Below, piece by piece: positions 1-64,000 of a DNA stretch of 64,000 bases. Numbering within the stretch: the stretch's first letter is position 1; each line of letters starts with the position of its first letter. Location of the stretch: positions 1 to 64,000 of the forward strand of contig JBDRRP010000055.1 of the NCBI GenBank assembly GCA_043825735.1. Direction: 5' to 3'. The notes beneath the pieces were generated by a model, which did not search any database, was not told where the DNA came from, and saw nothing but the letters and a program-made list of their open reading frames with translations. A program made the translations under genes and the position numbers. The DNA comes from Pseudomonadota bacterium. GTDB taxonomy: Bacteria; Desulfobacterota; Desulfobacteria; Desulfobacterales; JBDRRP01.

Positions 1-64
1 TCTTTGGGGACCATTGATTAGAGGTGGACATCATCTGAGCGCTGTGATAATTCCCGGCTTCTTA

Positions 65-141
<77 letters not shown>

Positions 142-153
142 TTCGCATCCCAG

Positions 154-183
154 GGATCGGCCGCCGGCGCGATCCTTTTTTTT
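154..183 (+). terminator. Rho-independent terminator after the tRNA
   Basis: GGATCG...CGATCC GC-rich stem followed by 8 T. Confidence 0.75.
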
Positions 184-466
184 ACCCGTCCCCTAATTCT
201 TCTGCTCCGTTTTATAAGGCGGCACCGGCCGCCCCCATCCGCTCATCCGGTGGAACGAAGAAATATATCATAATTGCGGCCATTATCAAAGCCATATCCC
301 ATGTGTGGTCAATGATATCTAATGAAACCAGGAAGGCAAAAGGGTTACACGGATCGGCGTTCAACGGGGTCCATCCTCCGATGCGAACGCCGGCGATGGC
401 CTGTAGTCGGCGGACAAATCGGATTCCTTACATGCGCTATCGGCCCACGGTTTCAGAGGGCAGGCA

Positions 467-1564
467 TCAGGGCACCTCTTTTTCCGAGAGGGCCTTGTTT
501 TTTCCGGTTTTTTTAGCCTGGTAGAGCGCCATGTCGGCGCGGGCAATGAGCGCTTCGGGGGTATCGCCGGCCCGAGCCGTCCCCACGCCGATGCTCACCG
601 TTACCGAAAGCTCGATGTCGGGCTGCTGAGCGTCGAGGGTGTACCGGGTGGCGGCAATGGCCTTGCAGATCTGCTTGGCGCGTTTGGTGGCGTTGCGCAA
701 AGACGCCCCGGCGAGGATGACGGCGAACTCTTCGCCACCATAGCGGGCCAGAACGTCTTCGTTTCGGATGCACTGCCGGCATTTATGGACCACCGACACC
801 AGTACGCGGTCTCCCAACGGATGGCCGTAGGTGTCGTTGATGGCCTTGAAATCGTCGATATCCACCATCAGCAGGCAAAACCCGCCGCCGCCGCGCGCCT
901 TTTCGTAAAACTGGCGAAGCTTCACGTCAAATGCCTTGCGGTTGAACACGCCGGTGAGGCCATCCTTCTGGGCCGCGGCCAGGGCCTTCTCCAATTCGAC
1001 ATTGAGTGTTTTCACCTGTTCGGACAGATGGTCGAGCAGGTTCTGGTCCCGGCTTTCCTTTTCCTGGATGACCATTCTCAGTGCCATCACCTCAGTGCGC
1101 AGCGCATCCTTTATTTTTTTGATGTCATCGAGCCGAATAATGGCTTCAAGGACGTCACTGCTGGCGGAGACCTCAACGTTGAGGTCCTCGTTGCCCGACT
1201 TCAAACCCGTGATCGCCTCAGTAAGCAGATCGATGATTTCCCGAAATTCTTTTTCCCTGGCGCCGATGTAGCTGTTCTGCTGCCGAATGAATGCGACCAT
1301 ATCGCCGCGTTGTGCGCTGTAGTGCTCACGCAGGTCCTTTTCCGGCAACGCTTGTGAGAAAATTGCGGCCAACGCGTCCACCCTGGCACGAAATTCTTTT
1401 GTCGGCAGCTCTTCGACGTTGAGGGAAAAGTCTTTTAAGTGTTCCAGGAGGGATACGACGACGGGAGCGATGAGCGCCGGCGCTGGGCCGCCCTTTTGCA
1501 AAATGGCGTTGAGTTTCTCGACTTCACTGCCGATATCGGTGTTTTTTTTTCTGAACCATCCCAT
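467..1564 (-). CDS. Diguanylate cyclase (helical N-terminal region + GGDEF)
   Basis: DGLTGVFNR, DIDDFKAIND, RNED I-site, GGEEF, ADMALYQAK. Confidence 0.93.
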   Translation of the reverse strand: MGWFRKKNTDIGSEVEKLNAILQKGGPAPALIAPVVVSLLEHLKDFSLNVEELPTKEFRARVDALAAIFSQALPEKDLREHYSAQRGDMVAFIRQQNSYIGAREKEFREIIDLLTEAITGLKSGNEDLNVEVSASSDVLEAIIRLDDIKKIKDALRTEVMALRMVIQEKESRDQNLLDHLSEQVKTLNVELEKALAAAQKDGLTGVFNRKAFDVKLRQFYEKARGGGGFCLLMVDIDDFKAINDTYGHPLGDRVLVSVVHKCRQCIRNEDVLARYGGEEFAVILAGASLRNATKRAKQICKAIAATRYTLDAQQPDIELSVTVSIGVGTARAGDTPEALIARADMALYQAKKTGKNKALSEKEVP

Positions 1565-1570
1565 GGGTTG

Positions 1571-2362
1571 CTAATCACCTCGGCTGTTGTCTTTTGTCGG
1601 TTCGATGGCAGCCACCAGTGTGGTGCATATGCGCCGGACGCAGTGAGCGGCCCGGCTGTCTGGAAAAGCAGTGACAAAGGGCCGCTGTTGCCGAACCGCA
1701 GTGGATACGACCGGATCGTTGAACAGGCCGCCGAGAAAGATGAGTTCCGTATGGAGAAATTTCTGCGCCACGGCTTCCAGTTTCTCAAAAACCTGCAACG
1801 CTTCGCGGTCGTCTTGAACCTGGTTAAGGATTAGACTGAAGCGTTTTCGCCGGTACCGCTGAGAGAGGACCTTGATCAGCGCGTACGCATCGGTAATGGC
1901 CGTGGGGTCAGGGGTCAGAACGACGATATTGTGACGAACAAACGTGTTGAACCAGAGTACCGAGGCGCCGATGCCGGCGGCGGTGTCGATCAGGACCACA
2001 TCGAAATGTGCAAACAGGGCCTCGAACACCTGTGCCAGTCGGGCATGGTCCTCTGCGCCCAGGGAAACCATTTCCGGCACCCCGCTGGTGGCCGGCAGAA
2101 CGCCGAAGGTGGGGGAGACGAAATAGACACTGTCCATCGATACGTCGCCGCGATCCAGAACATCCCGGATAGTGTGTTTCACCGAAATGCCCAGCAGTAG
2201 ATCAACGTTGGCCAGCCCCATGTCGCCGTCCACGACCAGCACGCGAAGGCCGCGCTCAGACAGAGCAGCCGCCAGATTCACGGTAAGGCTGGTTTTTCCC
2301 ACCCCACCCTTTCCACTGGCAACGCAAATCGTGACAGGGCCTTCCGCATAGGGGGTGTTCAT
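1571..2362 (-). CDS. MinD/FlhG(FleN)-family P-loop ATPase
   Basis: Deviant Walker A SGKGGVGKT, DGDMGLAN, DTAAG, PDPTAITDAYALIK; ATG at 2362 has a GAGGAG RBS (the longer ORF-track start overlaps the upstream gene). Confidence 0.9.
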   Translation of the reverse strand: MNTPYAEGPVTICVASGKGGVGKTSLTVNLAAALSERGLRVLVVDGDMGLANVDLLLGISVKHTIRDVLDRGDVSMDSVYFVSPTFGVLPATSGVPEMVSLGAEDHARLAQVFEALFAHFDVVLIDTAAGIGASVLWFNTFVRHNIVVLTPDPTAITDAYALIKVLSQRYRRKRFSLILNQVQDDREALQVFEKLEAVAQKFLHTELIFLGGLFNDPVVSTAVRQQRPFVTAFPDSRAAHCVRRICTTLVAAIEPTKDNSRGD

Positions 2363-2408
2363 CGATGTCTCCTCGTGAAAAATCTGCCGCCGGATGACCC
2401 CACGGCAA

Positions 2409-3107
2409 TTAGTGATCCGGCTTGAAAAACAGGGAGCTTCTTTCCGCCTCGGTGACTTCCGTCGGCGCTTTTTGTCCCCGGGCAGTATCATAGCACACCC
2501 GGTTTCGCCCCTGCCGTTTTGCCTTTAAAAGATGCTGGTCGGCTCTGTCCAGCAGCCCGTCAATACTCAGTGCGTGATCATCGATGCGATAGCCGTCCAC
2601 GCCGAAACTGGCAGTCAACCGGATATCGTGACCACCGACGCGGATGACCGCATCGGCCAGTTTCTTGCGCAGGCGCTCTGCAGCGCCAACGACCGCGTGC
2701 AGACGCGTTCCCGGCAGGATAAACACAAACTCTTCGCCGCCGTACCGGCAGGCGATGTCCATCTGACGGATGCCATCCATCCAGATGCCACTCACGCTCT
2801 TGAGTACCATGTTGCCGGCTTCGTGACCGTAGGTGTCGTTGACGTGTTTGAAATAGTCCAGGTCGGCGATAATCACCCCGGTCTCAAGACCCGTGCGGCG
2901 GGTCCGCTCCATCTCGGCGGCCAAGGCGCGCTGCAAATGCCGAAAATTGTAGTAACCAGTCAATTCATCGATACGGGCGAGCGCCACCAGCCGTTTGTTT
3001 TCAGCTTTAAGACGCCGGTAGGCATCAGCCACCGGACAGCGCTCCGGGGCAACGGGACATTCGGGGATCTCCTCTGGGATGTCAGTCACCGATTCCTCCA
3101 AAAACAT
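2409..3107 (-). CDS. Small diguanylate cyclase (short coiled coil + GGDEF)
   Basis: DELTG, DLDYFKHVND, RQMD I-site, GGEEF; start ATG 3107 or GTG 3113. Confidence 0.92.
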   Translation of the reverse strand: MFLEESVTDIPEEIPECPVAPERCPVADAYRRLKAENKRLVALARIDELTGYYNFRHLQRALAAEMERTRRTGLETGVIIADLDYFKHVNDTYGHEAGNMVLKSVSGIWMDGIRQMDIACRYGGEEFVFILPGTRLHAVVGAAERLRKKLADAVIRVGGHDIRLTASFGVDGYRIDDHALSIDGLLDRADQHLLKAKRQGRNRVCYDTARGQKAPTEVTEAERSSLFFKPDH

Positions 3108-3223
3108 GGCCACTCCAGGTTGTCGTCCCTGCCATCAATGATTAACGACATGGATATCGGCAGATCGCTGGAAAACTGTAGCCGATTGCGGTGTTTCGCC
3201 ACACCATCACCTGCTGCTGACGT

Positions 3224-5437
3224 TCACTGCGTGTCCTCACGCTCACCCGCCGCTGGGGCGGCGGGGACCACTGACCGTTGCCGATGCAACCGGCGGATGA
3301 AATCACCGATCATGCAGTGGACCCGATTGGCCCCCTCCCCCATCAGGATACCGTGACGCTGGTAGTTGAGCACCATATACGTCTTATCCGCGCTTCCCAG
3401 TTTTTCAAACACTTTTCGGGTACCGTCGGCTGACACCACAGGGTCCCCCAGCGCCTGGATGACCAACGCCGGTGCCTGCACCTGGTGCAGTTTGTCGGCC
3501 ACTTTGTCCATGAGGCGCTCCAGTTGGTGCAGGCCGCTGATGGGATTGCGATGGTAGTTGATGTGGGGATGCTCGGGATGATTGTCCACAAATTCCTTTG
3601 TGGCCTTCTCCGCGCCCACTTTTTTGAGCAGACGATTCCACACGTCGACAGCCGGCACGAACCGCGCCGAGAAATCCTGCAGACGCATGGGTGGGGCCAC
3701 AGCGAATACGCCCAGCGGCGCCTCCGGCAGCCGGGCCGTCAGATCCAGCGCCAGGGCTGCGCCGTTTGAAAAACCGCCGATCACCACTCGGGTGCAGAGC
3801 GCACGGATGACCGCATAACCGGCATCCACACTCTTTTGCCAGTCTTGATACGTGCGGGTGGCCAGATCACCGGGCGCGGTGCCGTGCCCGCGCAGCCGCG
3901 GAGCGTATACCCAAAATCCCCTTTGACCAAGATAGATCGCCAGTTCCTTCACTTCGAGGGGGGCGGCCATGTAACCGTGGATCAGCAGCACACCCACGCG
4001 CCGGGAGTTCCCGCGAACCAGATAGGGCATGCCCACGGAAATGTCCTTGGATTCGGCTTCTTTATAAAAGGCCCGATAGTCTTGCTGGTAGTGTTCAGCC
4101 TCCCTGGCCATGATCATCCGCGCGGCACGTCGGCGCAGGATCCATTCGGGCGTCCAGGCAAGCCGTCGTATCTTCCTCAGCAGCGTTTCCAGCGGCTCGA
4201 CCTCGTTGGCGATAACGCCGATGGGATTGTCCACGCGCACCCGGTGTAAGTCCCAGATGGGGGCGAAGACGGCGTGCTGGCGCACCAGGGATTGATCTTC
4301 CATGACGACCGCGTGCTTTGACAGGGCCAGGTCGATGAATTCCTTGTACTTGCCGAATGCATCGTCAGAGAGCAGGTGCATCTGGCCCGACTGCAGACTG
4401 CTGTGCACACGAACGCCATAAAGATCCCACTGGAGCTGGGCCGCCAAAAACACCCGGAGCTTGAGACCGAAGGCGCTCATCCGCTGAAACGGATGAAGGC
4501 GTAAAAAAGTGGCGAAAAGGTGATCGTGGTTCACCGTTGTCATGGTGTAAATCGCCTGCATGTAGGCTTGCATGAGCCGTACGGCCGCTTTTCTCATGGC
4601 GGTGATACTGGGGATGGGATCATCGAAATCGATGGCCGCCGCACTGCGGATGTCCTTCTGGATGCGGCGATGGTCGAGGTAGGAGGCCACGTCAATGGGA
4701 TCGCCGAAACGGATGTCAAGGTCCACCCCCTCGATGAGCATGCTGCCTTCGGTCATGAGCTCTTCCACGAAACGCTCGGGCAGATCACCCCGAAACCGGG
4801 CCGCCAGACGACTGAGCGCGTTTTCCCTTGCCCGCATCGGGTAGTAGGTCAGGTTCACCGGAATGATCCGGGTCGACTCCGCCAGCACGGGCCGGATATC
4901 CTGAATCCCGAATTTCTCCAAAAGCCGAGTGGCCTCCGGGGCCCCGTCGGCATGGAGCCGACGCAGCCGCTGGCGATAAAACTCGGTCCGCAGCGCCAAT
5001 GCCGCCGCCCCGGTATGGGGTGGGTGTTTTCCCCCGGCATAAGCAATCATGTACCGCCCCTTCTCGACGATCTTCTTGCTTTTGACCATCATCCCTTCAG
5101 GAAAGACCACCCATGAGGCTTCTCCGGAGAGCAGCGTCTTGACCATGAGCCGATCCCGGTCGGGCGCCTTTGTGGAAACGACACCCACCTTTTCGAAAAA
5201 CGAAGACAGCGACGGAGTGAACAGTCCGGCATCGGCAAGAGACCAAATGGGGCGTTTTGAGAGTTGATGCAGGTGATAGGGGATCAACAGGGTCTCAAGC
5301 CGCGTGAAATGGTTGATGACGTAGATGGCCGGTCCGGGAGCAATGTGTTCGGCGTTGTGGAGATGAACCCGCGCCCGCGACAGACTGGAAATGGTTTTGA
5401 TGGCGAAACTGGTGGATAGATAGGCGAACCGATTCAT
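3224..5437 (-). CDS. Fusion of a PlsC-like acyltransferase and an alpha/beta-hydrolase (carboxylesterase-type)
   Basis: N-half NHFTRLE and FPEG acyltransferase-like motifs; C-half IHGY, LRGHG, GFSNG nucleophile elbow, DPVV and H catalytic candidates. Confidence 0.82.
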   Translation of the reverse strand: MNRFAYLSTSFAIKTISSLSRARVHLHNAEHIAPGPAIYVINHFTRLETLLIPYHLHQLSKRPIWSLADAGLFTPSLSSFFEKVGVVSTKAPDRDRLMVKTLLSGEASWVVFPEGMMVKSKKIVEKGRYMIAYAGGKHPPHTGAAALALRTEFYRQRLRRLHADGAPEATRLLEKFGIQDIRPVLAESTRIIPVNLTYYPMRARENALSRLAARFRGDLPERFVEELMTEGSMLIEGVDLDIRFGDPIDVASYLDHRRIQKDIRSAAAIDFDDPIPSITAMRKAAVRLMQAYMQAIYTMTTVNHDHLFATFLRLHPFQRMSAFGLKLRVFLAAQLQWDLYGVRVHSSLQSGQMHLLSDDAFGKYKEFIDLALSKHAVVMEDQSLVRQHAVFAPIWDLHRVRVDNPIGVIANEVEPLETLLRKIRRLAWTPEWILRRRAARMIMAREAEHYQQDYRAFYKEAESKDISVGMPYLVRGNSRRVGVLLIHGYMAAPLEVKELAIYLGQRGFWVYAPRLRGHGTAPGDLATRTYQDWQKSVDAGYAVIRALCTRVVIGGFSNGAALALDLTARLPEAPLGVFAVAPPMRLQDFSARFVPAVDVWNRLLKKVGAEKATKEFVDNHPEHPHINYHRNPISGLHQLERLMDKVADKLHQVQAPALVIQALGDPVVSADGTRKVFEKLGSADKTYMVLNYQRHGILMGEGANRVHCMIGDFIRRLHRQRSVVPAAPAAGEREDTQ

Positions 5438-5628
5438 GAATGTCCCGAATGGTGGATTGCAGCGGTTGTCGGGTTCACGGGCGCTCCCGCGGCGATAGTG
5501 TTGTTTGGGCGGATTATACGGTCTTGGCCCGCTGAAAGCAATCGAGCGATCACGCAGTTGACACCCACCGGCGAACCCATTAAGTTGAGATCCTCAAAAA
5601 ATGCGGATGAAATCCCCAAGGAGGCATC

Positions 5629-6054
5629 GTGTATTCGCGAATTCTGATTATACGGTTTCAAAAGACCAAGGCTCAAAAACCATTGGTCTGCGATTTGGCC
5701 AGAAAATTCGATTTGACCTTCAACATCCTTAACGCCACCATTTTGCCCCGCAAAGAAGGCATTATGGTTTTGGAACTCAGCGGTGAGCGCAAAAATTTTA
5801 AAGACGGCGTCGCTTACCTGCGCAGCGAAGGGGTCCAGGTCACCAACGCCTCACAGGATATCAAGCGAGACAATCGCAAATGCATCCACTGCGGCGCCTG
5901 CACCGCCGTGTGCCCCACCGGCGCACTTCACATCGAGCGGCCGGAGATGAAAGTCATCTTTGATCACAATCAGTGCAGCGTGTGCCAGCTGTGTGTCAAT
6001 GCCTGTCCGACGCGTGCGATGGAGACGCGCCCCAACTACCAGGCTTTCTTCTAA
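5629..6054 (+). CDS. NIL-domain / 2[4Fe-4S] ferredoxin protein
   Basis: N-terminal NIL-like segment (LTFNILNA), two CxxCxxCxxxCP motifs; GTG start with GGAGG RBS. Confidence 0.88.
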   Translation: MYSRILIIRFQKTKAQKPLVCDLARKFDLTFNILNATILPRKEGIMVLELSGERKNFKDGVAYLRSEGVQVTNASQDIKRDNRKCIHCGACTAVCPTGALHIERPEMKVIFDHNQCSVCQLCVNACPTRAMETRPNYQAFF

Positions 6055-6055
6055 T

Positions 6056-6202
6056 GATGCCCCCCCATAAACGGCATCTTTTGGCCCAGAGCTGCGTTTT
6101 CACACTTTTCGAAATCCTCGAAATAGCTCCGCTATTCCTCCGGTTTCGAAAATGCTCAGGCCTTGCTCTGAACCAAAATCTACCATTTCTGGACGGGCAC
6201 TG
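6056..6202. mobile_element. ~150-bp imperfect palindromic MITE-like element (GTGCCC.TCCA.AAA-type ends)
   Basis: Left GATGCCCCCCCATAAACGGCATCTTTTGG versus reverse complement of right end AGTGCCCGTCCAGAAATGGTAGATTTTGG; internal TTTTCGAAA/TTTCGAAAA and AATAGC/GCTATT arms; ends resemble those at 9262-9416. Confidence 0.6.
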
Positions 6203-6206
6203 AAGC

Positions 6207-7289
6207 ATGCGCATTGCGGTTGCCATGAGCGGCGGCGTGGATTCCCTTGTTGCCGCGCATTTGCTTCAACGCGACGGCCACGATGTCTTTGGCATTCATT
6301 TTCTCACCGGTTTCGAGTCCGCCTCCCCGGATGACAGCAGCATTGTCCGCAAGACGACGGTTGCGGCCCGCATCAGCGGTATCCGGCGCATGACCGATGC
6401 GCTCCAGATACCGCTTGAAGTGGTCGATCTGGGTGCCGCGTTCTTTTCCACTGTGGCGACCTACCTCATAGACACATACGGCAGTGGCAGGACCCCCAAT
6501 CCCTGCATGGTGTGCAATCCGAGCATCAAGCTGGGCAGTCTGTGGCAAAGCGCCCTGAAACACGGCGCCGAGGCCCTTGCCACGGGGCACTACGCTGTCA
6601 TCGGTCAGGATGCCGATGGCCGTCCGGCGCTTTTCAAAGGCGCTGACCGCGACAAAGACCAGTCCTACTTTCTGGCCCGGGTCACTGGCGAGCAACTCTC
6701 ACGAGCGATGTTTCCGCTGGGCAGGTGGCAAAAAGCCGAGGTGAAAGCGCTGGCGATAAAAGCGGGCCTTCGGCCGACGATCACCATCGAAAGCCAGGAT
6801 ATCTGCTTTCTTCAGGGTGACACGATTGCGGCCTTCATGGCCCGCCATGGCGGCGCGCTCATCCGTCCGGGCCCCATCCGGGACGTCTCGGGCCGGGTGG
6901 TGGGGTCCCATCAGGGCCTTTACCACTTCACCGTCGGCCAGCGCCGCGGCATCAACATTCCCGCGGCGGCCCCCTATTATGTGGTACGCCTCGACGTCGC
7001 GGAGAACTGTCTCATCGTCGGGGGAAAGCCCGATCTGACGGCAACCGCCTGCCGGGTGGCGGCTATCAACTGGATCGCTCCGCCACCGGAAGCGCCCATG
7101 GCGGCAACGACGAAGGTGCGCTATCGGAGCCGGCAGGTGCCGGCAATGGTGATCCCAACCGGCCCCGACACTGCCGAGGTCCGGTTTGCCGCCCCCGTGG
7201 AGGCAGTCACCCCCGGCCAGGGGGCGGTTTTTTATGACGGCGACCGCGTGCTGGGCGGCGGCTGGATTGCCGCCGACGCTGCATTTTGA
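6207..7289 (+). CDS. mnmA: tRNA 2-thiouridine(34) synthase MnmA
   Basis: AMSGGVDS, TPNPCMVCN, ATGHYA, KDQSYFL, ESQDICF, AVTPGQGAVFY. Confidence 0.97.
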   Translation: MRIAVAMSGGVDSLVAAHLLQRDGHDVFGIHFLTGFESASPDDSSIVRKTTVAARISGIRRMTDALQIPLEVVDLGAAFFSTVATYLIDTYGSGRTPNPCMVCNPSIKLGSLWQSALKHGAEALATGHYAVIGQDADGRPALFKGADRDKDQSYFLARVTGEQLSRAMFPLGRWQKAEVKALAIKAGLRPTITIESQDICFLQGDTIAAFMARHGGALIRPGPIRDVSGRVVGSHQGLYHFTVGQRRGINIPAAAPYYVVRLDVAENCLIVGGKPDLTATACRVAAINWIAPPPEAPMAATTKVRYRSRQVPAMVIPTGPDTAEVRFAAPVEAVTPGQGAVFYDGDRVLGGGWIAADAAF

Positions 7290-7304
7290 AGGAGTACTGA
7301 TCCG

Positions 7305-8654
7305 GTGCCGACCTATTGCATTTATACATTAGGCTGCAAGGTCAATCAGTTCGAATCCGCCGGACTTGGCGAAGCGCTTCGGGCGGCCGGGTGGTCGTCG
7401 GTGCCTGAAGGATCGCCGGCGCAGCTATGCATCATCAACACCTGCACGGTAACCTCAAAGGCCTCCATGCAGGCCCGCCAGCAAATCCGCAAAGTCATCC
7501 GGCACCATCCCAGTGCCCGCATCGTTGTCACCGGATGTTATGCTGAGACCAGTCCCGAGGAGATCCGTGCCATCGATGGCGTAGACGCCGTCATCGGCAA
7601 CCGTGACAAGCATCGAATCCCGGAGGCGGTCATGGCCGCTGCCGCCGGAAAGCGCCTCATCGTCGAAGACGCCGATCCGGAAGGGCACGCCCACGCCCCC
7701 CTCGCCCATCTGCCGGTAACCCGGTTCACCGGCCGGACACGCCCCTTCTTGAAAATCCAGGACGGGTGCAACACCTTTTGCACCTACTGCATCGTTCCGT
7801 ATGCCAGGGGACGAAGCCGCAGTCTCCCGTTGGCCGCGGCACTGGACAATCTGCGTGCCCTGGCGGCCAACGGCTACCGTGAGGTCGTGCTCACCGGCAT
7901 CCATCTGGGTGACTACGGTAAGGATCTTTTTCCACCTGCCGCCCTGGTGGATCTGCTGCGCTTGGCAGATGCGCCTGACATGCCTGAACGGATCCGGCTC
8001 AGTTCCATCGAGCCCACGGAGATCAGCGATGCGCTGCTGAGCGTTGTCGTCGCCAGCGATCGATTCTGCCGGCATTTCCACATCCCCCTCCAGAGCGGCG
8101 ATGACGCCGTTCTCAAACGGATGCATCGCCCGTACTCCCGCGCTCTTTACGGCGACATCATCGGGCGCATCCACGAGCGACTGCCGGGTGCCGCCATCGG
8201 GGCGGACGTACTCATCGGTTTTCCGGGTGAAGATGACGCCGCGTACGAACAGACACGGGTGCTCATCGAATCGTTGCCCGTCACTTACCTGCACGTGTTT
8301 CCCTTCTCGCCGCGTGAAGGTACTCCGGCGGCCCGGTTTTCAGAGGTTGTACCGGCCGCTGTCGTCAAGCGCCGCTGTGCTGAGATGCGGCGTATCGGCA
8401 CGGCCAAACGACTCGCCTTTTACCGTGCCCACGAGGGGCAATCGCTGCCGGTGATCGTGGAAAGCCGGCGCGACCCGCAGACTGGCAATCTGCGTGGTCT
8501 GTCGGAAAATTACGTGCCGGTCCTTTTCGAGGGCCCTGATCAGCTGATGGCGCACATTGTGAGCGTGCGCGTGATCGAAGTCGCCCGCCGGGGACAGGTG
8601 CGGGCCGTGTTGGATGCCGTTGACAGGCCACAACCGAGCCCCTATAGTCCATAA
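7305..8654 (+). CDS. mtaB: tRNA t6A37 methylthiotransferase MtaB
   Basis: TLGCKVNQFES, INTCTVT, LKIQDGCNTFCTYC radical-SAM motif, RIRLSSIEP, HVFPFSPREGT. Confidence 0.94.
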   Translation: MPTYCIYTLGCKVNQFESAGLGEALRAAGWSSVPEGSPAQLCIINTCTVTSKASMQARQQIRKVIRHHPSARIVVTGCYAETSPEEIRAIDGVDAVIGNRDKHRIPEAVMAAAAGKRLIVEDADPEGHAHAPLAHLPVTRFTGRTRPFLKIQDGCNTFCTYCIVPYARGRSRSLPLAAALDNLRALAANGYREVVLTGIHLGDYGKDLFPPAALVDLLRLADAPDMPERIRLSSIEPTEISDALLSVVVASDRFCRHFHIPLQSGDDAVLKRMHRPYSRALYGDIIGRIHERLPGAAIGADVLIGFPGEDDAAYEQTRVLIESLPVTYLHVFPFSPREGTPAARFSEVVPAAVVKRRCAEMRRIGTAKRLAFYRAHEGQSLPVIVESRRDPQTGNLRGLSENYVPVLFEGPDQLMAHIVSVRVIEVARRGQVRAVLDAVDRPQPSPYSP

Positions 8655-8754
8655 CGATAACGGCAACCACCCACCGCAACGACGGCGTTTTTTTAATATC
8701 GACTGCCCGGGCCAGCCCGGCCGGAGCCCCTTAGATCCGCAAAGGAGACCATCC

Positions 8755-9258
8755 ATGAGCGAGACAGCACCATTGGACATTCTCAAATCAGCCATTTTGC
8801 TCGAAAGACGGGGCAGAGCCTATTACGAAAACGCCGCGGAAGCATCGAAGGACCCTTCAGTGGCCGCATTTTTTAAAATGATGGCCGAAGAAGAAGTGCA
8901 GCACATATCCATCCTCGCCGAGCAATACAAACGCTACCGCTCAGAAAACCGTTTTGAACCGGTAACACCCCAGACCCCGTCTCCGGTGGATGTGGCCGAA
9001 TCGGTTCTCAGTGCAATCGCCGCCTCCCGGATCTCGGCCGCCGACTTCGAAAGTGCCGCCGTCTCGGCGGCCATGGCCCTGGAAGAGCGAGCCATCCGAC
9101 TGTACGCCGATCGGGCAAAAGTCGCTGCGGACCCTGATGAAAAAGCGCTCTACGGATGGCTGGCCGCGTGGGAAAGTGAACACCTCGCGATGCTTTCGCG
9201 CATCGACCGGGCATTAACGGAAACCATCTGGAATGACAACCAGTTCTGGCCTTTCTAA
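8755..9258 (+). CDS. Rubrerythrin/ferritin-like family protein
   Basis: Two ExxH di-iron-type motifs (EEEVQH, WESEH), C-terminal FWPF; ATG 8755 with AAGGAG RBS. Confidence 0.85.
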   Translation: MSETAPLDILKSAILLERRGRAYYENAAEASKDPSVAAFFKMMAEEEVQHISILAEQYKRYRSENRFEPVTPQTPSPVDVAESVLSAIAASRISAADFESAAVSAAMALEERAIRLYADRAKVAADPDEKALYGWLAAWESEHLAMLSRIDRALTETIWNDNQFWPF

Positions 9259-9261
9259 CTA

Positions 9262-9416
9262 GTGCCCATCCATAGTTACCCCTCCCCTTGCGGGAGGGGC
9301 CAGGGGAGGGGGCGGGTCGGTATAAGATGATCTCATGTTATCGGAGGATTGTCACCCTCACCCCAACCCGCTCCCATCAAGGGAGCGGGAGCAAGAGGCT
9401 TCCCATGGATGGACAC
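9262..9416. mobile_element. MITE-like element enclosing two REP-like hairpins
   Basis: Terminal inverted repeats GTGCCCATCCAT / ATGGATGGACAC (1 mismatch) flanked on both sides by TAACTA; internal CCCTCCCCTTGCGGGAGGG and CCCGCTCCCATCAAGGGAGCGGG hairpins. Confidence 0.7.
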
Positions 9417-9498
9417 TAACTATTAAACTACCGCTCTGGCCGGCTCTTCGTCCGGGTTCCGCCCGGGGATGCGCTGGCAGTGATAATGCCATCCACGG

Positions 9499-10305
9499 AT
9501 GCCGCCCATGCGCTCATTGCCGCTGCCGTCCGCCAGGAGTACCGTTTTCAGAGATATCCTCCTGCTCGTCCTTGGCCTCATGGGAATCGTCTGGTTCTTT
9601 CGAATCAGCGCCACCGAGCTCAATTACTACTGGCAGTGGTACCGGATACCGCCGTATCTCTACCGGATCGTAGACGGCCGCTTTGTCGCCGGACCATTGC
9701 TGGGCGGCCTTTGGGTGACGGTCAAAATTACTGCGATCAGTCTTGTGCTGGCGTTTGCGATCGGCTTGATCACGGTATTTTTGCGCCTATCGCAATCGGT
9801 GCTGGGTGTCTTCATCGCCCGCGTCTACCTGGAATTGATCCGCAACACGCCGCTGTTGGTGCAGCTGTTCTTCATCTACTTCGTTCTGGCGCCGGTTTTC
9901 GACTGGAGCGCCTGGCCGTCGGCCGTATTGGCGCTCAGTCTGTTTGAAGGGGCCTACGCGTCTGAGATCCTGCGCGCCGGCATCGTATCGATCAACCGAG
10001 GCCAGTGGGAGGCGGCCCGAAGTATCGGACTGAACACCGCGGGGGTCTATCGACACGTGATTCTGCCCCAGGCCATCCGCCGGGTACTCCCCCCGCTGAC
10101 CGGCCAGGCCATTTCCCTGATCAAAGACTCATCACTGGTCAGCACCATCGCCATTTACGATCTCACCATGCGGGGGCAGACCATCATCGCCGATACATTT
10201 CTCGTTTTCGAGATATGGTTCGTGGTGGCGGCCATATATCTTGTCTTGACGCTGCTGCTGTCGCTTGGGGTAAACGCGATGGATCGCCGCATGCAGCGGC
10301 AATGA
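9499..10305 (+). CDS. Polar amino acid ABC transporter permease (HisM/GlnP family)
   Basis: RNTPLLVQLF, EILRAGI...GQWEAARSIG (EAA loop), IKDSSLVS. Confidence 0.95.
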   Translation: MPPMRSLPLPSARSTVFRDILLLVLGLMGIVWFFRISATELNYYWQWYRIPPYLYRIVDGRFVAGPLLGGLWVTVKITAISLVLAFAIGLITVFLRLSQSVLGVFIARVYLELIRNTPLLVQLFFIYFVLAPVFDWSAWPSAVLALSLFEGAYASEILRAGIVSINRGQWEAARSIGLNTAGVYRHVILPQAIRRVLPPLTGQAISLIKDSSLVSTIAIYDLTMRGQTIIADTFLVFEIWFVVAAIYLVLTLLLSLGVNAMDRRMQRQ

Positions 10306-10345
10306 TAAATAATACCGGATCAATGACTTCTTAAAGGAGGCACCC

Positions 10346-11179
10346 ATGCACTCAGGCAACTTTTGGAAACGATTCATCTTCATCGCTGTGATGGTACTAT
10401 TGATCGCAGCACCGGCGACGGCCCAGAACATTCAACAGCAACTCATGGCCGAGAGCATGATTCAGAGCGTCATAAAACGCGGCGTACTTCGGGTCGGCAT
10501 GGACACCTTCGTTCCCTGGGCGATGAAAGACAAGACCGGCACGCTCATCGGGTTTGAAATCGATGTGGCCACCCGCCTTGCGGCAGACCTCGGTGTCAAA
10601 GTGGAGTTTGTCCCCACCAAATGGGCCGGCATCATCCCGGCCCTGCTGACCGGAAAGTTCGATATCGTTGTTGGCGGCATGTCCGTCACCCCGGAGCGTA
10701 ACAAGAGCATCAATTTCACCATTCCCTATTACTACACCGGCATGTCCATGGTGGCCAGCCGCAAACTCGCCGACGGCTTCACCAGCCTTGAGGATTTCAA
10801 TAAACCCGACGTGGTGCTGGCGGTGCGGATGGGCTCCACGCAGGTACTGGCCGCCAAGAAATACATGCCGAAGGCCGCCCTCAGGCAGTTTGACGGCGAG
10901 GCCCAGGCTTACCAGGAAGTCATCAACGGAAAGGCCCATGCCGCCGTCGGATCGGCGCCAACGCCGTCCTACCAGGCCATCAAATACCCTGATCAGCTGT
11001 TCCTGCCGCTGGAAGACACCTTCACCCGAGAGCCGATCGCCTTTGCAGTGCGCAAAGGCGACCCCGATTCCCTCAACTACCTGGACAACTGGATCCGTGT
11101 GGTGCAGGCCGAAGACTGGATTCAGGACAGAAAACACTACTGGTTCGGCACCCAGGATTGGAAATCGATGATGAAATAA
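10346..11179 (+). CDS. Polar amino acid ABC transporter substrate-binding protein (family 3)
   Basis: Signal peptide; GVLRVG, GFEIDVA, GKFDIVVGGMSVTPER. Confidence 0.95.
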   Translation: MHSGNFWKRFIFIAVMVLLIAAPATAQNIQQQLMAESMIQSVIKRGVLRVGMDTFVPWAMKDKTGTLIGFEIDVATRLAADLGVKVEFVPTKWAGIIPALLTGKFDIVVGGMSVTPERNKSINFTIPYYYTGMSMVASRKLADGFTSLEDFNKPDVVLAVRMGSTQVLAAKKYMPKAALRQFDGEAQAYQEVINGKAHAAVGSAPTPSYQAIKYPDQLFLPLEDTFTREPIAFAVRKGDPDSLNYLDNWIRVVQAEDWIQDRKHYWFGTQDWKSMMK

Positions 11180-11237
11180 TCAGGCTTCGCCTGATTATTG
11201 GTTAACGACACAGACACCGGGCGGAGGCCATCATTGA

Positions 11238-12140
11238 ATGAGTGATCCCGTCGCAGTCACTCAACGCAAGCGCGTGTCGGTTCTTGATCTCGTCCTCGGC
11301 GTGCTCCTCATGGCACTGGCCGGCTATGTCTACTACCGCATAGACCGGGTGATGCACTATCGTTGGGAGTGGTCGGCCATTCCTCAGTATCTCTTCCGCT
11401 ACGACGCGGATTCCGGAAAGTGGGTGCCCAACCTGCTCATGCAGGGGTTTTTCACCACTATCCGCTTGAGCTTGTGGAGCACACTGCTGGCCATGGTCTT
11501 CGGCACCGCCATGGGGCTTTGTCGGGTGAGCCGAAGCCTTTTTCTGCGCTTGACGGGCCGCGCATATGTGGAATCCATCCGCAACCTGCCGCCGCTGGTG
11601 CTCATTTTCATCTTTTACTTCTTTGTCAGCGACCAGATCATGCCGATACTGGGGATACCGGACGCCGTGGCCGGGCTTTCCGAAAGCCAGCAGCGCGTGC
11701 TCACGGTGCTGCTGGCGCCGCCCAACCAGGTGCCGGCTTTCTTGTCCGCCCTTCTGACGCTGGTGATTTTTGAAGGCGCCTACATCACGGAAATCGTACG
11801 CGCCGGCATTGAGTCTATCGGCATCGGCCAGTGGGAAGCCTCAAATGCCCTGGGATTCACCCGCTGGCAGCAGATGCGATATATCATTTTGCCCCGGGCC
11901 TTCCAGCGGAGCCTTCCCCCCCTGGCCGGTCAGTTCATCTCCACGATAAAGGACTCTGCCATCGTTTCGGTCATCTCCATCCAGGAATTGACGTTCCAGG
12001 GGATGGAAATCATGAGCGCCACCTATCTCACCTTCGAGATATGGATCACCATCACCCTCATGTATCTGGCCCTCACCCTGCCCTGCTCATTGGCGATCCA
12101 AAAACTGGAAGTGATCATGCGTACGGAGAAAATCGGTTAA
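11238..12140 (+). CDS. Polar amino acid ABC transporter permease
   Basis: RNLPPLVLIF, EIVRAGI...GQWEAS, IKDSAIVS. Confidence 0.95.
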   Translation: MSDPVAVTQRKRVSVLDLVLGVLLMALAGYVYYRIDRVMHYRWEWSAIPQYLFRYDADSGKWVPNLLMQGFFTTIRLSLWSTLLAMVFGTAMGLCRVSRSLFLRLTGRAYVESIRNLPPLVLIFIFYFFVSDQIMPILGIPDAVAGLSESQQRVLTVLLAPPNQVPAFLSALLTLVIFEGAYITEIVRAGIESIGIGQWEASNALGFTRWQQMRYIILPRAFQRSLPPLAGQFISTIKDSAIVSVISIQELTFQGMEIMSATYLTFEIWITITLMYLALTLPCSLAIQKLEVIMRTEKIG

Positions 12141-12166
12141 ACTCAGAGGACCGGAACACCGAAAAC

Positions 12167-12634
12167 CAACTGCTAAGATGTTTTGGCAAGGGTGGTACAG
12201 ATAACTCAGATGGACGGCTGTTGGCCAAACACCAACTGCAAAGACTTAGTTGGCACGGATTACACGGATTACACGGATTAAAAACAAATGGGTGGGCGGC
12301 CTACGGCCGAAAAACAACTGCAGAGGCAAATGAACCACAGATTACGCAGATAACGCAGATGGCGGCCTCCGGCCGGGAGTTGCCAGAGGGCGGAGGTCAC
12401 GCCGTCTCTAAAGCTATGATGGTTTTCTTCGTGTGCTTCGTGAACTTCGTGGTTCACACTCATCATTGATAAAGAAACCGGCATTGAAGTGTTTTTGCCA
12501 TCTGGTTTTCTCTGCGTCCCTGCGCCTCTGCGCGAGAAAGCGGTTTAAATTTTTGGGTCTTCTCCAATTTAGTTGGAGAAAATTGGCTGTTTTCTTTGTT
12601 GCTTTTCACTCGACCCCTTGGACCCTTGGACCCT
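12167..12634. repeat. Cluster of short tandem-triad repeat elements of several families
   Basis: (CACGGATTA)x3 12254-12280; CCACAGATTACGCAGATAACGCAGAT 12335-12360; CTTCGTG triad 12427-12454; CTCTGCG triad 12510-12537; CCCTTGGA-type triad 12608-12634. Confidence 0.85.
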
Positions 12635-12739
12635 ATCCATCGACCAACTCTTTGGGAGATGATCCAAATTTTTAAACACCCATCAACCGCCCCACACCAC
12701 GGCCTATTGACGCGGAGCGTGTTCCAGGGGTAAAAAGGT

Positions 12740-12755
12740 CTAACGTTAACGTTAG
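12740..12755. promoter_or_regulatory. Candidate LiuR-type operator just downstream of a sigma70-like promoter
   Basis: Perfect 16-bp palindrome CTAACGTTAACGTTAG; TTGACG (12707) - 18 bp - TAAAAA (12731) just upstream. Confidence 0.7.
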
Positions 12756-12769
12756 CTTTGAGGAATGCC

Positions 12770-13183
12770 ATGACTTCTCCATCGACCCCCGAATTCGCCA
12801 TTTCCAAGCTCGCCGAAGAGCTGGATATCAGCACCCGCACCATCCGTTTCTACGAGGAAAAGGGTCTCATCCGGCCGGCCCGCACCAAAGGCAACCAGCG
12901 GATTTACAGCAAGCGCGACCGCACCCGGCTCAAACTGATTCTCCGTGGGCGGCGCTTCGGGTATTCCCTTGATGAGATATCGGAGATGATCGGTTTGAGC
13001 GACGTCGACATGGACGAGGTGGCGCAGATCCAAAAAAGCCTCGACTACGGCGCGCGCAAACTCGCCGATATCAGCCAGCGCATTGAAGAGCTGCAACTGC
13101 TCGAGCGCGATATGCTGGACATGAAGGAGCGCCTGGTCCAGCGCCTGGAAGCGCTGGAAGGCCGCACGGCGAAACCTTCGTGA
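12770..13183 (+). CDS. MerR-family transcriptional regulator, LiuR-like
   Basis: ISKLAEELDISTRTIRFYEEKGLI, RIYSKRDRTRLKLILRGRRFGYSLDEI; GAGGA RBS before ATG 12770. Confidence 0.9.
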   Translation: MTSPSTPEFAISKLAEELDISTRTIRFYEEKGLIRPARTKGNQRIYSKRDRTRLKLILRGRRFGYSLDEISEMIGLSDVDMDEVAQIQKSLDYGARKLADISQRIEELQLLERDMLDMKERLVQRLEALEGRTAKPS

Positions 13184-13981
13184 ATATCGTCCGTTGCCAG
13201 CGGTTCGGGCCGGTGACGGCCTGGGAGTTTGGTTTCGCCCCGGTGGGCCGTCCTGTAATGACGGTCTATTGCTACCGGATCGGCAGCCTGCTCGTGGACA
13301 CGGCCCAGCGGCACATGCGCCGGGCGGTCATGGACGTCGTCCACCCCGAGACACTTTCGGCCATCGCACTCACCCACCACCACGAAGACCACAGCGGCAA
13401 CGCCGCCGCCATTGCCGCAACCGGCGCAGTGCCGGTCTTCGCCCATGCATACGCAGTGGAAAAGTTAGGCGCTGGCTACCGGATCCGCCCCTACCAACAT
13501 ATCATCTGGGGCAAAGCGGCACCGTTGACGGTTTCTCCCTTGCCGCCGGTACTAGAAGATGGCCGCTTCCGTCTCACGCCGATCCACACGCCGGGCCACA
13601 GTCGGGACCACACCGTCTTTTTCGACGCCGGGAACGGATGGCTCTTTTCCGGAGATCTGTTTCTGGGTGAGCGGATCAAGTTCTTCCGCGCCGACGAGAA
13701 ACTGCTTGAGCAGATCCGATCCATCCGAGGTATCCTCGATCTGAATTTTGACGCCCTTTTTTGTGCCCACCATCCGATGCCCATCGGCGGCAAGGCCGCG
13801 CTGAGGCGAAAGCTTCAATTTCTTGAGGATTGCTACGGCGAAGTGGAAAAACTGGTGCGCCGGGGCATGGGCGAATCCGACATCATCTGTCGTCTGGACC
13901 CCGGCCTGGACCGCCTCGCCCGGTGGATCACCCTTGGAAACGTGAGCTACGCCAACCTGCTGCGCTCGGCATATGGGTCCA

Positions 13982-16936
<2,955 letters not shown>

Positions 16937-16966
16937 AATGAGTGCTCCAATACAATAGGAGATATT

Positions 16967-17081
16967 AACCACGAAGGACACGAAGATCACGAAGTGTTTC
17001 ATGTCTAAAACGGCGCGGCCGAGCCGTCTTGAGAACACCACCCATTTAGGTTTCTTCGTGTGCTTCGTGTCCTTCGTGGTT
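16967..17081. repeat. Inverted pair of 9-nt-period CACGAAG triads
   Basis: AACCACGAAGGACACGAAGATCACGAAG (16967-16994) and its near-exact reverse complement (17054-17081), 2 mismatches. Confidence 0.9.
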
Positions 17082-17093
17082 CAAACAACCGGC

Positions 17094-17864
17094 TTACTTG
17101 ATGCCGCGATCCTTTTTGATGTGTTCCCAGGCTTCCTGGATCTCACGGAACTTTTCCTCGGCAAACTGGGTGAATTCCTCGGGCAGGCCTTTGGAAGCGA
17201 TTTTGTCGGGGTGAAACTCGGCCACCTTTTTCCGGTACAGGCTTTTGAGAGTGTCGGCCGTATCGGACGGTGAAGCGCCCAGGATGGCATAATGCTTGTC
17301 GGCCTCGGGCCGTGAGTCATTGGCGTAGCGTGATGTGAACTGGCGGTACTGGGCTTCGGAAAACTGAAAAATGGTTGCAGCATTGCGAATCAAATGCTCT
17401 TCGGCGGAGCTCATGACCCCGTCGGCCAGAGCAACCCGCAGCAGGATATCGATGAGCAGATCCAGAAGCTGGGGCTGCCCTCTGAAATTGATGTAAAACT
17501 GCTGGGCAAAGGCCTCGAACGTGTCCCCGGAACGCCCTGCCGCATCGAAGATCTCCATGGCCACGCGCCGGCTCTGGGGGTCCAGCTTGAGGTCGTGGTG
17601 CATGAAGTTTTCCACCGAGCGGATTTCCTCCGGGGACACCTGTCCGTCCACCCGGGCCAGTTTGCCCAGCATCGAAAAAGCCGCCACGAAAAAGGTGAAC
17701 TGCGCCGCCTCACCGGACTGGGGGCGCGCCGCGGTCCCCTCTCCCAGGTACTTTTGGTCATTGAGGTCGAAGGCATGACCGAACACCGCGCCGGCCACCG
17801 CACCGAGGGGGCCGCCCAGGGCAAAGCCGATAGTGCCACCGACAATCTTTCCCAGTAATCCCAT
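17094..17864 (-). CDS. djlA: Co-chaperone DjlA (TerB-like + J domain)
   Basis: N-terminal GKIVGGTIG...GAVFGH membrane anchor, GKLARVDGQVS, C-terminal J domain with HPD. Confidence 0.9.
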   Translation of the reverse strand: MGLLGKIVGGTIGFALGGPLGAVAGAVFGHAFDLNDQKYLGEGTAARPQSGEAAQFTFFVAAFSMLGKLARVDGQVSPEEIRSVENFMHHDLKLDPQSRRVAMEIFDAAGRSGDTFEAFAQQFYINFRGQPQLLDLLIDILLRVALADGVMSSAEEHLIRNAATIFQFSEAQYRQFTSRYANDSRPEADKHYAILGASPSDTADTLKSLYRKKVAEFHPDKIASKGLPEEFTQFAEEKFREIQEAWEHIKKDRGIK

Positions 17865-17927
17865 AATGTTACTCTCCAGTCTTTCCGTCCTGCAGGGCTT
17901 TTTGATAAACCGGTTCGGCGCAGGGTC

Positions 17928-18125
17928 TCATAAATCCGGGTTCTCCCGCTGCCACTGGATCTGTTCGTTGATCTCGTACAATATGAAATACCGTTTGAGG
18001 GTGCGGGCGATCTCCGCCTGGGTCGGCGCCCATCCGCTCACCTCCCCGACGAACCGCTCGATGAGCGCGATGGCCTCGACGATGCAGGGTTCGACATTTT
18101 TTTCCACCGTTTCGCCGTCGTTCAT
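17928..18125 (-). CDS. Small hypothetical protein
   Basis: GAGG RBS before ATG 18125; co-oriented with neighbours; protein-like composition (PTQAEIARTLKRYFILYEI). Confidence 0.7.
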   Translation of the reverse strand: MNDGETVEKNVEPCIVEAIALIERFVGEVSGWAPTQAEIARTLKRYFILYEINEQIQWQRENPDL

Positions 18126-18178
18126 AATAGGCCTCAAAACATCATTCGTTGCCGGACCGATGGCATGAGCGCGCCGAT

Positions 18179-18616
18179 TCAGCCCATGGGGGGCTGCTGC
18201 CCGCCAGCCTGATTGCGCCGTGAGACCCTCCGCAGGGCTGCGGCGACAATCACGAACAAAAACAGCAAACCGGCGGTCATTCCCATACTCGTGCTGTGAA
18301 TGTACCAGAAGCTGTCGATTTCGACATCGGCCATATTTTCGGGATCGTAGCGCACCGGCAGCACCTGACCGAGTTGTAATTGAGAGAAAAGCACCAGGTT
18401 TGCAACAGTTTTGTGCATGTTCCCGTCAACATCAATCGCCAAAACGGCTTTTCTCGTTCGCGGCCCCACATCGATAGCGATCACCGTCGCGCTCGCCACC
18501 GTGTAACGGGCGATGTTTACCGATTCCTGACGGTAGATGGCGCTGATCGTCACCAGCAGCATCAGGGCGGTGATTACAGCAAATGAGCGGCGCACATGAT
18601 CGCGGTGGTCATTCAT
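18179..18616 (-). CDS. Two-TM membrane protein, DUF3592-like
   Basis: TM - beta-rich region with LGQVLPVRYDPEN - TM. Confidence 0.6.
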   Translation of the reverse strand: MNDHRDHVRRSFAVITALMLLVTISAIYRQESVNIARYTVASATVIAIDVGPRTRKAVLAIDVDGNMHKTVANLVLFSQLQLGQVLPVRYDPENMADVEIDSFWYIHSTSMGMTAGLLFLFVIVAAALRRVSRRNQAGGQQPPMG

Positions 18617-18649
18617 TGAATTTGATGTTTGTGGCCAAGAACCGCCCTG

Positions 18650-19435
18650 TCAGATGCGCAGTTCAAGGCCCACCGGGCAATGGTCGCTGCCCATGATGGC
18701 GTTGTCGATAAAGGCGCCGGTGACCAGACCGTCGGCGATCATGTTTTCGGAAACAAAAAAATAGTCGATGCGCCAGCCGACGTCCCTGGCACGGGCGTTG
18801 AATCGGTAAGTCCACCACGAGTAGCGCACCGTGTCGGGATAAAAATGTCGGAAGGTGTCCACCCACCCGTCGGCGATGATCCGATCGATCCAGTCCCGTT
18901 CGATGCGCATGAATCCGGAGGTGTTTTCGTTGGCCTTGGGGTTTTTCAGATCGATCTCGTTGTGGGCGGTGTTGTAGTCGCCGGTAACCACCACGTATCG
19001 GCCCGCTTCCTTGAGTTTGTTCGCATGGGCAAAAAAGTCCCTGTAAAAATCAAGCTTGTAGGCGAGCCGCTCCGGGCCCATCTGGCCGTTGGGAAAATAG
19101 ACGTTGAACAGCACAAAGCTGCCGAAATCGATTTCGAGGATCCGCCCCTCATCGTCGTAGGCCGGTATTCCGATGCCCGTGGCAACCCGTGCGGGCGCGC
19201 TGCGGGCGTACACGGCTGTTCCACTGTAGCCCTTTTTGACGGTGGAATAGGACCAGTAGGCGTTGTAGCCGGGCAGGTCTTTCATCTGCGAGGTCAGCTT
19301 CACCTCCTGGAGTTTGGTCTCCTGAAGCGCCAGAATATCGGGAGCCAGCTGCGCAACGGACTCCAAAAACCCCTTTTTCATGGCCGCGTTCAGCCCATTC
19401 ACGTTCCAGGATATCAGTCGGAGGGTGTTGCCCAT
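18650..19435 (-). CDS. xth: Exodeoxyribonuclease III / AP endonuclease
   Basis: ISWNVNG, LQETK, GYSGTA, NVYFPNG, GDYNTAH, GWRIDYF, SDHCPV. Confidence 0.96.
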   Translation of the reverse strand: MGNTLRLISWNVNGLNAAMKKGFLESVAQLAPDILALQETKLQEVKLTSQMKDLPGYNAYWSYSTVKKGYSGTAVYARSAPARVATGIGIPAYDDEGRILEIDFGSFVLFNVYFPNGQMGPERLAYKLDFYRDFFAHANKLKEAGRYVVVTGDYNTAHNEIDLKNPKANENTSGFMRIERDWIDRIIADGWVDTFRHFYPDTVRYSWWTYRFNARARDVGWRIDYFFVSENMIADGLVTGAFIDNAIMGSDHCPVGLELRI

Positions 19436-19647
19436 GTCACTATGGCTCCAATTGTGTTCATTGGGTGCTCGAGTCTTCGGAAAACAGCAGACCGATATGG
19501 CTGACATCGGCGCATGGGAAATGCCTCTTCCGGGGGACCCGGAACCGCCGGGAAAAAAGAAGGCGGGGCCGCCTGCGGAGGCTTCCCGCGGGCAGTCCCG
19601 CCGAATCAATCAATTCGCCGAAACGGGTGTTGAAACCGCAACGGTAT

Positions 19648-20100
19648 TTATTTGGGATGGCAGCCGACACATCCGGTGGGGCCGGTCTTGGCCATGGCGC
19701 CCGACACCGGCAGCGCGCTCATCTCGATACGCCTGTTTTTAGACTTCATCTCCTTGTGGCACCCGATACAGGCCTTGTGGTAAGCGTTCTTGAAGTAGAG
19801 GATCGACTCCGCCTTGTCTGGCGGGTTTTCGGCAAGGTCATGGCAGCCGGATGTGGTGCAGCTCAGCGTCTCGGTATCCGCACCTGACCACTCATGGTGG
19901 CAGGTCTTGCAGTTGATGTCGAAATGGGTGGAATGCGGAAACGACACCGCGGTGCGGGTGGCTGCCACATCGCCGGGGGGCATCAGATCAATGGTGCCCA
20001 GTGGGACGACCAGTTCTTCATCGGCGGCGACACCGGTAATGAAAATCGCCAGGACCAGAAGCATCCCGATCAATCCCATCTGCAGGAACTTGCCTTTCAT
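19648..20100 (-). CDS. Tetraheme cytochrome c3 (class III)
   Basis: Signal peptide; FPHSTH; CKTCHH, CTTSGCH, CIGCH, CVGCH heme motifs; GAGGAG RBS. Confidence 0.93.
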   Translation of the reverse strand: MKGKFLQMGLIGMLLVLAIFITGVAADEELVVPLGTIDLMPPGDVAATRTAVSFPHSTHFDINCKTCHHEWSGADTETLSCTTSGCHDLAENPPDKAESILYFKNAYHKACIGCHKEMKSKNRRIEMSALPVSGAMAKTGPTGCVGCHPK

Positions 20101-20293
20101 GTATCCCCTCCTCATCTCTCGGTCGGTGTGATGATGTCAGTCGGCTGGACAGCAGTACGGGGCGGAGCCCCTTGCGCAATACAACGCAGACGTCATATCG
20201 AAAATCGGGTTCCCGTGCAAGGCAAAATGGAGGAACACTTGTTATGGCCATTGTCATAAATGCGTTCCGTTTGCACAACAACTCCGGGTGAAC

Positions 20294-20357
20294 ATCGCTA
20301 TCGGTATCGGTATCGACCTTGGAAAAGATCGATTTCGATCCCGATTCCGATCCCGAC
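20294..20357. repeat. Inverted pair of hexamer (ATCGNN / NNCGAT) arrays
   Basis: ATCGCT ATCGGT ATCGGT ATCGAC ... ATCGAT TTCGAT CCCGAT TCCGAT CCCGAC. Confidence 0.8.
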
Positions 20358-20431
20358 AGGATCTTGTCGATGAAACGGAACATTCTGCTGACAAGCGCTC
20401 TAACAGGCCACCAACGGTATGCGCTGTGGGG

Positions 20432-21040
20432 TCATTTCCCTTCCGGACTGGGGTCAACGATAAACTGAAGCCGGAGGGGGCCGTGATCGGCAGGGGTCTC
20501 TTCCTGGGTCATGAGGCGACCGTCATAGCGGACCCGTGACAGGATATGCCCGTTTTCGCCGCAGTCGGAAAACTCGAATACCAAAAGCGACGAATCAAAC
20601 GGGGCGGCCAGATTCGCGCGGTAGATGGTGTAGCCCTGGTAGTACTCACCGTGAAAGACGATCACTCGCTGCGCTCGTGCCGGTGGCATGGGTTTGACGC
20701 CCTTGATGCGCACGTCCACCTTTTGCAGGTTCACCGCCACCTCGGCGTCATCCACGGTAAAACGGGCGTTGTCGATGAACTCACGGGATTTTTGCGGGTC
20801 GGCGAGGATCGGCCCCCGGTAGTGGTGATCAGCTTCGATCACCTGGGTCCAGTGGGCCACACCGAAGATTTTCCGCATGGCTCGCCGGTTGGTGTACCAG
20901 ATCTTTTCCAGGCTCTTTTTCCAATAGTAGCCGAAAAACCGGGGGCAGGTTTTTTCCAACTGGATCATCTGATCCGGCGTGATGATGCCGATGTACAGGT
21001 TCAGGCCGGATCCGTAGATTTCAATGCTCAGTTCAGTCAT
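20432..21040 (-). CDS. Hypothetical protein
   Basis: 202-aa ORF with ATGA overlap to the upstream M48 gene and GGAGG RBS; no motif recognised. Confidence 0.7.
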   Translation of the reverse strand: MTELSIEIYGSGLNLYIGIITPDQMIQLEKTCPRFFGYYWKKSLEKIWYTNRRAMRKIFGVAHWTQVIEADHHYRGPILADPQKSREFIDNARFTVDDAEVAVNLQKVDVRIKGVKPMPPARAQRVIVFHGEYYQGYTIYRANLAAPFDSSLLVFEFSDCGENGHILSRVRYDGRLMTQEETPADHGPLRLQFIVDPSPEGK

Positions 21041-22296
21041 GAGGCCCCTCCCGGGGCGGCGCCCAGCGCCTCGAGGGCATGGATGCGCGCCACCACCGGC
21101 GGATGAGATGCGGTCAGAAATACATGCAGCGGATGGGGGGTCGGATTGCCCATATTGTCTGCGGTCAGCCGCTTGAGTGCCTGGACCATGGGGGCCGGGT
21201 CTCCATCCATGGCCGCCACGGCAAACCGGTCGGCCTCGTATTCGTGCCTGCGGCTGGCGGCCAGCGCCCCCAGGCCGATGAAAAAATCGATGGGCATAAA
21301 CAGGGCTCCAAAAAAGACGAGGCCGGCATGGATGCTGGGTGCCGGCATATAGAACGCCTCAAACAGCCGGGGGTCCCAAAGAAACCGCGAAAGGAAAAAG
21401 AGCATCACCCCGGTTTGCAGTACGCTTAACGCCATCATGCGGCGGATATGGTGGCGCTTGTAGTGGCCCATCTCGTGCGCCAGCACGGCCACCAGTTCAT
21501 TAATGTTATGGCCGGCGATGAGGGTATCGAACAGCGCAATGCGCTTGTTTTTGCCGAAACCGGCGAAAAAGGCGTTGCTCTTGGTAGAGCGCCGGGAGCC
21601 GTCCATGACCAGCACGTTGGTGAGAGGAAAGCCGATTTTCCGGGCCATGGCGAAAATGGCATCCCGCAGAGCCCCTTCGGCCAGCGGTTCATAGGTGTTG
21701 AACAGCGGCATAATCAAGGTTGGGGCCAGATACTGGATGAACAGCATGAACGCGGTCACCACGGCCCAGGTGATCCACCAGGCGTCCGTTCCAACGCGGT
21801 GGAAAAAATACAGCACCACTGCCAGCAGCGGCCCGCCCAGCGCAACGGCCAGAAGCGTCCCCTTGATGCGGTCGGCCACAAAGGTGCCTACGGTGGACCG
21901 ATTGAACCCGAACCGGTTTTCGATGCCAAAGGTGTGAATCAGATCGAAAGGCAGCATCACGATCGATCGCACCGCCAGCAGTGCGCCGATGAACCCCAGG
22001 CCGCTCACGATCCACGGCCAGTCGAACCCCCTGATAAGGCTGTCCAGCCAGGCAAACCCCTGGCCGAACCACAGGGTGAGAAACAGGATCAGATCCACGC
22101 CCGACCGGCACCACCCCAGGCGGGTATTGGCCGCAAGATAGTCCCTGGACCGGCGGTAGCGCTCCGGGGAAATCGTTTCCGCGAACGCTTCGGGGACGGC
22201 TTGCGGCGCGCTCCCGATATTGAGCAGATCTGCCACGGTGCTCAGGATGAATTCAGCCGCCAGGGCCAGTATGATGATTATCGCAAATGTATTCAT
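21037..22296 (-). CDS. M48 family (Ste24/CAAX prenyl protease-like) metalloprotease
   Basis: Multiple TMs, DGSRRSTKSNAFF, HEMGH, EYEAD, SHPP; start uncertain. Confidence 0.93.
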   Translation of the reverse strand: MNTFAIIIILALAAEFILSTVADLLNIGSAPQAVPEAFAETISPERYRRSRDYLAANTRLGWCRSGVDLILFLTLWFGQGFAWLDSLIRGFDWPWIVSGLGFIGALLAVRSIVMLPFDLIHTFGIENRFGFNRSTVGTFVADRIKGTLLAVALGGPLLAVVLYFFHRVGTDAWWITWAVVTAFMLFIQYLAPTLIMPLFNTYEPLAEGALRDAIFAMARKIGFPLTNVLVMDGSRRSTKSNAFFAGFGKNKRIALFDTLIAGHNINELVAVLAHEMGHYKRHHIRRMMALSVLQTGVMLFFLSRFLWDPRLFEAFYMPAPSIHAGLVFFGALFMPIDFFIGLGALAASRRHEYEADRFAVAAMDGDPAPMVQALKRLTADNMGNPTPHPLHVFLTASHPPVVARIHALEALGAAPGGAS

Positions 22297-22474
22297 AGCG
22301 TTATGCAGCACCCGAACGGCATCAGCGGGCAAGGCCGCCACCGGGTGGCATCAAGGCCCTTGATCTCCGGAAAGTGTGGGTTTATGTAATCGACCAGTGC
22401 ATTGGCATCCGGCACGCCGGATTGTCATGTTGCCTTTTTTCAATGCTGGATTCAAGACGAAAGGGAGCTGACGC

Positions 22475-23554
22475 GTGCAGCAGACAGAAAAACAGGTTCT
22501 GGTCATCGGTGGCGGCGTTGCCGGTCTGGCCGCGGCCCACGCGCTCGCTCGCGGTCCGGTAACGGTCGATCTGATCGAACAAGCGGCATTTTTAGGAGGC
22601 CATGCCATTGAATATGCCTGCAAGGCCACCGATGCCTGCGTCAAATGCGGTGCCTGCCTGGCAGCGTCGGCACTCACCAGGGTTGCTGGCAACGGCAATA
22701 TCCGCCAGTGGCTGGGCACACGGATCACATCCGTTGACCGGGCGGACCGGTTCACGGTTACCGTGGAACCCGCTGCCGCGGATTCACCCGTCGCTGCAGA
22801 AACGATCATGGCCGACGCCGTGGTCGTCGCCACCGGATTTTCCCCCTATGCCCCATCGCAAAAACCGTATGGCTGGGGCCGCTTTGACAACGTGGTGACC
22901 AACCTTGAACTGGAGCGCGTGCTGCGGACCCATGGCAAGGCCCTTCGGCCCTCGGATCAGGCGCCGGCATCAAAAATCGCCTTTATTCAATGTGTCGGCA
23001 GCCGCGACGGCAAACTGGGGCACCTGTGGTGCTCAAGAATCTGCTGCGGCTCGGCGCTGCGTATGGCACGGCTGATCCAGGCGCGCCAACCCGATACCGA
23101 CATCGCCTTCTTCTACATCGATGTGCAGACCTTCGGAAAAGATTTTCAAACCGTATACGACGATGCCCGAAAAGCCGTGCGCATGGTACGCATCATCCCC
23201 GGTGACGTCATCCCGCTACCCGAGGGCGGGCTCAGAATCGGATATTTCGACCCGGTCCTGAACCAGGGCGTCGACGAAGCCTTTGACCTGGTGGTCCTGT
23301 CCATCGCCATGCTGCCGGGTGCCGATGCCCCGCGGATCGGCGCACTGCTGGGTCTGGCGCATGCGGCCACCGGATTTTTCAACCCTGCGGCCGATGCGGG
23401 CGCCACGTCCCCGCCGGGGGTTTTTACCGCCGGAGCGGCCACCGGCCCCATGAGCATCGCCGAGGCCATCACCAGCGCCGAGCAGACCGCCTGGCAGGTG
23501 CAGGGTTATCTTGGCCACACCGAATCTCAACACAATCCGGGACCTATCGAATGA
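22475..23554 (+). CDS. Short HdrA/QmoA-like flavoprotein
   Basis: VIGGGVAG, CKATDACVKCGAC, VVATG, IQCVGSRD, WCSRICC, DLVVLS, GVFTAG. Confidence 0.88.
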   Translation: MQQTEKQVLVIGGGVAGLAAAHALARGPVTVDLIEQAAFLGGHAIEYACKATDACVKCGACLAASALTRVAGNGNIRQWLGTRITSVDRADRFTVTVEPAAADSPVAAETIMADAVVVATGFSPYAPSQKPYGWGRFDNVVTNLELERVLRTHGKALRPSDQAPASKIAFIQCVGSRDGKLGHLWCSRICCGSALRMARLIQARQPDTDIAFFYIDVQTFGKDFQTVYDDARKAVRMVRIIPGDVIPLPEGGLRIGYFDPVLNQGVDEAFDLVVLSIAMLPGADAPRIGALLGLAHAATGFFNPAADAGATSPPGVFTAGAATGPMSIAEAITSAEQTAWQVQGYLGHTESQHNPGPIE

Positions 23555-25116
23555 AGACTGCGATCACCGAATTGACGGCAGATGTACTGGTTCTCGGTGC
23601 CGGCCGATGCGCCACGCGGCTGGTATCCAACCTGAGCGGGCGTTCCTTGTCGGTCATCGTGACGACGCCGGGCGATGACGCCGAGATCGGCGCATCAGGG
23701 CCTCTGGTGACGACCCTGCCCCCGATGCGTGTGAAGCAGGTCTGCGGAGGGCCGGGCGAATTCCAGGTGCGCCTCGACGGTGGCGAAGGACAGTACAGCG
23801 CCGCTGTCAAACAGATCGCCGTGGCGACCGGTCACATGAGAACGCCCTGCTTTGGCAGCTACCACCTCACCCCCGGCGCCGCCGTGCGGTCTCTCACAGA
23901 GGCACTGGCACCGGATGGCGCGCGCGTCGAAGGGGCCGTGGCCTTTCTGGTGGGACTGACCATAGACAGCAATCCGGTCATCACGCGTGAGGTCATGTCG
24001 GCGGCAATGGCGCTGCATACGGACAAGCGGGGCACCGCCTATATCCTTACGAAAAACCTGAAGGTGGCCGACGACGGCCTTGAAGCGCTCTACCGCGAGA
24101 CCAAGACCGCCGGTGTCACCTACATCAAATTCACCCGCACCGAACCGGAAATCACGCAGGACGACGCCGGCAGGGTGACCATCGTGTTTGAAGACGAGAC
24201 CACGCGGGAGTCTTTTCGCCTGACGCCGGATCTGGTGATCGTCGACGAAAAGATCGGCCCGTCCCCGGCGCTGCCGGAGCTGGCGGACCGGTTCAAGCTG
24301 CACAAGGACAGCGCCGGATTCATTCAAAAGGAGAATGTCCACCGTAGCGGTGTGCTCACCAATCGCCGTGGCGTTCTTGCCGTCGGCCCGGCGCGGGGTG
24401 TTTTGCCCCCCATCGCCCAGTTGGCCGATGCCGACGATGCGGCGCTGACCATTGACCGGTTCATCGGCGGATGTGACGATCCGCGACTGCCGGCCGCCGA
24501 GATCAACCCCGGCCAGTGCATCAAATGCCTGACCTGCTATCGCCTCTGCCCTTACGGGGCGATCCACCTGAACACCAAGCCGGCCATTTTACCGGCGGCC
24601 TGCGAAAGCTGCGGTCTTTGCGTGGCCGAGTGCCCAAAAGAAGCCATCAGCCTGGCACCGCTGGCGCTGGGGCAGATTAAAAATTTGATGGCCGCAGCGC
24701 TCAGCGATGCCGCCGCCCCCCGGATCATTGCATTTTGCTGCAGCCGCTCGGCGGTACCGGCGCACCGGATGGCGGGCGCCATGGGTGGCGCCCTGCCTGC
24801 CGGGTTGACCGTCGTGGCGGTACCCTGCGCCGGCGGCATTTCCCTGCAGCACATTCTTGCGGCCTTTGAAAAACAGGTTCACGGCGTGCTAGTCATGACC
24901 TGTCACATGGACAACTGCCACTCTGAAAACGGCAACCGCTTCGCGCGCACCCGCGTCACCCAATTGCAGGGACTGCTGGCGAGCATCGGCATCGGCGCCG
25001 AGCGCCTCGCGTTTCACACCCTGGCCAGCAACATGGGCAACGAGTTTTCCCGCATCACCAACGGTTTTGAAGCCCGACTCAAGGACCTGGGCCCCATTGT
25101 TCGGAAACAGGCCTGA
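23551..25116 (+). CDS. Degenerate HdrA-like domain + 2[4Fe-4S] + MvhD domain (QmoB-like architecture)
   Basis: CIKCLTCYRLCP and CESCGLCVAECP; C-terminal IIAFCC...VPCAG...GVLVMTCHMDNCH...GN MvhD pattern; ATGA overlap. Confidence 0.85.
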   Translation: MKTAITELTADVLVLGAGRCATRLVSNLSGRSLSVIVTTPGDDAEIGASGPLVTTLPPMRVKQVCGGPGEFQVRLDGGEGQYSAAVKQIAVATGHMRTPCFGSYHLTPGAAVRSLTEALAPDGARVEGAVAFLVGLTIDSNPVITREVMSAAMALHTDKRGTAYILTKNLKVADDGLEALYRETKTAGVTYIKFTRTEPEITQDDAGRVTIVFEDETTRESFRLTPDLVIVDEKIGPSPALPELADRFKLHKDSAGFIQKENVHRSGVLTNRRGVLAVGPARGVLPPIAQLADADDAALTIDRFIGGCDDPRLPAAEINPGQCIKCLTCYRLCPYGAIHLNTKPAILPAACESCGLCVAECPKEAISLAPLALGQIKNLMAAALSDAAAPRIIAFCCSRSAVPAHRMAGAMGGALPAGLTVVAVPCAGGISLQHILAAFEKQVHGVLVMTCHMDNCHSENGNRFARTRVTQLQGLLASIGIGAERLAFHTLASNMGNEFSRITNGFEARLKDLGPIVRKQA

Positions 25117-25163
25117 CATGATGCCATTTTCACCGTCCAACCACGATAGCAAGGTGACCTGAT

Positions 25164-26387
25164 ATGAGCGACACCCCGCAGCCCATCGACATGGACCGTC
25201 AACCCCGCGAGCGTTTCAGGGACTGGCCCTGCGCTCAGGACTACTGCATCACTTGCGGCATCTGTGCCAGTTCGTGCCCGGTTTCCGGCGTGGATGGGTT
25301 CGACCCACGCAAGATGGTGCGCATGGTCGGCCTCGGCCTTGAAAAAGAAGTCGTCGCGTCCCGATGGCCGTGGATCTGCACCATGTGCGGCAAATGCGAA
25401 AACGTCTGCCCCATGGATATCGACATCCCGGGCCTGGTGCGCCGGATCCGGGGCCTGCGCGATCGGGACGCTGTTCCGGGCATCCTGCACAAGGGAATTG
25501 TCGCGGCCCTGAAGACCGGCAACAACCTGTCACTGCCCACCGAAGACTACGTCTTCATCGTAGAGGACGTGGGCGCCGAAATCGCCGAAGAACCCGGGTT
25601 TGAGGGATTCACCATTCCCATGGACAAACACGGCGCCAACATCCTCACCACCGTTCACAACAAACTGGTCAATACCCACACCGAAGACCTGAAGCACTGG
25701 TGGAAGATCTTTTACGCAGCCAAGGAGGATTGGACCCTGGTCTCGGAAAACTGGGAAGGCACCAACTGGGGTTTTTTCACCGGCGACGACGACGCCATGC
25801 GGACAATGGTGGGCCGCATCGTCGCGCACATGGATCGTCTGGAGGCCAACACCTTGCTCTGGCCGGAATGAGGGCACGCCTATCTTGCGACCCGGTCGGG
25901 TCTCGAAAAATGGTTTCCCGAAGCCCTGAAGAAATTCAACGTGCTCACCGTGTTCGAACTGCTGATGCGCTACATCAAAGAAGGGCGCATCACCCTGGAC
26001 AAAACGCGCTTTCCCGGGTTGGCCACCTACCATGACCCCTGCAACTACGGCCGCAAGGCCCAAAAACTGTTCGGCCACGGCTTTTTCGAGGAGCCCCGCT
26101 GGATTTTGGACCAGTGCCTTGAAAACTGGGTCGATCTTTACCCCGCGCGGATGGACCAGTTCTGCTGCGGCGGCGGGGGCGGCACCCTGACCACCGGCTA
26201 CACCGAAGAGCGCATCTTCTACGGCCGAAAGAAAATGGAACAGATCAAGGCCACCGGGGCCGAGATGGTGATTGTGCCCTGCCACAGTTGCCACGGCCAG
26301 CTCAACGCCATCAAGACCGAATACGAGATGGCCGGCCTCACGGTGAAATATCTCTGGGAACTGGTCGCCGACTGCCTGGTGCTGTGA
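25164..26387 (+). CDS. HdrD/GlpC-like (Fe-S + CCG domain) oxidoreductase, probable selenoprotein (UGA at 25869-25871)
   Basis: ORF-track pieces 25164-25871 and 25941-26387 are in one frame; readthrough gives WPE-U-GHAY; CxxCxxCxxxCP x2, YHDPCN, FCCGGGGG, PCHSC; 407 aa. Confidence 0.88.
25885..25906 (+). promoter_or_regulatory. Candidate bacterial SECIS hairpin
   Basis: GACCC-GGTC-GGGTC stem-loop, extendable through a mismatch; loop starts 22 nt after the UGA. Confidence 0.7.
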
Positions 26388-26426
26388 CGGCATCCCGTTT
26401 CCGCGACACCCCATGCCGCTGTTCAT

Positions 26427-26496
26427 TTCGCTATCGCTATCGGGTTCGAACCACCGCAACTGCCGATACCGATAGCGATTTCGATCCCGATTTCGA
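26427..26496. repeat. Inverted pair of hexamer arrays (same family as 20294-20357)
   Basis: TTCGCT ATCGCT ATCGGG TTCGAA ... GCCGAT ACCGAT AGCGAT TTCGAT CCCGAT TTCGA. Confidence 0.8.
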
Positions 26497-26585
26497 AAGA
26501 CGCATGGCTGCCAACATCCGGCTTGACCTATCCGCAAGATACCGTAAAATGGCATGGCCAAGCGGCACCGTCTCAATCCACCGTC

Positions 26586-26712
26586 TTGATGCTAATGCAA
26601 AAATTCTGATATCACCGCAGGGGGTTTAGAGCGTGCAAAGATAATTTATTTACATTCTCTTAGTTTCTCTGCGATCTCTGTGGTTCAAAATCGCTTTTTA
26701 CGGTTTTATCAG
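26586..26712. mobile_element. Degenerate copy of the TTGATG..CGTAAAAAG MITE-like element
   Basis: Aligns by eye with 46037-46173, including shared TCTCTGTGGTTCAAAATC and CTTTT(T)ACG. Confidence 0.7.
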
Positions 26713-26740
26713 GCTTTCACCCAAAATAGTGAGGTCCCCC

Positions 26741-27883
26741 ATGGGCACGGACAACATCGTCTTTCTGGAAAATCTCGAGTGGTTCGACGACACGGGCGCA
26801 TCCCTGGTCTACCGCCTGCCTCAAAAAGGCTCGGGAGAGATCAAATGGGGCGCGCAGCTCACGGTCCGGGAAAGCCAGGCCGCCGTGTTCTTCTACAAGG
26901 GCAAGGCCATCGAGGCCTTCGGCGCCGGGCGCCACACCCTGAAGACCGGCAACATCCCGATCCTCACCAAAGTGCTCAGCGTGCCCTGGGCCATGACCAG
27001 CCCGCTGAGGGCCGAGGTCTACTTCGTCAATCTCAAGGTTTTCACCAACCTCAAGTGGGGCACCCGGGACCCGGTGGCATTCAAGGACAGCGAGCTGGGG
27101 CTCATCCGCCTTCGGGCCTTCGGAGTGTTCAACATCCAGGTGATGCAGCCGGTACTCTTTATCAACCGGATGGTGGGCACCCAGGGCGCTTTTACCACCG
27201 AAGATGTTGAGGAGTACCTCAACCGCGTCATCGTTTCCCGCTTCAACGACTACATGGGGGAAAAGCTCGACTCCATCGTGAACCTGCCCGAACACTACGA
27301 CGCACTCGCCGAAGGGCTGCAGGAGCGGCTCAAAAAGGACTTCAGCCATTTCGGCCTTCACCTGACCCACCTTTACATGAACGCCATCACCCCGCCGCCC
27401 GAGGTGCAGCAGGCCATCGACGACCGCAGCCGGATGGGCGTGTTTCAGGACATGAACAAGCTCATGCAGATGAAGGCGGCCATGGCCATGGAAAAGGCCG
27501 CAACGGACAGCGGCGGCGCGGCATCGGGCATGGGCACGTCCATGGGGCTCATGATGCCCGCCATGTTCGCCCAGTACTTTGCCGGCGGGGCAAACGCACC
27601 GGCCCAGGGGCAGGCGCAGCCCGCCGCCCCGCCTGCCGCATCCTGCCAGGAATGCGGCAGCGCTATACCGGCCGATGCCAAGTTCTGCCCCTACTGCGGC
27701 CACCAGCAACTGGTCTTCACCCAGTGCGCCGGCTGCGGAAAGAACCTGACGCCCAACGCCAAGTTCTGCTCCCGGTGCGGCAAACCGACCGAGGAGGCCG
27801 CGGTACCATGGGTGTGCAGCCAGTGCAGCACGGAAAACCTGCCCGATGCCAGCTTCTGCAACCAGTGCGGAGAAAAACATTAA
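26741..27883 (+). CDS. SPFH/Band-7 domain protein with C-terminal zinc ribbons (YdjI-like)
   Basis: GAQLTVRESQAAVFF, AEVYFVN, LKWGTRDP, RAFG; three CxxC...AxFCxxCG ribbons. Confidence 0.88.
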   Translation: MGTDNIVFLENLEWFDDTGASLVYRLPQKGSGEIKWGAQLTVRESQAAVFFYKGKAIEAFGAGRHTLKTGNIPILTKVLSVPWAMTSPLRAEVYFVNLKVFTNLKWGTRDPVAFKDSELGLIRLRAFGVFNIQVMQPVLFINRMVGTQGAFTTEDVEEYLNRVIVSRFNDYMGEKLDSIVNLPEHYDALAEGLQERLKKDFSHFGLHLTHLYMNAITPPPEVQQAIDDRSRMGVFQDMNKLMQMKAAMAMEKAATDSGGAASGMGTSMGLMMPAMFAQYFAGGANAPAQGQAQPAAPPAASCQECGSAIPADAKFCPYCGHQQLVFTQCAGCGKNLTPNAKFCSRCGKPTEEAAVPWVCSQCSTENLPDASFCNQCGEKH

Positions 27884-27886
27884 CAG

Positions 27887-27946
27887 CAGAGGTCAGAGGT
27901 CAGAGGTCAGAGGTCAGAGGTCAGAGGTCAGAGGTCAGAGGTCAGA
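27887..27946 (+). repeat. Perfect heptamer microsatellite (CAGAGGT)x8 + CAGA
   Basis: Counted directly; starts 3 nt after the SPFH stop codon. Confidence 0.97.
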
Positions 27947-28055
27947 AAAACCAAAAACAAAAATCAATGGCAACTGCAAAGAGAATTAACCGCAGATGAC
28001 GCGGATAACGCAGATGAAAAGAGAGGGAGGGCGACCTTGCGGCCGGGAACTGCGA

Positions 28056-28236
28056 GAGGACAGATGACAGACGACAGACGCCAGAGGGCAGAAACAAAAA
28101 CATCAAAGAATTGCTACATGATTATCTGGCTTGTTATTGCGGTTCCGGGGTTGGTTTCGGTTTTTCTATCTTCTATCGTCTGTCATCTGTCATCTGCCGT
28201 CTGTCATCTGAGGTTTTACTGTCCTCTGTCGTCTGA
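28056..28236. repeat. Inverted pair of degenerate heptamer arrays (GACAGAT / ATCTGTC)
   Basis: GAGGACAGATGACAGACGACAGACGCCAGAGGGCAGA then TCGTCTGTCATCTGTCATCTGCCGTCTGTCATCTGA and CTGTCCTCTGTCGTCTGA. Confidence 0.85.
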
Positions 28237-28245
28237 TTATTATCC

Positions 28246-29493
28246 ATGACCGACATCCTCATAAAGCACCAGTGTCCCCAGTGCGGGGCGCCCGTCACCC
28301 TGGCCGAAACCGACCGGCTGGTGAGCTGCGGGTTTTGCCGTGTGCGTTCCTATCTGCTGCCCCAGCTGTTCTTTCGCTATATGCTCCCTCACACGGCGCC
28401 AGAAGACAAGCGCCTCGTCTACGTGCCCTACTGGCGCTACAAGGGGATGCTCTTTTTCGCCACGGACCGGGGCATGCAGGAGCGTTTTATCGACGCCAGC
28501 CGACTGGCCGTGGATCTTTCCTGCGTGCCGGCATCCCTGGGGGTCCGCAGCCAGGCCATGACGCTTCATTTCGTCACACCCGAAACCCCAGGCCGCTTCA
28601 TTACTCCGGAAAAACCCTTCACGGCGGTGTCGGGACTATTTGACAGCATCGCCGTTCCCACCGGCGGCGGCACGATATTTCACCAGACCGATATCGGCGA
28701 GGCGGTGAGCCTGATTTACGCGCCGTTCTATGGAGAGAAAGGGCTCCATGATGCCGTGCTCAACCGGCGGCTGGGGGGCGAAGACAAAGCCGAGCAGCTC
28801 GCCCGTCTGCCCGGTGGGGCGCCCACCTGGAAAATCCGGTTTCTGCCCACGCTGTGCCCCGGCTGCGGCTGGGACATGGAGGGGCAGCGCGATTCACTGG
28901 CGCTGATCTGCCGGAACTGTGACAGTGTTTGGCGCGCGGGCAGCACCGGTTTGAAGAGAACGCGATACGCCTCGGTACCCGATGACGCGCCCGATGTGCT
29001 CTACCTGCCCTTCTGGCGCTTCAAGGCGGCGGTCAGCGGCATACCGCTTGAAAGCTACGCCGATCTCGTGCGCATCGCCAACCTGCCCCGGGTGGTGCAG
29101 CCCGACTGGGAGCGCCAACCGTTCCGGTTCTGGTCCCTGGCGTTCAAGGTTCGCCCCAAAACCTTTTTGCAGCTCTCCCTTCAGATGAATTTGGGCCAGC
29201 CATCGGTGCCGACCGGCGACGACCCGGCCCTGCAGGCCCCGAAGCTGCCAAAGGGCAACATCCACCCGGTCAACCTGCCGGTCAGCGAAGCGGTGGAAAG
29301 CCTCAAGATCAGCCTGGCCAGTTTCATCAGGCCCGCAAAGGCCATGCTGCCGCGACTGCCGGACATCACGATCACCGCCGAACGCGCCCTGCTTATCTAT
29401 CTCCCCTTCCGCGAGGGCCCTCACGAGTACACCAACGACGCGGTCGGGGTCACCATCACCAAACAACACATTGCCCTGGCGGGCAACCTGTAG
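28246..29493 (+). CDS. Zinc-ribbon protein with internal duplication (probable SPFH partner, YdjG-like)
   Basis: CPQCG...CGFC + YVPYW, repeated as CPGCG...CRNC + YLPFW. Confidence 0.75.
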   Translation: MTDILIKHQCPQCGAPVTLAETDRLVSCGFCRVRSYLLPQLFFRYMLPHTAPEDKRLVYVPYWRYKGMLFFATDRGMQERFIDASRLAVDLSCVPASLGVRSQAMTLHFVTPETPGRFITPEKPFTAVSGLFDSIAVPTGGGTIFHQTDIGEAVSLIYAPFYGEKGLHDAVLNRRLGGEDKAEQLARLPGGAPTWKIRFLPTLCPGCGWDMEGQRDSLALICRNCDSVWRAGSTGLKRTRYASVPDDAPDVLYLPFWRFKAAVSGIPLESYADLVRIANLPRVVQPDWERQPFRFWSLAFKVRPKTFLQLSLQMNLGQPSVPTGDDPALQAPKLPKGNIHPVNLPVSEAVESLKISLASFIRPAKAMLPRLPDITITAERALLIYLPFREGPHEYTNDAVGVTITKQHIALAGNL

Positions 29494-29554
29494 AAGGTTT
29501 GGCTGCGGTACTGTGGATTCATTCATCAAGAATTGACCAAAACGGAGGAACACG

Positions 29555-30469
29555 ATGACGAGCGAAATCTATCCCGGCATAACCCTCAACCCTGTCGCTG
29601 CCCAAACCCCCCAGGGACTGGTGGAATACGAACTGACCGAAGGCGACAGTCCGGTGATCCTGATTTCTCATGGCGGCATCGGCGGTGTGGACCAGGCCCG
29701 GGTCATGGCCAACTGGGTGGACACGACACGGTTCCGCATTCTGTCCGTGAGCCGTCCCGGTTATCTCGGCACGCCTCTGGAGAGCGGTAGAAGTCTCGAA
29801 GCGCAAGCCGACCTGTTTGCGGCCCTGCTGGACCATCTCGGAATCGATCGCGTGGCCGTGGTCTCATGCTCGGCGGGCGGGCCGCCGGCCTATATGTTTG
29901 CCATCCGTCACCCTGAGCGGATCTGGGCGCTTATCGCCATCGACGCCGTCAGCGGCTATTATGACCTTCCTGAAACCACGGGACCCGTCTCCCAGATGAT
30001 CTTCACCACCAATCTGGGCCAGAAACTGTTGAAGATGATCGGTGAAAAACGACCCGACATTTTCCTCAAGCAGATCTTCCAGGCCGAGGCCTACCTGACC
30101 CCAAAACAGCTCAAGGCGCACATGGACTACGCACTGGGCAGCGTATCGGGCAAGGCCTTCGTCGCTGCCTTCATGAACACCATGAACCCCTACAATACAC
30201 GCAAACCCGGCACGGATAACGACATGGCCATTTATCGGGAGATGGGGCATATGGCCGTGGAGAAAATCACCTGCCCCAGCCTCATCATCCACGGCACTCA
30301 CGATGCGGACGTAAAATTCTACGACGGCGTCTACGCCTACGAGAACATCTCCGACAGCGAGCGGTTCTGGATCGAGGAGGGCTCCCACATCGGGTTCTGG
30401 ATCAATAAAAACGGTCCCGCTGCCCAGCGCGCTGCGGCGGATTTCCTGGAAAGAAAACGGCCTCAATAG
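29555..30469 (+). CDS. Alpha/beta hydrolase
   Basis: SHGG, SRPGY, SCSAGG nucleophile elbow, IHGTHD, GSH; GGAGG RBS. Confidence 0.9.
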   Translation: MTSEIYPGITLNPVAAQTPQGLVEYELTEGDSPVILISHGGIGGVDQARVMANWVDTTRFRILSVSRPGYLGTPLESGRSLEAQADLFAALLDHLGIDRVAVVSCSAGGPPAYMFAIRHPERIWALIAIDAVSGYYDLPETTGPVSQMIFTTNLGQKLLKMIGEKRPDIFLKQIFQAEAYLTPKQLKAHMDYALGSVSGKAFVAAFMNTMNPYNTRKPGTDNDMAIYREMGHMAVEKITCPSLIIHGTHDADVKFYDGVYAYENISDSERFWIEEGSHIGFWINKNGPAAQRAAADFLERKRPQ

Positions 30470-30566
30470 CCCCAAGGCGCCACGGCGGGCGCGCCCCATG
30501 CCGAGGCTTTCATCCGGGCCGCGGCGCGAAAAACCCGGTTTGCCCTGGGCAAGCCTGTTTTTGCCG

Positions 30567-30800
30567 TTACCAGCTTACCACCGACCCGGTGCCCAGGGGC
30601 CGGACCCTGTCCTCGAAGGCTGTTTTGAGAAATTCCAGGGCTGCGGCGCCGGTGCAGTGGCAAGGGTAGATCCGCTGTACATTGAAGGCGCGCAGGGTGT
30701 CGGCGGCCTGCTCCAGGGCCCATTCGGGCGCACCCAGCAGATGCAGCCCGCCGATGACAAAGTCAAAACGCCTGATGCCCATCATTCGGCCGGCATGGGC
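30567..30800 (-). pseudogene. C-terminal remnant of an MBL-fold hydrolase
   Basis: VIGGLHL...IYPCHCTG...LGTGSVVSW is a typical C-terminus; no HxHxDH region upstream; 5' boundary approximate. Confidence 0.65.
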
Positions 30801-30846
30801 CTTGCCAGAATGGACGGACTGACGCCGATGTCCACGGCATCGGTGC

Positions 30847-31068
30847 CTAGGCGGGGATATTGCGAAAAACCTGCACATAGGCCATCGCCCCCCAGCGTAG
30901 CGGGCCATGGCCGCCATGACCGCAAACCCCCACTGCGATACCGGTGATCAGGGCAACGACCCAGGCCAGCAGCGACAAATGGATCGTGGTGCCGATTCCA
31001 TCGAGCAGCATCTGGCCGTAGGGCGCTTTCATCAAAATGGTCCAGTCGAAATGGTACCTGAGCATCAA
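30847..31068 (-). pseudogene. N-terminal remnant of a polar amino acid ABC permease
   Basis: YHFDW...LLDGIGTTIHLSLLAW...YVQVFRNIP then stop; parallels the N-termini of the permeases at 9499 and 11238. Confidence 0.75.
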
Positions 31069-31225
31069 CCTCGGGCGGCACGGTGGGTGGTGCTAAGTCC
31101 TTCGGCCGACATTTGCACGTCATGACATGGGGATGCGGGTTGACGCTGACGGCGCCGGGTTGTTATAGCGGCGCAGTCACCCTGAAGCGTCCGTCAAGCG
31201 GGCGCCCACTGCAAAGGAGCGTTGA

Positions 31226-32299
<1,074 letters not shown>

Positions 32300-32327
32300 G
32301 CGTGTCAATGGATAGAGGAGAAGATTC

Positions 32328-33353
32328 ATGGAATTCACAGCCGTAACCAAAGAAACCGTCATGGTCAACCCGTTAAAGGACATGGCCGAGCGCCGGGTTC
32401 CCAGCGAGATCCGAAGCGACCCGCTCACCGGCAGAACCGCCCGCATCTGCCACTTCATGAAGCTGGAGTGGGCAAAGCCCGACTTTGAGAAACTGTTGGC
32501 CGGCACTGAAACGCACTGCCCCTTCTGCCCGGAACGGATCTTGAAGATCACGCCGCACTTTGACCCGGCGCTCATTCCCGAGGGGCGCCTCACTTCAGAC
32601 GATATGGTGCTCTTTCCCAACCTGGCGCCCTACGATGCCCTGGGCGCCGTTGCCACCATGGGAAGTCGCCATTACATCCCCATGACCGAAATCTCCGCAG
32701 GACGGATCACCCGGGCGCTCTCGCTCGCCATGACGTTTTTCGGCCGGGTCGCAGCCGCCGGCCACCCGGAAGGGGTCTACCATATCGTGAACTGGAACTT
32801 CATGCCGCCGGCCGGCAGCTCGCTCATCCACCCGCATCTTCAGGTGTTTTCATCGTCTTCGGCCCCCAATCTCATGAGGCAGGAGCTTTCGGCGGCGGCC
32901 GATTACATGACAAAGACCGGACACAATTTCTGGGATGACCTGGTCGGTGCGGAAAAAGCCGCCGGCCGTCGATACCTGGGCCGGATCGGCCGGACGTCGT
33001 GGCTGAGCGCCTACGCACCCATGGGGGTTGCGGGCGACGTTTTGGCCATCGTGGACGGTGTCGAAACCACCCTTGGGCTCACCCCGGCGGACCTGGCGGA
33101 CATCTCCGAAGGGCTCACCCGGGCCATGGCCGCCTACGACAAAATGGGCATCTACAGCTTCAACATGAACTTTTTCACCGGCGCCGCCGGCGACGATCAT
33201 GCCCGGTTTCATCTGCTCTTTTCGCCGCGCACTTTTTTTAACCAGGCCCTGGGTACGCCGGACATCGGCGCTCTAAGGAACCTGTTCAACGAAACCCTGT
33301 GCATGGCCTACCCTGAAGAGATCACGGAGATGCTCAAACCGGCTTTTATCTAA
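32328..33353 (+). CDS. GalT-like (HIT superfamily) nucleotidyltransferase
   Basis: EIRSDPLTG, CPFCP, FPNL, AGSSLIHPHLQ. Confidence 0.8.
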   Translation: MEFTAVTKETVMVNPLKDMAERRVPSEIRSDPLTGRTARICHFMKLEWAKPDFEKLLAGTETHCPFCPERILKITPHFDPALIPEGRLTSDDMVLFPNLAPYDALGAVATMGSRHYIPMTEISAGRITRALSLAMTFFGRVAAAGHPEGVYHIVNWNFMPPAGSSLIHPHLQVFSSSSAPNLMRQELSAAADYMTKTGHNFWDDLVGAEKAAGRRYLGRIGRTSWLSAYAPMGVAGDVLAIVDGVETTLGLTPADLADISEGLTRAMAAYDKMGIYSFNMNFFTGAAGDDHARFHLLFSPRTFFNQALGTPDIGALRNLFNETLCMAYPEEITEMLKPAFI

Positions 33354-33434
33354 TGGCAATTGACAAATCTTCCTAAATTCATTAGGAAAAAACCTTATCG
33401 GGCACAAATCGACCCATCAGCGAGGGAGGGAGAC

Positions 33435-34757
33435 ATGACCGATACGGTAAATTGCCCCAAATGCGGGCATCCCCATCCCGGCGGTGCCGGCGACTGCGAA
33501 AACTGCGGAATCACTTTTGACATCTACGAGGCGGAAAAATCCCGCGCGGAGACCGACAAAGCCAGGGCCGAAGCTGAAGAGCGTTCCCGCATGGAAGCTG
33601 AAGCCCAGAAAAAAGCCCGTCAAGAGAGCCTCGTCCCCTGCCCTAAATGCGCCCATCTCAATGACCCGCTGACGGCTGACTGCCTCAAATGCGGGATCGT
33701 TTTCGCAAAATACTACGACTCCATGAAGGAAGACCTGGCCGAAGATCCGGACAAGTCCGGCGAACTGGCCGCTCTGGAAGAGGCCATCGCCCGGCATGAG
33801 TCGATGAAGGAAAAGCGCCGCAGGGATCTCAAGGAGGAGGCCAAGCGCAAAGAGGCCGAAGAACGCCGACGCCTGGAAGAACTGCGCAAAGAACGCGAGC
33901 GCCAGGAAAAACTGCGCAAGGAGAAAGAGGAAGCGGAACGCCAGGAGCGTGAGCGCCAGAAAGCGCTCAAGCGCGAGCAGGAGGAAAAAGAGCGCCTGGA
34001 GCGTGAGCGACAGGAAAAACTGCGCAAAGAGAAAGAGGAAGCAGAGCGCCAGGAACGCGAGCGCCAGGAAGCCCTCAAGCGAGAGCAGGAAGAAAAAGAG
34101 CGCCAGGAGCGTGAGCGACAGGACGCCCTCAAGCGAGAGCAGGAGGAAAAAGAGCGCCAGGAACGCGAGCATCAGGAAGCGCTTAAGCACGAGCAGGAAG
34201 AAAAAGAGCGCCAGGAAGCCATCAGGCGCGAGCAGGAAGAAAAAGAGCGCCAGGACGCGCTCAAGCACAAACAGGAAGAAAAAGAGCGTCAGGAGCGCGA
34301 GCGCCGAGACGCACGTGAACGGGAAAAAGCCGAAAAAGCCCAGCAGGAAGCGCTTCAGCGCGAGTCGGAAGAAAAAGCCAAACTGGCGTCCCTCCAGCAG
34401 GAAGTGACGGCCAGACAGCAAAGTGAGGAAGAACGGGCCAGAGAGGAGGCGCGCCGCATGGAAATACTCAGCCAGTTGGTAAAACCCAAAGGCACCCTCA
34501 AAAAACTTCTCAAGACGTACGCGGACCAGTTCATCGGCATGAACTACGACAATCCCACCATGATCAAAGAGGTAAAACTGGCCAGTATCAACGACGATCA
34601 CATCAGCGTCGTCACCGAGGCCGAAGGCCTGGTCTACACGTTCCCGCTCACCGCCATTCTCTCTATCATCGAAGGCGTGGACGGCGTCACTGCAGGACCG
34701 GCCAAATCCCAGACCACGTTTCCTCTGATCATTCGTGTCAGCCACCGGACGATCTGA
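33435..34757 (+). CDS. Double zinc-ribbon protein with long charged coiled-coil repeat and small C-terminal domain
   Basis: CPKCG...CENCG and CPKCA...CLKCG; tandem ERERQEALKREQEEK-like units; GGGAGG RBS before ATG 33435. Confidence 0.85.
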   Translation: MTDTVNCPKCGHPHPGGAGDCENCGITFDIYEAEKSRAETDKARAEAEERSRMEAEAQKKARQESLVPCPKCAHLNDPLTADCLKCGIVFAKYYDSMKEDLAEDPDKSGELAALEEAIARHESMKEKRRRDLKEEAKRKEAEERRRLEELRKERERQEKLRKEKEEAERQERERQKALKREQEEKERLERERQEKLRKEKEEAERQERERQEALKREQEEKERQERERQDALKREQEEKERQEREHQEALKHEQEEKERQEAIRREQEEKERQDALKHKQEEKERQERERRDAREREKAEKAQQEALQRESEEKAKLASLQQEVTARQQSEEERAREEARRMEILSQLVKPKGTLKKLLKTYADQFIGMNYDNPTMIKEVKLASINDDHISVVTEAEGLVYTFPLTAILSIIEGVDGVTAGPAKSQTTFPLIIRVSHRTI

Positions 34758-34767
34758 TGATGCGATG

Positions 34768-35074
34768 TTGATGCCTTCGTAAAAAGTCGGAAATCACCAC
34801 AGGGGACACAGAGCGCGCAGAGACAATCCATTGCGGACTTTACGGAGCACACGGAGGTTTTTTAAGCCAAAAAGAATATATCTCGCGCAGAGGCGCGGAG
34901 ACGCAGAGAACTGCAAAAAATGGAATTGCGCGAGTGTCTTTCCCTGCGTCTCCGCGCCTCTGCGCGAGATATGAATTATAAAATGTGCCCTCCATGACTG
35001 GTTCAACATCACTGTGGGAAGAGCTCCGCTGGAGCATTCTGCATAAGCGGATACACTTTTTACGGTTTCCTCAA
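34768..35074. mobile_element. Composite MITE-like element with nested 33-bp inverted repeat
   Basis: Outer ends TTGATGCCTTCGTAAAAAG / CTTTTTACGGTTTCCTCAA; inner IR 34878-34910 versus 34940-34972 (1 mismatch). Confidence 0.75.
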
Positions 35075-35153
35075 TATTGGCTGTAAAACATTTCCACTGT
35101 CCTTCGGTCTCACTCCGGGCACACTGCGCAAGTGACTCTCCTGACGGCGACTT

Positions 35154-36617
35154 ATGAAAACTTTCCTCTTCTACGATCTGGAAACCAGCGGCCTCAACCC
35201 CGCCTTCGATCAGATCCTGGAGTTCGCCGCCATCCGCACCGACACGGCATTCGCGGAGCTGTCGCGGCACCATATCATGGTGCGCCTGCGTCCCGATGTG
35301 GTGCCTTCCCCCCGTGCCCTGCTGACGCAGGGTCGCCCGGTGGAAGCGTTTCTCGACGGTACTGTGGAAATCGATGCCGTCAAACAAATCCACGATCTGG
35401 CGAACGCTCCAGAGACGGTGAGCGTAGGGTACAACAGCCTGGGCTTTGATGATGCGTTTTTACGGTTCGCCTTTTACCGCAACCTGTTGCCCCCCTATTC
35501 GCACCAGTACGCCTCCGGCTGCGCGCGCATGGATATTCTTCCCATTGCGACGGTATATTATCTTTACCGGCCCCAAGTCCTGGTCTGGCCCACGGTGACC
35601 GGCAAAACGTCTTTGAAGCTGGAGCATCTCAACGCCGCCAATGCACTGGCCTCCGGCCGTGCCCACAATGCCATGGTGGATGTTGAGGCCACAGTGGCGC
35701 TGACCCGTCGGCTGGCGGCTGAAACAGACATGTGGAACTACCTGACAGCCTCGTTTTCAAAAACCATTGACCAGGATCGCATGGACCGGCTGCCGGAAGC
35801 ACTGAGCGCCGCCTCCGGTAGTCACGCCATGGGCCTGATGATCGCACCGATCTTCGGTGCCGAAGCCGGTTTCACGGCGCCGGTGCTATCGCTGGGCGCG
35901 TCCATCCCATACAAAAACCAGAGCCTGTGGCTGCGGCTGGATAGACCGGAGATTTCGGATACAACGCCTGAGTCGGTTGACACCACTACTTGGGTGATTC
36001 GCAAGAAGGCGGGCGAGCCGGCGATGCTCCTCCCGCCGCTGGAGCGTTACCTGAAACGGATGGCGCCGGATCGTTGGAAGCTGGCCCAGGACACGATCGC
36101 CTGGTTGAAGCGCACTCCGACCACGTTCCAGCAGATCGTTCGCTACCACCGCCACTACCGGTACCCGGATGTGCCCGGTGTCGACGTTGACGCAGCCCTG
36201 TACCTCAACGGGTTTCCCTCCCCGCGTGATCAGGGGCTCTGCAGAGAATTCCACCGGGCAAAGGGCCCGGAGCGGTGCGCATTGGTAGATAGCTTCGACA
36301 GCGCACACCTGAGGGAACTGGCAGGGCGAATCATCATGAGAAACACCCCCGAGCTGCTGAGTGGCGCGCTCCAGGAAGAGGCCACTCTTTTCGCCGATCG
36401 CGTTCATCCCGGCGCCAGTGCCGAGGCCATGGTGGACTACCGGGGCCAGCAGCGGTTGACCCCACTGGCCGCCCTCAACGAAATCGCCGCCCTGCGTGCC
36501 GATCCCGAAGCCTCTGATCTGGATACGGCAGTAATCGACTCGCTGGAGCGCTACCTAAGAAAACACTTCGACATCTCCCCCGAGAGCCACGTGGCGGATC
36601 GGCAAGAGGCCCCATGA
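35154..36617 (+). CDS. sbcB: Exodeoxyribonuclease I (SbcB-like DEDDh exonuclease)
   Basis: FLFYDLETSG, FAAIRTD, GYNSLGFDD, SLKLEHL, AHNAMVDV, DVDAALY. Confidence 0.87.
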   Translation: MKTFLFYDLETSGLNPAFDQILEFAAIRTDTAFAELSRHHIMVRLRPDVVPSPRALLTQGRPVEAFLDGTVEIDAVKQIHDLANAPETVSVGYNSLGFDDAFLRFAFYRNLLPPYSHQYASGCARMDILPIATVYYLYRPQVLVWPTVTGKTSLKLEHLNAANALASGRAHNAMVDVEATVALTRRLAAETDMWNYLTASFSKTIDQDRMDRLPEALSAASGSHAMGLMIAPIFGAEAGFTAPVLSLGASIPYKNQSLWLRLDRPEISDTTPESVDTTTWVIRKKAGEPAMLLPPLERYLKRMAPDRWKLAQDTIAWLKRTPTTFQQIVRYHRHYRYPDVPGVDVDAALYLNGFPSPRDQGLCREFHRAKGPERCALVDSFDSAHLRELAGRIIMRNTPELLSGALQEEATLFADRVHPGASAEAMVDYRGQQRLTPLAALNEIAALRADPEASDLDTAVIDSLERYLRKHFDISPESHVADRQEAP

Positions 36618-37768
36618 TCGACGTTGACTTCGACACCGTCATCGACAGACGAAACACCGACAGTCTCAAATGGGAGAAATACCGCGGCACCGGTATTCTA
36701 CCCCTGTGGGTGGCCGACATGGACTTTGCATCACCACCGGCGGTCATTGCGGCGCTCCAAGAGCGTGCGGCCCACGGCGTCTTCGGCTACACCGTACCTT
36801 CCCGGGAATTGACGGAAACCATCATTTCCCGCTTTGCACGTCTCTACCGCTGGTCCATCGCGCCGGAATGGATCGTGTGGCTGCCGGGGCTGGTGACAGG
36901 CCTCAACGTCGTCTGCCGGGGGATCGGCGCGCCGGGTGACCATGTCATGACCGCCACTCCGGTATATCCTCCGTTTCTATCCGGCCCCGGCAACAATGAT
37001 AAAACCCTCATCACCGTACCCTTGAGAAACGAGGAGAACCGCTGGTTCATGGCCATCTCCGATTTCGAGAAGGCCGTCACCGAACGTACCCGGCTCTACA
37101 TCCTGTGCAACCCCCATAATCCGGTCGGGCGGATGTTTGAGCGCAGCGAGCTCACGGCGCTGCTCGATTTTTGCTGCGCCCACGATCTGGTGATCTGCTC
37201 GGATGAGATTCACTGCGACCTGATTCTGGACGAGCGCAAACAGCACATCCCGTTTGCATCGCTGGGGCCCGAGGCCGCCGATCGGTGCATTTCCTTGTTT
37301 GCACCCAGCAAAACGTATAATATTCCGGGCCTGGGATGCGCCTTTGCCGTCATCTCCAATACCGGACTGCGGCGCCGGTTCAAGACCGCCATGCAGCGCA
37401 TCGTACCGGAGATCAACTGCTTTGGATATGTGGGCGCCCTGGCCGCCTATCGACACGGCGACGCATGGCTTGCCGCCCTTCTGGAAGCGCTGAGGGAAAA
37501 CCACCGCCATGTTCAAAAGGCCGTCGCCGGGATGCCCGGCGTCACCATGACCCCTGTGGAAGCCACCTATCTCGCCTGGCTGGACATGCGCCCTACCGGA
37601 ATTAAAGAGCTGGTTAAATTTTTCGAAGCTGCCGGCGTGGGACTCTCGGACGGTACCGAATTCGGCCTGCCGGGGTTTGTGCGGCTCAACTTCGGCTGTC
37701 CGTCGTCGACGCTGCACGCGGCGCTGACCCGCATGCAGCAGGCATTGGCAAAGGAAGTGACGCGATGA
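36614..37768 (+). CDS. PatB/MalY family PLP-dependent C-S lyase
   Basis: LPLWVADMDF, HGVFGY, LCNPHNPVG, SDEIHCD, APSKTYNIPG, ATYLAWLD, RLNFGC. Confidence 0.93.
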   Translation: MIDVDFDTVIDRRNTDSLKWEKYRGTGILPLWVADMDFASPPAVIAALQERAAHGVFGYTVPSRELTETIISRFARLYRWSIAPEWIVWLPGLVTGLNVVCRGIGAPGDHVMTATPVYPPFLSGPGNNDKTLITVPLRNEENRWFMAISDFEKAVTERTRLYILCNPHNPVGRMFERSELTALLDFCCAHDLVICSDEIHCDLILDERKQHIPFASLGPEAADRCISLFAPSKTYNIPGLGCAFAVISNTGLRRRFKTAMQRIVPEINCFGYVGALAAYRHGDAWLAALLEALRENHRHVQKAVAGMPGVTMTPVEATYLAWLDMRPTGIKELVKFFEAAGVGLSDGTEFGLPGFVRLNFGCPSSTLHAALTRMQQALAKEVTR

Positions 37769-37837
37769 TGCGATGCGGTATGCGCGGGGTGCTCGCCCTG
37801 TTGTTGTTATTGTCGGCGCTGACGCCGCCGATAACAC

Positions 37838-37866
37838 TTGACGCGATTCCGGGCATGGGATATGAA
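37838..37866 (+). promoter_or_regulatory. sigma70-like promoter of the Ni/Co transporter operon
   Basis: TTGACG - 17 bp - TATGAA. Confidence 0.6.
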
Positions 37867-37872
37867 AAGCGC

Positions 37873-37989
37873 TAATAAAACGGCAGGCTGAAGCCTGTTT
37901 TGATCATGCTGTCATAGTCGCCACGCAGTGAATTCCAGCCACGAAGGCGGCGTCCGAAAGGACGCGTTTTCGTGGTTTTTTTTGGCGAC
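37873..37989 (+). promoter_or_regulatory. Structured 5' leader with intrinsic terminator (candidate attenuator/riboswitch)
   Basis: Hairpin CAGGC-TGAA-GCCTG; terminator 37939-37975 with GAAA loop plus T8; competing complementary segments. Confidence 0.65.
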
Positions 37990-38027
37990 ACCACACAATC
38001 CCGATAGGCATCGTCAAAGGAGGTACC

Positions 38028-38807
38028 ATGCTTCAGCGTCAGGCTCTGCCCGCCACCGTCGTCGCGATCGTCTTGACCCTCTTTTTTTGCACTGGGGCAT
38101 CAGCCCATTTCGGCATGGTGATCCCGTCGGACACCATGGTGATGCAGGAAGACAACCGTACCGTGAGCGTCGCCCTCTCTTTTTCCCACCCCATGGAGAT
38201 GAAGGGCATGGACCTATCCAAGCCCAAGGTCTTCTCCGTCTACGTCGGCCATCGCCCCGAGGATCTGCGGAGCGCGCTCAGGCCTTTCCGTGTCATGGAC
38301 CACGCGGCCTGGACGGCCGACTACAAGATCACCCGGCCCGGCGTCTATAGCTTCGTCATGGAGCCGCAGCCCTACTGGGAGCCGGCCGAGGATTGCTACA
38401 TCGTGCACCTCACCCGTAGCGTCGTCACCGCCTTCGGCGACGACGAGGGCTGGGACGCCGAGCTGGGGCTGAAGACGGAGATCGTGCCACTGGCCAAGCC
38501 CTACGGTCTCTATGCCGGCAACGTCTTTCAGGGCATCGTGAAACTGGACGGCAAGCCGGTCCCCTTTGCTGAGGTGGAGGTGGAATTCTATAACAAGGAC
38601 AAGATCGCCCACGCCCCCACCGACTACATGGTGACGCAGACCGTCAAGGCCGACGGTGCCGGCATCTTCACCTACGCGCCGCCAGCCCCCGGTTGGTGGG
38701 GATTCGCTGCCCTGAACACCGCCGACTATACGATCAAGCACGACGGCGTAGACAAAGACGTGGAGCTGGGAGCTGTCCTCTGGGTCTTTTTCCATCCCTG
38801 GAAATAA
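38028..38807 (+). CDS. DUF4198-type periplasmic Ni/Co uptake protein (NikK-like)
   Basis: Signal peptide ending ASA then His; FSHPME, PYWEPAED, EIVPL..PY, GWWGFAAL; context. Confidence 0.8.
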   Translation: MLQRQALPATVVAIVLTLFFCTGASAHFGMVIPSDTMVMQEDNRTVSVALSFSHPMEMKGMDLSKPKVFSVYVGHRPEDLRSALRPFRVMDHAAWTADYKITRPGVYSFVMEPQPYWEPAEDCYIVHLTRSVVTAFGDDEGWDAELGLKTEIVPLAKPYGLYAGNVFQGIVKLDGKPVPFAEVEVEFYNKDKIAHAPTDYMVTQTVKADGAGIFTYAPPAPGWWGFAALNTADYTIKHDGVDKDVELGAVLWVFFHPWK

Positions 38808-38811
38808 AGCC

Positions 38812-39444
38812 ATGCACATCTCCGAAGGCGTTCTCAGTGCCCCGGTGCTCGTCACCGGGGCCGCAGTTGCGGCCACCGGCATCTTGATCGGCCTCCGCCG
38901 GCTGGATCTGGAGCGGGTGGCCCAGGCCGGCATGCTGTCAGCCGCCTTTTTCGTGGCCTCGCTGATCCATGTTCCCGTCGGCCCTTCCAGCGTCCACCTC
39001 ATCCTAAACGGCATCGTGGGGCTCCTGCTGGGGTGGGGGGCGTTTCCCGCCATCTTCACGGCGCTGCTGCTCCAGGCCATGCTCTTTCAGTTCGGGGGCA
39101 TCACCACCCTCGGCGTCAACACGGTCGTCATGGCGGCCCCGGCGGTGCTCTGTTACTATCTCTTCGGTCCCCTGGTGAGCCGGAAGCCGTCGGTATCCAC
39201 GGCAGCAGCCTTCGCCTGCGGTGCCGGGTCGGTCTTTCTCGGAACCCTGCTCGTGGCCGCCAGCCTCATGCTCACCGAGAGCAGTTTCATGGAGGTGGCG
39301 GCGCTGGCTGTTGCGGCCCATCTGCCGGTGATGGTCATCGAGGGCGTGATCACCGTCTTCTGCGTCGCCTTCCTCAAGAAAGTCAAACCGGACATGCTGC
39401 CCGGCGGCACCGACGACCGACCCGCCGGGACACCGTCCGGGTAA
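38812..39444 (+). CDS. cbiM: CbiM/NikM ECF substrate-specific component
   Basis: MHISEG N-terminus, SLIHVPVGPSSVHL, GGITTLGVN, IEGVIT. Confidence 0.92.
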   Translation: MHISEGVLSAPVLVTGAAVAATGILIGLRRLDLERVAQAGMLSAAFFVASLIHVPVGPSSVHLILNGIVGLLLGWGAFPAIFTALLLQAMLFQFGGITTLGVNTVVMAAPAVLCYYLFGPLVSRKPSVSTAAAFACGAGSVFLGTLLVAASLMLTESSFMEVAALAVAAHLPVMVIEGVITVFCVAFLKKVKPDMLPGGTDDRPAGTPSG

Positions 39445-39460
39445 ATACCAAGGATCCGCT

Positions 39461-40084
39461 ATGAACCCATCGTGCAAAGCCCTTATCCCGGTCATCGTCC
39501 TGGCCACGCTCCTGCTGGCCCCCATGGCCCACGCCCACAAAGTCACCATCTTCGCCTGGGCCGAAGGTGACACGGTCCACACCGAGAGCAAGTTCAGTGG
39601 TGGAAAAATGGTCAAACACGGCAAGGTGGAAGTCTTCGACAAGACCGGCAATCGGCTGTTGGAAGGGGAAACCGACGACAATGGCGCATTTTCCTTCAAG
39701 GCGCCGAAAATCATCGACCTGAAGATCGAACTCACCGCCGGCATGGGACACAAGAACACGTGGACCCTGCCGGCCTCCGAACTGGCCCCGGCGGCGGCCA
39801 CGTCGCCAGCGCCCGACACCACCCCGGCGTCCACAGTCGGTGGTCCGCCAGCCCTGCCGGCCCCGCCGCCCGCCGCTGGGGCCGGAGCGCTCACCCCGGA
39901 GATCGTCGAGGCTATTGTCGCCCGCCAGTTGGACCGCAAGATCGCGCCGATCATGCATATGATGGTGGCCGAGCAAGAAAAGGGACCGTCCGTGAGCGAT
40001 ATCCTCGGCGGCATCGGCTACATCATCGGGCTGGTGGGGCTGGGCGCCTACCTCCGGTACCGCCGACAGGAGCTTCGGCCGTGA
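39461..40084 (+). CDS. NikL/CbiL-like accessory protein
   Basis: Signal peptide then AH-KVTIFAW, EGETDDNGAFSF, AGMGH, C-terminal TM DILGGIGYIIGL. Confidence 0.75.
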   Translation: MNPSCKALIPVIVLATLLLAPMAHAHKVTIFAWAEGDTVHTESKFSGGKMVKHGKVEVFDKTGNRLLEGETDDNGAFSFKAPKIIDLKIELTAGMGHKNTWTLPASELAPAAATSPAPDTTPASTVGGPPALPAPPPAAGAGALTPEIVEAIVARQLDRKIAPIMHMMVAEQEKGPSVSDILGGIGYIIGLVGLGAYLRYRRQELRP

Positions 40085-40833
40085 TCCGGGAGCCGTTCGC
40101 GGAGGGGCACTCCTGGATGCACCGCATCGACCCCCGGTTGCGGGTCGTCGGCGCCTCGGCTTTCACCGTCCTGGTGGCCGTGGCGGACGCGCCGCCGGCC
40201 CTGTTCACAGCCCTTGGGCTTTCTGTCGTCGCCGCCGCCGCCGCACGGCTCAACGCCGCCGAGGTGGCCCGCCACCTTAAGGGTCCGGCGCTCTTCGTGC
40301 TCATGCTGTGGGCCGTCCTGCCCTGGTCCTACGAGGGCCCGGCGCTGGCGCACCTCGGCCCCTTAACCCTCACCCGGCCAGGGGTCGCTCTTTGCGCCCA
40401 GATCAGCCTGAAGACCACTGCCCTGCTCGTGACCTTCATGGCCCTGGTGGCCACCATGAGCGTAGACACCCTGGGCCACAGCCTGAGCCGGCTGCGGGTA
40501 CCCGACAAGGCAGTCTACCTGCTGCTCATCACCTACCGCTACATCTTCGTCCTGGAACAGGAGTACCAGCGCCTCGTGCGGGCCATTAAAATCCGCAACT
40601 TCCATCCGGGCACCAACCTCCACAGCTACCGGACCTACGCCTACCTTGTGGGCATGCTTTTCGTGCGGGCCTCAGAGCGGGCGCACCGGGTTCACTGCGC
40701 CATGATCTGCCGGGGGTTCAGCGGCCGTTTCATCAGCCTCCGAAGCTACCCCGCTGACGGCCTCAACCGCGTGTTCTCCCTGACCGTGGCGCTTTGCCTG
40801 GTGCTGCTCGCCACCCTCCAGTACTGGAAATGA
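40081..40833 (+). CDS. cbiQ: CbiQ/NikQ ECF transmembrane (T) component
   Basis: GTG start overlapping upstream stop; HRIDPR, TYRYI, AMICRGF. Confidence 0.9.
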   Translation: MIREPFAEGHSWMHRIDPRLRVVGASAFTVLVAVADAPPALFTALGLSVVAAAAARLNAAEVARHLKGPALFVLMLWAVLPWSYEGPALAHLGPLTLTRPGVALCAQISLKTTALLVTFMALVATMSVDTLGHSLSRLRVPDKAVYLLLITYRYIFVLEQEYQRLVRAIKIRNFHPGTNLHSYRTYAYLVGMLFVRASERAHRVHCAMICRGFSGRFISLRSYPADGLNRVFSLTVALCLVLLATLQYWK

Positions 40834-40921
40834 TTTGCAGCCCGGGGAGCACCGTGCTACACAGGCGCGTGATCCGAAGCGTTAGCCAACCGGCCCGACA
40901 TCCCCTGAAGGCGTGCCGCCC

Positions 40922-41644
40922 ATGAGCCAGCCCATCATCGAACTCTCCAAAATCCGCTTCGGCTACCCGGGCGGCCCTCCCGTGCTGGACGACCTTAACT
41001 TTCACCTGCACGAGGGCGACAGAATCGGCATCGTGGCGCCCAACGGCAGCGGTAAAACCACGCTTTTTCACGTCATCATGGGCCTGATCAAGCCCCAGGC
41101 CGGTACGGTAACCGTCTTCGGCACACCGTGCCGGAGCGAAAAGGATTTCACTGCAGTGCGAAGACGGATCGGCCTTCTGTTCCAGGACGCCGACGACCAA
41201 CTGTTTTCCCCAACGGTCCTCGAAGACGTGGCCTTCGGACCGCTGAACCTGGGCAAACCACCGGAGGAGGCCGCCGCGGTGGCGCTCCGGACGCTGGCCT
41301 TTCTGGGCCTGGAGGGATTCGAGGATCGGATTACCTACAAGCTGTCCGGCGGCGAGAAACGCCTGGTATCACTGGCCACCGTACTGTCCATGTCGCCGGA
41401 AGTGCTACTCCTGGACGAGCCGTCCACCGGATTGGACGCCGCCACCAAATCGACACTCATCGACATCCTCAACACCCTGGATCTTTCCTTTGTTCTCATC
41501 TCCCACGAGTTCGATTTTCTCTCAAAAACCGCCCGGCATATCTACACCTTGGACCAGGGCCGGATCCTGCTGGATGAAGAACTGCATATCCACACCCATC
41601 ATCATGCCCATTCCATGGGCAAGCGGCCCCACAGGCACGTATAG
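40922..41644 (+). CDS. cbiO: CbiO/NikO ECF ATPase with His-rich tail
   Basis: APNGSGKT, FQDADDQLF, DVAFGP, LSGGE, LLDEP. Confidence 0.92.
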   Translation: MSQPIIELSKIRFGYPGGPPVLDDLNFHLHEGDRIGIVAPNGSGKTTLFHVIMGLIKPQAGTVTVFGTPCRSEKDFTAVRRRIGLLFQDADDQLFSPTVLEDVAFGPLNLGKPPEEAAAVALRTLAFLGLEGFEDRITYKLSGGEKRLVSLATVLSMSPEVLLLDEPSTGLDAATKSTLIDILNTLDLSFVLISHEFDFLSKTARHIYTLDQGRILLDEELHIHTHHHAHSMGKRPHRHV

Positions 41645-41765
41645 CCACGCGTTCATACCGCCCCCTGCGAGTATAAATTTTCCTGGCAATCCAAAGGGTT
41701 GAAGTTGGTTTCCGGCGCTATTCGCCTTGACACCGAAACGCCTCTTTACGTATAGTTATTCACTC

Positions 41766-43244
41766 ATGTTCCCATTTAAACGCCAGAAAAATACCGTCAC
41801 CACGGTCGTCGTCAATGAAGGCCTTTATTTCATTAAGGTTGATCGGCACAAAAACGGTCATATCGCCTTCGAGACTCAGTTAGAGCCGTTTTTAACCGGC
41901 GACGCCATTGCCTCACCCCTTCCGGCAGCACTGAAGGGCGCAACCAATGCACTGCTGATCCTGCCGGATTACTGGGTCGGCAATGTATCCTACCCCTTCC
42001 TTTCAAGAAAAAGATCCCTCGCCAAAGCCTTCATCGAGAGAAAACTGCTATCCGAGCATCCAGATACGCCCGATATCGTCAATTTCTTCGATTTCGAGTT
42101 TTCCACAGCCGGCCTGGAAGAACGGACGGTCAACGTGTCCTTCCTGCAGGACGCCCGCGCCTTCCAGCTTTACAACAAACTCTCGGAGCACATCCTGGAT
42201 CCGACCCGGGTATTGACGCCGGCATTGATCTGGGAAAAGAAACTGCTAAAGAGCGTCTCTGAATTTGATATCGGCGGCACCTGCCTTGTGCATCTGCTTT
42301 CCGCAGAGTGTTTTCTCTATTTCTTTTTCAGGGGACGATTTCTGTTCTCACGACGGATCATTCTTCCAGAGCAGCGAACGGCGCCGCCGCTCGAAGACGG
42401 CGACGGATTGTCCATGGCGACGGAGACGGAAACGCCTGGCAAATACAGCGTTCTCACCTTCGAAATCAACCAGTCGTTGTATCTGTTTGCCCAGAAAACG
42501 AAAGCTGACATGGGCAAGATCCATATGGCCGCTGCCGATCCGCAGGATGCCGAGCGACTGTCACGTGAACTGGGCCGGGAGGTCATCTACTACAAACCTG
42601 GGAGCGGTGCCCCCAAAGGGGCAAAGACGGCCCTCGGCGTCTCGGAATTTCTCGCACCGGTGTTGTCTTTCGACGCAGAGGATCTCGCCCCCGCCGCTCA
42701 AGAGTTGAACCTTACCCACGCCAGACTCCGTCAACTGCTCGAGTGGAGACCGGTGCAACGGGTCGGGATCGCCATCGGCGCGCTGCTGATCGTGCTGTTG
42801 TCCATGGAAGGGCTCTTTTTGTGGGAAAAGGCGGGCGTCAACCGGAACCGCATGGCCCATGGCCGCAGCATGAGCGGGAACACGCAAAAACAGATCATCC
42901 AGGATTACAATCGAGTGCTCGATTTGCTGCTGGCCGAGGAGGACCGCCCCTCCCCACGGCGTGTCATCATCAATGTGGGGCGCTCCCTTCCTGAAAACAC
43001 CTGGATCACCGGCATCGAAATCAAAAGCGAAGACACACCCGGCGTGGTCATCAACGGCATCATCAGGGCTGCCAAGGTGCAGCAACTTAAAGAGACACTG
43101 ACAAAAATACTGGAGAATTTGAACCTGTATTTTCAAGGTTCTCGATCATTGGCCCTTGAGGACATCAATTTCAGTGTCGATAAACAGAGTGTCGGGCAGC
43201 CCGAGCTGATGTATACCTTTAACTTTGGATTCAATCTGCCATGA
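41766..43244 (+). CDS. Pilus alignment protein, PilM/PilN (MshI/GspL)-like
   Basis: Cytoplasmic region, single TM, periplasmic SLPENTWITGIEI PilN-like segment; first gene of the secretin operon. Confidence 0.6.
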   Translation: MFPFKRQKNTVTTVVVNEGLYFIKVDRHKNGHIAFETQLEPFLTGDAIASPLPAALKGATNALLILPDYWVGNVSYPFLSRKRSLAKAFIERKLLSEHPDTPDIVNFFDFEFSTAGLEERTVNVSFLQDARAFQLYNKLSEHILDPTRVLTPALIWEKKLLKSVSEFDIGGTCLVHLLSAECFLYFFFRGRFLFSRRIILPEQRTAPPLEDGDGLSMATETETPGKYSVLTFEINQSLYLFAQKTKADMGKIHMAAADPQDAERLSRELGREVIYYKPGSGAPKGAKTALGVSEFLAPVLSFDAEDLAPAAQELNLTHARLRQLLEWRPVQRVGIAIGALLIVLLSMEGLFLWEKAGVNRNRMAHGRSMSGNTQKQIIQDYNRVLDLLLAEEDRPSPRRVIINVGRSLPENTWITGIEIKSEDTPGVVINGIIRAAKVQQLKETLTKILENLNLYFQGSRSLALEDINFSVDKQSVGQPELMYTFNFGFNLP

Positions 43245-43834
43245 CATCCAACCTGACGACACGGTGGGTAATCGTCTGTGCGGTCTGGGCCGCTGCGCTG
43301 GCGTTCTCGTATTGGAACACAAACGAAATATCGGTCATCATGATGGATATCGAACAGGAAGAAATTTACCGGATGGACGACCTGTTCTGGCAGTATAATT
43401 CCGGAAAAATATCGAAAATTCTCCCCAAAATGGACACGATGGTCCGGCCCATCGAGTCTCTGAAACTGGGTTACCTCGTGATCGAAAACAACCTTACCGA
43501 TCTCGCACAGCGTCATCACTTCACGGATATCCTCGTGGAAATGAGCCCGACGGAATCCGTTGGATCGGGCATCCCCATCTGGATCTATTTCAAGGGTTCT
43601 TTTACCGGTATCCTGCCGTGGCTGAAAGCCATTGAGGAGAACTTCCCATACCTGCCCATCAGCCAAGTGAAAATCACTACGGATCCGATCAATCGGGAGA
43701 CCCGATACCAGATCCAGTTGATTCTCCGATACCGGATTTCAAGCGAACCAAACCAGGCCGTGCGGTCGAACCCGATGATTGACCCGGCAGCGACCGGACC
43801 CGCCACCCGCAACAGCAACCGGATGGACACATGA
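43241..43834 (+). CDS. PilO/MshJ-like protein
   Basis: N-terminal TM, FKGSFTGILPWLKAIE PilO-like motif, ATGA coupling. Confidence 0.6.
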   Translation: MTSNLTTRWVIVCAVWAAALAFSYWNTNEISVIMMDIEQEEIYRMDDLFWQYNSGKISKILPKMDTMVRPIESLKLGYLVIENNLTDLAQRHHFTDILVEMSPTESVGSGIPIWIYFKGSFTGILPWLKAIEENFPYLPISQVKITTDPINRETRYQIQLILRYRISSEPNQAVRSNPMIDPAATGPATRNSNRMDT

Positions 43835-44373
43835 TCAGCACCGGGGGTAGAAAGCGCATGTTTTCGGGGGGATGGATAGTGGCCGCGCTGATCGTTGCCG
43901 CAATCAACGGGCTTGCCATGTCTTCCCTGTTCAGTCCCCCCATTGTCGGACAATCAAAAGACGCCCGTCTGGCCAGTCAGAAATGGCTGCGTTTGGAAAC
44001 CAAAATAGCTGCCCAGGTCAATCAATCCGTCGAGCATGTCGATGTGACACCGGTGTTGAAGCGGTTTTCCCCGGACTGGCCGGCCATTGAAATAAAGAAG
44101 CCTGTTGCCGCACCGTCACTCACATCAGGAGACGTCGTTGAGGAGAAAAAACTGGTTCCTCCGACGCTCATGGGAATCATGGAAGTGACCGATGCTCAGG
44201 GGCGTCGACACCTGTCGGCCATGATGGAAGGCCGGCAATGGGCTGAAAAAACACGCATCCGCGGTTTTTACGTGAAAAAAATTACACTGGAAGGTGTCGA
44301 GCTGACACACAGTGGACAACAGTGGTTTATACCCGCGCCAAAAGTCTATTTCATGCAAGATCAGAGCGGATGA
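43831..44373 (+). CDS. PilP/MshK/GspC-like protein
   Basis: N-terminal TM; PTLMGIM...AMMEG...IRGFYVKKITLEGVEL beta-domain; position before the secretin. Confidence 0.55.
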   Translation: MISTGGRKRMFSGGWIVAALIVAAINGLAMSSLFSPPIVGQSKDARLASQKWLRLETKIAAQVNQSVEHVDVTPVLKRFSPDWPAIEIKKPVAAPSLTSGDVVEEKKLVPPTLMGIMEVTDAQGRRHLSAMMEGRQWAEKTRIRGFYVKKITLEGVELTHSGQQWFIPAPKVYFMQDQSG

Positions 44374-44469
44374 GGGAAACGGCGACATCATGCGGCCATT
44401 ATTTCTGAACGCAGTGTGCCACACTGGTTCACCGGAGGAAATGACACCGGTATCAATTTAAGGGGAATC

Positions 44470-45972
44470 ATGACTCATCTCATTGAAGCAACCGCCCGCC
44501 GATTCGTCCTCCTGGCGGGTTGCCTACTGCTTGCGGGTGTCACCGGCTGTGCCATGCCGGAGCCCCGTCCAGTGCAGGACAAGGGCCTGTTATCGGAGAG
44601 CCCGGAGGCGATCATCCAGAAGGAGAAAATCATCAACGCACCGGGACCGCCGCCCTTTTCAGAAAAGCTGGCGCCGGCGGCCACGGGCCTTGTCGAGGAA
44701 ACCAAACTCTACACCATGGTTTTTAATAACGCCCCCCTGGGGTCGGTGATCAGCGCCATCACCCTCGACACGGATCTGAATCTCACGGTGGAATCGGAAA
44801 TCGATCTCACCAGAGCCATCAACGTGAAACTCAACCGGGTGACCCTCCGGGAAGCCCTGGACATGGTGGTGGTCAAGAGTGCCGGCTATGTCTGGAAAAT
44901 CGCTGACGGCAATATCAGCATCCGGCGCTTTGACGAGCGTATCTATCAACTCGATTATCTGGACATGCCCGGGGAGACATCGGTTCAGGTCGGTGGCGAC
45001 ATGCTGACAGCCGGCGTTGCGGATTCCGGTGTCACCGGCAAATTTCAGGTAAAAATGGAGCGCCTGGCCGAAAAATCTGATGTCTGGAGCTCGCTTCAAA
45101 GCGATCTGGAAGGTCTCAAGTCCGAGGCCGGCATCCTTCGCATCAACCGAAACGCCGGTGTCATTTATATGGCGGACACCCCCCGCAAACTGACCACCAT
45201 GGTTCAATATCTTGACTCCATGACCGAGTCGCTGCACCGCCAGGTGTTTCTGGAGGCCAAGATCATGGAAGTCCGCCTCAGCGACACCTACAAATACGGC
45301 ATTGACTGGACCGCCTTTAATGCCACCTTCAAATCCGCAGCGGATCCCGATTTGCTCAAGATTGAATTAAACAGCGGCGGCAGCATCGCCAAGGCCAGTC
45401 AGTCCAGCCTCAGTCTCATCCTTGATTTTCTGCGCACCCAGGGTGATGTCACAGTACTGTCCAACCCGCACATTTCGGTGATGAACGGTCGCTCCGCGGT
45501 CATGACCGTTGGCTATCAATTCCCTTACGGTGATGTCGACGGCGTTGATCGCGATCCTGAGACCGGCGTGGTCACCTTCGGCACGTCCATCAAGCGCACC
45601 GTTTTGGGGTTGCAGATGGGTCTTACGCCCCAGATATCGCGTGACGGCAACGTCACGCTCAACATCGTCCCCACCATTACCCGTATCCAGAGCGAACAGG
45701 ATGTGCAGCTTCCCACATCCACCGATACCACGCAGACCATTTCCAATCCCATCATCGATCTTCAGGAGCTCGCCACCACCGTCCGTGTTCGGGAAGGCGA
45801 ATCCGTCGTACTGGCCGGTCTGATCAGTCAGCTGAAATCCATTGACCAGAAAGGCCTGCCGTGGCTGGGAACCATCCCGGGGCTCAAATATTTTTTCAAC
45901 AATGTCGAAGACCAATCGGAAACGCGGGAGCTGGTCATTTTCATCACCCCATATATTAAAAAGGAGAAATAA
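44470..45972 (+). CDS. Secretin, MshL-like lipoprotein
   Basis: Lipobox VTGC; QVFLEAKIMEV, GIDW, VLSNPHISVMNG, TTVRVREGESVVLAGLI, LPWLGTIPGL, ELVIFITP. Confidence 0.93.
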   Translation: MTHLIEATARRFVLLAGCLLLAGVTGCAMPEPRPVQDKGLLSESPEAIIQKEKIINAPGPPPFSEKLAPAATGLVEETKLYTMVFNNAPLGSVISAITLDTDLNLTVESEIDLTRAINVKLNRVTLREALDMVVVKSAGYVWKIADGNISIRRFDERIYQLDYLDMPGETSVQVGGDMLTAGVADSGVTGKFQVKMERLAEKSDVWSSLQSDLEGLKSEAGILRINRNAGVIYMADTPRKLTTMVQYLDSMTESLHRQVFLEAKIMEVRLSDTYKYGIDWTAFNATFKSAADPDLLKIELNSGGSIAKASQSSLSLILDFLRTQGDVTVLSNPHISVMNGRSAVMTVGYQFPYGDVDGVDRDPETGVVTFGTSIKRTVLGLQMGLTPQISRDGNVTLNIVPTITRIQSEQDVQLPTSTDTTQTISNPIIDLQELATTVRVREGESVVLAGLISQLKSIDQKGLPWLGTIPGLKYFFNNVEDQSETRELVIFITPYIKKEK

Positions 45973-46036
45973 CAGCGGGGTAAGCAACGATTTGGATCCT
46001 GTTGTCGATCCCGACCCTTTTTCAGGGCCATCACAC

Positions 46037-46173
46037 TTGATGGCACCGTAAAAAGTCTGAAATCACCACAGAGGACGCAGAGAGCGCAGAGATAACTTAT
46101 TTACTATTCGGTATGTTCTCTGCGGTCCTCTGCGGTCTCTGTGGTTCAAAATCACCTTTTACGAATTCATCAA
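46037..46173. mobile_element. MITE-like element, best-preserved copy
   Basis: Ends TTGATGGCACCGTAAAAAG / CCTTTTACGAATTCATCAA; internal inverted CAGAG triads. Confidence 0.8.
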
Positions 46174-46459
46174 ACTTCTGCTCAGGCACTACATATTTTT
46201 ATGTGCCAGGCTTCAATATTTGATGGGTTTTACATAATCGTTCTTTTTTATAGAAAATTGCTGCAGTCTTGGTTTCTCCATGATTCAGTGATAGGCTTTT
46301 TGTGCTTAACCCGGAAACGGGCGGTCACTTTTCCAGGGAAACCGCCATCGCCATTCAATAAAGCACACCGTAGCGACCAGCGGCGCCGCAGCGCCAAAGA
46401 TGGACAACCGGAATGGCATGACAGCACTGGCTCAAAAAGCATTTCGACATCCGGATCTA

Positions 46460-46476
46460 TTGGCACTAAATTTGCT
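46460..46476 (+). promoter_or_regulatory. sigma54 (-24/-12) promoter of the major pilin gene
   Basis: TTGGCAC-TAAAT-TTGCT matches TGGCAC-N5-TTGCW. Confidence 0.8.
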
Positions 46477-46646
46477 TACTTTCTGGTACGCATGTGGGCA
46501 CTGCACAATCGCTTCTCATCGCCCAGGCCGGGAGATATCTTTTTTTCAGTCTCCCGTTAGATGCCGAGAGCCGGGTAAAAAACAGCAGCGGCCCGAAATT
46601 TAGAAATCACGACGGATTCAATAAAAATCAGTATTAGGAGGTCTCG

Positions 46647-47210
46647 ATGAACAGAATCAGAAAGATGTGTCACTCGCAGGAAGGGTTCACCCTGGTGGAA
46701 ATTGCAATCGTCATGATCATCATCGGTCTTCTGATCGGCGGGATCATCAAGGGTCAGGCCATGATCAAGAATGCCAAGGTCAAACGGCTGGTCTCCGATG
46801 TGGACGGCCTGCGCGCCGCCATTCTCACCTATCAGGACAAATTCGGCATGCTCCCCGGCGACGAAAATGACGCCAATACCCCCAGCGGCGACACTTTTAA
46901 CGGTAACAACAACGGCCTCATGAATGAAGCTGCCGGCCAGGCCTTCAGTGATATGCGACTGGCAGAAATCCTTCCCGGAACGGGACTCACCCTTCCCCAG
47001 CACGCTTTCGGCGGCAACCTTCAGTTTATCCAGGCCAATATCAGCGGCAGCGGCAATGTCAACTGGATTGAGGCCCTCAATGTCCCCGGTGAAGTCTGCC
47101 AGGAGATTGACTCCAAATATGACGACGGCGTACAGACAACCGGCGAAATCCGGGGAACGGCCGCTTACACGGCGGGCACCACCGTCCCGATACTGGCCTG
47201 GCGGTTCTAA
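46647..47210 (+). CDS. Type IV pilin, probable major pilin
   Basis: Class III signal G|FTLVEIAIVMIIIGLLIGG; AGGAGG RBS; own promoter and terminator. Confidence 0.9.
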   Translation: MNRIRKMCHSQEGFTLVEIAIVMIIIGLLIGGIIKGQAMIKNAKVKRLVSDVDGLRAAILTYQDKFGMLPGDENDANTPSGDTFNGNNNGLMNEAAGQAFSDMRLAEILPGTGLTLPQHAFGGNLQFIQANISGSGNVNWIEALNVPGEVCQEIDSKYDDGVQTTGEIRGTAAYTAGTTVPILAWRF

Positions 47211-47233
47211 CCCGTACCCATCCATCTGTGGAT

Positions 47234-47291
47234 AAAAAAATCGGATCCGCCGTGAAGGCCGCCTGCACGCCTTTCGGCGGATTGGTTTTTT
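47234..47291. terminator. Terminator hairpin after the pilin gene
   Basis: A-run, ATCCGCCG.GAAGGC ... GCCTTTCGGCGGAT, T-run. Confidence 0.7.
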
Positions 47292-47346
47292 ACAAGTGAT
47301 CGGTGGTGCCGCCGGTGCGTGTGGCACTGCCGAGGCACAGGGGGCC

Positions 47347-48333
47347 ATGCCTGTGGTGATCTGTCGAAACAACAATGGATTCACGCTCATCGAAATGGCG
47401 ATTGTCCTCGTCATCGTGGGCCTGCTCGTTGGTTTCGGGGCCTCCCTGGTCAGACCGCTCATGGAGCGTTCCAAGCGAAATGAAACCCAAAGCGCTGCCA
47501 CCGCCGCAGTAGCGTCGGTGATCGGGTTCGCCGCCTCCAACAACAGCCGCCTGCCGGATGCCGCCCTGTTTCCCGGCACCATCAAACGGCGGGTCGATTC
47601 CTGGCAAAACCCCATCGAATACATTTATGACAGCAACCTGGACGTCAACACCCTCGGGGCCACCATCTGCGGCCGCCGGACCGCGCTCATCACGGTCCGA
47701 CGCTGCGCGGACAGCGCCTGCGCCACGTTCACCGATGTCCCCAACGTCGCGTTCATGCTCATCAGCGGCGCCGCCAACCGTAACAACCAGACCTCCGGCA
47801 GTCGTGCCGTGGCGGCCCCTGTCACTATCAACGTCTATACCATCGGCGTGAGCGCGGACAACTACAACGGCGATTTTGTCCGCGTCGAGGAATATGAAGA
47901 CATCGTCGAGTGGGTCACGCTCAATGAACTGCGAAGCAAGATCGGTTGCCAGGGGCCGCAGATGGTGATCGTCAACAACGAAGTGCCCTATGGAAACGCC
48001 GGCAGCTTGTACAACATCACCATTTACGCCGGCAGGGGTGTCCCTTTTACCGCGGGCGGCACATACAAGTGGTGCCTGAAGGGCACATTGCCGCCAGGCG
48101 TCGCCACCACTCCGGCAACCCCGGCCTGTCCACTGACAACCGACTGCAGCGCGCTGGGCTCGGAGGCTGCCAGCCAGTGGTCACAGGCGAACAGCCTTCA
48201 GATCAGCGGAACGCCCACTACCGCCGGCGCCTATTTCTTCTCAGTGCTGTCCCGGGACAACAACGATGGGAGCACTGCGGCGGCCAACGACAACTGCGCC
48301 GAAAAAAGTTTTGTCATCACCATCAACCCGTAA
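47347..48333 (+). CDS. Minor pilin with C-terminal Ig-like module
   Basis: G|FTLIEMAIVLVIVGLLVG; VDSWQNPIEY; ISGTPTTAGAYFFSV Ig-like pattern; several Cys. Confidence 0.85.
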   Translation: MPVVICRNNNGFTLIEMAIVLVIVGLLVGFGASLVRPLMERSKRNETQSAATAAVASVIGFAASNNSRLPDAALFPGTIKRRVDSWQNPIEYIYDSNLDVNTLGATICGRRTALITVRRCADSACATFTDVPNVAFMLISGAANRNNQTSGSRAVAAPVTINVYTIGVSADNYNGDFVRVEEYEDIVEWVTLNELRSKIGCQGPQMVIVNNEVPYGNAGSLYNITIYAGRGVPFTAGGTYKWCLKGTLPPGVATTPATPACPLTTDCSALGSEAASQWSQANSLQISGTPTTAGAYFFSVLSRDNNDGSTAAANDNCAEKSFVITINP

Positions 48334-48342
48334 CCGCCAGCC

Positions 48343-50505
48343 ATGAATCGACTTCGGTCCGCTCCGCACCGATCCTCAGGGAAATCTCACGACAACGGTT
48401 TTGCCCTCATGCCGCTGATTCTCACCGTGGTGATCGTCGGGGCCCTGATTGGTGTCGGCATGACCATCCTCGCGCCGCTGGTAAAACAAACCAAATACAA
48501 CGAAGCGGGCCGTCGTATCGATTCGGCCATCGATGCAATCGTCAGCTGGTCGGCGGCCAACGGCAGGCTGCCCGACAGTGCACTGTTTGCCTCGGTGGTT
48601 AAAGACACCGAGGACCCGTGGCGCCGCCCCCTGGTGTATGTCTATGACAACGCGCTGACCGCAGCACCCTCAGGAGGCATCTGCGGCAGACAGACCACCG
48701 GCATTGCCTACGGTGCCATTGCCGATGTGGCCTTTGTTATCATCAGCGGCGGCGACGATTACAGCGTCGGCTCAACACCAAACGCCGGCGGCGCATTCAC
48801 CGGCAATATCCTGGCCGCAGCCGCAGATGTGGTCCATCACGTCACGCTCGCCGATCTGAAAGCCAGGGCGGGCTGTTACGGCGGCACTGCCGGACGGCTT
48901 CGATTGATTAACAAGGAGCTGCCCACAGCCTGCACCGGACAGGCGTACGTCGCCGACATCCATGCAGACGGCGGCGTACCATTTTCCTCTGGCGGCAATT
49001 ATAAATGGTGTCTCAAGGGCGCGTTGCCTGCCGGTCTTTCGACACTGCCAACGACCCCGGCCTGCCTTGGCACCGCCGACTGCATGGCACTGGGTACCGA
49101 GGCCGCATCCCAGTGGTCCCAGGCCACAACCCTTCAGGTCAGCGGCACGCCAAGCGGCGCCGGCGCTGCCGCGGTAACGATCCTTGCCCGCGACAATAAC
49201 GATGGCAACACCGGCACATCATCCGACAATTGCGTCCAGATGACCTATCAGGTCACCGTTAACAACTGCGGCGGGGGCCCGCCGCCCGTCTCCCAATGGG
49301 ATTTTAATGAAGGATCGGGAACCACCGCCGGCGATGGGGTGGGCGGTCATGACGGCACTATAGTGGGAGATGTTGCCTGGACCGGCGACACCCCGGACGG
49401 CACCGGCGCGGCCCTGAGCTTCGACGGCACCGGCGACTTCGTTCGCATCGCCCACCCCGACCAGTTCAGAATCACCGATGAGTTGACCCTGGCGGCCTGG
49501 GTCAAGGCAACCGCCGACCACCCGTTCGCCAAGGTAATTTCACGGCGATCGGGTAACTATTTCTACTTTCTGGGAGTCGACAACGGGTCCCCGTACGGCG
49601 GGGTCGGCGATGGGACCACATTCGCGGTAACCGGAAAATCGCTGCTCATGTCACTGCAGGCCTGGAACCACATGGCCTTTGTCTACAACCACGCCGAGGA
49701 CACGATGTTCATCCACTTCGACGGCACCGAACGGGAAACCGCCACGGCCCTGGTGCTCCCGGCGCTGGCCGGTGTCGATATATCCATCGGCGCCGATTCG
49801 GCCGGCACCGCCGCCTTTTTCACCGGCGCCCTCGATGACGTGGCCGTTTACGCCCGTGCCCTGAGCGCCGCTGAAATCAGGGCGATCACCCGCGGCACGC
49901 TCAATGAGCCCCCAGTGGCCCTGTACGCCTTCAATGGCGATGCCACCGACGGCAGCGGCAATGGGCACGACGGCGTAATCACCGGCGCATCCTTCACACA
50001 GGACAGATCCGGCAACAGCAACAAGGCCATGGCCTTCGACGGCAATGATACCGTCCGCATCGGCGATCACGTCGACTTCCGCCTCACCGGCCAGCTCACA
50101 GTGATGGCCTGGGTCAATGAAACCACCCCCGGCGCTTTTGCCAAGGTGCTCTCGCGGCGATCCGGAAGCTACTTTTACTTTTTGGGCGTCGACAGCGGCC
50201 ACCCCTACGGCGGCATCGGCGACGGCACCAGTATTGCGGTAACGCGAAAATCCATCGCCATGGCGCCGGGCAAATGGCACCATATTGCCTTTGTCTACAG
50301 CCAGGCGGCCGGAACGATCCATATCTACTATGACGGGATCGTTGATGAAACCGCCGTCAGCATCATCCTGCCGGACATGGCCGGCATTGCACTGACCATC
50401 GGCGGAGACTCCGAGGGAACCGGCAATTTCTTTGAAGGGCTCATCGATGGCGTCGCCGTCTACGATATCGCCCTCACTGCCGATGAAATCCGGCAAACGT
50501 ACTAA
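48343..50505 (+). CDS. Large pilin-like adhesin: prepilin + Ig-like + two LamG (ConA-like) domains
   Basis: G|FALMP hydrophobic helix; WDFNEGSGTTAGD, ALSFDG, WNHMAFVY, GALDDVAVYARALSAAEI, repeated in a second domain. Confidence 0.85.
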   Translation: MNRLRSAPHRSSGKSHDNGFALMPLILTVVIVGALIGVGMTILAPLVKQTKYNEAGRRIDSAIDAIVSWSAANGRLPDSALFASVVKDTEDPWRRPLVYVYDNALTAAPSGGICGRQTTGIAYGAIADVAFVIISGGDDYSVGSTPNAGGAFTGNILAAAADVVHHVTLADLKARAGCYGGTAGRLRLINKELPTACTGQAYVADIHADGGVPFSSGGNYKWCLKGALPAGLSTLPTTPACLGTADCMALGTEAASQWSQATTLQVSGTPSGAGAAAVTILARDNNDGNTGTSSDNCVQMTYQVTVNNCGGGPPPVSQWDFNEGSGTTAGDGVGGHDGTIVGDVAWTGDTPDGTGAALSFDGTGDFVRIAHPDQFRITDELTLAAWVKATADHPFAKVISRRSGNYFYFLGVDNGSPYGGVGDGTTFAVTGKSLLMSLQAWNHMAFVYNHAEDTMFIHFDGTERETATALVLPALAGVDISIGADSAGTAAFFTGALDDVAVYARALSAAEIRAITRGTLNEPPVALYAFNGDATDGSGNGHDGVITGASFTQDRSGNSNKAMAFDGNDTVRIGDHVDFRLTGQLTVMAWVNETTPGAFAKVLSRRSGSYFYFLGVDSGHPYGGIGDGTSIAVTRKSIAMAPGKWHHIAFVYSQAAGTIHIYYDGIVDETAVSIILPDMAGIALTIGGDSEGTGNFFEGLIDGVAVYDIALTADEIRQTY

Positions 50506-50546
50506 TAAATGGCGCGGCTCGAAAATTCATTTTCGCGCCGCGCCAT

Positions 50547-51755
50547 TTATTTGAATTCACTGATCACGTCATACAGCGGCAACATGATCGAGAGCACGAT
50601 CACCGCAAATACCCCTCCCAGCAAAATGGTGGTCAGCGGCTCCATGGCATTGACCAGCGCCTGCACGGTGCGTTTGACTTCTCCGTCATAGTAGTCTCCC
50701 AGCCGGTGGAATGATGCATCCAGCGTTCCCGTCGTCTCTCCGTTTCGAATGGCCCCCAAGAGCAGCGGCGGAAACGCTTTTGACGACTCAAAGCCCGCGG
50801 CGATGGACTGTCCGCGCTCGATCTCCCGGTAGGCTTTCTGTACCTGCAATTCCAGGTAGCGGTTGCCGAGGACATCTTTGGAGAGGATATCAAATATCGC
50901 GTTGATGGTGATGCCGGATTCATACATGGTGGCGAAATTGTGGCTGAGCCGCGCGATGGCGATATTCCGGGCGATGTCTCCGATGATCGGGATTTCCAGG
51001 ACCATGCGGTGAAGCAGAATGCCGCCCCGCGGCGTCTTCTGAAACACGTAAAACGCCCCGCCGGCAAGAAACGCCACTGACAGGACATGCCACCAGTATT
51101 GCCTGGCGAACTTGCTGGTTGCCAGAACGATCTGTGTGAGCGCTGGCAGGGGCACCCCCATTTCATAAAGCAAAACAGCCATCTGCGGAAGTACGTAGCC
51201 TACCCAAACGCCGATCACGGCGATAATCACAAGGATCACGAAGCTGGGATAGATGGTGGCCCGTTTGATGGTGGATCGGATGTCCTCCTTCCACTCGAGA
51301 AACACGGCAAGGTCTTTCAACGATTTGGGCAGCACGCCCGTCTGCTCCCCCATGCGGATGATGGCCAGCTCGAGCTTGTCGAAGACTTTTGGATATCGGC
51401 TCATGGCCTCGTAAAGCGTCCGTCCGCCTTCGATTGCGATTTTGACTTCAGTGATGACCCGGCTGAAGAACTTGGACGGCAGTATCTTGGCGTTTTCTTC
51501 CAACGCGGACAGCAGCGGCAGACCCATTTCCAGCGTTTGTGACAACCGGTGATAAAACTCGATCTGAATCCTCGGTTTGATCTTACCGGCCGCTTCGATC
51601 CTGCCGCGGATCCCCTCCTTGACGGGCTTGCTTTTGATGAGGGTCAGCCCTTTTTGCGACAGCGTGTCTTCGAGATCCTCCGCACTGAGTGTGACGATGG
51701 TCCCCCGCCTGATTTTTCCGCCGGCGTCAATGGCTTTGTATTGATACTTAGGCAT
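50547..51755 (-). CDS. Pilus platform protein (GspF/PilC/MshG family)
   Basis: YQYKAID, GLPLLSAL, GEQTG, ATIYP, GETTG, AMEP. Confidence 0.93.
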   Translation of the reverse strand: MPKYQYKAIDAGGKIRRGTIVTLSAEDLEDTLSQKGLTLIKSKPVKEGIRGRIEAAGKIKPRIQIEFYHRLSQTLEMGLPLLSALEENAKILPSKFFSRVITEVKIAIEGGRTLYEAMSRYPKVFDKLELAIIRMGEQTGVLPKSLKDLAVFLEWKEDIRSTIKRATIYPSFVILVIIAVIGVWVGYVLPQMAVLLYEMGVPLPALTQIVLATSKFARQYWWHVLSVAFLAGGAFYVFQKTPRGGILLHRMVLEIPIIGDIARNIAIARLSHNFATMYESGITINAIFDILSKDVLGNRYLELQVQKAYREIERGQSIAAGFESSKAFPPLLLGAIRNGETTGTLDASFHRLGDYYDGEVKRTVQALVNAMEPLTTILLGGVFAVIVLSIMLPLYDVISEFK

Positions 51756-53400
51756 CTGCAGCAACCACCCTCAGGACTTCTTCCAGGGATGTCTCAGAGG
51801 CGAGCACTTTTTTCAGGGCCTGTTTGATCAGCAGGCTGGTGCCCGATGCCACCGCTGCGGCCTCGATGGTACTGTGCAGCGCCCCTGTGAAGATGAGTTC
51901 CTCCATCGCCTTGTTGATTTTGATGACCTCGTAAATGCCGATCCGACCTGAATATCCGTTCTGGTTGCAGCTGTCGCATCCATTGGGCCGGGGAACCGCG
52001 ATCGGCGCCTCAAGTGCGTTGCGAACGAAGATTTCCGTCTCCTCGACGCTCGGCGGCGTCATGGCAAGACAGTGAGGGCAGATTTTCCGGATGAGCCGCT
52101 GGGCGACCACCAGCACCAGCGCGGTGGCGAGCAGACTGGCATTGATGCCGAGGTCGAGCAGCCGATTGATGGCGGAGGCCGCGTCATTGGTGTGAAGCGT
52201 CGAAAGGACGAGATGACCGGTGATCGACGCCCTCATGGCCAGTTCCGCCGTCTCCTGGTCCCTGATTTCCCCCACGAGGATAACGTCCGGGTCCTGGCGC
52301 ATGGCGGCCCTCAATGCATTGGAAAAGGTGAGGCCCGCTTTTGGATTGATGGCGGTCTGCCGAATGGTGGGGATCACGTACTCGATGGGATCTTCGATGG
52401 TCATGACGTTGATGTTGGGACTGTTGATGGTCATCAACGCCGAGTACAGTGACGTCGTTTTGCCGGATCCGGTGGGTCCCGTGGTGAGGATCAACCCGTA
52501 GGGCCGCCTTATGGATCGCCGGAAAAGGGCAAGGTCCGCGGCATCAAAACCCAGCCGCTCAAGGTCTCCCACGACTTCCTGGTACAGTAGAAGCCTCATA
52601 ACGACGGTCTCGCCGATCTGGGTGGGAAAGCTTGAAACCCGGAGGTTGAACTCGCTAAAGCGCCCCGTGTATTTGATTCTCCCGTCATGGGGGATGTTCG
52701 GGTTGGAGATGTCCATGTTGCCCATGATCTTGAATCGGGTGGCCAGGCTCTGATGGAACGATTTGGGAAAGAGATAGGTCTGATTTAGAACACCGTCGAC
52801 CCGGTAGTAGATCCGTGTCAAATTCACATCGGCCACGATGTGGATGTCACTGGCGCCCAGCATGCTGCCCTTTTCGATGATCAGGTCCGCGAGCTTGACG
52901 ATCTCATCTTCCTCGGAAGATTTGCCGGTGAGGGCGGCCGTAGCGATGCGCTCGATGTCCTCATCGATGGTTTTTGCCATTTTGTAGTAACGTTCAATGG
53001 CATTTTGAATCCATTCCCTCGGCGCAATGTAAGTTTGGACCTGGAAGCCGGTCAAGCGGGCCAGTTCATCTCTCGAAATGACATCAAAAGGATTGGTCGT
53101 CGCCATCTTGACGATCCCGCCGGCTATCTGAAAAGGAAAGACGCCGTGTGCGGTGACAAAGCTCAAAGGAATTTTGTCAATGACGCCGAGCTCGACGGTG
53201 GCGGTTTTTGTATCCAGAATCTGGGCACCGCTCTGTACGGCAAGGCACATCTGCAGTTGCTCGTCGGTGATCCAATCCAGCCGCTTCAGTACCTCGCCCA
53301 ACATTGTACCGGTCTTTTTGGCTTCCATCAGTGCCATGCTGAGCTGATCGTCGCCGATGTAGCCCATCTCGACCATCAGGTCTCCGAGCCTTTTCTTCAT
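51748..53400 (-). CDS. Pilus assembly ATPase (GspE/PilB/MshE) with MshEN domain
   Basis: RLGDLMVEMG N-terminus, ASDIH, GPTGSGKT, TIEDPIE, RQDPDVILVGEIRD, TGHLVLSTLH, CxxC pairs. Confidence 0.95.
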   Translation of the reverse strand: MKKRLGDLMVEMGYIGDDQLSMALMEAKKTGTMLGEVLKRLDWITDEQLQMCLAVQSGAQILDTKTATVELGVIDKIPLSFVTAHGVFPFQIAGGIVKMATTNPFDVISRDELARLTGFQVQTYIAPREWIQNAIERYYKMAKTIDEDIERIATAALTGKSSEEDEIVKLADLIIEKGSMLGASDIHIVADVNLTRIYYRVDGVLNQTYLFPKSFHQSLATRFKIMGNMDISNPNIPHDGRIKYTGRFSEFNLRVSSFPTQIGETVVMRLLLYQEVVGDLERLGFDAADLALFRRSIRRPYGLILTTGPTGSGKTTSLYSALMTINSPNINVMTIEDPIEYVIPTIRQTAINPKAGLTFSNALRAAMRQDPDVILVGEIRDQETAELAMRASITGHLVLSTLHTNDAASAINRLLDLGINASLLATALVLVVAQRLIRKICPHCLAMTPPSVEETEIFVRNALEAPIAVPRPNGCDSCNQNGYSGRIGIYEVIKINKAMEELIFTGALHSTIEAAAVASGTSLLIKQALKKVLASETSLEEVLRVVAADA

Positions 53401-53431
53401 CTGTGCTCCCCTGTTGAAATGGTGGCTGTCT

Positions 53432-54541
53432 TTATCGCGCCTGAACGGCAATGAAGGCCGTCAACTCCCGGATACGGGCTTGAACGGCCGTCGTTTCATC
53501 ACTCGAGACCGCTCCGTGTTCAAGAAATCGGGTATAATACTTAACCGCTGTCGGGAAATCCGCCAGACTGTCATACACCAGTGCAATATTGAAGAGCAGC
53601 CGCGGGTCGTTCGGCTGCAGCATCTCCGCCTTTCGATACCCTGCGATTGCCTCATCGAAGCGTCCGAGCCGGCTCAGTGCAACACTGCGGTGAAAGGCGA
53701 TTTCCCATGGCGGCGCACCGTTCATTTTTTCAGCCATATCGATATGCGCCAGTGCGCGCTCCGGCTGCCCAAGGCCGATTTCGGCAATGGCGCGATTGAT
53801 CAATACCTGAGGGTTGTCGGGCGCCAGAGCGCCCGCGGTGTCAAGGACGGGTATGGCCCGGGCAAAATCGGATACGGCGATATATGCCGCAGCAAGATTG
53901 ATAACGGCGCCGGTGTGTCCGGGATCTCTCGCGAGAGCGTCCCGGTACATCCGGATCGCCTCCGCGTAGCGCCCCTGTCGGTGATAGGAGAGCCCTTTTT
54001 GGAGAAACATCTCAGCCGTTCGGGAATCTGCCGCCGTTGTGACCCGGCGATGGGGGGTTTTTTGGAGGGCGCTTTTTACCGGAGCCGATACCCGCGACCG
54101 GGGAACAACGGCAGGGACAGCGGCCACCGTCGGTTTTGGCTGGACAAGAGCGGTGACTTCCGTGTGGGGTTCAAGCGTTTTCGTCTCTCCCTGGCGCCCC
54201 CCTGCGCTCTCTGCCACCGTCTCGGGAGGTGCCGATGGCACCACCGTCTCCGGAGGTGCCGATGGCGGCGCTGCCGGTGGGGCGGGGGCCGCCGGTGGCA
54301 GGGGGTCGCGTGGGTGGGCCACCACGATGTCTGCCGGCGGAGCCTTCAAGTAAAAATAATCGATGGCGGCCAGCCCCCCCAGAATACCCGCGGCAACCAC
54401 AGCAAGCGCCACGATATAGCGCCGCGTCTTCTTCTGGCTGCCCGAAGACGGTGATCGCAGCCCCGGAGGTATCGAACCGCGCTTCCGGTCTCCTTCCCGG
54501 GCTTTTTTTCTCATGGCCTCATTTAACATGCTCATCGGCAA
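53432..54541 (-). CDS. Membrane-anchored TPR protein (MshN-like)
   Basis: MSMLNEAMRK, TM, Pro/Ala linker, several TPR repeats. Confidence 0.8.
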   Translation of the reverse strand: MPMSMLNEAMRKKAREGDRKRGSIPPGLRSPSSGSQKKTRRYIVALAVVAAGILGGLAAIDYFYLKAPPADIVVAHPRDPLPPAAPAPPAAPPSAPPETVVPSAPPETVAESAGGRQGETKTLEPHTEVTALVQPKPTVAAVPAVVPRSRVSAPVKSALQKTPHRRVTTAADSRTAEMFLQKGLSYHRQGRYAEAIRMYRDALARDPGHTGAVINLAAAYIAVSDFARAIPVLDTAGALAPDNPQVLINRAIAEIGLGQPERALAHIDMAEKMNGAPPWEIAFHRSVALSRLGRFDEAIAGYRKAEMLQPNDPRLLFNIALVYDSLADFPTAVKYYTRFLEHGAVSSDETTAVQARIRELTAFIAVQAR

Positions 54542-54592
54542 TCACCCATCCATCGAAACAAAGCAAGACCGGTTCGGCGCGCAGCCAGTGTT

Positions 54593-56377
54593 TTAGCGCG
54601 GCACCACGCTGGCTTCCAATCCCATGGCGGCGATGTCACTGGCCAATGTCTGCGCGCCGTCATAGGTCACAAAAGCGCCGGAGAATACCCTGTAACGATC
54701 GTCACCGACCGCCCGGACAATGACCTCGGTCTGCCGTCCTTCCAGTGTTTCACGAATCGCGGTCACACCCTGAGAGGACGCGCCATCCGCGATCAGTACC
54801 GTCCAGGGCGCCATGACCACCATAGCCTCGCCGAGCCCCTTGGCGGACCTGAAGGCAAACGCTTCCGCCCGGGAGCTGAACCGGCCGGCAAACAGCCGGA
54901 ACCAGACCCCTTTATCTCCTAAATCGACGCGGGTCCAATGGGTATCGATTCCTGCCGCTGCGTACTGCTGATGCGCCTTTTGGGTCCGCTGCAGCGTTCG
55001 ATAGGATCCGAACTGAAGCATGAAGGATACAGTCGGCTGGATGGACGCAATGCCGTCATGGGATACCGGAACCGGTTTTTCAAGGGTCCCGTCATCTCCT
55101 GCTCCAAAAGTGGCCGATGGCGGCAGATCGGCAGGTGTCTTTTCCTGAACCGTTTTGTCTTCGCCACTCGGAGCAGCGGCGTGCTGGGACGGAACATTCG
55201 TCAGGGGCGGCGGCACCCGGTGTCGCTCACCCATGAAAGGCGAAGACGGCTCGGCCGCCGGCGCTGTCGCTGAAACCACCGGTCCTTCGGCAGCGGTAGG
55301 CGCCGACGCGGCGCCCGCACGCGCGATCGCCATCCCAGCAGGGGCTTCCGGCTTCAGACGGGCGCTCGGTATCACCCCGAAACCATTCTTGTAAAACAGC
55401 GCCGCCCACAGGGCGCCGATCACCAGCAGCACACCACACGCAGCTGCCAGCTTCCTCAGGGGGCTTGTCAGCAGAGCGCTCTTGCGCATCGCGTCCGTCC
55501 CCGGCGCCAGATGCCGGAATTCCAGGCTGCCGATTTCCCGCTCGGCGTTTTTGACATGTCGGGGGCTGATGGTGAATGAATTGGATACATAAGCGGCGGT
55601 CATGGCATAGTCACAAATGGTATTGATCAGGCGGGGAATCCCTCCGGACACCCTGGCGACTTGCTGCTTGGCCTTTCGGGTGAACCGGACCTGCCCTTTG
55701 TTCCCGGCCACAAACAGCCTTCTGTCGATGTAGCCCTCGACCTCTGAGGCCGATAGAAGCTCGAGATGGCAGTTAATGACCACCCGCTGCCGAAGTTGCC
55801 GGATCTCCGGACGGGAAATGATATCGATGAGTTCCGGCTGCCCCACGAGCACCATTTGCAGCAATTTTTCCTTATCTGTCTCCAGGTTTGAAAGAAGACG
55901 CAAGTCCTCCATGGCGTCGATGGGCATGGTCTGCGCATCGTCGATAATGATCACCACCGGGCGGCGCTCGCTGGCAGCAAGTGCAAACCGGTTCAAATGA
56001 TCGATCAGTACCTTTTTGGTGGCATCCGGCGGGTATTCGATACCGAGATCATCGAGAATGCCGGAGAGCAGCTCCATTTTTGAGACGGACGGGTTGATGA
56101 TGTAGACCGTTTCGGCATGTCCATCAAGGCGGTCCAGGATGGATCGGCACAGCGTTGTCTTTCCGGTCCCGACTTCTCCGGTGAGCAGGATAAATCCGCT
56201 GCGATTACTGATGCCGTAAAGGGTCTTGTCGATGACGCTCTGATGCGTATTGGAAAAGTAGAGAAACTCCGGATCTGGTGTAATTGAAAACGGGGCTTCC
56301 TGGAGATTGAAAAAATCAAGGTAGAGACGCTCTTTCCCCGAGCCCGCGATTTCACTGCCATTGCGTGATATTTTCAT
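54593..56377 (-). CDS. ExeA/GspA/MshM-family AAA ATPase with C-terminal SPOR-like domains
   Basis: YLDFFNLQEAPFSITPDP, GEVGTGKT, IIDDAQ, LVGQPEL, GIPRLIN; TM; LQFGSY...WFRLFAGRFSSR. Confidence 0.9.
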   Translation of the reverse strand: MKISRNGSEIAGSGKERLYLDFFNLQEAPFSITPDPEFLYFSNTHQSVIDKTLYGISNRSGFILLTGEVGTGKTTLCRSILDRLDGHAETVYIINPSVSKMELLSGILDDLGIEYPPDATKKVLIDHLNRFALAASERRPVVIIIDDAQTMPIDAMEDLRLLSNLETDKEKLLQMVLVGQPELIDIISRPEIRQLRQRVVINCHLELLSASEVEGYIDRRLFVAGNKGQVRFTRKAKQQVARVSGGIPRLINTICDYAMTAAYVSNSFTISPRHVKNAEREIGSLEFRHLAPGTDAMRKSALLTSPLRKLAAACGVLLVIGALWAALFYKNGFGVIPSARLKPEAPAGMAIARAGAASAPTAAEGPVVSATAPAAEPSSPFMGERHRVPPPLTNVPSQHAAAPSGEDKTVQEKTPADLPPSATFGAGDDGTLEKPVPVSHDGIASIQPTVSFMLQFGSYRTLQRTQKAHQQYAAAGIDTHWTRVDLGDKGVWFRLFAGRFSSRAEAFAFRSAKGLGEAMVVMAPWTVLIADGASSQGVTAIRETLEGRQTEVIVRAVGDDRYRVFSGAFVTYDGAQTLASDIAAMGLEASVVPR

Positions 56378-56429
56378 GATAGGATCCCCATCGTTTCGGG
56401 AAGACCACGCTGCGGACATGAGGGCGCCG

Positions 56430-56852
56430 TCATATCGAATCGACCAGTTTTTTTATGCCGCGCTCCTGCTCCTCGGTCATATCCTTGAATTGAATGCCGA
56501 TGCCCCGCGGGTTCATCCTCACGACCTCACCTTTGATTTCGATCGGCCCGGCCATACCCGGAGCCGTAAACGAGAGCGAAATTTCTCTTCCGAGGGCCAT
56601 CGGTCGGCTGTTTTCGACAAAAATGCCGCTGTAGCTGATATCATGCGCCGTTCCGTTGAGCCGATCATCGGGAGTGGTGATGTTGATTTTAATAAAGCAG
56701 ACTTTCCTCAGCTCTTTGCGATTGCCTTTCAGAGGCAATTGTTCTGCGTTCTTCAACAGAAGGAGCAGGCTTTTGTCGGAAAGGTTATCAATCAGCGCCA
56801 ACAGCCTTGATTTGACATATTGCGTGTCAACGGCCTTTTCGGATTTCATCAT
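56430..56852 (-). CDS. PilZ domain protein
   Basis: RKELR (RxxxR) and DISYSG (DxSxxG), GEVVR, GIGIQF. Confidence 0.88.
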   Translation of the reverse strand: MMKSEKAVDTQYVKSRLLALIDNLSDKSLLLLLKNAEQLPLKGNRKELRKVCFIKINITTPDDRLNGTAHDISYSGIFVENSRPMALGREISLSFTAPGMAGPIEIKGEVVRMNPRGIGIQFKDMTEEQERGIKKLVDSI

Positions 56853-56983
56853 CCCCCCTTTGGTGATGGACCTTTGAAGATCACAATGGTAAATGATGAC
56901 AGACCAATGGTCAACATCAGAAGGGCTGCGACGCAGCCGATGTTTTGGCATTCATCAACCACTGATGTCACCCGGAGGCTGTC

Positions 56984-57526
56984 ATGCGATATGTAACCAC
57001 AGCGATCGTCTTGCTGCTGACGCTCTCACTCCAATTAGAATTGCAGGCCGGCGAAATATACAAATGGACCGATAAAAACGGGGTGGTTGTCATCACCAAT
57101 ATCCGCCCCCCCAAGGAAGTCAGGTCGCCGAAGATTATTGTCTACCCGGATTCGCCTATTGCAGGTGGGGAAACGGTGACGCCGGAGGCTCCCATCGAGA
57201 ACGCGGAAACCCGGCAGGCGAACGTTCGACTGGAGAAAGCCCGCGAGGAGGCTGAAGCTGCCAAGGTGCGTGCGCAGGAAGCGCAGAAAACCGCAGACGA
57301 CTATGCCACCAAACTGGCGCCAAGGAACCAAAAAAAACGCTCTGTTTATAACCGGCGGGCCAGGCTGAGCGAAGCATCGGCGGAAGAGGCTCAGTTGGAA
57401 CTTCTGAAAGCCGAACAAAACGTGGTGAAAGCCGAAGCGGCCGCAATGGCTCTGGAAAAAAGCGCCCTGGATGCCGAAAACCGTACCGCCCCCGCTGACA
57501 AAGAAAACGCCTCTCAGGGTCCCTGA
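56984..57526 (+). CDS. DUF4124-type secreted protein
   Basis: Signal peptide; EIYKWTDKNGVVVITNIRPP; coiled-coil tail. Confidence 0.8.
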   Translation: MRYVTTAIVLLLTLSLQLELQAGEIYKWTDKNGVVVITNIRPPKEVRSPKIIVYPDSPIAGGETVTPEAPIENAETRQANVRLEKAREEAEAAKVRAQEAQKTADDYATKLAPRNQKKRSVYNRRARLSEASAEEAQLELLKAEQNVVKAEAAAMALEKSALDAENRTAPADKENASQGP

Positions 57527-57552
57527 GCAATTGAGCACTGGATAGGATCATC

Positions 57553-58575
57553 ATGGGAAACGAAGTAATCATTCTGATCGCCGAGGCCATGATTGTATAT
57601 TTTCTGGTGCTGTGGGCGCACTCGCTGCGCCACCGGTTCGGGCCGGTGCATTTTTATGCCCTTATGGGCGGCATCACCGCCATCATGAGTTGGGTCACCG
57701 ATGCCGGTCTGGCCGTCCATGTGGCGGGGATCACCTTTGTCGTGGGCTCGACGGTATTTTATACATCGCTGCTGTTGGGCGTGTTCGTCGTTTATGTATT
57801 TGATGGTCCACGGGCGACACGCATCGCCATATCCACTGTCGTCGGCGTATCGATCATGGTGCCCATCATCGCGGTGGCCCTGCATTTTCAGGCTGGGCTC
57901 ATGGGCAGTGCCGCAATCGCCAATGTCCCCCTGCCGGATCTGCGCATAAACACCGCATCCGTTGTAGCCACCCTGCTGGATCTCGTCTTTTTGGCCATTG
58001 CCTGGGAATACCTGGGCAAAGGCACCCTGAAACTGCCGCTCTGGATTCGGGCGTATCTGACCCTTCTGGGGGTTATGTGGCTGGACGTGCTGCTATTTGC
58101 AACCGGTGCCTTTGCCGGCTCGCCGTCCTACCTTGCAATCATGCAGGGCACCGCCATCAGCCGATTTATCATCGCCGCTATTGCCCTGCCATTTCTCTAC
58201 GGGTACCTCATGTGGCAAAGCCGGCTCAAAGGTCTCTCTATTGAAAGCCGGCCCGTCCTGGCCATTATGAAACAAGTGGCCGAAATACGAATGGAACTCA
58301 CCCTGGCTCAGCAGGAAATCGAGCGCCGAAGGGCGGCCGAAAAGGAACGCGACCAACTCATTGGTGAGCTTCAAAAAGCCCTGACCGAGGTCAAGACGCT
58401 GCAGGGCTTTTTGCCCATCTGTTGCCACTGCAAAAGCATCCGTGACGATGAAGGTTACTGGAACCGTCTGGAGGCATATATCGAACGGCACTCCGATGCC
58501 GAATTCTCCCACAGCATCTGCCCCACTTGCGCCAAGGCGCATTATCCGGACCTGGATCTGCCGTCCAGTCTTTGA
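57553..58575 (+). CDS. Multi-TM membrane protein with coiled coil and Cys/His-rich C-terminal module
   Basis: About 7 TMs; LQGFLPICCHCKSIRDDEGYW...FSHSICPTC. Confidence 0.75.
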   Translation: MGNEVIILIAEAMIVYFLVLWAHSLRHRFGPVHFYALMGGITAIMSWVTDAGLAVHVAGITFVVGSTVFYTSLLLGVFVVYVFDGPRATRIAISTVVGVSIMVPIIAVALHFQAGLMGSAAIANVPLPDLRINTASVVATLLDLVFLAIAWEYLGKGTLKLPLWIRAYLTLLGVMWLDVLLFATGAFAGSPSYLAIMQGTAISRFIIAAIALPFLYGYLMWQSRLKGLSIESRPVLAIMKQVAEIRMELTLAQQEIERRRAAEKERDQLIGELQKALTEVKTLQGFLPICCHCKSIRDDEGYWNRLEAYIERHSDAEFSHSICPTCAKAHYPDLDLPSSL

Positions 58576-58652
58576 CACCGTTGTCGCCTGTAACGGTCAC
58601 CGGCCGTTACAGCCCATGGACTTTTTTTATATGCCGGTTTGGCTTTTTTCCA

Positions 58653-58687
58653 ACTCGAACCCTTGGCCCCCGGGCCCCTTGAACCCT
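58653..58687. repeat. 8-nt-period triad (family also at 12608-12634)
   Basis: ACTCGAACCCTTGGCCCCCGGGCCCCTTGAACCCT. Confidence 0.6.
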
Positions 58688-58705
58688 TTATCGTGAGGTC
58701 TTCCC

Positions 58706-59107
58706 ATGCCCCCATCTTCTTCCGACACCCATCTCAAATCCATCGGCTACATCCTCTGGCTCTTCGGTTTTACCGGCTCGCACCGGTTTTACTACGGCAA
58801 GCCGGTTACCGGAACCATCTACTTTTTCACCTTCGGACTGTTTCTCATCGGCTGGATCGTGGATTTATTTCTCATCCCGGGCATGGACAAGGAGGCCGAC
58901 CGGCGCTTTCATGGCGGAATCGTTGATTATAACCTGGCCTGGATTCTGCTCACATTCCTGGGGTTGTTAGGAATCCACCGGATGTACATGGGAAAATGGT
59001 TCACCGGCCTCATCTACCTGCTCACCGGGGGCCTCGTCGGCATCGGGCTCCTCTATGATTTCTGGACCCTGAACGAGCAGGTGTCCATACTCAACAGCGG
59101 GGCCTGA
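58706..59107 (+). CDS. TM2 (NINE) domain protein, two copies
   Basis: GFTGSHRFYYGK...GWIVDLF and GLLGIHRMYMGK...LYDFW. Confidence 0.9.
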   Translation: MPPSSSDTHLKSIGYILWLFGFTGSHRFYYGKPVTGTIYFFTFGLFLIGWIVDLFLIPGMDKEADRRFHGGIVDYNLAWILLTFLGLLGIHRMYMGKWFTGLIYLLTGGLVGIGLLYDFWTLNEQVSILNSGA

Positions 59108-59111
59108 TGAC

Positions 59112-59765
59112 ATGAAGCACCGGTTGATATTCCTTTTGTCATTTTTCCTATTCTGGGGCCCCTGCGGCACTGCCGGTGCGATGCCGGTGGAAACCGGCTC
59201 TTTCAGCACACCGGAACTGGTTGAACTCGTCACCCTGAATCCGGACTTCAAACTGGATATCCGCTATGCCACGGCCAACAACTTTGTGGGAGAAGCCGTT
59301 TATCCTGAAGCGCGTGCTTTTCTGCAACGGCCGGCAGCCGAGGCACTCGTACGGGTGCTCGCGGCGGTAAAGACCCGTGGATACGGCCTCATGATCTTTG
59401 ACGCCTATCGCCCATGGCACGTGACCCGACTGTTCTGGGACCGTTTTCCCGATTTCCGGGAGTACCTGGCAGATCCGGCCGTCGGTTCGCGCCACAACCG
59501 AGGCTGCGCCGTTGATCTCACACTCTACGATCTTTCAACCGGCATAGCGGTGACCATGCCCAGCGCCTACGACGATTTCACCGAACGGGCCCATCCGGAA
59601 TACACCGGCGGCACGGCAGCTGCGCGGGCGGCACGGGATTTCCTTCGAAAAGCCATGGCGGACGAAGGCTTCACCGTTTACGAAAACGAGTGGTGGCACT
59701 TCGACTACCGCAACTGGCAGCGATACCCCATCATGGACCTGGCCTTTTCAGAAATCCTCAAATAG
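59112..59765 (+). CDS. D-Ala-D-Ala dipeptidase (M15D, VanX/DdpX-like) with signal peptide
   Basis: DIRYATANNF, FDAYRP, SRHNRGCAVDLT, EWWHF. Confidence 0.93.
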   Translation: MKHRLIFLLSFFLFWGPCGTAGAMPVETGSFSTPELVELVTLNPDFKLDIRYATANNFVGEAVYPEARAFLQRPAAEALVRVLAAVKTRGYGLMIFDAYRPWHVTRLFWDRFPDFREYLADPAVGSRHNRGCAVDLTLYDLSTGIAVTMPSAYDDFTERAHPEYTGGTAAARAARDFLRKAMADEGFTVYENEWWHFDYRNWQRYPIMDLAFSEILK

Positions 59766-59785
59766 CGAAATCCGTTACCGCCATT

Positions 59786-60376
59786 ATGAGCATCGAAGCA
59801 TTCATTAGCGCCTACGGTTACCCGGCCGTTTTGCTCGGGACCTTCCTCGAAGGTGAAACCACCCTGGTGATGGCCGGCTTTCTGGCCCACCGGGGTTATC
59901 TGTCCCTGCCGGTGGTTCTGGCCACGGCCTTTGTCGGCACATTCATCGGTGACCAACTGTTTTTTCATATCGGCCGATACAAAGGCACGGCAATACTGGA
60001 AAAACGGCCTCACTGGAAAGTACGCACCCAGCGGGCATTCGCACTGCTTCACCAGCACCAGGTGAAGCTGATCCTGGGTTTTCGATTTCTCTATGGCCTG
60101 CGGTCAGTAACCCCGTTCGTCATCGGGGCCAGCAGAATATCGCCATGGCGATACCTGTGTTTCAGTCTCATCGGCGGAGCCTTTTGGACCGTGACTGTCG
60201 GTTCTGCGGGATACCTTCTGGGCAATGCCATCGAAGTCCTGCTGGATGAAATCAAACACTATGAAAAATGGATACTGGCAGGGATGGCCGCGGTCGGTCT
60301 GGCGTCATGGATGGTTCACCGGTTGATCGAAAGCCGCAACACCGGAATCATCGACCGACAACAAGAAAAGCGATGA
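59786..60376 (+). CDS. DedA family membrane protein
   Basis: GTFLEGET, GDQLFFHIGR, FRFLYGLR. Confidence 0.93.
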   Translation: MSIEAFISAYGYPAVLLGTFLEGETTLVMAGFLAHRGYLSLPVVLATAFVGTFIGDQLFFHIGRYKGTAILEKRPHWKVRTQRAFALLHQHQVKLILGFRFLYGLRSVTPFVIGASRISPWRYLCFSLIGGAFWTVTVGSAGYLLGNAIEVLLDEIKHYEKWILAGMAAVGLASWMVHRLIESRNTGIIDRQQEKR

Positions 60377-60439
60377 CGGCGCCAATCATTCATCGCGTCA
60401 TCCGATCGAAAAGACGACTTAAAAAGGAGAGCGGGTTAT

Positions 60440-61180
60440 ATGAAAGCGGTTTACTACAATTGATTCAAGGGCCCGGTCACCATCGAAAATCTGCCCGATC
60501 CGAGCCCGTCGCCCGGCGGGGTCGTTCTGCGGGTGTCGGCCACCGGCCTGTGCTTGAGCGACTGGCACGGCTGGATGGGCCATGACCCGGACATCACCCT
60601 GCCCCACGTACCCGGTCACGAACTGGCCGGAGTTGTCGAAGCGGTCGGCCGCAACGTCACCCGGTGGCGTCCGGGTGATCGGGTGACACTGCCCTTTGTC
60701 TGCGGCTGCGGCGGTTGTCCCCAGTGCGCATCGGGCAATCACCAGATCTGTGATCGCCAGTTTCAACCGGGATTCACTCACTGGGGGTCCTTTGCCCAAT
60801 GGGTGGCCATCGACTACGCCGATGTTAATCTGGTCCGGTTGCCCGACGAGATCACCGACGTCGCCGCCACCTGCCTTAATTCCATCGCCGGCCTGAGAAA
60901 ACGCGGCCGCCACGTTCAGGTGGGACTCATGACCGGCGCTCTCAGCCAGCCGGCCATCCCCATGGCCCAGATCATCGCCAACGAGTTGGTGATCCTCGGC
61001 AGCCATGGCATCCAGGCCCATCGCTACGGACCGCTGCTGGACATGATCCGCTCCGGAAAGCTGGCGCCTGAAAAACTCGTGGGCCAAACGGTGCCGCTCA
61101 CGGCGGTGCCCGCCCTGCTGCCGGCCATGGACCGGTTTTCGAACGTGGGGGTCGCGGTCGTCGATATGAATCGGGCTTAG
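60440..61180 (+). pseudogene. Zinc-dependent alcohol dehydrogenase pseudogene
   Basis: AAGGAG RBS, MKAVYYN then in-frame TGA (60461-63); GHE and CGCGGCPQC...C motifs present; no GxGxxG NAD-binding segment (jump at [11 protein letters not shown]). Confidence 0.85.
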
Positions 61181-61190
61181 ATTCATTTTG

Positions 61191-62465
61191 TCATGGGCCC
61201 TGCACCCGCTGGAGGCCGTGGCGCTTCATTCGGGCGATGAGCGTTGTGGGGTTGATGCCGAGGGCTTGCGCAGCGCCGCCTTTTCCATAGATTTTCCAGC
61301 CGCACGATTCCAGGGCGGCGATCATGTTTCGGCGCACGAAATCCACTACTTGGGTTTCATTGAGCACCGCATGGGCGATGGCATCCGCTGGGATCACCGG
61401 GGGGCGGCGTCCGGCAGCCCCGTCTTCCGAAGCGCCGACCGTATCAAAGCGCAACCGACCTGAGTCGCTGAGGATCACCGCCCGTTCAACGGCGTTTTGA
61501 AGCTCGCGCACGTTACCCGGCCAGTCGTAGGCCGTGAGATCAGCGACATTGGCCCGACTGAGTGCGTATTTGGGACGGTTCATCCGATTGGCGACCTGCT
61601 GAAGAAAATGATGGGCCAGCAGTACGATGTCGCCTTTGCGCTCCCGCAACGGCGGAACGGTAATGGGGAATACGTTGAGCCGGTAAAACAGGTCTTCGCG
61701 GAAATGCTTCCTGTCGACCTTTTCCTTGAGATGTTGATTGGTGGCCGCGATCACCCGGACATCGACCTTTCTCAGACGCTCTTCCCCGATCCGCTCATAT
61801 TCGCCTTCCTGAAGGACACGCAGCAGCTTGCCCTGAAGTTCCAGCGGGATCTCCCCGACTTCGTCCAGAAACAAAGTGCCGCCGTCGGCGGCCTCGAAAC
61901 GGCCGGCCCGGTCCCTGATGGCCCCGGTGAAAGCCCCCTTGACGTGTCCGAAAAACTCGCTTTCATACAGATCTTTGGGAATAGTGGCGCAATTGACCTT
62001 GATCATGGGGCGTTCGTTTCGGCGGCTGCGCCGATGGATCTCCCGCGCCACCAGTTCCTTGCCGGTCCCGGATTCTCCCAAAATCAGCACGCTGGCGTCG
62101 GTCGGCGCCACCAGCTCGATCTGCTGGATCACGGTCTTCAGCACGGGCGCCTCCCCGATGATGTCCCCGCAGGCGTGCAGCCCCTCGAGTTCCTCCCGAA
62201 GAAAGACGTTTTCCGCCTGAAGCCGGTCCTTGAGCACCTTCAACTCTGCAGTGCGCAGGGCCACCGTGCTTTCGAGCGCATCATTGGCGGCGCGTATTTT
62301 CTCTTCGCTTTTCTTGAGCTCGGCGACGTGAATGCTGCAGTCCAGTTTGAGCGCGTCTGCGGTTTCACGCAGCACGCGCTCCGAAGCTTCCAGTTCGGCC
62401 ACCCGTCTGCGCAGCGCTTCTGTCTCCTGAAACTGTTGTTTGCCGGTCTTTTTGGCTCGAGCCAT
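61191..62465 (-). CDS. sigma54-dependent enhancer-binding protein (FhlA/NtrC-type AAA+ and Fis HTH)
   Basis: [64 protein letters not shown]. Confidence 0.95.
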
Positions 62466-62651
62466 GTCGTCATTTCCGATAACAGGGGGACCTGCTTATG
62501 TACAGTTCTCAAGTTGACTTTACCTGCGGCACTGCGTGGTGATCAAAAACATCAGGGGCTGCGAGTCACCGGCACGGTAATTGTGTTCTGTGCATAACCA
62601 GATAGGGAAAAACGCCGTTGCCTGTCGATAAGCATTATTTTGGAGTTTCTC

Positions 62652-62682
62652 AACAAAATCTTGATCGCATCAAAATTTTGAT
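62652..62682. promoter_or_regulatory. Tandem palindromes, candidate upstream activator sites
   Basis: AACAAAATCTTGAT (62652-65) and perfect ATCAAAATTTTGAT (62669-82). Confidence 0.6.
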
Positions 62683-62748
62683 TAATTCCGGTGGCGCCCC
62701 AAATGGCTCAATGCCGCGAATGCCGGGGCATCGCGCATCGGCCTGAAT

Positions 62749-62765
62749 TCGGCACGGTAATTGAA
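62749..62765 (+). promoter_or_regulatory. Candidate sigma54 promoter for the small-peptide unit
   Basis: TCGGCACG-GTAA-TTGAA: correct GG-N10 spacing with non-consensus A at -12. Confidence 0.6.
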
Positions 62766-62998
62766 AAGGATATAAGCGATGCGACCCCTCTCAGACAGAC
62801 GGCCCTTCCCGGAGCCAGTCGGCGCCACGCAGCGGCATACTCATGGTGGTGCTTCATTCAGCGGATCGGGCCGCCACCGGGAGCGTTCTTGACCTTTTCG
62901 GCGTAAAAGCGCACAGGCTGCGGTCGCCGGTAAGGCGATCGCCGTGAACTGAGCAGGGCGTTGCGCATGAATTCAATGATCAACCATGGAGGAGCGCC

Positions 62999-63151
62999 AT
63001 GAGCAATGATAATGATGAATCCAAAAAAGATGTCAGCGAAGAATCCGACAACCGTCAAGATGGCGACAGGGCCTGTTGCTTTGTGGTCGATCCCTGCGGC
63101 TGCTATGTGGATCCGTGCGGTTGCATGACGAGATATTCCTGTTGCTGTTAG
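62999..63151 (+). CDS. 50-aa Cys-rich peptide (not in the ORF track)
   Basis: GGAGGAG RBS; MSNDNDESKKDVSEESDNRQDGDRACCFVVDPCGCYVDPCGCMTRYSCCC-TAG. Confidence 0.8.
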   Translation: MSNDNDESKKDVSEESDNRQDGDRACCFVVDPCGCYVDPCGCMTRYSCCC

Positions 63152-63184
63152 ACAACAGGCCTGCGACAGAAAGGAGTTTCAGCC

Positions 63185-63376
63185 ATGAAGGACATTCTCA
63201 AACGCGACATTACCGGTGAATGTGTCGGCGAGTGCAAGGACACCGTAAACGAGGGTTACCGGAACCGACAGTCCGCTATCAATGCCGAAGGCGGCGACTG
63301 GCCGGACACGTTCCCCAGGGTGTCCAGTGCAAGCGCCCGTAACGCGCCGCCCGGGTTTCTCGGGGGACACGTCTAA
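63185..63376 (+). CDS. 63-aa hypothetical peptide
   Basis: AAAGGAG RBS; 33 nt after the Cys-rich ORF; followed by a terminator. Confidence 0.7.
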   Translation: MKDILKRDITGECVGECKDTVNEGYRNRQSAINAEGGDWPDTFPRVSSASARNAPPGFLGGHV

Positions 63377-63409
63377 GCGGTGACGCAGCAGCAACCGTGC
63401 AGACGGGTC

Positions 63410-63442
63410 GGACGCCTGCCGGCGCCCGGCGGGCGTCCTTTT
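63410..63442 (+). terminator. Intrinsic terminator closing the peptide unit
   Basis: GGACGCCTGCCGG-CGC-CCGGCGGGCGTCC-TTTT. Confidence 0.75.
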
Positions 63443-63524
63443 ATGGCAACGCCGAGAGGCTTGCCGAATCCGGCCTGCAGCGCAAACGCCTGAGGGTTGA
63501 GGCGATACAGCTGCCGGATGGTGC

Positions 63525-64000
63525 TCAGGCCGGGGACTCACCAGGCAGGATCACACCCTGCCCCGTGCGGCCGTTGATCTTTATGACCAGCGGCGCGTCG
63601 AGCCGGATGTGACGGATGTACTGCGATTCGGCAGCGGCCGGGTGGGCGTCGAGCCATTGATAGTCGAAACATCCGTCGGCGCCTTCGGTAATGGTAATGT
63701 AGGGGATTCCCAGGGCGGTGATGTTCTGGAAAAAATGCGAGCCCTGGGACGGATCGGCATGAAGCAGTTGGTTTCGGATCTCGACGATGGCGCCGACAGC
63801 CGAGATCTGGTGCCACTGCACCGGAATCCCCAGCCAGCGATCCGCCGAGCCCCAGCGGCCTGGCCCCACCAACAGGTAGGGCCGGTGCTGGGCGGATAAG
63901 TCGGCATTGATGCGGCCCACGGCCTCGGCCATCTGGGCGGTGGCGGCGGCCTCGAAGGTATCGGGCCGCACATACACCACGTCCCGGATGGTTTCCAGGC
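63525..64000 (-). CDS. C-terminus of a PEP synthase/pyruvate-phosphate dikinase-related protein (partial)
   Basis: YLLVGPGRWGSADRWLGIPVQW, DPSQGSHFFQNIT; frame open to the window edge. Confidence 0.75.
   Translation of the reverse strand, partial: LETIRDVVYVRPDTFEAAATAQMAEAVGRINADLSAQHRPYLLVGPGRWGSADRWLGIPVQWHQISAVGAIVEIRNQLLHADPSQGSHFFQNITALGIPYITITEGADGCFDYQWLDAHPAAAESQYIRHIRLDAPLVIKINGRTGQGVILPGESPA

Follow-up and report, generated by a model that had tools for sequence, protein, structure and literature searches.

Two conserved microprotein families paired with a sigma-54 activator in Desulfobacterales

What does a bacterial enhancer-binding protein control when the only genes facing it encode very small peptides? 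In the window (the whole 64,000-nucleotide stretch of DNA analysed here), a sigma-54 activator gene lies divergent from two short open reading frames, which we call pepA and pepB. According to the original prediction, this unit is a switch powered by ATP and sigma-54 that serves two tiny peptides only and includes neither an enzyme nor a transporter. The activator, the palindromes, the −24/−12-like word, the two reading frames with their RBSs and the terminator all lie where that prediction had placed them (Table 1). The unit in the window indeed contains no enzyme or transporter gene, neither peptide matches a Pfam or NCBIfam family, and the genome of the window (G000) also encodes rpoN (Sigma54_DBD, 210 bits, at G000:C4:92738-93211). 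The significance of the unit comes from the conservation of its entire layout in other genomes. It pairs one activator and its motif with two conserved microprotein families that belong to no database family.

Table 1. Features of the activator–peptide unit, in window coordinates
Feature	Position	Strand	Description
activator gene	61191-62465	-	sigma-54 enhancer-binding protein, 424 aa
second promoter-like word	62570-62585	+	CGGCACGGTAATTGTG; precedes the UAS and lies 180 bp upstream of the main word
UAS site 1	62652-62665	.	imperfect palindrome AACAAAATCTTGAT, core ACAA-N4-TTGA; −98 relative to the −24 GG, a distance shared with relatives
UAS site 2	62669-62682	.	perfect 14-bp palindrome ATCAAAATTTTGAT, core TCAA-N4-TTGA
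putative sigma-54 promoter	62750-62765	+	CGGCACGGTAATTGAA; GG 62751-62752; predicted start near 62776
5' leader (inferred)	62776-62998	+	~223 nt
pepA	62999-63151	+	50 aa; RBS GGAGGAG 62988-62994
pepB	63185-63376	+	63 aa; RBS AAGGAG 63171-63176
intrinsic terminator	63410-63444	+	13-pair GC-rich hairpin (63410-63438), then TTTTAT

The activator and its predicted target sites

In Pfam searches, the window activator has a Sigma54_activat domain (PF00158; residues 102-268, E = 8.5e-73), an AAA_lid_14 domain and an HTH_8 domain (residues 381-415). The GAFTGA loop of the AAA+ domain is visible in the alignment with its orthologs, which are 60–61% identical to it and share the motif WKIYGxxGAAxxLGIxPTTLIxRMKR; other activators (paralogs) reach at most 50%. 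Residues 1-101 match no Pfam domain, and the N-terminus is a coiled coil of about 100 residues without a recognised sensor domain. Most orthologous activators, in contrast, possess a PAS domain, an N-terminal CX6C motif or both; the window activator has neither. The conserved Cys pair of the orthologs lies in the N-terminal coiled coil, outside the PAS domain. The window activator is an atypical form that lacks a sensor domain.

The palindrome occurs three times in the window at up to two mismatches, against 0.15 expected, and none of 100 shuffled sequences reached three. The −24/−12-like word is present as predicted, but as a promoter match by itself it is at chance level in the window: scanning with the consensus TGGCACG-N4-TTGCW gave nine matches at up to two mismatches, against 13.2 expected. 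The −12 part in the window is TTGA, not TTGC; in most relatives it is TTGTA or TTGAA, and the canonical TTGC or CTGC is found in Desulfosarcina widdelii and in the pepB promoter of genome G074. Of 8 related loci, 7 have a word of the class [CT]GG[CT]AC[GA]-N4-TTG[AT]A upstream of pepA, as do 7 of 37 named genomes. The second promoter-like word of the window shares 14 identical bases (CGGCACGGTAATTG) with positions 62750-62763.

Spacing is conserved as well. By sequence comparison, the predicted activator sites (TCAA-N4-TTGA) keep fixed distances in eight genomes, with sites homologous to UAS site 2 at −82/−81 in all eight. Within the window's own genome, a single UAS with a promoter was matched 12 times, and two sites with a promoter only at the window locus, as expected of a switch devoted to the two peptides. 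The strict UAS-plus-promoter pattern returned 25 matches across 401 sampled genomes of the order, compared with two for the reversed control. A looser double-palindrome scan of the order was noisy, with matches in 97 of 401 genomes; among the 30 loci listed from it, a promoter with the peptides was present only in G074, G155 and G389, which were already known, and no further regulon members appeared.

Judged from these sequence patterns, a dedicated sigma-54 activator, its palindromes and the promoter very probably control pepA–pepB. The comparison with relatives suggests that the activator would bind the TCAA-N4-TTGA palindromes at 62652-62682 and, with ATP, would open sigma-54 RNA polymerase at 62750-62765; transcription would begin near 62776. 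The product would be a single transcript of about 0.67 kb that contains the leader, pepA, pepB and the terminator. A second copy of pepA, on another contig, would be controlled in trans by the same activator.

One of the closest known systems is that of OrpR and the orp operons of Desulfovibrio vulgaris. The two systems have in common a dedicated activator with very few targets and palindromic sites; both hosts are anaerobic sulfate reducers, and the promoters, putative in the present unit, are of the sigma-54 type. They also share PAS input, although here it occurs in the orthologous activators only and not in that of the window. In OrpR, the PAS domain is reported to sense redox through an Fe-S cluster coordinated by cysteines (PMC8359166). 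The targets here are two microproteins, unrelated to the orp genes, and the conserved Cys pair of the orthologs lies in a coiled coil rather than in PAS.

Layout of the unit in related genomes

At least nine further Desulfobacterales genomes, that of the cultured D. widdelii PP31 among them, show the same layout: two to three TCAA-N4-TTGA palindromes lie about 70 bp upstream of a putative GGCAC-N5-TTG promoter, followed by pepA and/or pepB. Three UAS (near −120/−99/−82) and a promoter precede pepA and/or pepB in G074, G155, G389, G370, G214, G298, G040 and G000, and UAS with a promoter likewise precede the peptides in G038, in the paralogous locus of the window's genome and in D. widdelii. In seven genomes an ortholog of the activator adjoins the unit, so the synteny of peptides and activator bears out the idea of an ATP-driven sigma-54 switch for two tiny peptides. 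The genes occur in several orders (A-B, B-A, A<-UAS->B, A-PilZ-B and SOD-B-A, where A is pepA and B is pepB), which means that co-regulation of pepA and pepB survives rearrangement. A decayed duplicate on another contig of the window's genome retains pepA, the UAS and the promoter.

The notion of a peptide-only regulon holds for the window but not for all relatives, which add a PilZ-like small protein (three genomes) or a superoxide dismutase (one genome). The PilZ-like gene lies beside pepA in the own-genome paralogous locus, in G389 and in D. widdelii. Its candidate c-di-GMP motifs, of the types RxxxR and (D/N)xSxxG, read RRHPR and NYSRSG in the reading frame of the paralogous locus (C40) and RRSKQR and NFSESG in D. 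widdelii, and its Pfam PilZ score (19.8 bits) is under the cut-off of 22.5. The dismutase gene, of the Fe/Mn type, heads the operon of G298 (1 of about 10 genomes), and pepA of G325 adjoins a gene for a P-type ATPase that carries two HMA domains (1 of 22 loci); the rarity of both links weighs against the thiol-buffer function considered below.

pepA has other neighbours as well. In G001 a phytochelatin-synthase-like gene is close to it, and in G025 a homolog of that gene is separated from pepA by about 6.5 kb; a DsrE-like gene is near pepA in G040; and aconitase, an Fe-S enzyme, is found beside pepA in two unrelated loci, these neighbours not being conserved. The Pfam survey of pepA neighbours covered 65 genes, plus 52 of 84 in a second set.

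Two microprotein families

pepA combines a charged N-terminal half with a C-terminal half (CCFVVDPCGCYVDPCGCMTRYSCCC) that has nine Cys within the final 26 residues, arranged as CC, CxC and CCC motifs. Across the family, the DPCGCYV repeats are conserved and lead to a CCC end. Each repeat keeps a Tyr or Phe, unlike classical metallothioneins, which have few or no aromatic residues, and no Pfam metallothionein family was matched; both observations count against a thiol buffer. The N-terminal half is mostly variable, low in complexity and charged, with a weak or semi-conserved motif, (D/E)x(D/N)IKK, in many members.

The window pepB reads MKDILKRDITGECVGEC...PPGFLGGHV and follows the family pattern RDxTGxCxGxC...PGxxGGHV, the ends of which are strictly conserved. 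C13, C17 and G15 are invariant, and H62 nearly so. An AlphaFold model of pepB, built from 37 sequences, has two helices and a disordered tail, shows no metal-site geometry and, with a pLDDT of 64, is not reliable enough to be compared with known folds.

Both families extend through the order in a conserved frame. A first protein-database search with pepA gave three matches only, and a related-locus search with a three-row alignment gave one locus. The family is nonetheless present in 45 of 401 genomes (11%) and in 114 clusters of the representative library, and is confined to Desulfobacterales-type genomes; pepB is present in 74 of 401 (18%). The two occur together in 19 genomes, compared with 8.3 expected from these frequencies, a comparison in which related genomes are not independent. 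Both families reach far beyond the switch, most of their copies having no sigma-54 signals.

Judged from codon-position patterns, both peptides are under purifying selection at the protein level, and the RBS of each gene is strong. Between the window pepA and its own-genome paralog, differences at the three codon positions number 16/7/27; between pepB copies L072 and L073 they number 2/1/32, with 27 synonymous and five non-synonymous codons. Contigs from the RNA libraries of two metatranscriptome studies cover 62794-63355 (leader, pepA and pepB) at 97–99% identity over their whole length, although such contigs show neither strand nor start and RNA libraries can contain DNA. The activator, positions 62500-62793 and the region beyond 63355 had no such cover.

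Searches of Pfam, NCBIfam and PDB sequences with pepA and pepB returned nothing beyond chance motifs, and the ESM Atlas held no usable match for pepA or a typical pepB. Two PDB-profile matches, lpg1496 'PCGCY' (E = 0.24) and Delta (E = 0.93), were discarded as chance motifs. A riboswitch or structured leader is likewise unsupported, since Rfam gave no match on 62300-63600 and the leader, with a fold z-score of 0.35, is no more structured than shuffled sequence. In the literature we found nothing on these peptides, including the DPCGC motif and sigma-54 with cysteine-rich peptides in sulfate reducers, and the accessible part of PMC4641369 does not mention 'cysteine', 'superoxide' or 'metallothionein'.

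Possible functions of the peptides

We favour, with a probability of about 0.45, a function for pepA as a metallothionein-like thiol buffer in metal or oxidant stress. Bacterial metallothioneins (SmtA/BmtA and the mycobacterial MymT) are small, cytoplasmic, Cys-rich proteins encoded by stand-alone genes under stress regulators. pepA resembles them in its low mass, high Cys content and CxC/CC motifs; it differs in showing no sequence similarity to them, in its DPCGCYV repeats with conserved aromatics, in its long charged N-terminal half, in sigma-54 control and in its restriction to Desulfobacterales-type genomes. pepA would be a cytoplasmic thiolate peptide: its (DPCGCYV)n...CCC half would bind soft metals, consume oxidants or both, and the charged N-terminal half would keep it soluble. 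pepB would be a separate small protein of the CxxxC...His type, produced as part of that response. Also in favour of this function are the phytochelatin-synthase-like neighbours, the lack of a conserved maturase or exporter at 22 loci and the joint occurrence of the two families. The link to stress by oxidants or metals derives from the dismutase in the operon of one relative, the heavy-metal P-type ATPase beside pepA in another and the PAS/CX6C input of orthologous activators; because the window activator has no sensor, this link may not apply to the window's genome.

Two alternatives, each improbable and about equally so, would make different use of the cysteines. pepA, and perhaps pepB, may be the precursor of a RiPP, with a charged leader and a Cys-rich core that enzymes encoded elsewhere cross-link or heterocyclise into a signal or antibiotic. 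The shape of pepA fits a leader plus a Cys-rich core, its Cys-x(2-4)-Asp spacings recall thioether-forming precursors, the ends of pepB are strictly conserved, and the (D/E)x(D/N)IKK motif, which shows weak conservation in many members, could serve for recognition, like such motifs in precursors of modified peptides. Cys-rich precursors of the SCIFF/ranthipeptide type are short as well and consist of an N-terminal part followed by a Cys-rich C-terminal one. However, the pepA leader is mostly variable and low in complexity; no NCBIfam precursor family was matched; among the neighbours surveyed with Pfam at 22 loci, no gene of the radical-SAM, YcaO, lanthipeptide-type or peptidase/exporter kind is conserved beside pepA, and none of these loci has an adjacent radical-SAM maturase, unlike the SCIFF/ranthipeptide type; and no conserved gene family adjoins pepB in 30 loci.

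The peptides may instead handle sulfur or Fe-S clusters, pepA as a persulfide or polysulfide carrier or Fe-S scaffold and pepB as a mini redox protein that forms, as a dimer, a Cys4 or Cys2His metal centre and acts under redox stress. The invariant C13, C17 and G15 and near-invariant H62 of pepB would suit such a centre, the hosts are sulfate reducers, and aconitase and a DsrE-like gene do occur near pepA. These neighbours are not conserved, however, the pepB model is of low confidence and lacks metal-site geometry, and neither peptide has sequence similarity to known carriers.

Less likely again is a feedback loop of the Psp kind. PspF has no sensor domain, and pspF is divergent from pspA in a small sigma-54 stress operon; in ZraR–ZraP units, too, the activator is divergent from a small sigma-54 stress operon, in which ZraP is a small metal-related stress protein. 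By analogy, one of the small proteins would hold the sensor-less activator inactive until thiol oxidation or metal loading, so that the peptides themselves are the sensor, and the PilZ-like protein would connect the response to c-di-GMP. The window activator resembles PspF in lacking a sensor domain and in being divergent from its target operon, and its regulon is limited to these tiny proteins. Against this, both families occur mostly without the activator and without sigma-54 signals, and most orthologous activators have PAS and/or CX6C input. Compared with the PspF–PspA and ZraR–ZraP units, pepA and pepB (50 and 63 aa) have no PspA or ZraP homology in Pfam, and here there is neither a receiver domain nor a partner kinase. 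Finally, it is highly improbable that the two reading frames arose by chance in an intergenic region that is not translated or has no function, since their shortness, the chance-level promoter word and the three initial database matches for pepA are contradicted by third-position bias in conserved frames, occurrence in 45 and 74 of 401 genomes, 114 pepA clusters, the RBSs and the RNA-library contigs over the frames.

Extending the thiol-buffer reading, we tentatively propose, as a possibility rather than an expectation, that pepA founds a lineage-restricted class of Desulfobacterales thiolate peptides, with the DPCGCYV repeats as a new metallothionein type. Together with pepB, the PilZ-like c-di-GMP receptor and sometimes superoxide dismutase, it might form an oxidant or metal emergency regulon with its own sigma-54 ATPase, whose ancestral input would have been a CX6C coiled coil acting through its thiols, either alone or together with PAS.

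Sulfate-reducing Desulfobacterales dominate marine and groundwater sediments, where they face pulses of oxygen and metals, and their genomes encode dozens of sigma-54 activators, few of which have an assigned target. The payloads found here, pepA and pepB, are missed by standard annotation. The complete module is present in the cultured, closed-genome D. widdelii PP31, at about 3.6548-3.6574 Mb of NZ_AP021875.1, and can be put to the test there. A pepA that buffers metals or oxidants would add a new class of bacterial thiol peptides, and the activator with its promoter would supply a ready-made inducible pair.

Layout of the activator-peptide unit

For positions 61191-63444, the original prediction described an activator gene, palindromes, a promoter-like element, two ORFs with ribosome-binding sites and a terminator, and each of these parts can be read in the sequence.

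Features of the sigma-54 unit, in window coordinates
Feature	Position	Strand	Details
Sigma-54 enhancer-binding protein gene, 424 aa	61191-62465	-	Sigma54_activat at residues 102-268 (E 8.5e-73), AAA+ lid, C-terminal HTH_8
Imperfect palindrome copy	62652-65	n/a	Sequence read; adjoins the perfect copy
Perfect 14-bp palindrome, ATCAAAATTTTGAT	62669-82	n/a	Sequence read
Promoter-like word, CGGCACGGTAATTGAA	62750-65	+	3′ of the palindromes
pepA ORF, 50 aa	62999-63151	+	Strong Shine-Dalgarno
pepB ORF, 63 aa	63185-63376	+	Strong Shine-Dalgarno
Terminator	63410-63444	+	13-pair hairpin and T tract, end of unit

The divergent intergenic region is 533 bp long. Pfam recognised no domain in activator residues 1 to ~100, which look like a coiled coil, and the protein has no named NCBIfam equivalog (top match NorR, 374 bits vs. 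a cut-off of 476). The perfect palindrome, an upstream site (UAS) with the core TCAA-N4-TTGA, has three matches in the window vs. 0.15 expected. The promoter word, counted against the consensus TGGCACG-N4-TTGCW, has TTGA rather than TTGC as its −12 part and is not significant by itself (nine window matches with ≤2 mismatches vs. 13.2 expected). The window's genome (G000) contains rpoN.

The promoter word is repeated at 62570-62585 (+), 180 bp 5′ of the main one and also 5′ of the UAS. Both copies contain the 14 bases CGGCACGGTAATTG, followed by TG in the 62570 copy, which may be either a tandem promoter or the scar of a duplication. Two further near-consensus sigma-54 words, each with one mismatch, are TGGCACGGGCGTTGAA (18787-18802, +) and TGGCACTAAATTTGCT (46461-46476, +). 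The convergent gene 3′ of the unit (63525-64000 and beyond; locus L006, 8526-11516, −) encodes a 996-aa product that matches a receiver domain weakly and has an ATP-binding domain of the pyruvate-phosphate-dikinase type; it is not kept near the unit in other genomes.

Within G000, two sites plus the promoter occur at the window locus only. Another contig (C40) carries a second pepA copy that keeps UAS-like repeats and TGGCACGGATATTGAT and is followed by a PilZ-like ORF; opposite it lies what remains of the activator N-terminus (199 aa). Copies of an ~80-bp repeat (TCACCACAGAGGACGCAGAG...CTCTGTGGTCCTC) are found on both sides of this unit (L005 7600-9400). It has the look of a duplicate in decay that a repeated element has moved or framed.

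Conservation of operator, promoter and activator

We scanned 401 Desulfobacterales genomes (G-handles) with a strict pattern (UAS, 45-75 nt gap, promoter), using the reversed pattern as control. This gave 25 matches in 23 genomes vs. 2 in the control. In eight matches (in G000, G040, G074, G155, G214, G298, G370 and G389), two or three sites lie near −120/−99/−82 from the GG of the −24 part, and pepA and/or pepB come next. The remaining 17, with one site each (two at three of the loci) and then unrelated frames, look like chance.

The gene order is pepA-pepB in the window, G040 and G155, pepB-pepA in G214, and pepA-PilZ-like-pepB in G389 and Desulfosarcina widdelii PP31. In G074, pepA and pepB diverge around a common UAS, each with its own promoter, that of pepB being the canonical CGGCACGGTACCTGCA. 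Finally, G298 has an operon headed by a gene for Fe/Mn superoxide dismutase, followed by pepB and pepA, 3′ of the UAS and TGGCATAACCTTTGTA; the claim that the unit contains no enzyme holds for the window but not for this relative.

One pepA sub-clade, with tails such as ...DPCCCTPRYISCCC or MTRYSCCC, has [CT]GG[CT]AC[GA]-N4-TTG[AT]A ~70-250 nt 5′ of the start codon and two or three TCAA-N4-TTGA sites 5′ of that word. Our script flagged signals at 7 of 37 pepA genes in the named-genome set, and reading by eye showed three sites and GGCATGGCAATTGC in D. widdelii. UAS/promoter signals are missing from the majority of pepA genes and from almost every pepB gene; of 29 other pepB loci examined, 1 had them.

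The window activator aligns end to end with the unit-adjoining activators of G155 (538 aa), G040 (568 aa) and G298 (397 aa), all with a common 22-residue linker and recognition helix region (WKIYGxxGAAxxLGIxPTTLIxRMKR). Two receiver-type activators also present at those loci are clearly distinct. Targeted searches found orthologs (60-61% identical; paralog background ≤50%) in G074, G214, G038, G389 and D. widdelii, and none in G370. Synteny with the activator, proposed as a check, was found in seven genomes, where an ortholog lies ≤4 kb from the unit (G000, G040, G074, G155, G214, G298 and D. widdelii). Judged by these alignments, the activators adjoining the unit form one orthologous group. 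Frames of 538-579 aa include PAS, by Pfam in G155 and G040 and by reading of the same segment in G074 and G038; the D. widdelii frame (556 aa) is close to them in length. An N-terminal C-x6-C motif (e.g. EKCRLLESQC) is present in six orthologs, and the window activator has neither PAS nor this motif. The proposal of a sigma-54 switch for two tiny peptides is supported by a layout conserved in other genomes with orthologous activators, and we consider this regulation near-certain.

Two double palindromes also recur across genera: TCAYATGATTGARACNATCAAYAAATTGA (G179, G113, G289, G263) and TCAAACAATTGATTCCATCAATTGTTTGA (G319, G361, G213, G134). No sigma-54 promoter or peptides were found near them (e.g. 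loci L159, L174, L178; L182-L184), and other regulators probably use them as operators.

The two peptide families and their expression

A word-indexed protein search gave only three matches for pepA (MSNDNDESKKDVSEESDNRQDGDRACCFVVDPCGCYVDPCGCMTRYSCCC); pepB has 12 equally long database relatives. The homologue search originally proposed for both peptides was productive within the order, with pepA in 45 of 401 genomes (31 of 174 genera; six-frame search) and pepB in 74 of 401 (45 genera). They co-occur in 19 genomes vs. 8.3 expected, related genomes not being independent. When 1.84 billion representatives were searched by profile, 114 pepA clusters emerged, nearly all of 44-60 aa. Among 185,579 species, a degenerate DNA pattern for DPCGCYVDPC matched 37 genomes, all Desulfobacterales, Desulfobacteraceae, Desulfosarcina, Desulfatiglandales or labelled Thermodesulfobacteriota/‘delta proteobacterium’.

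A 26-residue stretch of pepA contains 9 Cys, as CC/CxC/CCC motifs. All members have the same C-terminal build (CC(C)-Y-V-V, two to four DPCGCYV repeats and a CCC end), and the N-terminal half (~25 residues) is highly charged and variable, with a weak (D/E)x(D/N)IKK motif. In pepB, R7, D8, G11, C13, G15, C17, Q29, A49, R52, P56, G57, G60 and G61 are invariant and the ...GGHV end nearly so. Codon comparisons show the signature of protein-level selection on both peptides: pepB from L072 vs. L073 has 27 synonymous and 5 non-synonymous codons (differences by codon position 2/1/32), and pepA in the window vs. its paralog differs at 16/7/27. Neither family has a Pfam, NCBIfam or PDB-sequence match beyond chance motifs; both are real, conserved families. 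In a predicted 185-aa protein, P0125, a pepA-type Cys-rich tail (CCYMIDPCGCYYRVDSCGCRVVDPCCC) comes after a coiled coil and a PAS-like region at the N-terminus; this may be a true fusion or a gene-calling read-through.

The whole stretch is present in one DNA run, which may be the sample of origin, and ~10% of its sampled words in two sediment metatranscriptome runs from two studies (X2 and X3). RNA-library contigs match it over their full length at 97-99% identity, covering 62794-63032 and 63058-63208 in X2, and 62835-63041, 63194-63246, 63205-63355 and 63257-63304 in X3. RNA libraries thus include the leader, pepA and pepB, and the first covered base lies 18 nt 3′ of the predicted start. Over the activator gene, just ~40-nt conserved pieces from other organisms' genes matched. 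Such contigs give neither strand nor ends, and RNA libraries may carry DNA, so this cover supports expression without being decisive. One X3 contig departs from the window sequence at 63086 but goes on to encode a pepA-type repeat (...CYTVDPCGCY), which indicates further pepA homologs in that metatranscriptome.

Possible role of the peptides

Cys content, neighbouring genes and activator inputs offer hints of thiol, metal and oxidant chemistry. Besides the dismutase of G298, pepA directly adjoins a P-type ATPase with two HMA domains in G325, has a phytochelatin-synthase-like gene (with a homolog ~6.5 kb from pepA in G025) and a nitroreductase nearby in G001, and is next to aconitase at two loci that are unrelated. 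PAS and/or Cys-pair inputs are found in most of the orthologous activators. On our favoured reading, pepA would be a metallothionein-like thiolate peptide and pepB a small protein of the CxxxC...His type, both produced when metals or oxidants create an emergency, a role to which we assign a probability of roughly 0.45. Because Tyr/Phe are conserved and no metallothionein family shows similarity, this is functional analogy, not family membership.

Around 22 pepA loci (±8 kb flank; Pfam on 65 neighbours in the sigma-54 clade and 52 of 84 elsewhere, those omitted being mainly same-genus duplicates), no maturase, protease or exporter recurs, and 30 pepB loci have no conserved neighbour. These negatives argue against a modified-peptide gene cluster and favour stress genes that stand alone and answer to different regulators (TetR in three loci of one genus, the sigma-54 activator in others). 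A RiPP precursor seems unlikely, sulfur or Fe-S handling just as improbable, and a feedback regulator still less plausible. At L045 (G331, 6566-7948) and at L046, the gene for a dimethylamine methyltransferase, only some hundreds of bases away from pepA, is broken into frames of 348 and 104 aa; both match Dimeth_PyL, the pattern expected of an in-frame pyrrolysine codon.

The unit had been put forward as a new system. Its regulatory logic is ordinary bEBP/sigma-54, and the PspF/PspA and ZraR/ZraP layouts resemble it in shape. The nearest described case is OrpR of Desulfovibrio vulgaris, a dedicated redox-sensing activator with PAS and a regulon of two operons only (PMC8359166). Cysteine, superoxide and metallothionein are absent from the main text of a D. 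vulgaris sigma-54 regulome survey (PMC4641369), and our literature search found no description of either family. What is new here is the payload, two unannotated microprotein families confined to Desulfobacterales-type bacteria, together with a defined operator motif.

Follow-up and report, generated by a model that had tools for sequence, protein, structure and literature searches.

A family of small cysteine-repeat proteins, possibly metallothionein-like, in Desulfobacterales-type sulfate reducers

The DNA that we analyzed (64,000 nucleotides, hereafter the window) encodes a 50-amino acid protein, MSNDNDESKKDVSEESDNRQDGDRACCFVVDPCGCYVDPCGCMTRYSCCC, which belongs to a previously undescribed family of cysteine-repeat proteins; no description of the family was found in the literature. 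Among the genomes searched, the family is limited to Desulfobacterales-type sulfate reducers, and its cysteine core is under strong purifying selection, whilst the preceding tail evolves faster. We see about an even chance that the protein is a cytoplasmic, metallothionein-like thiolate-cluster stress protein, which would bind metals or oxidants. This reading is based upon the contrast in selection between core and tail, the gene's own promoter and terminator, and one clade of the family that is linked to CopA. Of the two readings offered in an earlier note on this DNA, a metallothionein-like protein or a RiPP precursor, it is the one that fits best, and it is partly supported.

The gene, its product and its relatives

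The protein is clearly bipartite. Residues 1–25 contain no cysteine, nine acidic (D/E) and four basic (K/R) residues, whereas the C-terminal half (residues 26–50) comprises a CC pair, two VDPCGC units and a terminal CCC, with cysteines at positions 26, 27, 33, 35, 40, 42, 48, 49, and 50. Nine of the 50 residues (18%) are thus cysteines, arranged in CC, CGC, and CCC motifs. The translation of the open reading frame (Table 1) therefore bears out the layout given in the earlier note, as it does the observation that the two units differ at synonymous positions. Unit 1 (GTC GAT CCC TGC GGC TGC) occupies positions 63086–63103 and unit 2 (GTG GAT CCG TGC GGT TGC) positions 63107–63124, and their three differences all lie at third-codon positions and are all synonymous. 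The product was also correctly described as unannotated, given that no source names it or any other family member, and no family model matches it.

Table 1. Coordinates of features at the cysteine-repeat locus, numbered from the first nucleotide of the window
Feature	Position	Strand	Remark
Sigma-54 enhancer-binding protein, 424 aa, divergent from the peptide gene	61191..62465	−	Identified with Pfam
First exact copy of GGCACGGTAATTG, sigma-54 −24/−12-like	62571..62583	+	Second copy at 62751
A/T-rich inverted repeat, TTGATCGCATCAA then AAATTTTGATTAA	62661..62686	+	65–90 nt before the −24 element
Sigma-54-type promoter element, GGCACGGTAATTGA	62751..62764	+	GG at −24; TTGA, not the canonical TTGC, at −12
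Shine-Dalgarno sequence of the peptide gene, GGAGG	62989–62993	+	5 bases 5′ of the ATG
50-aa cysteine-repeat protein gene	62999..63151	+	Tail (1–25) and 9-Cys core (26–50)
Shine-Dalgarno sequence of orf63, AAAGGAG	63170..63176	+	Identified from the sequence
orf63, co-transcribed 63-aa protein	63185..63376	+	Starts 33 nt after the peptide gene
Intrinsic terminator, 13-bp stem (11 G-C), then TTTTAT	63410..63445	+	Closes the two-gene unit; also delimited as 63410–63438

A paralog that is 61% identical is encoded in the same genome (6.8 Mb, 160 contigs, with the window at C55:1-64000) at C40:118222-118374 on the minus strand. With a profile built from 11 family members, we detected the family in 44 of a sample of 401 genomes from the order, including 33 of 279 high-quality genomes, and in 31 of its 174 genera; the single other genome of the window's genus, which is 97% complete, gave no match. 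We also scanned one genome per prokaryote species with a sequence pattern, and confirmed 37 loci from 60 pattern-matched stretches. All 37 are in Desulfobacterota MAGs, classified as Desulfobacterales, Desulfobacteraceae, Desulfosarcina, Desulfatiglandales, “delta proteobacterium,” or Thermodesulfobacteriota, and they include the Delta4 symbiont of the gutless worm Olavius. A profile search of 1.84 billion representative proteins returned 111 clusters at E ≤ 1e-3 and 29 at E ≤ 1e-10, with at least two unrelated long repeat proteins (P0004, 1218 aa; P0074, 453 aa) among the 111. As a word-index protein search retrieved only three proteins, the family was defined by the profile and genome searches. 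Once duplicates were removed, there were 64 distinct loci, from which the weak L018 (E = 1.2e-5) had been left out. Recurrence of the architecture in the paralog, in 44 of 401 genomes and at 64 loci is far more than expected by chance, which makes a chance open reading frame unlikely.

In a set of 35 members, the proteins are 41–54 residues long. Their tails span 19–33 residues, 64% of which are K, E, S, or D, with only four cysteines in 849 tail residues, and roughly half of the tails carry a semi-conserved [DN]-I-K-K-like motif. The core follows the layout CC(C)-[YF]-V-V-D-P-C-G-C-[YF]-V-D-P-C-G-C...CCC and consists of 38% Cys, 9% Y, and 2% F, with a Tyr or Phe kept in almost every heptad. 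The homolog profile suggested by the earlier note revealed variation in repeat number, with two to five [YF]VDPCGC heptads per member, and a cysteine pattern that is retained (9 or 10 Cys in 28 of the 35 members). A Shine-Dalgarno core, often extended to GGAGGTGAT, precedes the gene in 54 of 62 loci, and in many loci a strong hairpin terminator lies directly 3′ of the stop codon.

In 13 close pairs of homologs, the core had a pN/pS of 0.105 and the tail one of 0.446; the core value is far from the ratio near 1 that would speak against selection. When we compared 38 pairs of DPC[GC]C units that are identical in amino acid sequence, they differed on average by 2.7 nt per 15 nt, and only two pairs were identical in DNA. 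Repeats that encode the same peptide have, therefore, diverged in their DNA, and we conclude that they are old and have been maintained at the protein level. The earlier note had proposed selection at the protein level from the two units of the window, and both the unit pairs and the core pN/pS agree with it.

The family matched no known one in the databases searched. NCBIfam contained no family and no precursor model that matched the peptide, and the best Pfam hit (lpg1496_N, E = 0.22) was far below its cut-off. None of 36 members matched a metallothionein Pfam model, including PF02069 (Metallothio_Pro), at E ≤ 10. A profile search of the PDB gave a single chance match of 14 residues (E = 1.4), and the ESM Atlas yielded no usable match. 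Judged by their sequences, the cysteine-repeat proteins fall outside every described metallothionein sequence family. An AF2 prediction from 89 sequences (mean pLDDT 60.3, pTM 0.27) contained only two 2-residue strands and no stable fold.

The predicted sigma-54 transcription unit and regulation across the family

The gene that diverges from the peptide gene encodes an enhancer-binding protein with a coiled-coil N-terminus, an AAA+ sigma-54 interaction domain and a Fis-type HTH (Pfam Sigma54_activat, E = 8.5e-73; AAA_lid_14; HTH_8), and no recognizable sensor domain was found in it. Orthologs that are 57–62% identical are located within 5 kb of the peptide gene in four other loci (L030, L034, L065, and L066), two of which (L030 and L065) encode activators with PAS domains. 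Exact copies of GGCACGGTAATTG occur at 62571 and 62751, so that the window contains two where 0.11 would be expected. We found no sigma-70-like promoter on the plus strand upstream of the peptide gene. A genome scan for TTGAT-N3-ATCAA with A/T flanks identified this locus as the sole case of its kind, and the repeat may be the upstream activating sequence at which the enhancer-binding protein acts. As rpoN is present in the genome (C4:92738), the parts of a sigma-54 operon, namely the divergent activator, the upstream inverted repeat and rpoN, are all at hand, with binding being predicted only. A search of the same genome for further regulon members, using the promoter and repeat motifs, returned, apart from this locus, a single look-alike promoter (on C12), which precedes an unrelated gene and was rejected.

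Contigs from three metatranscriptome runs on sediment, which bear three study codes but may stem from a single campaign, cover 62794–63032, 63058–63208, and 63205–63355 at 95–99% identity; such contigs give neither strand, start or ends, nor level, and may include DNA carry-over. The same runs had no contigs upstream of ~62772 or beyond ~63383, and the pattern fits a transcript that extends from the 62751 element to the terminator. Run X7, from the probable source study, had no contig at the locus, which does not prove absence. Loose ends in the same RNA runs are other family members.

The second gene of the unit, orf63, encodes a protein with an invariant RD.TG.C.GEC motif (CxxxC) and, in most members, a PPGxxGG C-terminus. 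It has no family in NCBIfam or Pfam, and only low-confidence structural look-alikes in the ESM Atlas. It adjoins the peptide gene in the window and in L030, L064, L065, and L066, and its family is present in 71 of the 401 genomes (20 of 44 that are peptide-positive versus 51 of 357 others, these being related genomes and not independent). A DNA match to orf63 on C145 proved spurious, as it lies inside a 2244-aa YD-repeat gene. In L139, orf63 lies behind a sigma-54-like element and beside an activator, without the peptide gene. The core module therefore seems to be the activator, the promoter and orf63, to which the cysteine-repeat protein is often added as a passenger.

Across the family, GGCAC-N5-TTG[CTA] occurs within 300 nt upstream of the gene in the sense orientation in 12 of 62 loci (8 of 33 in an earlier subset) and in the antisense orientation in none of the 62, whilst shuffled sequences gave 0.16 on average and 2 at most. 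Nearly all of these elements have TTGA or TTGT, instead of TTGC, at −12, and nearly all 12 loci encode the peptide subtype of the window, with a core that ends in ...DPCCC-x-P-x-Y-xx-CCC. Repeats resembling TTGAT-N3-ATCAA...TTGAG were seen by eye, and left unscored, upstream in L049, L050, L057, L036, L034, and L066. At the paralog locus the promoter is kept, but the activator persists only as a remnant, and after it come a cobalamin riboswitch and a BtuF/FecCD/ABC transporter.

Other members are preceded by TTGAC-N17-19-TAnnnT promoters (25 of 62 loci), with 5′ UTRs that are, by eye, ~100–150 nt long. A search for riboswitches in the long 5′ UTRs of 20 loci found no Rfam family there; Rfam made four matches in these loci, to cobalamin riboswitches and PYLIS elements, and all four fall outside the UTRs. 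Five loci have a TetR-family gene immediately before the peptide gene, in the same orientation, and no metal-sensing regulators of the CsoR, ArsR/SmtB, or CueR type were seen beside the loci. The gene is a stand-alone one, with its own promoter, a strong Shine-Dalgarno sequence and a terminator, and is built for strong expression.

Neighboring genes and competing explanations

To survey the neighborhoods, we clustered the open reading frames within 5 kb of the 64 loci, 40 of which have at least 3 kb on both sides. The neighbor sets are heterogeneous. The commonest neighbor is a P1B ATPase gene, found in eight of the 64 loci at a distance of 108–1967 nt, in convergent (five loci), tandem (two), or fragmentary upstream (one) arrangement. 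The full-length ATPases of L083, L088, and L097 are copper-translocating ATPases of TIGR01511 (625–630 bits, NCBIfam cut-off 397), and those of L124, L126, and L130 lie at the positions of TIGR01511 genome matches of ~624 bits; L085 and L092 have fragments only. Six of seven ATPase reading frames checked contain the CPC, GMTCxxC, YN, and MxxSS motifs. In five genomes checked, there are only two TIGR01511-type ATPases each, so that adjacency by chance is unlikely at any one locus. All eight loci encode the four-repeat peptide subtype, and the CopAs are 75–92% identical, and therefore represent one clade rather than eight events. The linkage is essentially a single ancestral one that survived rearrangements, which is weaker than eight of 64 implies. 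In the genome of the window, the copA genes are on C71 and at C40:26239, the latter ~92 kb from the paralog, and none is near its own two loci. The co-occurring metal genes that the earlier note had hoped for are, thus, present in the form of a Cu-type ATPase, but in one clade and away from the loci of the window.

Other neighbors relate to redox or sulfur chemistry. In L066, an orthologous activator, a repeat of similar form, and TGGCAT-N5-TTGTA are followed by the gene for an Fe/Mn superoxide dismutase, and then by orf63 and the peptide gene. Genes for rubrerythrin (L118), a CoA-disulfide reductase-rhodanese fusion (L034), DsrE (L030), DsrE2-like and TusA-like proteins (L129, the latter identified by eye without a family match), and dihydrolipoyl-dehydrogenase-like proteins (L031 and L110) are found beside other members. 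HtpG is a neighbor at a single locus, and five of the 64 loci, among them the paralog locus of the window genome, have an aconitase-family gene no more than 2 kb away. Neighboring PLP enzymes considered as cysteine synthases turned out to be threonine ammonia-lyases.

The leader-plus-core look of the peptide had led to the suggestion of a RiPP precursor, in which the charged N-terminal half would be the leader for a maturase encoded elsewhere (a radical-SAM thioether or YcaO azoline former), the cysteine core would be cross-linked or heterocyclized, and the leader removed. The motif common to about half of the tails and the Asp/Cys-rich repeats, which we take to resemble ranthipeptide cores, count in its favor, but the expected pattern of conservation is reversed, with a conserved core and a variable leader, and a double-glycine site is absent, as is any match to an NCBIfam precursor model. 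Nor do the candidate enzymes follow the peptide. YcaO was present in five of five carrier genomes, but also in four of five genomes without the peptide, and MNIO (PF05114; methanobactin/bufferin type) was in none of five carrier genomes that are 94–100% complete. Carrier genomes have many B12-radical-SAM genes, and orthologs that are 51–53% identical are near the peptide gene in L128 and L068/L069; however, this subfamily occurs in 174 of the 401 genomes (23 of 44 peptide-positive versus 151 of 357 negative), and at E ≤ 1e-100 it is missing from near-complete carriers such as G048, G076, and G190. As it does not track the peptide, it is not a partner, and we rejected it as the maturase. The co-occurrence of radical SAM or YcaO genes proposed in the earlier note is hence not what we found, although its remark that no modifying enzyme is visible in the window holds, and extends to ~25 kb upstream (38000–62500) and 17 kb downstream of the peptide gene, beyond the end of the window. 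The genes in these flanks encode type II/IV secretion, flagellar, and chemotaxis proteins, and in the 64 loci no maturase, leader peptidase, or exporter recurs. With no linked maturase, with MNIO absent from the five carriers, and with neither YcaO nor the B12-radical-SAM subfamily tracking the peptide, a RiPP precursor is therefore disfavored, and we regard it as improbable, although a radical-SAM or other maturase may be encoded at an unlinked site. A B12-radical-SAM gene was observed near the peptide gene in L082 as well.

The redox and sulfur neighbors would suit a metal-free thiol protein, that is, a sacrificial redox buffer or a persulfide/polysulfide (sulfur) carrier of strict anaerobes, made in response to oxygen or reactive sulfur and re-reduced by disulfide reductases, and so would a sigma-54 module that drives a superoxide dismutase gene in L066 and activators with PAS domains. 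We nevertheless think this unlikely. Each such neighbor occurs in one or a few loci and none is family-wide, whilst the fixed number and strict spacing of the cysteines resemble a defined cluster-binding site rather than a bulk thiol. It also overlaps with the metallothionein-like explanation, since metallothioneins have both metal-buffer and oxidant-quenching roles, as outlined in section 4.3 of PMC7558416. The Pro-Cys and CxC motifs, the 9–10 cysteines, the nearby aconitase-family genes, and hosts that are rich in Fe-S proteins might instead point to an iron-sulfur or other cofactor-bearing mini-protein, acting as an electron carrier or as a cluster scaffold or donor. That is quite improbable, in our estimation, given that the ferredoxin-like CxxCxxC...CP spacing is absent, neither Fer4 nor another Fe-S family model matches, AF2 shows no fold, and a repeat number that varies from two to five would be odd for a fixed cluster. 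Lastly, a gene situated directly behind a sigma-54 promoter and beside a sensor-less activator, with the remnant of a second activator flanking the paralog, could encode a peptide that regulates the sigma-54 circuit (for example as the activator's partner or antagonist) or a cysteine-sensing leader peptide. This we consider very improbable, because 50 of 62 loci lack the sigma-54 element and most members stand alone behind sigma-70-like promoters, and because orf63 and an activator occur without the peptide in L139. Attenuation by a leader peptide was rejected for L028 and L029, where terminators follow the stop codon and the next genes are convergent.

A metallothionein-like protein and its relation to known systems

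Classical metallothioneins have few or no aromatic residues. At 50 residues with nine cysteines and CxC and CC motifs, the protein of the window has the small size and high cysteine content of a metallothionein; in contrast, the aromatic content of the core is too high, and the classical proteins do not typically have repeats that each conserve an aromatic residue, Val, and Asp-Pro. The [DN]-I-K-K motif of the N-terminal tail also counts against the metallothionein-like reading, in that it could be a recognition motif. As for the metal-thiolate chelator of the earlier note, then, the selected core, the stand-alone gene and the CopA clade speak for it, whilst the lack of a match to any metallothionein family, the lack of a metal-sensing regulator beside the loci, and the Tyr/Phe of each repeat speak against it. 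The composition, with 38% Cys in the core, CC/CxC/CCC motifs, and a near-fixed cysteine count, would fit a thiolate-cluster protein. That AF2 predicts no fold without a ligand is compatible with the formation of a metal-thiolate cluster, but is not evidence for it. It fits the reading, too, that one clade lies beside a copper exporter and another is tied to an activator that elsewhere drives superoxide dismutase.

The following picture is inferred as regards the binding of metals or oxidants, the metal concerned, the part played by the tail, and the action of the enhancer-binding protein as an activator. The Cys-free, highly charged, and disordered tail would keep the protein soluble. The heptad modules ([YF]-V-D-P-C-G-C), capped by CC and CCC, would provide 9–10 thiolates to wrap soft metals, with Cu(I) favored and Zn or Cd possible, and the protein, like metallothioneins, would fold only upon binding, around a metal-thiolate cluster; the core thiols could quench oxidants too. 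In the genome of the window, the protein would be made on demand, when the activator, bound at the upstream inverted repeat, fires the −24/−12 promoter to give a transcript of the peptide gene and orf63 that ends at the strong terminator.

Fungal Cu-metallothioneins share with the family CxC motifs (CGC here) and a core of ~25 residues, but have neither a charged tail nor an aromatic/Asp-Pro repeat frame; they belong to another kingdom, and no homology to them is implied. SCIFF/ranthipeptide and other Cys-rich RiPP precursors are likewise short, with a Cys-free N-terminal half and a Cys-rich C-terminal half; they adjoin a radical-SAM maturase, whereas none is linked to the present family in 64 loci. 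Amongst bacterial metallothioneins, of which few families are known (SmtA/BmtA and MymT are those named in PMC7558416), the mycobacterial MymT (section 4.3 of that source) is an originally unannotated 4.9 kDa Cu(I) metallothionein that is said to bind up to six Cu(I). It resembles the present proteins in being a tiny, Cys-rich, cytoplasmic, and lineage-restricted bacterial protein, with one clade here lying beside a Cu exporter. The likeness is one of description and not of sequence comparison, and the present family differs in its heptad repeats, conserved aromatic residue, and long charged N-terminal tail, as well as in its regulators, which are the sigma-54 activator or, in five loci, a TetR-family gene. 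SmtA/BmtA (PF02069) are also small Cys-rich bacterial metal buffers, according to the same text (PMC7558416), but the present family has no PF02069 match. SmtA has a zinc-finger-like fold with His ligands, whereas the proteins studied here have tandem repeats, no His ligands, and no predicted fold.

A bolder idea, to which we assign only a slight probability, is that the heptad module (Y-V-D-P-C-G-C)n serves as a ribosomally encoded, length-tunable template for metal-sulfur clusters, a counterpart of phytochelatins in which the repeat number (2–5) would set capacity and which would nucleate or cap Cu/Zn sulfide clusters in sulfide-producing cells. Cys-rich polypeptides have long been suspected of controlling biogenic metal-sulfide nanoparticles, and, if the idea is true, the heptad protein could exert such control in Desulfobacteraceae biofilms. 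The formation of ZnS nanoparticles in Desulfobacteriaceae biofilms is cited in PMC8779671.

The gene is, in any event, a conserved, expressed small gene that has had neither a name nor a family model. The heptad offers a thiolate motif that is both compact and modular, and the natural variants with two to five repeats form a series in which capacity may be related to repeat number. The locus also reveals a small sigma-54 stress module, comprising the activator, the upstream repeat, and orf63. Sulfate reducers govern the trace-metal and metal-sulfide chemistry of sediments and groundwater, and if the metallothionein-like protein does bind metals, it would represent the first metallothionein family from strictly anaerobic sulfate reducers.

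The sigma-54 activator and a nearby sequence copy

The divergent enhancer-binding protein (424 aa) may depend for its signal on a partner protein, given that its orthologs at loci L030 and L065 carry PAS domains, whereas the window copy has only a coiled-coil at its N-terminus. The upstream copy of GGCACGGTAATTG is located close to the start codon of this activator.

Features in the window and at related loci
Feature	Location	Strand	Description
215-aa ORF	window 60533-61180	+	ADH_N domain, ADH_zinc_N in part only
Sigma-54 activator	window 61191-62465	-	N-terminus is coiled-coil only
Second exact copy of GGCACGGTAATTG	window 62571-62583	+	180 nt upstream of promoter-like copy
orf63	window 63185-63376	+	63-aa conserved CxxxC protein
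997-aa protein	window 63525-64000 and L005 2526-5519	-	convergent with operon
Paralog locus	L006 9215-13782 (G000:C40)		peptide, then PilZ-like 127-aa gene and aconitase-family gene
PYLIS_2 / split MttB/Dimeth_Pyl frames	L047 1054-1153, L055 1031-1130, L073 4997-7869, L117 4053-5060		adjoin peptide in one clade
Basic 450-480-aa protein	L034 1740-3182, L064 9224-10573, L104 4970-6319, L107 4787-6184		HTH-like segments, C-x-H at end
Second, distinct Cys-rich mini-ORF	L065 5717-5839	-	40 aa, C-terminal CCEMFCFCC

orf63 and the genes flanking the operon

The orf63 family, which matched no known family, was present in 71 of the 401 genomes sampled from the order. Its members often lie behind a sigma-54-like promoter with an enhancer-binding protein alongside, and this arrangement persists in the absence of the Cys peptide (locus L139). 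The 215-aa ORF probably represents a zinc alcohol dehydrogenase gene that has been cut short. The 997-aa protein contains a PPDK_N (PEP/pyruvate-binding) domain, and its N-terminal region is weakly response-regulator-like (31.2 bits and E=2.7e-07 in Pfam over the whole protein, with no individual stretch passing).

The paralog and related loci

At the locus of the peptide paralog in the same genome, an activator remnant of about 146 aa lies on the other side of the peptide, and beyond it are a cobalamin riboswitch (L004:2211-2397) and then BtuF/FecCD/ABC transporter genes. The profile search also returned P0004 (1218 aa), a large repeat protein in which a module with VVVDPMGCYVDPCAG occurs eight times; this sequence resembles the heptad motif, but P0004 is a secreted-type protein and apparently unrelated.

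The basic C-x-H protein, for which no Pfam family was matched, recurs downstream of peptides behind a sigma-54-type promoter element, and its four loci span two different families of the order. The Cys-rich mini-ORF at L065 is 2 kb away from the peptide (genome G155). Lastly, relatives in the clade that bears the PYLIS_2 elements and split reading frames appear to use pyrrolysine.
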